Part shown: positions 1 to 39,719 of the stretch, piece after piece
Position numbering within the stretch: position 1 is the stretch's first letter
How the letters are laid out: each line of letters starts with the position of its first letter
NCBI RefSeq assembly: GCF_000143415.4
Contig: NW_003314300.1
Span: 1 to 39,719 of the forward strand
DNA from: Selaginella moellendorffii
Taxonomy: Eukaryota; Plantae; Lycopodiophyta
DNA length: 39,719 bases
Reading direction: 5' to 3'
Notes under the pieces: model-generated
Told to the model about the DNA's origin: nothing
What the model saw: only the letters and a program-made list of their open reading frames with translations
Database searches by the model: none
Program-made: the position numbers and the translations under genes

Positions 1-707
1 GTCTAGGAGACGAATGCTTTGGGCTTCACCCCCTCAGACTTGAACTTGGACTCGGACTCGGACTCGAACTCAGACCTGGTCTTGGCCTTAGTCTCGGTCC
101 CGATCTCGGTCTCGGTCTCGGTCTCGACCTCGGACTCCATCTCGGGTCCTTCTCGGACTCCATCTCGGATTCCATCTTGGGTCCATCTCGGACTCCATCT
201 CGGACTCCGTCTCAGTCCATCTCGGACTCCATCTCGGATCCATCTCGGACTCCATCTCGGGTCCATCTCGGACTCCCTCTCGGGTCCATCTCGAACTCCA
301 TCTCGAGCTCCATCTCGGGTCCATCTCGGGTCCATCTCGAACTCCATCTTGAGTCCATCTTGGACTCTATCTCCATCTCGGACTCCATCTTGAACTCCAT
401 CTCGGTCCATCTCGGACTCCAACTTGGGTCCATCTCGGACTCCACTTTGGACTCCAACTTGGGTCCATCTCGGACACTTCCACGTGTCATGTGTTAGTCC
501 TTTTTGGGTTCCTTTTTGGAGCCTTGCTTATTGCTCGCTTCGTGCTCGTTCCTCGAGCACTTTGTTGGGAGTTCCACTCCCGCTCTTGACCTTTTAAGTT
601 GGAGCTTTTAGTCCAAACATGTTACGCTCGTTTGGCTTTCGCTTCGGCCACTACCATGTGGCACCCTTCTGGCTCCACTTTGGGGCCTAGGGATTTTGTG
701 TCTCACA
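1..707 (+). mobile_element. LTR fragment (3' part, truncated by window edge) of a gypsy-type retrotransposon; inverted copy of 3024-4015
   Basis: 1-707 aligns with the reverse complement of ~3024-4015. Homology ends just after ...GTGTCTCACA (707), a canonical LTR CA end. No PBS follows. Confidence 0.7.
36..475. repeat. Tandem microsatellite inside LTR (GGACTC hexamers, then 11/12-bp GGACTCCATCTC / GGGTCCATCTC units)
   Basis: Tandem units are directly visible. They generate the low-complexity MESEMDPRWSPRW ORFs. Confidence 0.95.
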
Positions 708-719
708 GTCAACTCTAAC

Positions 720-3023
720 CATTTCACTAGTTTGTAATGGTTTATAAAAACAAAATGGTTTTCGAGCAAAATAATCAATAGATTAACCATTGGAAAAGTC
801 TAGGAAAATTTGTGGAAAAAAAATTTTCATCCTAGAAAAAGAATGACTCTTAATCTAGGAATGCAAACTCTCTAGACTTAACTAACTTCCTCCTACCTAT
901 AACTTCACATAGGCTCACCTTAACACAAATTCTCATGACCCATAGTATGCTTAAGCACCCATATTTCTGATATCCAACACCGACATTCACAAAATGCAAA
1001 ATGAACATCCAAGGCTTGATCATGAAGACTATATCTTTGGACATCCATATTGCACTAACATTCTTTTTTAATCACCTACAAGATTCAATATGAAGCCAAA
1101 ACATTAACAAAAAAAATAACATGGAAAATTAAGTTTTAAGGAAAATTCCTTATCACTCAACTACAATGCCATTTCTACTAACACAAATGCTAGCAATGTC
1201 AATGCCTCAAACCTCACACCTTTTCCATCTGACAATCTACTCCAAATACTAACAGATAAACCGATAAGTTATAGTAAATGAATGTTATAACCCTTTTCCA
1301 ACAGCTCAATGGGAAAACTCAAGGAATCAAGGTACTGACTTAAGCTTAACATAATGGATCATCGTCGAGAATCAAGTTAAAGCTACTACAATACTATTAT
1401 ATGTAAATAGATTAACTTCTTTATTAACCATTTTGGGGTTGATCATCATTTAACTAAACAACTTTGTAAATGCATTCCTCATTATCACATAGATATGATA
1501 TAAAAAATCATAATGAATTGATCATCAATTGAGTAACACCATGAGTAGTGCTTATATCACTACTACAAAAGTCTATATGAGTATCAAACGCCAACTCTAT
1601 TCAACAAAATGCAACATAAATGCCCACTGATAGAGATTTACAATACTTAACACTTCTAACTTTTGTTCACAACTTGGATAAACTCATACCACTTTTTTTC
1701 TGACCAAATTCAAAACTAATCCAATACCAAACTACTCAAGAAGCAATAGCAAGGTTCTTCGGAAAAGAATTAAGCATTGCAACCCAAGTCTTCAATAGCA
1801 AGCCTAGACAAAATGGTTTAGCGCTCTACTGTTATCCATCCCACAACTCACCATTTGTAAAACTATTATTTTCCACATGCATCAAGATAAAGACTCTTGA
1901 TTGCATGATATGAACACAAACAATGAGATCACACATCATTACAAATCATCTCTCCGAGAAGAGAAAATGATTTACATGTTTGATCCTTCATCTCTGATAA
2001 CTCACTTTTTGATCTTATTTTTTACTAAACCTCAAACTTGTTTTCACATTACCTTCAGTCCAATCCAAGAAAAGTTTATGAGAGAGCACAGTAATGACTA
2101 TATGAACCAATAAACTAATCCCTACAATCTTGATTGATCCATTTATAATCATGCCTAAAAAAGATCCACTAGTGCCGTGCTAAATAGCTATGGATTAGTT
2201 TATTTGCCACTCATAGCAAACCCAAGGAAGATTTACTTTTACCCACGGTACATGGAACCACTGATATGCTAACATTAATCCTATTAACTCAAAGTGTAAC
2301 CTTGAGTTGCTAATGTGCCTCACTCATGAGCCCAAGCGCGAACTCATGCTAATGAAACATCTTACATCCATCTTATGAGCCTAAGCAAAAGCTCATACAA
2401 TCTAATATGAAAAGATAACTAAATTTCATACCCACGGAACAATTGCAAAGCCTTTACACTGAAACATATACCCACTCAGATCACCGTTTTTATCTCTGCG
2501 TATGCAACAAGACTAGTTACCTAATTTCATTGGATAGTACTCACCGAGACTCATCCTTTGATACCAAATGTAGCACATGTGGTTTTTACCCTTTATTCTA
2601 TGGTGTTTTACTATAGGATAACCACGAAACGGAACCTAAACACTCCATATGCCACATGCTCAAAGGACAATGGTGTCGAGTTTCAGGGCCTTGGACCACT
2701 GAATGAAGGAATAATGCCAAACTCCCAAGTATGGAGCCAAGGAGCAATGGTATTGGAACACGGAATGACTCCCAAGCATACAACCCAAGGAGCAAAAGGA
2801 TAAGAGCATAAAGAAACTTGGATCAGTTTTAGAGCAACTAACATCCTAATGCCAAGATCGACATGCAAAACAGAGCTAAATGGAGTTTAGCGCTATTTCA
2901 GCATACCAGTGGCCTAATGCAAGGATATGGGTACTCCACCAGCTAACATAGAATGGAACTTGGGCTTAGACCCAAGCCAAATGTAGAACAAGGACAGGCA
3001 TGCAAGCGAAAGCTAAATTATAC
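720..3023 (-). mobile_element. Older decayed LTR retrotransposon: partial 5' LTR (2569-3023), PBS and eroded internal region
   Basis: LTR-end/PBS junction at 2556-2570. The internal region has no intact ORF. Confidence 0.45.
2556..2566 (-). other. Primer-binding site (tRNA-iMet-like, TGGTATCAAAG) next to an LTR end at 2569
   Basis: Minus strand reads ...GTGCTACA-TT-TGGTATCAAAG, i.e. CA end, 2 nt, then a near match to TGGTATCAGAG. Confidence 0.6.
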
Positions 3024-5057
3024 TATGAGACACAAAATCCCTAAGCCCCAAAGTGGAGCTGAAAGGGTGCCATGTGGTAATGGCTAAAGCGAAAGCCAAA
3101 CAAATGTAACACATTTGGACTAAAAGCTCCGACTTGAAAGGTTGAGAGCGGGAGTGATACTCCCAACGAAGTGCTTGAGGAACAAGTGCAAAGCAAGCAA
3201 TAAGTGAGTCTTTAGAAAAGGGACACAAGAGGAACTGAGATGGAGTCCGAGATGGACCCAAGATGGAGTCCGAGATGGACCAAGATGGACCCAAGATGGA
3301 CCCGAGATGGAGTCTAAGATGGAGTCTGAGATGGACCCGAGATGGAATCCGAAATGGAGTCTTAGATGGAGTCCGAGATGGACTGAAATGGAGTCCAAGA
3401 TGGACCCGAGATGGAGTCTGAGATGGAGTCCGAGATGGACCTGAGATGGAGTCCGAGATGGAGTCCTAGATGGAGTCCGAGATGGACCAAGATGGAGTCC
3501 GAGATGGACCCGAGATGGAATCCGAGATGGAGTCCAAAATGGACCCGAGATGGACCCGAGATGGAGTTCAAGATGGACCCGAGATAGAGTTCGAGATGGA
3601 GTTCTAGATGGAGTCCGAGATGGACCCGAGATGGAATCCGAGATAAAGTCCAAGATGGACCCAAGATGGAGTCCAAGATGGACCCGAGATGGAGTCCGAG
3701 ATGGACCCGAGATGGAGTCCGAGATGGACCCGAGATGGAGTCCAAGATGGACCCGAGATGGAGTCCGAGATGGAGTCCAAGATGGACTCCGAGAAGGATC
3801 CGAGATGGAGTCCGAAGTCGAGACCAAGACCGTGACCAGGACTGAGACTGAGACCGAGGCCGAGGCAGAGCCCGAGTCCGAGTCCGAGCCCGAGCCCGAG
3901 TCCGAGTCTGAGTCCGAGTCCGAGTCCGAGTCCAAGTCTGAGTTTGAGTCCAAGTCTGAGTCCGAGTCCGAGTTCGAGTCTAAGGGGGTGAAAGCCCAAA
4001 GCATTCATCTCCCAAACCCTAGAGGTTTTAGTGAGCTCCAAAAGTATAGTAGGGGGAGGATTCCAGTGGAGTCAGTTTGGCCAGGAAAGGCCAGTTTATC
4101 CCAGAAAGGCTGTACCTAGGTGTTGGGTGATGGGATAACCACTAGGAAGTCCAAAGCTAGAGTGAATACAGACTGACAAGTGGGGTAGCTTGGTGAAGTG
4201 TTCAAGAGCCGACTCTAATTCCCCCGAGAGATCAAATGGTCAATGTTCCCAGTCCAAGTGTGAGTGGCACTACCTACTTGAATACCTGACGTGGCTCAAT
4301 GAAACCTCACTCTAAGCTCATGGCTAGAGCACCCAAAGGTGAAAGGCGGGGAGAGTAACCATGAGGCTCATATAAGGCCACGGTGTTCCGAAATGTTGTC
4401 CCAAAAGCCCAGACTGTGGAAAGGAAGAGGAGTAGTCCTTTGGTGTAGTGACCAAGGATACAATCAGGTGGTAAAGAGGTCCCAAAGGACCATGGGACTT
4501 AGTGGTCGGGCCTGTGGACCTCAATCCAATGGTAGTGTTGGCAAACACGGCCATGGGCAGAAAGGGACTTGGTAGGGACCGGAAAATGGATATTGGGGAA
4601 TGTTATTCCTTATGTTTATGGGCATCTTAAGGATGCAAAGGAGTGAATCTAGGATGATCACTCATGGATGGATGGCCTAGTCTTTGAAAGACGAGATTGC
4701 GATGTAGGTGGTGTCAGACCACCGGTGTGACCAAGGTGAATGGGCATAGCCTTAACATAACGGGCTGATATATCAGTGGTACCTTGGGGTGTCAGTCATG
4801 GGATTGGACACGTGGAGCACTTAGATCAAGCACAATGGTTGAGTGGCACAGATGCCATTTTTGGGGCTAGCAAGTCCCTAAGTCCAAAATAGGACTTACG
4901 GAGGTTGTGAATGATACTCTTCTAAGTGGTCGGAAGTGTGGTTAAATGACTAAAGTAAAATGGAAAATTTAGTCACTTATATATACCTCAAGTTAGTCGG
5001 CCATGCCCAACCTACCCACTATCTCTACTATACATTTTGAACCCCCCATAACCACCA
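3024..5057 (-). mobile_element. ~2-kb 3' LTR of a minus-strand gypsy element
   Basis: Preceded on the minus strand by a polypurine tract at 5059-5074. Ends ...TCTCATA (3024), where homology with 1-707 stops. The start coordinate is approximate. Confidence 0.65.
3238..3980. repeat. Tandem microsatellite inside LTR (GAGATGGAGTCC / GAGATGGACCC units, then GAGTCC hexamers)
   Basis: Directly visible; longer array than in the copy at 36-475. Confidence 0.95.
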
Positions 5058-5058
5058 A

Positions 5059-5074
5059 CCCCCCCCCCCCCCTT
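5059..5074 (-). other. Polypurine tract (AA-G14 on the minus strand)
   Basis: Plus strand shows a C14 run followed by TTCAGGAA, immediately outside the LTR. Confidence 0.6.
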
Positions 5075-8000
5075 CAGGAACACACACTTTGGGCTTTCAC
5101 CCAAAGCCTCCCACTAAATATGGAATGTTCTTAGATTGCGAATTTGAACATGGGATGAACACCATTGTGTTCAAGACAATCTCTACATTCCATAGATATG
5201 CCAGATGAGCAAATTTAGACACTTTCCATAAATAGCATTTGGGACTGGAATAAGACTAACACAAATAGCATGATAGCAAAGGTGTTTGGTAGACACAGTA
5301 AACTATCATGTAGTGAATATTAAAGGACCAAGCTCAACATCGCAAAGGTTCCCAACATTAGCAAGTGCAAGTTAACGAATAAGTTTCTTTAACCAGGTCA
5401 AGTATTCTTAACTAATAGCACTTAGGAATTTCGTCCTTATGCTCATTTGGTCAAGTGCACACATAAAGATTAATTTCTCAATTAGCTTAGGTGAAGACTA
5501 ATAAAGGATCCAGCAATACCGACCTCCTACTATCGTGGTAGTAAGGAAAAAATATCTAAAACAACTAGCCGACAAGTAACTTTCAATACTTGTAGTCACA
5601 TTTGCAACACCAATGACAAGTACATTTCATGCTTGAAAGAAAAAGAGAAAACAAAGCATCATTAATAGCCTACAAAAAAGAGGAAAGAAAGGCCATGAAA
5701 CTCAAAAGAGCCAAAAAGAAAGGGGTTCAATATATAGTAGTTATAAAGAAAATATTTGAGTGTCAAATTACAAAATAGTTGATAAAATTAAAAAAAAAAA
5801 AAGTTATGAAGGAAGTAATAGATTAAAGAAGTAACACTAGCAAAAGTTTATTAAAAGTCCATGATCAATGAAAAATAAATATGCTTATATTCCAAACCGT
5901 CACCATGCCCTAGTAAGTTTATAGCACTAAAGGGTTGAGACTCAAACCCAACTTTTATATATGCATCTATAGATGGTATTATCCAAGATGCTTGGTGTGA
6001 CTCCCCACACCAATGCACTAATTTATATTTAATGTGCACTATGGATCACAACTTAGAAACTTAGTTCCTTTGAACTTCCAAGTCCTTTCACTTGACAAGC
6101 TTATGATTATGCATGTACTCTTCCATGCTTGGCCCTATGGGTCACCCTTTTTGAAGTTAATACTTTCAACTAAGATCTTATTCCTTTGACTTACCAATCT
6201 CACTTAGCAAGTCACCTGATTAGTATAACATAATTCTATGCATAAGTGTGAAAGTCTTTAAACATCAACTTACATTCAAAAATATCTCTTTGAACACTCA
6301 AGAACTAATTCCCCAATCTTGATAATGTTGTCTTATAGCAAACTTCAAGACCACACTTTTGTTGCACCACTCTGATTTCATGCATTCTTATGAACCATTT
6401 AAACTTGTCTTTCTAAATATTAACTTACTAAGAATTATCTTTGGAAATCTTGAAAGGACTCTGTCCCTTAGCTTGCTAAAGTTTTTCCTTTCGCAAGCTT
6501 TCTAATTACTATATGATCTAAAATGGACAAATTCTATACTTTAGAATTTCTATAGCAATATAATTGTTAATAATAACATTTTCGAGCACCCACTTGATTC
6601 TCCACTCCAACTTGCATAACTACCCTCAACTATGCCTTTTGATTTCTATAGTTTGATTCTCTCCTTTTATTACTTTCTTTTTCGCCTTATACATTCCTTT
6701 TAGTTATTCTCTTCTAGGCTAAGAGGGTAACTTTGCACTTTCTACCATGCCTTAACATATATTCTTAAGGATGAATCTACTCATTAGTCTAGGGAGTGGT
6801 TATTCAATCTTGATATGCTCACCTTAACCTTCTGGAAGCCCTAGATTCCAATTTACGGCGGGAGATCACGAATATTTGCAAAGATTTATATTGTCGTCTC
6901 CAACTTTCGTCAACCTTGGAAATTGGATAGCATCTTTTATCCTTTTTTTTTTAGAGACTTAATCTGATGGGTCTTATCTAATGCCTCCATAATATCTCAA
7001 CACCACCTCTTTGGTGTTTTAAGGTGTTTATATGTTTCAATTATGCATTTCCCAAACAATGAACATTTCTTATTATAACACTGACCCATTATAATGCAAC
7101 ACAAGCAATTTATTCCCCAAGAGATATATCTAACCTCTTCCTTGCTCAACCAAAAAGTCTCAAGAAGTTAATTCTAACAAATTATTCCAAACCTTTGCTT
7201 AGTTGTTTCATAGTTATCATATTCTACAACTCATTGTTGATGCTTCTACACATCCATCAATATTTGGTTAAAGCACTTAAATTGCATGTCTTCCATCTTA
7301 AACTATGCCAATCCCATTTTCATTAACATTCCTTTATTAAGGGGTTCTTATAAACCAACCAACTTCACCTCAAAACATCACATATTGGAATATTTAGTGT
7401 CTCCACACCATCAATTCTATGAACTTACCCTCATGATACGTCCCACTTGTGTCTAAGTTTTTCCTAAAACAATAGTAATAATTTTTTATGTTAACTATTA
7501 GTTAGTATACAATATAGTGTTCATCCACAACTCCTCACTAAAATTACTTTCTTCAATAAACATTTTTTCATGATTTTAGTATGGCACATTCTACCATCAA
7601 TGAAATACCCACTATTCTTATATTTAAATTTCAAGATCCTCCCAATTCTCCAACACACTTCTATCCAAACAGAGTTCCTCCAAGCTTTTAGGACTATCCC
7701 TAAGTTATCTAGTTTTTAGACTTTGTTAATTCAACATTCTATAAAGTTGTAGCCTCTTTGCTACTTTTGAGGTGCCACCACACTTCAATACAACTTTTTG
7801 TATTAACATTCTATTCATAAAGACCATCTTTATAAGTGTTACTCTGACACTTGATTATCCTTTATTTTACATAGGTTACATTTGCCCATTGGAACTATCC
7901 TTCCATATAAAAAGAACACCAACTCATTCTTTGAGTACACCTCTGAAATTCCTTGGGTTGTTCTGATTTTTATTAAACGTAGCCCCAACTACCATTTCAA

Positions 8001-8300
8001 GGACATATGTCTTTATTCATATTTGACTTTTTACAATTACTAACCTTTCATGGTTATTAATTCTAGTTTCAAATTCATAAGCACCATCTTTAACCACATG
8101 AGGATAATCTATCGACTCCTTTATTGTCCAGAGTCTCTATCTTTCTTATGATCCCAATTATAATTGTTTATCACAACTATATTAGCCAATTTGCTAAGTC
8201 AAACATTTATATAAATCACACCCTCAACTTTCTAAGAAAAACTTTCTATTATTTCCAAAATCCTAAAGTCATTCCTTTATTAGCCATTTTCTATCCTCTA
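5075..8300 (-). mobile_element. Highly decayed gypsy (possibly chromovirus) internal/pol region
   Basis: Minus-strand remnants in the expected order: RNase H-like YLLGNK (~7109-7126), then chromodomain-like KYKLVHWCGESHQASW (ORF 5851-6039), then PPT and LTR. Many stops; the right boundary is uncertain. Confidence 0.5.
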
Positions 8301-8474
8301 CATTACTTACACATTCACATATGAACTCAAATGGAAAGTCATGCCCTCTTGACATACTACTCCTTAAGAGAATAGACCCACTCTTAGGACACTTTGATGC
8401 TAATATCAAGTGGTGATATATTTGACCACCAATAAAAGTTAAACTAAAGAATAGCTTCAATACCAAGTTGTAAA

Positions 8475-8771
8475 TGACTAAATTTTCCATTCTACTTTAG
8501 TCACTTTACCACACCTTTAACCATTTGAAGTCTCATTCATAACCTCCATAAGTTTTATTCCTAACTTGGGAACATGCTAACCCCATGAATAGCATCTATG
8601 CCATTCAACCTTTGTACTTGTTCCAAGTGCTCCATATATCTGATCCCATGATAAATACCTCAAAGGTATTATTGGAATTTCAACCTATTACTCTAAGGCC
8701 ATATCCATTTACTCTTGCCTCACTAGTAGTCCAAAACCACCTATACTATAATCCCTTCTCCCAAAGACTAG
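8475..8771 (+). mobile_element. Older, diverged LTR fragment of the same family (inverted homolog of ~4677-4975)
   Basis: TGACTAAATTTTCCATTCTACTTTAGTCA...CAAAGACTAG aligns with the reverse complement of 4677-4975, with many transitions. Confidence 0.75.
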
Positions 8772-8929
8772 AAAGTGTTATATATACTTCCTTATAATTA
8801 CACTAATGATTTTAGGATTGTGGAAAATGGTAACAATGAACAAATGAGATTATCAACCATTCCATGGGAATTGCCTAGAAAATGATTAATGAAAAAGGAT
8901 AAATCATAATATTCTATATGGACAAAAAG

Positions 8930-9516
8930 TCAACACTGGTATATAAAGAATTCCAAAAGTATGCACTTAATATTCATATAATTTTCAATGACTATCCATT
9001 TGGATATAATTGATGACTTGGGAAAGATAAAGGTTTGTGTAATATTAATCATCTAGGAAAATTACCATTTTAATTTTTGCAGAAAATCAACTCTAAAAAT
9101 AAAGCTAGTAAAACCAAAAAAAGTTGAACCATGGTTTACCGCTACTACATTTAACAAATGGGACCTCAATAATGATTTCTTCAAGTTCACAAAAATATTT
9201 TACCACTATATAACAATGACGCAAACTTGATTAGGAGGGTATATAATTCTTTGACTTCTTAATGCATTGTACCACACTGAACAAAGGTGTCATTTTGGAT
9301 CTATTTGCAAGAATAGGAAACTCACTTGTGGTAGCAGGGACAAACAAATGCTACCTTTTGTCTTTAGAAGAAAACCCTAAAATTCTAATAATCTCAAACA
9401 AGAAAAGGAAGAGTTAGTAGTTAAGATGAAGAAGGGTAAAGGTAAAGAACCAATTTTTGAACTTTTAGGTGACTCTGATGAAGAAGTTTAAATTCAAAAT
9501 TCTGAAGATGATTAAT
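8930..9516 (+). pseudogene. Decayed beta-class N4/N6 DNA methyltransferase-like gene
   Basis: IHIIFNDYPFGYN at 8972-9010 (motif IV-like). FFDFLMHCTTLNKGVILDLFARIGNSLVVAGTNKCYLLSLEENP from 9247 (motif I FxGxG with GGA>AGA, plus motif II acidic residue). Acidic tail ends ~9516. Stops and frameshifts present. Confidence 0.55.
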
Positions 9517-10639
9517 AGATTTTAAATAAGTAAGTTTTGACATAATTATCACTTATTTAAATTTAACTATATCTTTACTTAGTTTTATATGAATGTCTTT
9601 AATATACTCTCATTTCTTACATAATTTCTAAACTTCTGAAATGGAATTATATAAAAAAGAAAACATATGATAACTTGATAAAATAGAAAACATATAACAC
9701 TAAAAAATTAAAACATTGGACTCCATCTCATGGTTGTCGGTTTCTTCTTTAGAAACATTGTCGTCTTCATCATCTCAGTTATCAGACACATCACTATCAC
9801 TATTTGCAAAAAAAGACTTCACCCCATCTTTAGCTAGATGAGTTTTCTTGGGTGGGGAGGAGAAATTAGAGTGGAAGTTAGAGTGTTAAACTTTGGTATT
9901 AGATTATAATGGATTTTAGTGATGAAATTGGAGAGAAAATAAGTATGGGCCATGTAGTCCCATCATCATCCTCAAAATGTAATATGGGCCTATTTCACCT
10001 AAATTCTCTATCAACATCTCTAGGCCTTGCTACTCTCATTTCTACAAGGATAAAATATAAGAGCCTAAAGATGTTGATAGAGAATCTAGATAAGAGACAA
10101 GGCAATATTTTGGCAGTGGCTAAGAATTTGGACGACCATATAAAGAATGTGGAAAAACTTTGGTGGATCACTTGATAAATCTAACCTTAATGAAAGACTA
10201 AAAACTTCATTCATTTAAAGTTCCTCTTCCAAATTTAAGAAACATTTGAAATCTATCAAGTCAAATTTTAAAAAACATTAGAGTTTGATATTTGAATCTA
10301 ACTCTACAAAAACCAAATAATATGCAATAAATTTATCATGGTCAAAATATAATACGGTGAAACTTTTTCAGGTAAAAATTAATTTACTTGATTTCACATT
10401 ATATTAAAATATATTATTTTATTTATATTAATAAAAATGATAAAACTCCATATTAATTTACAATACAAAATAAAAATTCTAATAAGTCAAATAAAATTCA
10501 GAATATCAGAATCTTAAAAGGTATATTCTAGGTCTATTTAAGAACATATCCGATCTACCAGGCTTAAACCTTAAGATAAACATCCCCGAAGTTTTCATCT
10601 CTGTCCAGCTTCGTTTTTAGTTTTGTTGTTTTCATCTGT

Positions 10640-11300
10640 CAAGGTGCCACCTGTTCAGTGAGCCATTCAGGTGAGAAGTCTTCATTAAGCTGTTTCTTAA
10701 GCAAATCTCCATGGAGTGAAACGTGAGTGTCACTTACCCTTTTGTAGAGCCTTTGAAAGCATTGAAGTGGATCAAGCAAAAAGCTTGTACTCAAGGTTTT
10801 CATAGATTCTTATCCTCTTGCTTCTCTTTTTTTCACTCCTGCAGGCTCCTGAGCTACAAGATCTTTTCTTTTCTAAAGATAGAGCTTTGTGTAAGAAGTT
10901 TTCTCAAGTTTTTTTGCAGAAGAGTTCTTATTCGCTTCTTTTGGTTTGCGCTAGGACGTGTTTGCTGCTGAGGGAAATGCCATATCTACTGGATGGAACT
11001 GGATGAGGTCGTGCTACGGAACAAGATCATTCTCGAGCTACTACTCACGCTCCCAAGGTTTGTTTCTCAATTTGAGTCGTTTTCTTATGCTATTTCATCA
11101 ACGTTTCCTTTTCTTTTAGATTGTTGTAGAGGAAGCACGGCTTTCATTAGTATTCAAAGCCTTTAAATCAACACGTAATTCACTTTGATCTATTGAGGTG
11201 CAATCTTTTTCCGAATGGCAGGCAAAGTTACAGCTCTTGAACGACCTCGAGATGGTGGAGATGAAGATCGTGACAATTAGAGCTTGCTGGAATAGGTAGC
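10640..11300 (+). pseudogene. Unidentified intron-containing gene fragment
   Basis: Several GT..AG short-intron patterns (e.g. CTGCAG|GCTCCT at ~10844, TTTGT|GTAAG at ~10890), but no stop-free model and no recognised family. Confidence 0.2.
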
Positions 11301-11469
11301 ACTTGATCAAATCTTCCTTTCCTCTTTGTTTCACCTGTGTAATTCTCACCTTCTGGAAAGGAATTGGCAGATAAAGTTCTAACGAAATGATTAGCTACAA
11401 ACTAATCTTGATCTAAGCTCTGTTGGAAATTTGAATTTCCCGCCCTTCGCCAAAAGCCCTAGTCCTACG

Positions 11470-12321
11470 ATGAGGAGCTTTGGGATTAACAAGCCAAGCG
11501 CCGGCGAGCTCGCGTCACTCTGCGGATCATACGACAGGTTTGAGCGCCAAGTCCCTCGCGGCGGCGATCCCAGGCGGCTGGATCTTTTGCGCTCCCGGCC
11601 GCTGCCGCCGCCGCCGCCGCAGAGCCAGCAGCAATCCTTCTCGTCCTCGCAATCCTGGCGAGAATCTCAGGTCACGGCCAGGGATCTGGTCCCTCGGCCA
11701 CTCCCAATCTGTAGCCGATCGGACGATGTGATCGAGGAACGGCTGGCTGCTCTGGAAAATCTCGTGGCCGGGGTTGCGGAGAGCGTCAGCTCCATGCGAA
11801 AGTCTCTGGACGATCAAAATCGCGAGGTCTCTTTCATGGTGCGTTCTTTCTTTTTTTTGTCCTGTTCTCTTTATCTAATGTTTTTTTTCCTCTTGTGAAT
11901 GGAAGTTGAAAGAGGAGGAAGGCACCATCAAACGAGTGCTCGATCAGATCCAAGCTGTGCCCGCGAAGCTGTCCGGGGATCTCAAAGCAGCACTCCGAGA
12001 GGAAATCAAGCAAGCGCTCTTGGAGTCGGACGAAAAAACTGTGAGCCAATGCATCCCGTCAAAGGATCCGAGAGACAAGACTCCGTCAAGTGTGGAAACA
12101 AAGGAGAAGAAAGGATCGAATAGCAAGAGGAAGTCAGCAAGTGCGGAGGAGCAACGATCTGACGGTAAGACTCTGCTTTTCTTTTTCGTCTTAGCTTTAT
12201 CAGATTCTCGTACTTTGCAGATTCCACGACCTTGGATCTCTATTCCCCAAGCGCAAAGGAGCTCAAGAAAATGCGAGACAAGGTCCTCAGAGCTCGGAGG
12301 AGCATTAAGAAACGAGTTTGA
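11470..12321 (+). CDS. PRD3: PRD3/PAIR1-like meiotic recombination initiation protein (coiled coil), 3 exons, ~242 aa
   Basis: Exons 11470-11838, 11906-12164 and 12221-12321 splice in frame. N-terminal INKPSAGELASL, QSQQQSFSS, RESQV, coiled coil IEERLAALE and basic C-terminus KVLRARRSIKKR follow the order of motifs recalled from Arabidopsis PRD3. Confidence 0.65.
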
Positions 12322-12505
12322 CGAGATCCTGGTACGAAGAAACTTTTTCTGTTTAAATAAAACAGTAATGTGATTTTCCAGGAAGTGAACGAGAACAAAT
12401 CGGCGAGGTGGAAACTATAATGAATCGATCAGGAAACTATGAGATGAGCTACGGGACGTCGTCCTTCCGAGCCACATCTTCAAATTCCTGGCCGAAGTTG
12501 CTCCG

Positions 12506-13418
12506 CTACCGGTCTTTGAGCTCGTGCTCAAAGCTGAGCAGCGTCTCGCGAATTCTCGGCAAAAACGACTCGAGTTCCTTGGCGAGCCGGTTCTTCTCCG
12601 CTGCGGGCAGGCCCTCGTCCTTGGTGAAGTCGACCTCGATCTAAATCAACCAAGGACGAATCCATCAACTTGGTATGCGCAACTTGATCACCAAAGAGCT
12701 AAACTTTTACCTGGAGATCGTCCAGCTCGCCACAAGATGCGTCCAGGAACTTGAGAGTTCCCGTCAGGTCCTTGAATTCGTCGAACAGCAAGCTCCCTGT
12801 AGCAACATCGATCACTCCCTCGAAACAAACAAGAAAAAGAAACAGAGAAAAACAGTACCTTGGAATCCTAGAGTGATGTCGAAGGAATACCCAATGCGCT
12901 TCTTGTTACGCACCGTCACGACTGTGGCCTGCATCCATCGCTCACTTAGAAATCTCGGAGAAAACGAAACCAAAGAGAGAAAAAGAAAGAGAATCTTTCG
13001 TTCTTACATCTCCACTGCAGCCCACAACTTCCGTGACTCGAGCCGATCCATCAGCGTACTCGATCGGTTCCAGCGCAAGGAGCATTTCCTGGGAGCAAAG
13101 GAGCACGAATTATTTTCTCTCCAACGAAAGAACCCAAGCTCATACCTTTAACCTCGCAATTGCCCACGAATTTAAGTTCTTCTCCTCCCATGTCCCCAGC
13201 TGCAAGAAGAAGAATGCGAGATTTCATTCAACGAATTCCATCCGTGGCACGAGATCTACCTGATTCCACGCCGAGCCGACGCGATTTTGCCGCGAGACGA
13301 GCGAATCCCCCTCGGCGGCCGTGAGCTTGCGAGGGACTTCCGCTTGGCAAGTCGCCTCGCGGACCCAGTAGGTGTAGGACGCAGATTTGCCGATGGCGGC
13401 ATCTGCTGGAGCATCCAT
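12506..13418 (-). CDS. Activator of Hsp90 ATPase (AHA1/AHSA1) N-terminal-domain protein, multi-exon
   Basis: SYTYWVREAT...GSAWNQ|AGTWEEKNLNSWAIARLK|...GSARVTEVVGCSGD|ATVVTVRNKKRIGYSFDITL...FEHELKDR* assembled across short GT-AG introns; typical plant Aha1_N motifs. Confidence 0.9.
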
Positions 13419-15959
13419 TGACGCTTAACAAGAAACAACACTGGCCCCTTACCGCGACCTCGATCGATCGAGCCCCCACCGGTAGAGTGGAGGAACCCTA
13501 AAAGCACGCCAATCGTCCAATTTAGGGCTCCTAGAGATTGGTCTTTAGTGGCAGCGGCCGAGCTGTGGCTTTGCGGCGAGCCCTACCGCCCACGGCAAGA
13601 ATCTGTGAAGCTGCCCACAGCGAAATCTCGCGCCTCAAATCAGCCCCCTGGAACGCGGAGAATCGGTTCTAGAGGTTGACCAGGCTCTACATTTTCCTAT
13701 TCTTTCCTTTGTTCCAGCTTCTGGACGGAAGAAACAAATCTAGCATTGCTTCTATGCTATAGCTAGGTGAGCGTCCCTCGAAGCTGGGAGAGCAAAATTT
13801 TCACTTGGTACTCCTCTGGAAGCCACTGTCATTCTTCTCTGAGGCTCAAATGGGTGAATACATAGAGTGTTCTTCATTACCCAGGAGGATCTCAAATTCT
13901 TTGCCGCCAGGCAAAGCCGAGAACAAAAAATGGAGTCTCCATTTTTCAAAACTAAGATCCAAGCTATACGATTGCTTGAGTCTATGACAATGTTTGATCC
14001 GTAACTTCCTGCCATAATTAATGAATATTCTTCGAATATTCAATGTCCTAGTTATACCCATTAAAGTTATTGAAGATTAAGTTTAATCCTAAATCAATAA
14101 TTTTTAAAAATAAGTTATATCTCATTTATCTATATGGTTTTAATTTCAAATGGCTAGTTTTAATATTATCTAAATTTTTATAGGAATTAAATAATTTTTA
14201 AAATAAATTTAAATAAAAAGGAACAATAAGGTAATATATATATTATTTAACACTTAAGTTGAATTTACAACTATTGGAAATATTCTTCTCAATTAAAATA
14301 TATATTGTATCTAAATCTTATGGAAATTTGAAATTAGTTAGTATATAAATTTTGTATTAAATAAAAAATTATAACTACAAAAATAATATAAAATTTATAA
14401 TTTATGAAAAATATCTATATTCTTAAAAAAAATTTAAAAGTTGTAAATTGCTTTGAAGTACTTCAAACAATGTTAAAACATTTATAAAAACTTAAAGTTT
14501 TCCATAAGTTACACTCTAACAGTTAAGGCTTTTGCCCTAAGTAACACATAAGTAGTCGATATCTATGGTTTAAAGGATATATTAGCAATTAATGAAGAAA
14601 TTTATATTTTTTGTAAAATATAGTTATTATATTTTTAATTAATTATAAGAGATTTCTTGCATAATAGCATGGTATATTGAATTTTCATGCTCAATGATAT
14701 TTTAATACCATTAAAGGAAACTATTAAATAAATTTAAATAACTTTTGTATTTATAAGTTACAAAAATATTTTAATTTAAATAAATTTCTCATGTCTCAAA
14801 GGCTTTAGATATAGAATATAGATTTTAGGGCTAGGGTTGCGCTTCATGGCATAAATATACTATTTAGCTTAATTTATTTTCAGTTATTTTAAAGGTATTC
14901 ATGAAGGTAGCTCTAACTATAAAACTAAATTTTATTCAACAAATTTAAATTAACTATTATAAAGTTAAACTTATCTATGTAATTATTTCACAATACAAAA
15001 TTTACACCACTGTGAATGTTAGTAACAATTCTTACATCGAGAGATGAAACTCTAGTTACCCCTTTTTTTATTCTTAAAATATTAAATTAAAATTTATATT
15101 CTTTTCTTTTAAAGTTATTATACAAGAGTAGTGAGCAAATTTGATTGATAAAATATACTTATGAATAAAAATGAATGTATATTTGTAAGTGCTTGGAACA
15201 CTTGTCCCTCACATATTATATTTATATATTTGAATTTAAAATAAAAAATAAAAAAATTTAGTTTTAATTTTCTTCTGAAATTTTCATCCTTGTACTTAAC
15301 TTAATAAAATTTTAATACTTCTAATAACATTGAAATCTATTTGAACAGACTCAATATAAATGGCTTTAGATGTTACATTGTTAACCACACTCCTTCCAAG
15401 ATATCCATTAATAATATGCTGATCACATGGAGTTTTCTGAAAGACAGTCCAATTATAGGAACTTCCTGTGTAACCAAAGTTATAATCCTATATCAAACAC
15501 TTCACTGAGACAATCACTTGTAATGAAAACCTTTCTTATGGATCATTTGGAGTAATAATTGTGGGTATGGCTACATCAATCACTTTAAGTCAATGTAAAG
15601 ATTATTACTTACCTTTGATATATAACTCCAACTTCTAGTCCACAACTTTAATACTAGCATCTTCAGGCATAATTTTGCCATTAAGATGTTAGCGTTGTTG
15701 ATCTAGATAACATTCAAGCTATAAAACAGCATTATAGTTTTAGATCCATGATTCAAACTATTGAACAACCATTAACCTTAAATATTGCAAACTCAAGATA
15801 CTTATGTGGCAAAGGAAAGCCAAAGTGAGTCTTAAATGGCGTAGTGATGCCACTTTTTGAAAAATAACAAATTTCCTTTCCACACTTTTGGAGCATGATA
15901 CGTTTTTCAACATTCAATGAGCACATTGGTGGTAGTGGCCGTAAGAGCCATCTTCACAG

Positions 15960-17905
15960 CAATGTGGAAACACAGAGACAGAGAGGGAGAGCCTCTTCAG
16001 AAAGAACAACTACTTTGTCGTACAGAAGTTTTTTCTTGAGCACCTCCACTCGGGTATAGGCTTTGGGATCGATACCCGCATTTACTGCCAGAGCATTGGC
16101 CTCTTAGCGTCTCAACTTCTTGAACCGGCTGCTCGTCAACTGGATGATGCTCCCTTCAGCTGGTGGAACCACGGGGTCAGGCATCCCAGATACAGTGCTA
16201 TAGCACCACTCTCGAGCAGCAGCCATCTTTTGCATTACCGTGCGTACGTCAACATGCACCCTGCCTTCTAGTGCAGCTTCGAAAGAAAGCACATACCGTG
16301 TATGCTCCAAAACACCAACATGGCTTCCATCTCGCAGTGACCTGAGAGATCCTTCTGAACTTCAGGCGCCCTCGCGGTTGTACAAACAAAAACATAATCC
16401 AGCTGCACAAGCGTATTCCGTGTTGCTTCCAGGACACCACCCCCATACCACTTCTCCAGCTCCCGAATGCTCATGAACTCTGATTCTGAGTGGAGATGCC
16501 TTTCGACGTTGGTTGTGTAATGGAGACCAATTATATGCAGCTGGCCACAAGTGTCCATGAAGAAAATGACTGCATCTACGCTCTGATAATTGTCATATCG
16601 TTAACTCTGTTGCGTTCTTAAGCTTGCCAATCTTCACAGCTGGAATAGTAGAGAACGGAATGGAACGAAGCTGAGTGATGAAGTATCAGGCAGGATCAAT
16701 CACCAGTCCCTTTCGAGAAATGACGTCGTTACAGAATCGTTCACACAACCACCCAGCTTCACTCCAATCCAGAAGTGGACTGTGGACTACTGCGCTCGCA
16801 TAAGCCACCCAAGGGTCATGATCATCACCAGCATGCTTGTTTCGAAACTCCTCCACGTAAATTTGCTGAATGAAGGGCGTACAGAACATTCACTTTTCGA
16901 CATACGCATACCTAGGATCCACATTTATAATCTGCGCATCGGTGCTGAAATCTCCTTTAGCTTTCATTGACGTCCTTATAGAACGGAAGAGGCTGCTATC
17001 AACGAAAGAGGAGATGACTGAATCCCAGTCTTCAGAGCTGTCTAACAGGTCACTGACTTCCTCGGGCTTCAAGTCGAACATCGGAGCCTCGGACCAAAAT
17101 CCATCCGCCTCTACTTTCACCCGTTCCCGTCCAACCCGTTTCTTAGAGGCAATTTCGATGCAGGTCTTATCCAAGATATCCAGAGAGTGTGGGTGCTTGG
17201 CTGCGTAATACTCCACATCGCGTTGCCTATCTTGGTCATCACCAACCACAGCACCTAGAACTGAGGCATGCTGCATAAACGTCTGCAGCTGTTCCTGCAA
17301 GACAGTCCACATAAGCATAAACATGAAAGTAAGAACGATCGCATACCTTGGTGAATCCTTCTGAATGAAAGGTTGTCGCTTTTTCATCGAAGGTTCTTTC
17401 CACTTCCGTGAAGTGCCAGGCATCGGGTGAGAGTCCAAAAATCACTTTGTAGCTCTCAACAATGTCCTTCAACGACTCCTCCGCTTTAAAACGCTTCTTG
17501 CGATCTGGTTTCTTTAATACATCCAAAGCCGGGGCACCATCGACAATAAAAGTGAAGTCATCCCCCAAGGACGTTCGCTTCTTCAGAAAAGCCTTCAGCG
17601 AAAGACCTCAGCTGTGACGTCGGGTTGCTCTGCATACGAAAACTTGAGCTCATCAACAAACCAATGAACGAGGCAAGCGCTGGCTAGTTCCATGTTCCAG
17701 ATACACACCACTTTTCTAGTAGAAACGGAGCACATAAGTGAGGTCAATGCCCTGAGCTTGCAAGACTTCCCGTCGCCCTTGGGACTGACCAGCAGGAATT
17801 CCTGACTAGGACGCATATCAAGAATCCACCTCCGAGCTAGATCTTTCAAGTCCGGCAAGCCCCACCACATTAATTCCTCTGCCTGGCCCAAAGTGCCTAG
17901 GTAAT
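15960..17905 (-). pseudogene. Crinkler/RHS-like P-loop NTPase + PD-(D/E)xK restriction-endonuclease-fold gene, disabled
   Basis: Walker A-like LLVSPKGDGKS (SPKGDGKS at 17763-17786), Walker B-like FTFIVD, GWLCERF helix, NYQSVDAVIFF...LHIIGLHYT nuclease-like motif (~16515-16595), Cys-rich tail GQCSGSKCG. One probable intron; several stops and frameshifts. Confidence 0.6.
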
Positions 17906-18169
17906 TAAAATAGCAATAAGAAATATCCACATCTTAAATTTCTAAAATTGGCTAATACTTGTAGCAAATTATTCTCAAAAATCAATTTTTAAATATTAAT
18001 AAATATCCAAAAAATTAATTTTGAAGCACAAAAAATTATTATTATCTGATAAAAAGTCTAAAATGCTATTATTACACATTCAAATGCTTAATATTATATT
18101 ATTTACTTCTTGATATATTTTAAGTATTCGGATGCTAAATGTAAAGCATATATTCCCAGAAAGATATAT

Positions 18170-19070
18170 AAACTAATATATGATTTTGTCAATGAAAAGT
18201 TTGCCATCTTAGTCTCGACGGGGAACTTGGAAAAGCAGCAAGAAGGAAATAAGACGCAGTAGTGGAGACAAATTTTTCAATGAATTTGATCTCTTTCCCA
18301 AGACAAAGTCTGCCAACCACGTATATAAAACACCCAATCGAAAATGAAATGAAACACACACTTCTCTTCTAAAGATCGTCAAGATCCAACTATTTATTTG
18401 GATATTTGTCCTTTTCAGTGGCAGTGAAGCCGATAGCCATGGCGCGTGGTGATGCATGAGTTCAATAATATATATTATATAAACTGTGAAAAAAACTAAA
18501 GATGTTGCCTTTACTCATCTGGATTCACTCGTGTGTTGTTCTATGTCCCAGCATTATAGAAAAGAAAAGGAATTGACAAACTCGGAACGATTTCCTCGAC
18601 TAACTTTCAAAGGACAAAGTGATGCGGCCCCAAGAGACGCCACAGCATTGTATGCTGCCTCCAGCTACAAATACGAGTGGCCTCACAGATCAAATCACTT
18701 CTCTCGAATATACTCGTTGAACTTTTAGTTTTAGCAGCAAATCATGGAGAACCAAGGCTTGCTTGGTGTTGTTTTCGGTGCTTGCCATCTTTGTGCTGAT
18801 GCTGGCCATGAGAGTGGACGTGGGAGCAATCGCACCGCGAGGATGGCGCTAGTATGGCGGCAGCTGCCACTGTCACTATAAAGCTAGCTCCTCTCTGTGA
18901 TCGTAAGTTTCCTCTCGGCAATTTTGAGTGAGGGAACACACTATGACCAACAAATCCAATTGCCCATGTACGCTTATTCGCCATCGACAAATCAAAGCTC
19001 TATCTTGTCAGTCGAGAGAGTTTACTGTATTCCAGGAAAACGCCGGTAAAAGCAAAGGAAATGATCGATG
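18170..19070 (+). repeat. Segmental repeat unit (promoter + peptide pseudogene + spacer); direct copy at ~25830-26722, partial copy at ~22300-22730
   Basis: Long near-identical stretches, e.g. TTGCCATCTTAGTCTCGACG... through ...GGTAAAAGCAAAGGAAATGATCGATG. Confidence 0.9.
18744..18885 (+). pseudogene. Cys/Trp-rich peptide pseudogene
   Basis: ATGGAGAACCAAGG has a 1-bp insertion relative to the intact copies. Corrected frame reads ACLVLFSVLAIFVLMLAMRVDVGAIAPRGWR*YGGSCH (TGG>TAG). Confidence 0.85.
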
Positions 19071-20753
19071 AGAGGAATCACTACCACGCAGACGTACCGA
19101 TTGAAGCCTCTAGAACAGGCCGTAGACGATCTAGAGCGGCGGGCATCGTCGCTCGACGACGACGACTACGCGCAACTCCTCACAGCTTGCATCCAGGAAA
19201 GAGATTTGCCTCAAGGCGCCAGGCTCCACGCGCTCATCCTTGGCAGCAGCCACCACCAATCCAACAGGTACCTCGCAAATCTTCTCATCCAGCTCTATGG
19301 AAGGTGCTAGCGCGCGGATCGAGCATGGCAGGTGTTTATCAGCATCCACGAGCCCAACAGATTCTCCTGGAACTTGATGCTTGGCGCTTATGCCCAGAAT
19401 GGATATCTCGAGGAAGCAAAAGAGCTGTTTGACCAGATGCCACAAAGGGATATTGTTGCATGGGTCACTGTTGTCACGGTTCATGCAAACCATGGAAACG
19501 CGGATGAATGCCAAGCATTGTTTGATCAGGTTCTAGAATAGGATGTCGTTTGCTGGAACTCGCTACTTACAGCATATGCCCATAACGGGCATATGGATCA
19601 ACACAACATAGTTTCTTGGACTCTTATGGTTACTGGGTATGCAAGAAAAGGCCTTGTTAACGACGCACTAAATGTGTTTATGAGAATCCCCGAAACCAAC
19701 GAACTAGGATGGACTGTTCTTGTCATTGCATATGCCCAGCTTGGGCATATTGAAACAGCCAAGGAGCTTCTTAGTCTCGTGGAATGCAATGCTAGCGGCA
19801 ACGGCCAGCCTGCAAGAAGCAAGGTCTCTGTTTGATGCCATGCCACAGAGGAACGTTGCCAGCTCGAAGAAGCTCGCATTCTCTTCGATCGAGCTCCCTA
19901 TCACGACGACGTGGTGTGGACTGCCATGATCTTGGCCTACCCAACCACGGCCACCTCGAAGAAGCCATGAAGATGTTTGCACGGATGTCACAGCGCGATC
20001 TCGTCGCTTGGACGGCAATGGTGGCAGCATTTGCTTTGCACGGGAGCTTGATCGATGCCAGAGCCTTGTTCGACCAAATGCCACAGCACGATAGCGTCGC
20101 GTGGAACACGATGCTGGGAGCTTACATCCAGAGCAATTGCCTCGTCCAAGCGCGGGAGCTCTTCGTGGCCATGCCGGTGAGAGACACAGCGAGCTGGAAC
20201 GCGATCCTTGCCTCGAGCGCTCAAAGGGAATGTCTTGCAGGCCGGGAAGATCTTCTCCACATTGCCTGATCGGAGCATTGTGTCGTGGAACGCGATGATC
20301 TATGGCTGCGCACAGAATGGCCATGAGCGAAAAGCTGCTGAGTTTTTTGGCAGCATGGCGATGGAGGGCGAGGCGAGAAACGAGATAAGTTTCCAGGCGA
20401 TTCTCCTGACTTGCAATCACGGTGGGAAGCTCCGTGTGGTACTCGACTACTTTCGATCTATGGTGGCCGAGTACAGCATTTCTCCAAATGTGATTCATTT
20501 CCAGGCGATGGCAGATGTGCTGGGACGAGCCGGGTTGGTTGCCGAGGCTGAAGGTCTGCTGCTGATGATGCCCTTCCAGCCGCATTTCCTCGCGTGGAAA
20601 AGCTTGATCAGCGCTTGCAAAGTTCATGGTAACGGTACGAACATCGATGTTGCAGCTCGTGCCGCAGAGAAACTCTTGGAGATGAAACCAGGGGACTCGG
20701 CGCTCTACGTGCTCATGTCAAATCTGCAAAAGCAGCTGCGTCAACCTTTATAA
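19068..20753 (+). pseudogene. PLS-class PPR (short-motif array + E domain) pseudogene, copy 1
   Basis: YAQLLTAC, NLLIQLYGRC*, SWNLMLGAYAQNG, repeated FDQMPQRD..W motifs, DVLGRAG..MPFQP..W.SLISACKVHG..YVLMSNL; split by stops and frameshifts. Confidence 0.9.
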
Positions 20754-21513
20754 TAACTTCAAAGATTTTGTCTCAAAAGTGATAATGATTATGCAAACTT
20801 TTGGAAGGATAAATTTAAATAGTATACCAAGATGCATTTTTTTATTGGTATATTTAAAAGGAAACCTCTTGAACACAGATGTTTCCTCAACTGAACTCCC
20901 CAGGATACAATGCTAGAGTGGCATCACTTTATCCTTTGAAAGTTAGTCAAGGAAATCGTAGCAACACACTAAATCAAAGTACAGACAACATTTTTTGTTT
21001 TTTCACGGTTTATAATATACATTATTGCTGAATTCATGCATCACCATACGCCACGGCTATTGACTTCACTGCCACCAAAAAGAACAGAAATCCGTGTTTT
21101 ATATACATGGTGTATGTACTTGCTAGACTTTGTCTTAGGAAAGAGATCAGATTGTTGAAAATTTTGTCTCCACTTGTCATATTTCCATCTTGTTGCTTTT
21201 CCAAGTTCACTTTCATTGACAAGAATATATATTAGTTTATTTAATATTATATGATATAAAGCTGAACGCTTGACACCCTTGGATAGATTGACTCGAGATT
21301 TCTTAGTTGGCTTTCTTTTCTTTCTTTTTTTTTCATGTTCTAAATTTTCTTGTCATTCTGGTTATTGCGAACGTTCAACAACTTTCCAGAAAACACATTG
21401 ATAGAATTTCAAACACGTATATAGAGATCACAAAAGACTCATAGGACTCTAAAACATTTTCGTATTCTATGTATCTCATCCACGCTGTCAACCCAGCAAG
21501 CTTTGGCGATTCT

Positions 21514-21645
21514 TCAGCGGAGGCAGCGGCTGCTCTTCCCCTCGCTGGCATCGATGGCATCTGTTGTCATACCCGTACCAATTGCATTGCATGCAGCGAA
21601 ATCCATTCCAGTACCATCCTCCTCGACCTCCACTCCCACTGCTAG
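21514..21645 (-). pseudogene. Decayed three-repeat paralog of the Cys/Trp peptide
   Basis: One frame reads RGGWYWNGFRCMQCNWYGYDNRCHRCQRG. Upstream GTGGGAGTGGAGGTCGAGGAGG resembles the MGVDVGG-coding segment but is out of frame. Confidence 0.7.
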
Positions 21646-21968
21646 GTGTGCCTGGGCCTGGTTGTGATGCTCCAATCGGAGTCTTGTTGCTTGCCGATCA
21701 TTGGAGCAATCGATCAATCTAGCGATGGATTGATTGAAAGTTGAGGGATTTGGAGAAGAGAGGAGAAGGAGCAAGAGAGATTCAGACATTTTATATCAAG
21801 GCCTGGACAATTTATATATTATTGCTAGAACTCATCCAGCATCGCACGATACAGAAAGCACGTTATCAGTGTCTTTATTCTTGTTTCCAGACCCTTGGCA
21901 CTGCAGAATGATGAAATCAATTCCGATGTTGATTCTTAACTTGGGCTTACCCCGTGAAACGAGAGGTT

Positions 21969-22166
21969 TCAGTTGCGCCAGCAGCGATTGTTGCGCCAGC
22001 TCCAACCCCTCTGGCAACGGTGGCAACTATTGTCGTACCAATACCACCCCGACTGGCAGCGCTGGGCAGCAGCCTTTGCGATTCCTCCCACGTCCACGCC
22101 CATGGCCAGCATCATCACAAACATGGCGAGCGCCAAAAACAACACGAATAAAGCCTTGTTCTCCAT
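21969..22166 (-). CDS. Small secreted Cys/Trp/Arg-rich repeat peptide precursor, intact copy A (65 aa)
   Basis: MENKALFVLFLALAMFVMMLAMGVDVGGIAKAAA-QRCQSGWYWYDNSCHRCQRGWSWRNNRCWRN: hydrophobic signal peptide, TATA box upstream, near-identical second copy. Confidence 0.85.
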   Translation of the reverse strand: MENKALFVLFLALAMFVMMLAMGVDVGGIAKAAAQRCQSGWYWYDNSCHRCQRGWSWRNNRCWRN

Positions 22167-22229
22167 GATTTGCTGACAAACTAAGAGAAGAGAGAAGTAG
22201 TTTCATCTGTGCGGCAGAAGGGGCTCATA

Positions 22230-22235
22230 TTTATA
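22230..22235 (-). promoter_or_regulatory. TATA box of peptide gene A
   Basis: CTATAAATAT on the minus strand ~65 nt upstream of the ATG; conserved in the paralogous copies. Confidence 0.55.
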
Positions 22236-22258
22236 GTTCGAGGCAGCTACAGAGGTCA

Positions 22259-22329
22259 AGTTCCGTGTTTGGGAATTTCTTCTTTTTTCTATAATGTCGA
22301 AAAAAGAAGAAATTCCCAAACACGGAACT
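22259..22329. repeat. Perfect 31-bp inverted repeat with 9-nt loop
   Basis: AGTTCCGTGTTTGGGAATTTCTTCTTTTTTC-TATAATGTC-GAAAAAAGAAGAAATTCCCAAACACGGAACT. Confidence 0.97.
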
Positions 22330-22409
22330 CAAAGAGATAAGGACTAACTGATGCCATCCCTTCCTGCCTCATAGATTAAACCACCTCTCTCGAATATAAC
22401 AAGCTTACT

Positions 22410-22495
22410 AGCAGCAAAAAGGTGGTTGTTTTCGGTGCTCGTCACGTTTGGACGTGGAGGAATCGCACCTCGAGGATGGCGCTGGTATGGATCGT
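22410..22495 (+). pseudogene. Deleted remnant of the Cys/Trp peptide gene
   Basis: GTTGTTTTCGGTGCTCG..TGGACGTGGAGGAATCGCACCTCGAGGATGGCGCTGGTATGG matches the 18744/26371 copies; the ATG is lost. Confidence 0.7.
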
Positions 22496-22839
22496 AGGTT
22501 TCGATTATTTAGCAATTTTGAACGTATAATTCAAACCATGATAAATATGACGAACAAGTTGAGGGAACTGTGACCACCGTTTCCTTTTTACAGCAGAAAT
22601 CCAATTGCCCCATATGAAATCCCGCCTTTGGAAACGCTTATTCGCCATTGACAAATCAAAGCTCTATTTTGTCAGTCGAGAGAGTTTACTGTATTCCAGG
22701 AAAACGCCGGTAAAAAGCAAAGGAAATAATCAGAGATGACGTGGCATGTAATTATGTCCACGTGGCAGTTGTTCCATCCATATACAGTTGAAATACATAG
22801 AAAGTTCTTCCTCCTCGTGCGTGTCTCTTCGCTGCTAAC

Positions 22840-24495
22840 AATTGAAGCCTCTAGAACAGGCCGTGGACGATCTAGATCGGCGTGCATTGTCGCTCGACGA
22901 CGACTACGCGCCTTGACGCAAGAGATTTGCGTCAAGGCGCCAGGCTCCACGCGCTCATCCTTCACCACCAATCCAACAGGTACCTCGCAAATCTTCTCAT
23001 CCAGCTCTAAGGAAGGTGCGAGCGCGCGGATCGAGCATGGCAGGTGTTTATCAGCCATCCATGAGCCCAACAGATTCTCCTGGAACTTGATGCTTGGCGC
23101 TTATGCCCAAAATGCGGATCTTGAGGAAGCAAAAGAGCTGTTTTAAGAGATATTGTTGCATGGGTCTCTATTCTCACGGCTCATGCAAACCGTGGAAACT
23201 TGGAGGAGCGCCAAGCATTGTTTGATCAGGTTTCAGAATGGGATGTAGTTTGCTAGAACTCGATACTTACAGCATATGCACATAACGGGCATATGGATCA
23301 AGCAAGCCAGATCTTTGATGGAATGCTAGAACACAACATAGTTTCTTGGACTGTTATGGTTAATGGGTATTCCAGAAAAGATCTGTTAACGATGCGCTAA
23401 ATTTGTTCATGAGAATCCCCGAAACCAACGAGCTGGGATGGACTATTCTTGTTACTGCATATGCCCAGCTTGGGCATATTGAAACAGCCAAGGAGCTTTT
23501 CAGTAAAATGCCACACCGCTGACTTAATATCGTGGGACGCAATGCTAGCGGCAACGTCCAGCCTGCAAGAAGCAGGTCTCTGTTTGATGCCATGCCACAG
23601 AGGAACGTTGCATCGTGGTCGACAATGGTCACAGCACTGGCCGAGAGAAACCAGCTCGAAGAAGCTTGCATTCTCTTCGATCGAGCTCCCCATCACGACG
23701 ACATGGTGTAGACTGCCATGATCTTGGCCTACTCCAACCACGGCCACCTCGAAGAAGCTATGAAGATGTTTGCACGGATGCCACAGCGCGATCTCGTCGC
23801 TTGGACGGCAACGGTGGTGGCAATTGCTTTGCACGGGAGTTTGATCGATGCCAGAGCCTTGTTCGACCAAATGCCACAGCACGCTAGCGTCGCGTGGAAC
23901 ACGATGCTGGGAGCTTTACATCCAGAGCAATTGCCTCGTCCAAGCGCGGGAGCTCTTCGTGGCCATGCTGGTGAGAGACACAGCGAGCTGGAACACGATC
24001 CTTGCCGCGAGCGCTGAAGGGGGGAATGTCTTGCAGGCCGGGAAGATCTTCTCCACATTGCCTGAACGGAGCATTGTGTTGTGGACGCGATGTTTTTTGG
24101 CAGCATGGCGATGGAGGGCAAGACGAGAAACGAGATAAGTTTCCAGGGGATTTTCCTGACTTGCAATCACGGTGGGAAGCTCCGTGTGGCACTCGACTAC
24201 TTTCGATCTATGGTGGCCGAGTACAGCATTTCTCCAAATGTGATTCACTTCCAGGCGATGGCAGATGTGCTGGGACGAGCCGGGCTGGTTGCCAAGACCG
24301 AAGGTCTGCTGCTGGTGATGCCCTTCCAGCCGCATTTCCTCGCGTGGAAGAGCTTGATCAGCGCTTCCAAAGTTCATGGTAGTGGCAAGAACATCGATGT
24401 TGCAGCTCGTGCCGCAGAGAAACTCTTGGAGATGAAACCAGGGGACTCTGGAGCTCTACGTGCTTATGTCGAATCTGCAAAAGCAGCTGCGTCAC
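22840..24495 (+). pseudogene. PLS-class PPR pseudogene, copy 2 (direct duplicate of 19100-20745)
   Basis: Colinear high nucleotide similarity to copy 1, with both shared and private indels/stops. Confidence 0.9.
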
Positions 24496-25032
24496 ATGAG
24501 TCCATTTGGCCGCTTAACATTAAAGAGTCAACAAGTATAACTTTAACAACATTTAATTAATAGAATAACAGAAAATAATTATAAGTAAATTAAATAAGAA
24601 AAACAATTTTAATGAATAAATCTTGATAATTATTGATATCACTTTCATTAATCGTTGCAGATTGCTCTAGAATGCCCAAGAGATTGTCAGACAATGTATT
24701 TACCACTTTGATTAAAGTTGCGGGAGACTTGACGTACTGAGTCTGTGGTCGAGATGGAAGACAGGGTATTAGGTTCGTGTTTAGTATATTAGCATCGAAG
24801 TTCTATGGAACTTTGAATCAAACACTTGTAAAGTTTTGGCAAAGCTAGTAGAGGAATGCTAGAGTGACTTTGGAGATAAGAATTTGAAGGGTTGGAGAAG
24901 CATAGGAAAAGGCAAACACGGAACCACTTTTACTGGACTAGCTCTCAAATATTCTTTCAGAGATAAGAAATAAGCGAAGCCGTCCCAAGACAACTCTCCA
25001 GCGTCCATCTAACATTTTGTGCTGCCTCGAGC

Positions 25033-25038
25033 TATAAA
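25033..25038 (+). promoter_or_regulatory. TATA box of peptide gene B
   Basis: CTATAAAGA ~85 nt upstream of ATG 25120, homologous to the site at 22230. Confidence 0.5.
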
Positions 25039-25119
25039 GACGAGCCCCTCCTGCCTCACAGATCAAACCATTTCTCTCTAATATACAAGCCTACTTGATC
25101 TTAGTCTGAGCAGCAAATC

Positions 25120-25317
25120 ATGGAGAACAAGGCTTTCTTGGTGATGTTTTTGGCGCTTGCCATGTTTGTGATGATGCTGGCCATGGGCGTGGACGTGGGA
25201 GGAATCGCAAAGGCTGCTGCCCAGCGCTGCCAGTCGGGGTGGTATTGGTATGACAACAGTTGCCACCGTTGCCAGAGGGGTTGGGTCTGGCGCAACAATC
25301 GCTGCTGGCGCAACTGA
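25120..25317 (+). CDS. Small secreted Cys/Trp/Arg-rich repeat peptide precursor, intact copy B (65 aa)
   Basis: MENKAFLVMFLALAMFVMMLAMGVDVGGIAKAAA-QRCQSGWYWYDNSCHRCQRGWVWRNNRCWRN; 8 substitutions and no indels versus copy A. Confidence 0.85.
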   Translation: MENKAFLVMFLALAMFVMMLAMGVDVGGIAKAAAQRCQSGWYWYDNSCHRCQRGWVWRNNRCWRN

Positions 25318-25609
25318 AGCCTCCCGTTTCACGGGGTAAGCCCATGTTAAGAATCAACATCGTAATTGCCTTTGATTTCATCATTCTGCAGTGCCAAGAA
25401 AGAATAAAGAGCACTGATAACGTGTTTTCTGATCGTGATGAGTTCCAGCAATAATAAATAAATTGTCCAGCTTGATATAAAAAGTCTGAATGTCTCTTGC
25501 TCCTCCTCTCTTCTCCAAATCCCTCGACTTCCAATCAATGCATCGCTGGATTGATCGATTGCTCGACTCGATTGGAGCGTCACAACCAGGCCCAGGCACA
25601 CGTAGCTCA

Positions 25610-25727
25610 CCAAGGCGATGGCGCAGCGCTGCCAATGGATTTCGCTGCGTGCTATGCAATTGGTACGGGTATGACCAGTTGCCATCGATGCCAGCGAGGG
25701 TGGCGCTCGAATGGCAGCCGCTACTGA
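25610..25727 (+). pseudogene. Decayed multi-repeat paralog of the Cys/Trp peptide
   Basis: NGFRCVLCNWYGYD, a frameshift, then SCHRCQRGWRSNGSRY*. Confidence 0.7.
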
Positions 25728-26370
25728 AGAATCGCCAAAGTTCGCTAGCCTGGCGCCTCGAAGAACCACGGGAGCGCAGTTTGAAATTTTCAAGCTTTTG
25801 GACTAAATTTTATTATTATATAATATTAAATAAACTAATATATGTTTTTGTCAATGAAATGTTGCCATCTTAGTCTCGACGTGGAACTTGGAAAAGCAAC
25901 AAGAAGGAAATAAGATGCAGTAGTGGAGACAAAATTTTCAACGAATCTGATCGCTTTCCCAAGACAAAGTCTAGCAATTACATACACCAACCACGTCCCC
26001 TCTCTCGATCGAAAGTGAAATGAAACACTTCTAAAGATCGTGAAGATCCAGCAATTTATTTGGATGTTTGTCCTTTTCAGTGGCAGTGAAGTCTATAGCA
26101 ATGGCGCGTGGTGATGCATGAGTTCAATAATATATATTATATAAACTGTGCCTTTACTCATATGGATTCATGTTGTTCTATGTCCCAGCATTATAAAAAG
26201 GAAAAGGAATTGACAAACACGGAACGATTTCCTCGACTAACTTTCAAAGGACAAAGTGATGCCGCCCTAAGAGACGTTACAGCATTGTATGCTGACTCCA
26301 GCTATAAAGACGAGCGGCCTCACACTTCTCTCGAATATACTCGTTGAACTCTTAGTTTTAGCAGCAAATC

Positions 26371-26506
26371 ATGGAGAACCAAGGCTTGCTTGGTGTTGTT
26401 TTCGGTGCTTGCCATGTTTGTGCTGATGCTGGCCATGAGAGTGGCCGTGGGAGGAATTGCACCTCGAGGATGGCGCTAGGATGGCGGCAGCTGCCACCGT
26501 AACTAG
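26371..26506 (+). pseudogene. Cys/Trp-rich peptide pseudogene
   Basis: Same 1-bp insertion and same TAG stop as the 18744 copy; ...GGIAPRGWR*DGGSCHR. Confidence 0.85.
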
Positions 26507-26724
26507 AAAGCTAGCTCCTCTCTGTGATCGTAAGTTTCCTCTCGGCAATTTTGAATGTATAATTCAACTATGAAGAACAAGTTGAGGGAACACACTATGA
26601 CCAACAAATCCAATTGCCCATGTACGCTTATTCGCCATTGACAAATCAAAGCTCTATCTTGTCCGTCAAGAGAGTTTACTGTATTCCAGGAAAATGCCGG
26701 TAAAAGCAAAGGAAATGATCGATG

Positions 26725-28480
26725 CCAAAGGTTGCATGTGGGGAGATGGGTAGTAATATCACGTCCATGCCTAATAGTCTTGCTGTTTCCAGGACAAGTT
26801 TGGTCACATAAGACCTGTGGCCATCAACAATGCGAGTGTGGTAGTTGTAGGCGAACATCCATTAGGGATTGATTTCATAAAGTGTTCAAGCCAATAGATT
26901 TTATATCATTCAAACTTTCTCACTGATGGCGAGTGTAACTCTTACTTTGCAATCTGCAATCCAATTTTGCATCCTCCACTTGCCTTGGAAGATATAGGAT
27001 CCAGGTAGCAGCATTCACTGCCACAAGAATAGTCATCTGCTCAGTGTTGTTTGGGACAATTCAGGAGCTGAATCTGACACTTGGGGTGTCCAAAACTTTG
27101 ACACCTCTACAACAATTGGCTCAGACACTACTTTTGTCAGCATTCCAAATGTGATTTGCTTGCAACATAAGATGCATCAAGATTCTCATAGAATCGTGAT
27201 GCAACTTCTTTGCTTAGGAACTTTGCATGTTGGAGCTCCAAGGCCTCCCCAAGCTTGCTACTGATCTCTGGGTGCCATTTCATGAAGCTACTGCTCCACT
27301 TTCGGCTCGGTTTTCTGTCTGTCCAGCTTAGTGCTATAGATGCCTGGAAACAACAAGAAGAGAAGTAAGTTGGTTCTCTTTCTTTTATCTTTTACCTTTT
27401 CAGATTGGCTTTCACTGACAAGAGCTGCCTGACAATTTTTCTGCACAACAGGCTAAAAGTGGTTTAATTAAGACCTCAAAGGACTTATAGTGTACCTCTG
27501 GATGCAATGACGGCCCAGAACGGGATAGAAGTGTTTGCACACGAGCTCTTCAAAGTAAGGTTGTACCTTTTGGACCAGCCAACGAAGTATTGTAAGATTT
27601 GCTCCATGTAATGTTGTTCTGGCTGAGATTTGCAGTTGATGTAACAGTAAATCTTGTGATCGGATCTAGAAAACATAAAAGAAAGAAATGCTTTCCTTTT
27701 TACAAGAATGTTCTTACCTCAAGATTCTATGCACTTTCACAGTCCACTCTTGAGACTAGTATATTTTAAGTCTATCCTTGTGTTTCTCCTCCATGTTTAA
27801 TGTGGTATTTAGGTTATGCTCCCACAATTCTTCACGTGGTCAAAGCCTCTCGCATGTGGATCGTTCGCCAAGGGATAGCCACATAAACGATTCGTTACTG
27901 GAGCTTTATTCCTTTCTTCTGCAACATTGATTTTGCGATGGCGCTTGCCATGTACCATATATCCACAAACAACACTACTGCCACCAACTATTGTTACTTT
28001 GCTCAAATCCTTTATAGTGCCCACCGGTTGCAACTCCACCATTTTGTGGAGCACGGAGCAAATCTATTCCCTGCCTCTGTTTTGAAGATCCCGAGCGTGG
28101 ATTTGCAGGCTCTCCATGCCTTGATGCTTGCAAGCAGACTTTACCAGTTCATGTTTTGTGGCTTCTCTTGCCTTTAAAACGTTTCCTTTGGTGTAGAAAA
28201 GGAGTGGCTTTCATTCAAGGAGCCTGCGGTTTAATCCCCAAAGACTTAAAAAGAAATGTCCAGGACACTGCATTAACTTTGACTTATCAAGGTGCGAGCT
28301 TTTTCTGAATGGCATGGAACCAAGGTGAAGTTCCAGAGATCCAACCAAGAAAGCTCTTGTCTTAGTAAGCAAAGTGTGGAAGCGATGGACCAAGGATGAA
28401 GGCCTTTCTGAAGCAGCGAAGTGGTTTGCCAAAGTTCAAGCTTAACAATTTTAAGACTGATTCAGCCAACATTTCTACAA
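26725..28480 (-). pseudogene. Unidentified decayed, intron-containing gene(s)
   Basis: Minus-strand GTAAG donors (e.g. ~27717) and coding-like segments broken by stops; family not recognised. Confidence 0.2.
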
Positions 28481-28557
28481 ATAAATGCATCAATTTAGAA
28501 TGCTCTACTTGATTGCTAGACTTTTGATGGGATGTGTCTAAGGCAGATCCTAGACAT

Positions 28558-29887
28558 TCATTTAATTTCAGAAAACTTCATCAAAATAAACCTACAAATC
28601 TCTTCAAAAGCCTTCATGGTTGTTTCAGCATGAGATGCAGTTCCTGCTGAAATCTCCACACAACCAATATCTGTCTTAGTTGGAGGTAATTTAGTGTTGG
28701 AGCGACTAAAACACCAATATCCCTTTCTTGATGTTATTTCCTTCTTCTCTGAGCTTGATGTTGTCATGATCGTTCCCAAAGGCACGGAGCTTGAAACCCA
28801 TTCTTTACAATTTTGTACCACAAACATCCGAGAAGTACAAGAAAGATTCTGTAAAAATAAAATAATATATAAAAAAGAAAAAAGAACATATGTCTTACCT
28901 TCACATATGAGCTTTGTCCAGCATCAGTGAAAGCAATGCATTTGAGACGTTGTAGCACCTCTAACTCTGTAAAGTTTATAATAAATATAAAATATCTCAA
29001 GTAAATAATTAAAACCTCGATATTTTAGAAGCTCATAAGCATCATATCCACCACATGAATGTGCAATAATAGCAAGTTGTTTAGCTGGAAGTTTTTGACA
29101 TATATTATCCCATACAGATATAATATGTTCTCTCCGATTCTTAAAGTATGACTCCTATAATAAAAACATTAATAAGTAAAGGTAGAATAAGAAAACTTAA
29201 AATTGCATTACCGTTTTTAGAGAGGCATGATTTGGATTCAAAACTAATATTGCAATGTTCCTCTTGTGTGCCCACTCTAATAAAATATAAAGTTATATCT
29301 GACTAAAATACTAATTTTCTTAAAATTTACCAAGAAATGGCAAAACACTCCCAATCTTTAGTGAACCCTGTACCAAAATTTAAATTCAGTCTCAAATTGG
29401 AAACTTATAAAGAACTTACATTAATACATAGCTTCCGAGCCCATTGCCCTGCACTGATAAAAACAAAACCAGAAATTAAATCCCTGTACTAAAATTAATT
29501 GAGTTAGAAAACTTACGCTACTTTTCCAGCTCCACAGCCAAGAATAACAAGCTCATTAGCTTTAACAGCATTCTTAGATAAGAAAACAAAACACTGAAAA
29601 AGCACATAAGGTTTTAAAATCTCAAATTGAATCTAACCACTAAAACCTTTTGTGAGGGTAGCTCCACTCTCTCCATACCATACTTCTAGAAATAAAACAG
29701 TTAGCACGATTTTTTTTTACTTAACTAGTACCGTTTCCATAAGCTGATGCACAATAATCTCCAGAGCATCGCCTACACACTCATAATGAGATTGGCTTAC
29801 AAACTGAAAACCAGCACCAGTCGCTATATGTCGCAGTTCTAAGCTTTCTTCATCTAATCTATAGCCCAACTCTTCCAATCTCTCCAT
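28558..29887 (-). CDS. FAM172A: FAM172A/Arb2-domain protein (alpha/beta-hydrolase fold), many short exons
   Basis: Spliced: MERLEELGYRLDEESLELRHIATGAGFQF..HYECVGD|KYGMERVELP|CFVFLS..LVILGCGAGKVA|AGQWARKLCIN|GSLKIGSVLPF|..ILVLNPN|EHIISVWD..IIAHSCGG|..CIAFTDA|NCKEWVSSSVPLGT..CVEISAGTASHAETT; colinear with FAM172A signature motifs. Confidence 0.9.
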
Positions 29888-29959
29888 CAAAGCAAACCCT
29901 AACTAGGTTTTAAAATAACATATACATATATTCCTTTTATCAAGGAAGAGCTCAGAATC

Positions 29960-30140
29960 ACAAGACACTTGCATTGCATAGAGAATTGGATATATGCCAG
30001 TTGTTACTTGTTCTTAGTCTTTGCTTGCCACCATGGCTTCTACCTCAAGCTCTCAAGCTTGTCAAGCAGGAACTTCCTGTTGAGCCTATATGGTCTTGAG
30101 AATGAATTTTTCTTTGCGAATGCTCTACTGGATGCGTCCT
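29960..30140 (+). pseudogene. PPR motif fragment
   Basis: YGLENEFFFANALLD resembles the L-to-S motif junction GLESDVFVANALLD. Confidence 0.35.
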
Positions 30141-30294
30141 CGATTGCTTCCAATCCGTTCGTAGTGGTTACTGAGGGCTTTTGCAAAGCATCGATGCTTT
30201 GGAGTGGGCGCGTTTGCAAGAGCCACAGTAGCTTAGCTTGGAATAAAAAGAGCGGGCTTATTTGAAATGCTCTTACTCTTAGGTCTAATCGAGA

Positions 30295-32597
30295 ATGCGG
30301 GCGATTCATTCGATCGCGGTGGCTGGAGCTCCTGGAGATCGCGGCGGGCACCGGCAATCTCCTGGCCATGGCGCTGCCACTGGCGCCGGCGCTGGATCAT
30401 CGAGGTAAGAATTCTCGCTCCAGTTTCAGGGTTTCAATCGCGTTTCTTTCGCAGGTGGAGAACTCCCAAGAACAAGAGCGGCTCTAATGCTGGAATTCCG
30501 TCGATCTACGACGCGTTGCAGCAGGCGGGAGCGATTCCGGGCGTTGGTGTCGTGCTTGCGGCATTGACAGCGTGTAGAAACTCGCGAGACCTCCAAACAG
30601 GTAAGCGAGTCCATAGCTACGTTGCCGAGCGAACGAATTACTGTTCTTCAAACAGCGTGGTGGCGAACTCTGTGCTGGATATGTACGCAAAGTGTGGAAG
30701 CATGGAGGACGCGTTGCAAGCTTTCTCTGAGATGAAGCATCGGGACGTCGTTTCGTGGACTTCCATGATCTCCGGATATGCAAGGTGTGGAGATGGCGCT
30801 CTGGCTCTCAAGTTCTTCTTGCGCATGCAAGAAGAAGGCTGTGAGCCGGATCGTGTCACGGTCATCGCAGCAGTGAAGGCATGCTCTAGCTGCGCAGAGA
30901 AGGAAGAAGTTCGCGTGATACTAGGAAGAGCAGTGAAGATCAAATCGCTGGAACAGGGAAGAGCTCTTCATTCTCGAGTCGCCAGAGCAGGATTTGTCCG
31001 GGACCTTGCTGTGGCAAACTCGCTGGTGGATATGTACTCCAAGTGTGGGAGCATGGAAGATGCACAAAAGGTGTTCGAGAGCATGAGGCAGCGGGACGTG
31101 ATTTCATGGACTTCGATAATTTCGGGTTATGCACAGGCTGGGGAAGCGGAGTTTGCTCTCGAGCTTTACTCGCGAATGCAAGACGAAGGCTGCGCTCCAG
31201 ATCGTGTGACTCTCCTCGCTGCGCTCAAGGCTTGTGCTAGCTTGGCCGAAGGAGAGAAAGATGGTCCCTCGAGACAAAAGTGGCTGGAGCAGGGGAGGGC
31301 TATTCATTCCAAGGCCGTGGCAAGTGGAAACCAGTCGGATCACTTCGTGGCAAACTCTCTACTCGACTTCTACGCAAAGTGTGGGAGCATGGAAGACGCT
31401 TATACTGTGTTTCAAGCTATGTGTCGTCACAGCTCAATCTCGTGGAAGTGCATGATCCTGGGATATGTCCACAACGGGGAGTCCGAGCAAGCTCTCGAGT
31501 TTTACAAGCGCATGCAATCAACAGGGTGTGTGGCGGATCGTGTGACTTTACTGGCAACTTTGAAAGCTTGCTCTACCTTGACGGCGGCAGGGGCATCAGA
31601 AGAAGCACTGGGAACTGCTGAGAAAGAAAGGCTCGTAAAGTTCAGGCTCAAGTGTCTCGAAACAGGAGCACGCATCCATTCTCAAGCTGGAACGCTGGAC
31701 CTTGCAGTAGCAAACTCTCTAATCGATCTCTACGCGAAGTGCGGTCGCATCATACTTGCTCGCAATCTCTTCGAAAGCCTTCCACATAAGAACACCGTCT
31801 CATGGAACTGTATCATCATCGGGTATGCGGAGTGTGGGGAAGGCGCCGTGTCTTTGGAACTCTACAGACAGATGCGTCACGCCTCAGGCTGTGCTCCAGA
31901 TGCCGGTAGTTTCGTGGCCGTTTTAAAAGCTTGCTCCAGCTTGGTGGCACTGGAATTCGGGAGGCAAATCCAGATGGAAGCTCGCAGTTTTGGACTAGAG
32001 AGAGATCCCATCGTCGCAAACGCGCTCGTTAGTTTCTTCGCGAAGTGTGGGAGCATGGCCGAGGCCGAGGAGGTATTTAGTTCCATTTCGAAGAAAGATT
32101 TAGTGACATGGAGCTCATTGATCGCAGGCTATAGCTGCCGAGGCGACGCAACTCGGGTGCTGGACCTCTTCGAGAGAATGGAGAAAGTTGGCGGTGTGAA
32201 GCCAGACGGTGTTACGCTCCTCTCCGTCCTCACTGCCTGTAGCCACGCCGGCCTGGTCGACAGAGCGAAGGACGAATTCAGAGCAATGCCCCGCAAGCAT
32301 GGGATTGCTCCCACGATTCAACACTACACTTGCATGGTGGAGCTTCTCGGCCGCGCGAATCAACTCGACGAGGCAGTGAAATTGGTGAAAGGGATGAGCT
32401 GCAAGCCGGATGTTGTGATATGGAAGGCAGTGCTGGGAGCTTGCTGGAAGTGGAAGAACGTGGCGCTCGGGAGGCTTGCTTTCGCGTCCATCATGGAGCT
32501 CGACAATCAAAATGCCCCGGCTTACGTGCTCATGGCCAATCTTTATGCTGAGGCTGGGATGCTGGAAGAAGCCGCAAGGATGCGCCGAAGAAGTTAA
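30295..32597 (+). CDS. PLS-class PPR protein with E domain (no DYW), probable organellar RNA-editing specificity factor; likely one 5' intron at 30405-30454
   Basis: Uninterrupted ORF with repeated ANSLVDMYSKCGSMEDA / DVVSWTSMISGYA / PDRVT..A.KAC triplets and a C-terminal E region (ELLGRANQLDEA..W.AVLGAC..YVLMANLY). ATG 30295 (MRAIHS) joins in frame via GTAAGA..CGCAG. Confidence 0.93.
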
Positions 32598-33289
32598 CTA
32601 TCTGGTACGTGACACTTTGAGTCCCCCGTGTTAACTTTCTAAATGCCTTGTAGAAGCGATTGACAAGACAAGATCCAAAGAAGGTTATTACGGGAGGATT
32701 TTATCACTTTCGGTACCTACGGAGAAGAAACAGGTGTGAAGAGATTTTCTCATGAAGGAATTGCGTGGCTAACTGCGATCAAACAAACAGGTCTCAAAGG
32801 ATTTTCTCCCGACTTGGACGCAGAAGTTCTCGACCGGAACCAGCCCAGGGCCAGAGAATAAGTGAACTTCGCCACCTAAGAGTGCCAACGACGATGGAGA
32901 AATCTGGATACCATACGATTTATAGTTCTTCCAGTACGAACTCAGTGCTTTACTTGCAGAGAAACAAAACAAGCCAGGCTTTACAGTTGCAAGTGTCAAG
33001 GTTCCACGAGTTTGACTTTCTCCTGTTCCATCGAATGCGAGCCCAGCCCAAGGCTAGCAGCAGCGTGGGAGCTTTGGAGCCTCTGAAGGGAATTGACGCA
33101 GATATCTTCAGGTGTGGACTCGAGGACATACAAGCTCCAAGGTTACTTCATGTACGCTGTGCACAGGCTGAGGCCGAACTATTTGCTGCTTCCTGCGAAC
33201 GCTCCCAACTATGGAGTCCAATTCATGAGGATGATACAAGGCTACAAGTTTCAGGCAAGAGTATTAGTGAGGGTGAACAAGATTCTGTA

Positions 33290-33560
33290 AGGTGACTCCA
33301 GACGCAGTTGCCTAGACGGCCATGATCCGCGATGGGGACACACGAATGGTTTTAAGCTCTTCAATGAGATGCAAGACGAATGGCACTTCTTTGTGTGCTC
33401 ACGGCGTGCAGCCATCCCAGGCTTGTCCGTGCTAAGCAAAAGTATGGAGTTTGTCTATTGACTGAAGCGCCGAGCTGGAGGAAGCGGCGAAAATGGTTCA
33501 AAGCCAGCTGCTTGACAAGAAGTGGAAGAATGCGGGCTTACTTTCGATTGGCTTGGCGAG
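33290..33560 (+). pseudogene. PPR C-terminal remnant
   Basis: FKLFNEMQDE and CVLTACSHPRLVRAK..YGV fragments, frameshifted. Confidence 0.55.
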
Positions 33561-33599
33561 GAAAAATAAAAGTTAAGAAAACGATCAAAAATTTTAGAT

Positions 33600-33624
33600 T
33601 GGGGATGCCAGGAATCGAACCCGG
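33600..33624 (-). tRNA. tRNA-like 3' fragment (T arm/B box + acceptor strand); not a complete tRNA
   Basis: Minus strand CCGGG-TTCGATT-CCTGG-CATCCCC-A. No convincing D or anticodon arm. Confidence 0.4.
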
Positions 33625-34929
33625 AGTCTTTTTGTTTGGTCAAATAGAGGATTAACCCGAATAAAAGACCTTGCTTAGTGACATCTACGTAAAAAAAGAT
33701 ACTGGAAGTTTCAGGGACGTTAATCCTTTATAGAAGTGTCTCGTCGAAGGATTAAAGACCAGTACGTGTTGATCTCGACTTGTTTAAATCATAATGTTTA
33801 CACGACAATGTGAAAAACATTCATTGCTCTTTTTTTTTTTTATAATATAGGAATTTTAAAACTTTGCGTCATAACGACTAAAGAAAGTCACAAAGATTCG
33901 ATGAAGCTAGCAGAAGAACGAAATCTGGGCGCTCGCTGTGATCGTGAATCGATCTTCGTCACCTTTTGTGTGGAGAGTGTAGCACACGATATATGTGAGG
34001 CTTGAAAGAGTAGCTTGACATTCCCTCCAAGCAACGTTCATCGTTTCGGTGCTGTGCCACAGGAACTTTAACACCCTTGGTGAGTTAGCTGAATTCAGCA
34101 ATGATGTTATAACCTGGTCATGCTCAAATTGAAAAGAACTTGACCATGAATTATAATAATAAATTCTTGGCTAGTACCACAACAGGTGACCACTGATGGG
34201 ATGTGCAAGACCATCTTTCTTTAATAAAGTTAATCTTTAATAGTTATAATAATAATTAATTTTAGTAATTATTAGTTTGCTTAAGCAAAGGAATGGGGTG
34301 GTAGTGAGTATACTTAGAATATTCTTGGATATTCAAGGATATTTTACCATCTAACAGTTATTATTCATTTAGATTAATCTTATATTTATCATACTCCCTT
34401 ATTTAAATGTGCTATTGGAATATCCGGTGAATCTAACGGTTCAAATTCAAAAACTTCAAATAGATGGCATAGATCAAGTGCCAAAGGGGTGGCAATGCTT
34501 CAATGTGATTTTAGTGACACTCCAAATCAAGTGAAACTTTTTAGGGTGATAGGGCAGATTGTGAGCTACTCTGTGTGTTGTGTGTGTTAATGTTTCCTTT
34601 TCTTTTAGTTGGAGCAAGGTTTTGGAAATGAAGACCATGTGCCCAGATGAGACAAGCCATTTGCTGCTTCTCACAGCTTGCGCTCACAGTGGAGAAGTGG
34701 GCCATTGACTGAAGCTATGCCGCTCTTCTTTAGAACCTTGAAAGTAAGATTTTCAATGTTTTTTGAGAGTTTCCATCTATTTATCTTTGCAGGAAAAAGA
34801 TCCAGACTGGTAGTCAAGTCGCTAGAGAGAAAAGCTGAGAAAATTGGTGAAATGGCTTTATATTTTTTCGTTTTTGTGTTAGAACTAAAACTTTGCAGCT
34901 TTCTTTCAGCCTATGCAAGACAATGATTT

Positions 34930-36350
34930 AAATCCAAGCCTTCAGGAGAAGTACATCCCTGCTGTAAACAACTCTCCTCCATCCCCCTTGCTGCCATCAG
35001 CAAATGGTGGAACAATGTCCAGGTATGTAGTGTTTTGCTCTTTAATAACTGATGTTGCACCTTTGCCATAGGTGCTCAATCTAAGAACACTCACCTGGTC
35101 CAAAGTTGAGCAAAAGCTCCCAATGTCTCCTTTTGTCCTTGTCCATGCCACTGATCCCACCTTGTGCTGGTCATAGCCTGGTAATTTTTTTAGCTTTTTA
35201 CTTTCATCTTACAATATTCCGGAGTGTTTTCAGATTCTGAAGAACAGATGCTACTTGTTGGTGGCCACTTGAGAAACCCTTGACTCTGTCTCAGGTTAAT
35301 ATAATGCATTTCAGTGTCTCACTTCAGTGCTCTCTATCTCCAGTTCATGTTTTTGATATACAGACTTTCACTTGGTTGCTTTTTCCAACATATGGACAAG
35401 CTCCGGTGCATGTGACATACTGTATCACGAACCTGAGATTGACCATTTGCTGTTTGAGGGGCCAGTCTGTTTCGCTGATCGGATCCTGTTTAGTGGAGTC
35501 ATGTTTGGTGGAGAAGACTCCAATAGGTGTCTACTCAATGACCTCAACATCTGTGATCTGGAAACAATGACATGGGAGGCAATATAAGCCAGCACAGACG
35601 TATATTGCATGTGAGGTATGCTATTTTGATTATCCTTCCTGGCCTTACTCTGATTCCATTTGTCATTTTCTGTCCTGCCTAGAGATTGAGTCTCGTCTTC
35701 ATGTGTTTGAATGGAGAAGAAACATTAATAGCCTTGGTTTTTTTTGAGACTGTGACTTGTATTGAGGTGGAAGCTGTCAGATGCATGTACTGAAGACATG
35801 CAAAAGCCAATCAGAGGTGTCTCCTGCTCTGAGTGTTGGTGGAAGCCATTTTATAGAGGTTGGAGAATCTGCAAATGTGCCCGAGAGCTCAATAATTTTG
35901 AAGGAATCATTAGATCATCAGCCTATGGTATCATGTTTTTGTGCGTCTCTTCCCTGTTTGATAATGTTATTTTACTTCTTTCCAGGAGAATGGCAGCTAC
36001 AACACACCAAAGTTGCTGGACCTTAAACAGGAGCTTGAGGTGGCTCTAGCATCACGCTAAGACGAAATAGCATGTACAGCTATGACTGGTCGAATATAAA
36101 GAAACCCTTAGCTTTTGTGAATTGCTTTAATGGCAAGGAGCTTATGCAGCATGATAGTTCATGGTAGAATGAAATAGAGGCACTCCAGGTTTGGCATTCT
36201 TGTTGGATGTCTCTATGCTTCTCTCTGAAAGTGATGAAAAGAATGAGATTGCTACGCTCTAGGTCGTGTCAGTGCTGCTGTTGTCCACCAGCAGTGACAT
36301 TCCCACTAGTGTTGCTTGCGGCAAGATCAAGATCATCGTTGAGTTTTAGG
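34930..36350 (+). pseudogene. Kelch-repeat ACBP4/ACBP5-like pseudogene
   Basis: VLNLRTLTWSKV, IPPCAGHSL, VHVFDIQTFTW..TYGQAPV, RGQSVSLIG, MFGGEDSNRCLLNDLNICDLETMTWEAI* across short introns; frameshifts and stops. Confidence 0.8.
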
Positions 36351-38149
36351 CAAATTGATGAAGATGCCTGGAAAATGAGAGATGAAAACAAGAATAGAAA
36401 GAAAAAAAAGAACCAAAAAGGCTCTGGAAATATCTGTATAGCTGAGGGCAGAGGCTCTGTATAGCTGTGAGAAGATGCTCTGGAAATGGTTGATTAGAAA
36501 CTTGAGTCTCATGATTAGAATCTTGGAGGGGTCAGGAAAACTTCCTAGCAGAGAGTAGAATTTTAAACCTTGGGAGAAAAGAAAGCTTGGATGACAAAAG
36601 CAAAGTACCTTGAGCATGTTGCATTGCATAAAATCCTGTCTTGGCTTCTTAAGACAGGAGGACATTGTGCACATCCAAAATGTTCAAGTCATGTCAAAAG
36701 TGTTTCTAAGAAGGATTTTCAAATAGAGACAGACTTGGATAGGACATTTAGATTCATACCTTGTCAAGATGCTCTCCATGTGCTTGAAAAAACTTTGGGA
36801 GGATGTAACGAGAAGGATTCCAAGTTGATGGCATTACTTGCATGTGCTTCTTGATGGCTTACAATCACTGGCCATCGAGTGACAAGGAGTGGAAGAATTG
36901 GTGACAAAATAAATGGAAAGTGTGCATTTCAATGGCAAACCTTATTGTTTTAATCATTTTCTTGCAAAAGAATTTTGAACTAGAGAGGATAAATGTTGGT
37001 GATTTAGTGTTCTACATTCTTTGTCAAGTGTTTTAGGTTTTGGTCGTGATGAAGCAAGAGTAGTTACAACATTTTACAAAATTCAAATAAGATCTGGAAA
37101 ATGATAGTGGTTGAATTTCCATATTTATGGGAATTTGTTTTAAGACTCGGAGCATTGCTTCCTGGTAAACATTTTTTAAAGAGTCATGTGTTAAATGTAC
37201 ATCACAATAGTGAAATAGATTGTGCTCCCTATTGTCAACTAAGAAAAAAATTACATAAGTGACCACTAAAACTCATTACCAAGAGAATCACAATAAATCA
37301 TTATTCTGTTGTTTTATTTTTAAAAGATGTATTGTTCTATTACAAAGTATGGACAACTACATCTTCTCAAATTGAAATGTTCTCTACTTCTCCCGGTGGA
37401 GTTGGGGTCCCTATTAACTTATGTGTCCATTTAGAGTTAGCAGCTGGATAGCAGAGGCTTTACCACAATTGCCTACAAGTAGAGGTGTAATTGGGAGCTT
37501 CATTCTCATTCACTGTGCAGGCAGGTTCCCACGGTCTTGGAAGGATGCCCTTCGCAGCATGACTCATCAGCTCAGTAGCAAGAATGTCTTGGTAATTGTT
37601 ACTAGAGGTGGCCAGCACTAAGTGAGTAGGTTGTTATTAGTGACATGGTATGCGATGTACTACTTGAGCCATCACATTGCCTCTTGCAATGAACAGGGCT
37701 GACTGCTTGGAAATGCACACACTAGGTGAGGGATGTGAAGCCAATGCTGGTGGTATAGGCACCAAAGAAAAGGCCAAACAACTGACTGCTGCTGCTATCA
37801 TTGGCCTCTGCCCACCACTGTTTGTTTTACGTGGCTTCCAGTTCACAGCTAGGAAAGGAAGTTAAAGTTTTGCTGTGTGAAGCCAGGTTAGTATGTTAAC
37901 AACATAGGCCCTACCTCCAAAGTTGGGCACCACCATCTTCTAACTCACAAAGTCCAACTTAACATACATACTGATGGTAAAGTTGCATGACTCCCTTTTA
38001 CATGCTTTTCTTTTCCATCCCAAGCCAAGGAATGAATAAGCCTTTATTGCACCATAGGATGTCATGAATTATTATTGTAATTTCTTTGTACTATACCATG
38101 TACTTTGATAAGGCAATCCTAGGAAGACCTTCTTTTGGTAATTTTTGAA

Positions 38150-39719
38150 GGAAATGAGCATATTTCCATAACATCACTCCACCAAGCAAGATAATAGTAA
38201 TATAGTTACTCATTAGCATTTAGACCCTGTTGGGCAAATAAACATAAATTTTGAATGAGCAGTATACCAACATCCACTTTTTGCTATCAAATTTGGCAGC
38301 AACAATAAATTCCCGAAGTACCATTATACTCTTTCTTTCGGTTTTGAAGTTATGCATAATCAACTTAGCTGCAAAGACTCATGGCAAAAGCTCATTATCA
38401 TTGGATAAATTGCTAGAAGACTTGCTAGCAGTGGGGAGGATGCAAGGAGAGAATTAATGGCAACACTACTATATTTCCTCCTTTTCCCCTCTTCCCTTTT
38501 TTTATTTTTTATAAACTATGGCCTATCAACCTTAGAAAAGGACAATCCTAGTATCTTTGCCAGTAATTCTTCCCCTCTTCTATATGGCAAGAGTGGATGC
38601 AAGTTCTTAGCACTTGCATCATGCACCTACAAAGTTACTATGACTAACTTGTAACATCAAAAGTTGTAAATGACTATTAACTTGTTAGACATGGCTATCT
38701 CTTTTATTTTTTTCAGATTTATGTTGTTCTGCTCCAAAGTATATATAACAACATCTTTCCATCTTTACTTTTCCTAGCTCCACTGAAAAGAAGATGTATT
38801 TATCTTAGGTATGCTATATCTCCCAGCGAAGCTGGGGTCTTTGCTAGTAATTTATAAACACATTTATAATTTATAAAATTTCTCAAACAATTCCTAGTAT
38901 ATTCTAGTTTATCCTACCATCTAATCATTGATATTTAATAAGATTAATCTTGTGTTTATAAATTATAAACATGTTTATAATTATAATTTTCCATTTGATT
39001 AATTGGATTAATAAATAGGAATAACACTACTATTAAGAAAACTAAGCATTGCTGCCTACAAAGCATAATCAACAACTGAACAATATCCAATGTGATTGAT
39101 TAACAGAATTACCTCTAGTAAAAGGAGCCAAAAAATAAACTAGACTTCACTGGAAACAAAAAAGAATAAAACTTTGAGCTAAAAATTAAAATCAATCAAC
39201 TTGCCATAGGGTGACTCGATTTCATTAGACATGCTTTGGGTTTGAGAATATGCCCCAGCACAGCATCATCTCTACTACAGGGGATGGAATAGCACGCCCT
39301 ATTGAGATGAAATACAGCCACTTGGGATGTAAAATGTTAAAGGTGATAGTGTTCCATTCAACCTCATCTCCCAAAACATCTCCAAAGACTCCTTGCTCCT
39401 TCCATTATGAGCATAGCAAGAGAGGATCAAGTTCCAGGATGGTTCATCCACAGATCCTGGAACACTAGTATGGAGTCACACACATGGAGATTAATGGGTT
39501 TCTATGGTGTTCTTGCTTGCTGGTGTCTCCCATGATCTAAGAGACTTAAATTCCCCATACCAGCACAAGCATTAATCATTGATAGTAGTTGAGATCATTG
39601 AGCTTGATACCATGAGCCTAGAAACTTTGAGAGCTCCCTTGCAATTGCCATTCTGGATGTAAAACCCAATCAATGCATTGTAAGTTACAGTGTTTCTTTG
39701 GCTTATGCCAAAAGACCTC
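38150..39719 (-). pseudogene. Heavily decayed PLS-PPR gene, interrupted by AT-rich sequence, truncated at window end
   Basis: RNTVTYNALIGFYIQNG, INACAGMGNL, SWNLILSCYAHNGRSKESLEMFWEMR (39330-39700); weaker E-domain-like LMSN..WSDVMEI at ~38160-38220. Confidence 0.7.

Follow-up and report, generated by a model that had tools for sequence, protein, structure and literature searches.

The 39,719-nt stretch of Selaginella moellendorffii DNA analyzed here (the window) carries two real genes, copy 1 and copy 2, whose transcription is very high, to an extent that varies between samples. The reading that we favor, with a probability of roughly 0.6, is that both copies are active paralogues in a family of small secreted cysteine-rich peptides that is specific to its lineage (Selaginella-type lycophytes) and of a defence-type or wall-binding kind. 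The family appears to be new within the plant cysteine-rich peptides and is apparently both unannotated and undescribed. Its biological role is most likely that of an extracellular defence or glycan-binding peptide.

Direct translation and a residue count confirmed the first-pass annotation of two intact 65-aa open reading frames, each with a leader, a linker and a tail containing 4 Cys, 5 Trp, 6 Arg, and 1 Asp, and the TATA box claimed for each copy was located upstream of it (Table 1). Both genes share one plan, in which a hydrophobic leader and a conserved linker precede two C-x2-G-W-x-W-x4-C-x-R modules of 14 aa, giving both peptides the Cys framework C-x10-C-x2-C-x10-C. In copy 2, the leader covers residues 1–23 and is followed by the linker VDVGGIAKAAA, with modules at residues 37–50 and 51–64. 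The two copies are 94% identical and 8 nt apart in sequence; of the four amino-acid changes, three fall within the leader, and the fourth, S56V, affects the tail. The pattern C-x2-G-W-x-W-x4-C had exactly four matches in the six-frame translation of the window, two per gene, and nucleotide shuffles of the window gave a mean of 0.2 matches (full and half-module patterns pooled). Both peptides end 3 residues past the last Cys and carry no membrane anchor, and the mature 31-aa domain is cationic (~4.1 kDa, net charge ~+5).

Table 1. Features of the peptide gene cluster, by position in the window.
Feature	Position	Strand	Basis or partner
Pseudogene copy: +1 nt frameshift after codon 3, 21-nt deletion, in-frame TAG	18744..18870	+	sequence comparison
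PPR pseudogene, co-duplicated with a peptide pseudogene copy	19100..20743	+	partner 22841–24494, 84% identity
Open-frame relic 3' of copy 1: no start codon or leader, module-like segments, EEQPLPP tail	21497..21640	-	
3'UTR intron of copy 1, 50 nt, GT..AG	21901..21950	-	placed by homology
Inverted repeat, left arm, with copy 1 (258 nt, 95%)	21918..22175	.	partner 25111–25368
Copy 1 CDS, 65-aa prepeptide, Ser at residue 56	21969..22166	-	direct translation
TATA box of copy 1, TATAAATA	22228..22235	-	promoter aligns with copy 2 promoter
Pseudogene fragment facing copy 1 head-to-head; start codon and some of the leader missing	22396..22488	+	
TATA box of copy 2, TATAAA	25033..25038	+	read from sequence; contigs begin ~30 nt 3'
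Exon 1 of copy 2: ~53 nt 5'UTR, CDS, 18 nt 3'UTR	25067..25335	+	start approximate; depth profile
Inverted repeat, right arm, with copy 2	25111..25368	.	partner 21918–22175
Copy 2 CDS, 65-aa prepeptide	25120..25317	+	direct translation, module search, AF2 models
3'UTR intron of copy 2, 56 nt, GT..AG	25336..25391	+	spliced joint
Exon 2 (3'UTR) of copy 2; AATAAA signals 25403–25408, 25453–25462	25392..25470	+	end approximate; sequence and depth
Frameshifted relic 3' of copy 2, further Cys/Trp modules	25600..25725	+	
Pseudogene copy, lesions as in the 18744 copy	26371..26500	+	sequence comparison; D3, 95%

Absence of transcripts would have refuted the first-pass annotation, but both genes were strongly transcribed in the sequencing runs, whose labels were guessed as RNA and whose RNA status rests on a splice joint and the depth profile. 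Contigs were confined to the transcription unit, with summed depths, which as sums over contigs are poor measures of expression, of up to ~6e5 and of 0 in the flanks. Over 25081–25378, the summed depth was 6e5, 3e3, and 1e3 in runs X1, X2, and X3, respectively, falling to near 0 upstream of ~25060; it was 0 at 25826–26123 and 22250–22547 in the same runs as the ~6e5 peak. Relative to the PPR background, peptide transcripts stood at ~6000x in X1, ~750x in X2, and ~10x in X3. Splicing in the 3'UTR was observed at the joint 25334/25391 (cut +1) in three X1 contigs (depth 6822) and in X2 (depth 413), and depth dropped ~10-fold past 25378 and ~300-fold past 25527. Nine X1 contigs joined copy-1-specific exon-1 letters to exon 2 (loose end at 25391), and in X1 and X2 roughly half of the depth at 25258, 25285, and 25286 came from the letters of the copy-1 variant, indicating that both paralogues are represented among the transcripts. 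In addition, 0.58–0.92 of the exon's words were present in each of 18 runs, which came from several studies.

The leader has the features of a signal peptide, namely the n-region MENK and an h-region at residues 5–22 (KD >2.4), as read from the sequence, which suggests classical secretion of the 65-aa product. Candidate cleavage sites under the −3/−1 rule lie after G23, G28, A30, A32, and A34. The hydrophobic core ends at M22, and a cut at AMG/VD, which also fits the rule, would lie nearer the core than one at AAA/Q, the site at which the first-pass annotation saw room for an N-terminal pyroglutamate; a cut there would then need a second, propeptide-type step. For the mature domain, AlphaFold (AF2) predicted two β-hairpins (four strands) and no helix, at a moderate pLDDT of ~76 (76.7 with a mixed alignment; 76.3 from the single sequence, with the same strands), which is the tandem-hairpin architecture that the first-pass annotation had inferred. 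In the models, each module is a β-hairpin with a two-residue turn (W-x-W-x, then D/N-N, then x-C-x-R), and its two Trp, Cys, and Arg are predicted to share one face. The hairpins are probably stapled by disulfides within each module (C37–C48 and C51–C62), a pairing suggested by archaeal-like proteins, described below, whose isolated modules hold exactly two Cys.

We found no known family that accommodates these peptides. A Pfam scan of both (E up to 1) returned DUF4215 alone, which scored 10.9 bits where the cut-off is 27; no match was found in NCBIfam, PDB sequences or the literature searched, and neither exact peptide occurred among 15 billion collected proteins. None of the matches from fold searches was significant (Foldseek E of at least 2.5; VIA Z of at most 2.6). 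Thus, no strong match to a described family emerged from Pfam, NCBIfam, PDB, folds or literature, in line with the earlier proposal of an undescribed family. The accompanying claim that the Cys spacing falls outside defensins, thionins, snakins, heveins, LTPs, RALFs, and alpha-hairpinins likewise agrees with both the Pfam scan and the framework: defensins, thionins, snakin/GASA, LTP, RALF, and hevein had no Pfam match, and the four Cys are spaced x10, x2, x10, as opposed to 6–12 Cys or RALF motifs. Alpha-hairpinins are plant 4-Cys antimicrobial peptides with C-x3-C...C-x3-C on a helical hairpin (helix-loop-helix), whereas four strands are predicted here. The Ib-AMPs of Impatiens balsamina are polyprotein-derived 20-mers (CC-x8-C-x3-C) that are rich in Trp, Arg, and Gly and start with Gln; they were rejected because in the Selaginella peptides one leader is followed by just one 31-aa domain, and the Cys spacing is different. 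Ib-AMPs and alpha-hairpinins resemble the Selaginella peptides in being of plant origin and very basic, with four Cys and two disulfides (predicted here), but only the latter combine C-x10-C-x2-C-x10-C with a predicted all-β fold. Among the structural matches, which also included TNFR-like and furin-like rows, the best superposition was with the cysteine-rich domain of mGluR (NCD3G; TM by query 0.6–0.68, rmsd 1.4–1.9 Å, 31–35 residues), and it was not significant. NCD3G, TNFR, and furin-like repeats, also without a Pfam match, belong to large receptors and have Cys frameworks of other kinds; the likeness is one of generic architecture only.

The sole plant relative found was the N-terminus of the S. 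moellendorffii RefSeq protein XP_024531936.1 (P0002), annotated as 'putative pectinesterase 11', which is 57–59% identical to the peptides over 46–47 residues (tblastn 3e-11; HMMER 5.7e-8 over 1.84e9 proteins). It shares with them the hydrophobic leader, the linker GVDVGGIA-x-AAAQ and the first module, here C-x2-GW-x-W-x4-C-x2-C, so that the order leader, linker, C-x2-G-W-x-W-x4-C is common to this protein and both window peptides. Its N-terminus is a true homologue of the family. Unlike the peptides, it contains a single module and three Cys, followed by a poly-Asp linker and a pectinesterase domain (353 aa in total). With a pectinesterase as the fusion partner of the only annotated relative, a wall-related role is at least as well indicated as an antimicrobial one.

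This relative is an argument for supposing that the free peptides bind the plant's own wall (pectin or cellulose), coating or cross-linking its polymers, for example de-esterified homogalacturonan via Arg, and that microbes are not their target. Carbohydrate-binding modules (CBM1, hevein) typically have flat aromatic faces on very small disulfide-stabilized sheets. The predicted hairpins resemble CBM1, hevein/CBM18, and CBM14, which have ~30–45 residues, disulfide-stabilized small sheets, and exposed aromatic side chains, but the Cys frameworks differ and no Pfam match reached threshold. Echoes of CBM14 (VIA Z 2.0; Pfam CBM_14 E 0.0096 for P0005, an archaeal-like protein) were likewise sub-threshold. 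High abundance would suit a structural role; however, XP_024531936.1 may be a fused gene model. Its catalytic part matches Pfam PF01095 (3.8e-59) in two stretches (the best at profile positions 99–297), and no pectinesterase sequence was found within the window. We consider an exclusively wall-directed role rather improbable.

Transcript abundance also bears on whether the peptides are endogenous signals, that is, phytocytokines or developmental cues read by a receptor kinase in the manner of RALF, EPF or LURE-type peptides. A small, secreted, disulfide-rich product of a lineage-specific expanded family, with the sample-to-sample contrast in expression reported above, would fit such a ligand. 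Nevertheless, we regard this as unlikely, since the very high abundance better suits stoichiometric or defence proteins, no receptor-like partner gene was found in the window, and no known ligand family was matched in the Pfam scan.

The core motif GWYWYDNxCH recurs in uncultured archaeal-like surface proteins and on a virus-like contig (P0003, P0005–P0008, L003–L006). In these archaeal-like proteins, the modules are extracellular and the core decapeptide is identical to module 1 of the plant peptide; P0005, P0007, and P0008 even carry two tandem modules joined by C-H-R-C, as in the plant peptide. P0005 and the plant peptide are 50% identical over 32 aa (pairwise BLASTP 8e-13; HMMER 4e-5 database-wide). 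Conversely, the archaeal-like core, C-x3-G-[WF]-Y-W-Y-[DNE]-x-x-C-H with two Cys per module, has C-x3-G spacing and acidic flanks, whereas the plant module has C-x2-G spacing and Arg-rich flanks. It also lies directly before the C-terminal membrane anchor, a position peculiar to the archaeal-like proteins, which are giant, sequon-rich, and low in GC; elsewhere, the anchored protein that bears it is 84 aa long and is encoded on a contig with a PHROG match. The match to the plant peptides extends over at most 32 aa, with no homology in leader, linker or flanks. On these sequences, common descent and convergence would look alike. Doubtful, in our estimate, is the scenario of a cross-domain Trp/Cys hairpin, a minimal glycan-binding unit shared with uncultured archaea and one of their virus-like elements, that passed horizontally into the Selaginella lineage, gained a plant leader and promoter there, expanded as a very highly expressed family, and in one gene was attached to a pectinesterase.

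The first-pass annotation had counted at least five decayed paralogues nearby, and we found five (three pseudogene copies or fragments and two module-only relics), leaving 5/7 copies in the window dead. In both pseudogene copies, the 21-nt deletion takes out the first Cys; as the copy at 26371 shares the lesions of that at 18744, the duplication came after inactivation. The module-only relics sit ~300–350 nt downstream of each intact gene. Over the one 3' of copy 2, the only transcripts are infrequent ones that read through or stem from paralogues (contigs over 25443–25742 at ~0.3% of main depth). The EEQPLPP tail of the other weakly resembles the TELPP linker of XP_024531936.1. Around the inverted repeat, wider homology links 21495–22247 with 25746–25021 (81%). 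Stop codons break the frame of the PPR pseudogene at 19100 into fragmented ORFs, and weak tblastn matches at 20609 and 24359 lie within PPR pseudogenes and do not belong to the peptide family. So many dead copies, the setting among PPR pseudogenes, and peptides known here from DNA and RNA could point to abundant transcripts of an untranslated or non-functional ORF, in a birth-and-death cluster whose locus is young, decaying or non-coding. This is very improbable given two intact 65-codon frames with one change in the mature domain, a leader and linker conserved with XP_024531936.1, a copy 2 ATG that is the first of the transcript (A at −3, G at +4), and no family match in Rfam.

Under the favored reading of defence-type or wall-binding peptides, which would not be enzymes, each gene combines a TATA promoter with a single coding exon, a short 3'UTR intron and very high transcription, and its product would have a cleavable hydrophobic leader, a conserved Gly/Ala linker and the 31-aa cationic two-module domain. 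Once secreted into the apoplast, the stapled hairpins would expose a flat Trp/Arg surface, which would attach to the envelopes of microbes or to polysaccharides of the wall. Tachyplesin, protegrin, gomesin, arenicin, and thanatin are animal peptides that act on microbial envelopes; each forms one hairpin, in most cases held by two cross-strand disulfides. Like the Selaginella peptides, they are short, cationic, Arg- and aromatic-rich β-hairpins stapled by disulfides (predicted here), but they have no sequence relationship to them; here, two hairpins stand in tandem, and the one staple predicted for each starts from a Cys that precedes the first strand by four residues. By analogy, their action on microbial envelopes is a plausible working model.

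Little is known of the defence and wall biology of lycophytes, the sister group to the remaining vascular plants. The family is apparently absent from annotation and the searchable literature, although its transcript depth far exceeds that of the flanks and the PPR background; hence, current peptide surveys of non-flowering plants would overlook it. The links to a pectinesterase model and to an archaeal surface-protein motif pose concrete questions on the function and origin of the peptides, respectively. As the peptide is small (31 aa, two predicted disulfides), chemical synthesis is feasible, and its fold, antimicrobial spectrum, and polysaccharide binding are directly testable. The tandem Trp/Arg hairpin scaffold would, in addition, offer a new framework for peptide engineering.

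Translation of the window reproduced two 65-residue ORFs, here called copy 1 and copy 2, exactly as the first-pass annotation had placed them, and the TATA boxes claimed for both genes were borne out by reading the sequence. The two copies differ at 8 nucleotides, giving three changes in the leader, one in the mature part (S56V), and three silent changes. The 31-residue tail has the composition claimed for it (4 Cys, 5 Trp, 6 Arg, and 1 Asp), with a computed net charge of about +5, a pI of 9.7, and a mass of 4.09–4.11 kDa. The module C-x2-G-W-x-W-x4-C was found four times in the six-frame translation, always within copy 1 or copy 2 as proposed, against an average of 0.2 matches to module patterns in shuffled windows used as a control. 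Additionally, a palindrome lies upstream of copy 1, and the matching place at copy 2 holds only one stretch resembling an arm of it. Scans for Rfam families and tRNAs found none in the window.

Coordinates of the peptide genes, their decayed relatives, and other features of the window
Feature	Position	Strand	Observation
Copy 1, intact peptide gene	21969-22166	-	65-residue ORF
TATA box, copy 1	22228-22235	-	TATAAATA
Palindrome	22259-22329		71 nt, near-perfect (93%), ~25 nt upstream of copy 1 TATA box
Copy 2, intact peptide gene	25120-25317	+	65-residue ORF
TATA box, copy 2	25033-25038	+	TATAAA
Segment skipped in transcripts	25336-25391		56 nt, GT..AG
AATAAA signals	25403-25462
Longer inverted homology	21495-22247 vs 25746-25021		81%
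Dead peptide copy	18744		one-base insertion after codon 3; 21-nt deletion removing first Cys; in-frame TAG
Dead peptide copy	22396		start lost
Dead peptide copy	26371		three lesions in common with the copy at 18744
Relic	~300-350 nt downstream of copy 1		extra module-like sequence, leader absent; frame open; EEQPLPP tail
Relic	~300-350 nt downstream of copy 2		extra module-like sequence, leader absent; frameshifted
PPR pseudogene	19100-20743	+	internal stops; 84% identity to the next
PPR pseudogene	22841-24494	+	internal stops
Intact PPR gene	30267-32597	+	intronless, PLS class, 776 aa, E motif at end
Low-complexity tandem-repeat block	3120-4119		both strands carry Ser/Asp- or Glu/Ser/Pro-rich ORFs
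AT-rich stretch	14001-16000		GC 0.25 vs window average ~0.42

Contigs from four public sequencing runs were aligned to positions 22250-26700, with depth taken as the sum over contigs. In run X1, summed depth was ~6.4e5 over 25081-25229 and ~6.1e5 over 25230-25378; outside the gene, it was 723 in the bin ending at 25080 and 0 at both 25826-26123 and 22250-22547. The profile recurred in runs X2 and X3 with less depth. A joint present in three X1 contigs and in X2 skipped a segment beginning 18 nt past the stop codon of copy 2, indicating an intron in the 3′UTR. Run labels are guesses only (“RNA?”), and we counted the material as RNA because of this splice joint and because the gene and its flanks lay four to five orders of magnitude apart in depth. 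One X2 contig starts matching at 25067, ~30 nt past the TATA box, and depth declines ~10-fold past 25378 and ~300-fold past 25527, which places the end of most transcripts close to the AATAAA signals. In X1 and X2, about half of the depth at 25258, 25285, and 25286 came from copy 1 letters, and copy-1-specific letters of exon 1 were joined to exon 2 in nine X1 contigs, indicating that both paralogues are transcribed and spliced. The case of no transcripts, which the first-pass annotation had set against its own candidate, therefore does not arise. In a word search, at least half of the exon words were present in 18 runs. About one-fifth of them occurred in X35 and X36, polyA RNA-Seq runs labelled “fungus metagenome”, a signal that might reflect a related plant transcript if the samples mixed plant and fungus.

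Both intact genes occupy the arms of a 258-nt inverted repeat (95% identity) nested in the longer inverted homology, and the five decayed relatives previously counted around them are indeed there, as three dead copies and two relics. A unit of a dead peptide copy and a PPR pseudogene occurs three times (18.2–20.7 kb, 22.4–24.5 kb, and from 25.8 kb onward). Each of the two PPR pseudogenes tabulated has a dead peptide copy before it, suggesting that the pair duplicates as one unit; common lesions at 18744 and 26371 indicate that these two dead copies arose by duplication after inactivation. Judged from these sequence relationships, the peptide locus is a birth-and-death cluster. Weak tblastn matches at 20609 and 24359 were rejected as family members since both positions fall within PPR pseudogenes, at their E-motif region. 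The pseudogenes were covered at low depth by RNA contigs with many differing letters, which probably come from paralogues; X1 depth over the PPR pseudogene was 30–220, much of it from such paralogous transcripts. Further along, the intact PPR gene (Pfam PPR_2, 4e-78; E_motif, 6.5e-9) has its best relatives among S. moellendorffii PPRs, at only 43–47% identity, with others in Diphasiastrum, mosses, and ferns, and its exact protein was absent from a collection of 15 billion proteins. By these relatives the window belongs to a Selaginella-type lycophyte, and lies either outside the annotated S. moellendorffii gene set or in a part of that genome that annotation has missed. The low-complexity block is probably not a gene.

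Exact look-up recovered neither peptide from those 15 billion proteins, and no candidates came from a word-indexed search for homologues of the 65-aa peptide among proteins of 36–114 aa, indicating that the family is essentially unannotated. Pfam and NCBIfam scans of the peptides returned nothing reaching threshold, a PDB sequence profile search gave 0 matches at E up to 10, an Atlas feature search was uninformative (top score 0.76), and in the literature we searched, neither the motif nor the family is described. Membership of the defensins, thionins, snakins, LTPs, RALFs, heveins, alpha-hairpinins, and Ib-AMPs fails on the Cys framework and on profile searches. The claim that the Cys spacing fits none of the plant families named at first pass stands, and the check for a strong known-family match came out empty in profile searches and literature alike. 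HMMER against 1.84 billion representative proteins gave six matches, two of which (P0001 and P0004) seem to reflect low-complexity repeats. The sole plant match among the six was XP_024531936.1 (P0002), “putative pectinesterase 11” of S. moellendorffii, residues 1–52 of which align with the leader, linker, and first module at 57–59% identity; according to the gene model, a poly-Asp stretch and then a pectinesterase domain follow (Pfam 3.8e-59, two stretches). No pectinesterase sequence was found within the window.

The two tandem beta-hairpins proposed at first pass are predicted by AlphaFold2 with or without an alignment. With a 15-row alignment, residues 31–65 were modelled at a mean pLDDT of 76.7 as four strands (W41–Y44, S47–R50, W55–R58, and R61–R64) in two hairpins with the two-residue turns D-N and N-N. 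Modelling a 42-residue form from its single sequence returned these four strands again (pLDDT 76.3), together with a helical linker, so the hairpins are not an effect of the microbial rows in the alignment. In such models, the two Trp, Cys, and Arg of each module would lie on one hairpin face. In shape searches (Foldseek PDB, VIA wide, and ESM-Atlas), no match reached significance, and those returned were Cys-rich hairpins of a generic kind: the metabotropic glutamate receptor cysteine-rich domain (TM 0.6–0.68, rmsd 1.4–1.9 Å, E at least 2.7), repeats like those of TNFR and furin, and CBM14 (Z 2.0). As modelled, the peptide has only a generic stacked disulfide hairpin architecture in common with them.

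Three other HMMER matches (P0003, P0005, and P0006) bear E-E-C-x3-G-[WF]-Y-W-Y-D/N-x-x-C-H. The database proteins P0005, P0007, and P0008 have 83–85 aa; in each, C-H-R-C links two tandem modules, and a membrane helix lies at the C-terminus. P0005 matches the plant mature domain at 50% identity over 32 residues. The exact module 1 decapeptide occurs in four metagenome contigs, directly ahead of a C-terminal anchor. These anchored proteins are ~1000–1900 aa long (one further contig stops at 371 aa), and their low GC (35–38%) and many N-glycosylation sequons make them look archaeal. Among the metagenome and Logan contigs L001–L006, some of the giant surface proteins also bear long F-N-F-S-N-type repeat arrays. 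P0008 (84 aa) is encoded on a contig of tightly packed small same-strand genes, which looks viral given a strong PHROG match of one gene (phrog_9224, 2.7e-24). A search of 185,579 GTDB species genomes for the exact motif gave 0 matches, IMG/VR and GTDB genome scans gave no confirmed relatives of the microbial module protein, and no Pfam or NCBIfam model covers the mini-module C-x3-GWYWYDNxCH. The plant–microbial similarity is significant (HMMER 4e-5, database-wide), but it covers a short stretch and is driven mainly by rare residues. Either homology, transfer included, or convergence on the same hairpin may account for this likeness. When an archaeal module stands alone it contains two Cys and no more, a count that favours disulfide pairing within the module; the pairs predicted for the plant peptide are C37–C48 and C51–C62.

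The hydrophobic core of the leader spans residues 5–22, and sites obeying the -3/-1 rule follow G23, G28, A30, A32, and A34. A cut after A34, which would permit pyroglutamate, would fall 12 residues past the core and would more likely be a second, propeptide step. We prefer to read the product as an apoplastic defence or glycan-binding peptide. This predicted role is suggested by the secretory leader, small size, two probable disulfides, positive charge, and Trp/Arg-rich face, together with very high, sample-dependent expression and the birth-and-death evolution of the cluster. Alternatively, the peptide may bind pectin in the cell wall, as suggested by the pectinesterase gene model, or act as a signalling ligand; a transcript without translation is unlikely.

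We class the peptides as a new family inside a known kind, the plant secreted cysteine-rich peptides. In a 2005 study of S. moellendorffii ESTs, five of the most abundant were “novel”, and the top one encodes another Cys-rich repeat, x3-G-x2-TCDKCAQTGVCTCGKN, the sole motif given, which differs from the module (PMC1184070). Several abundant Cys-rich peptide families may thus await description in Selaginella; unusual in the family studied here are a gene that is very highly expressed yet unannotated and a motif match across domains.
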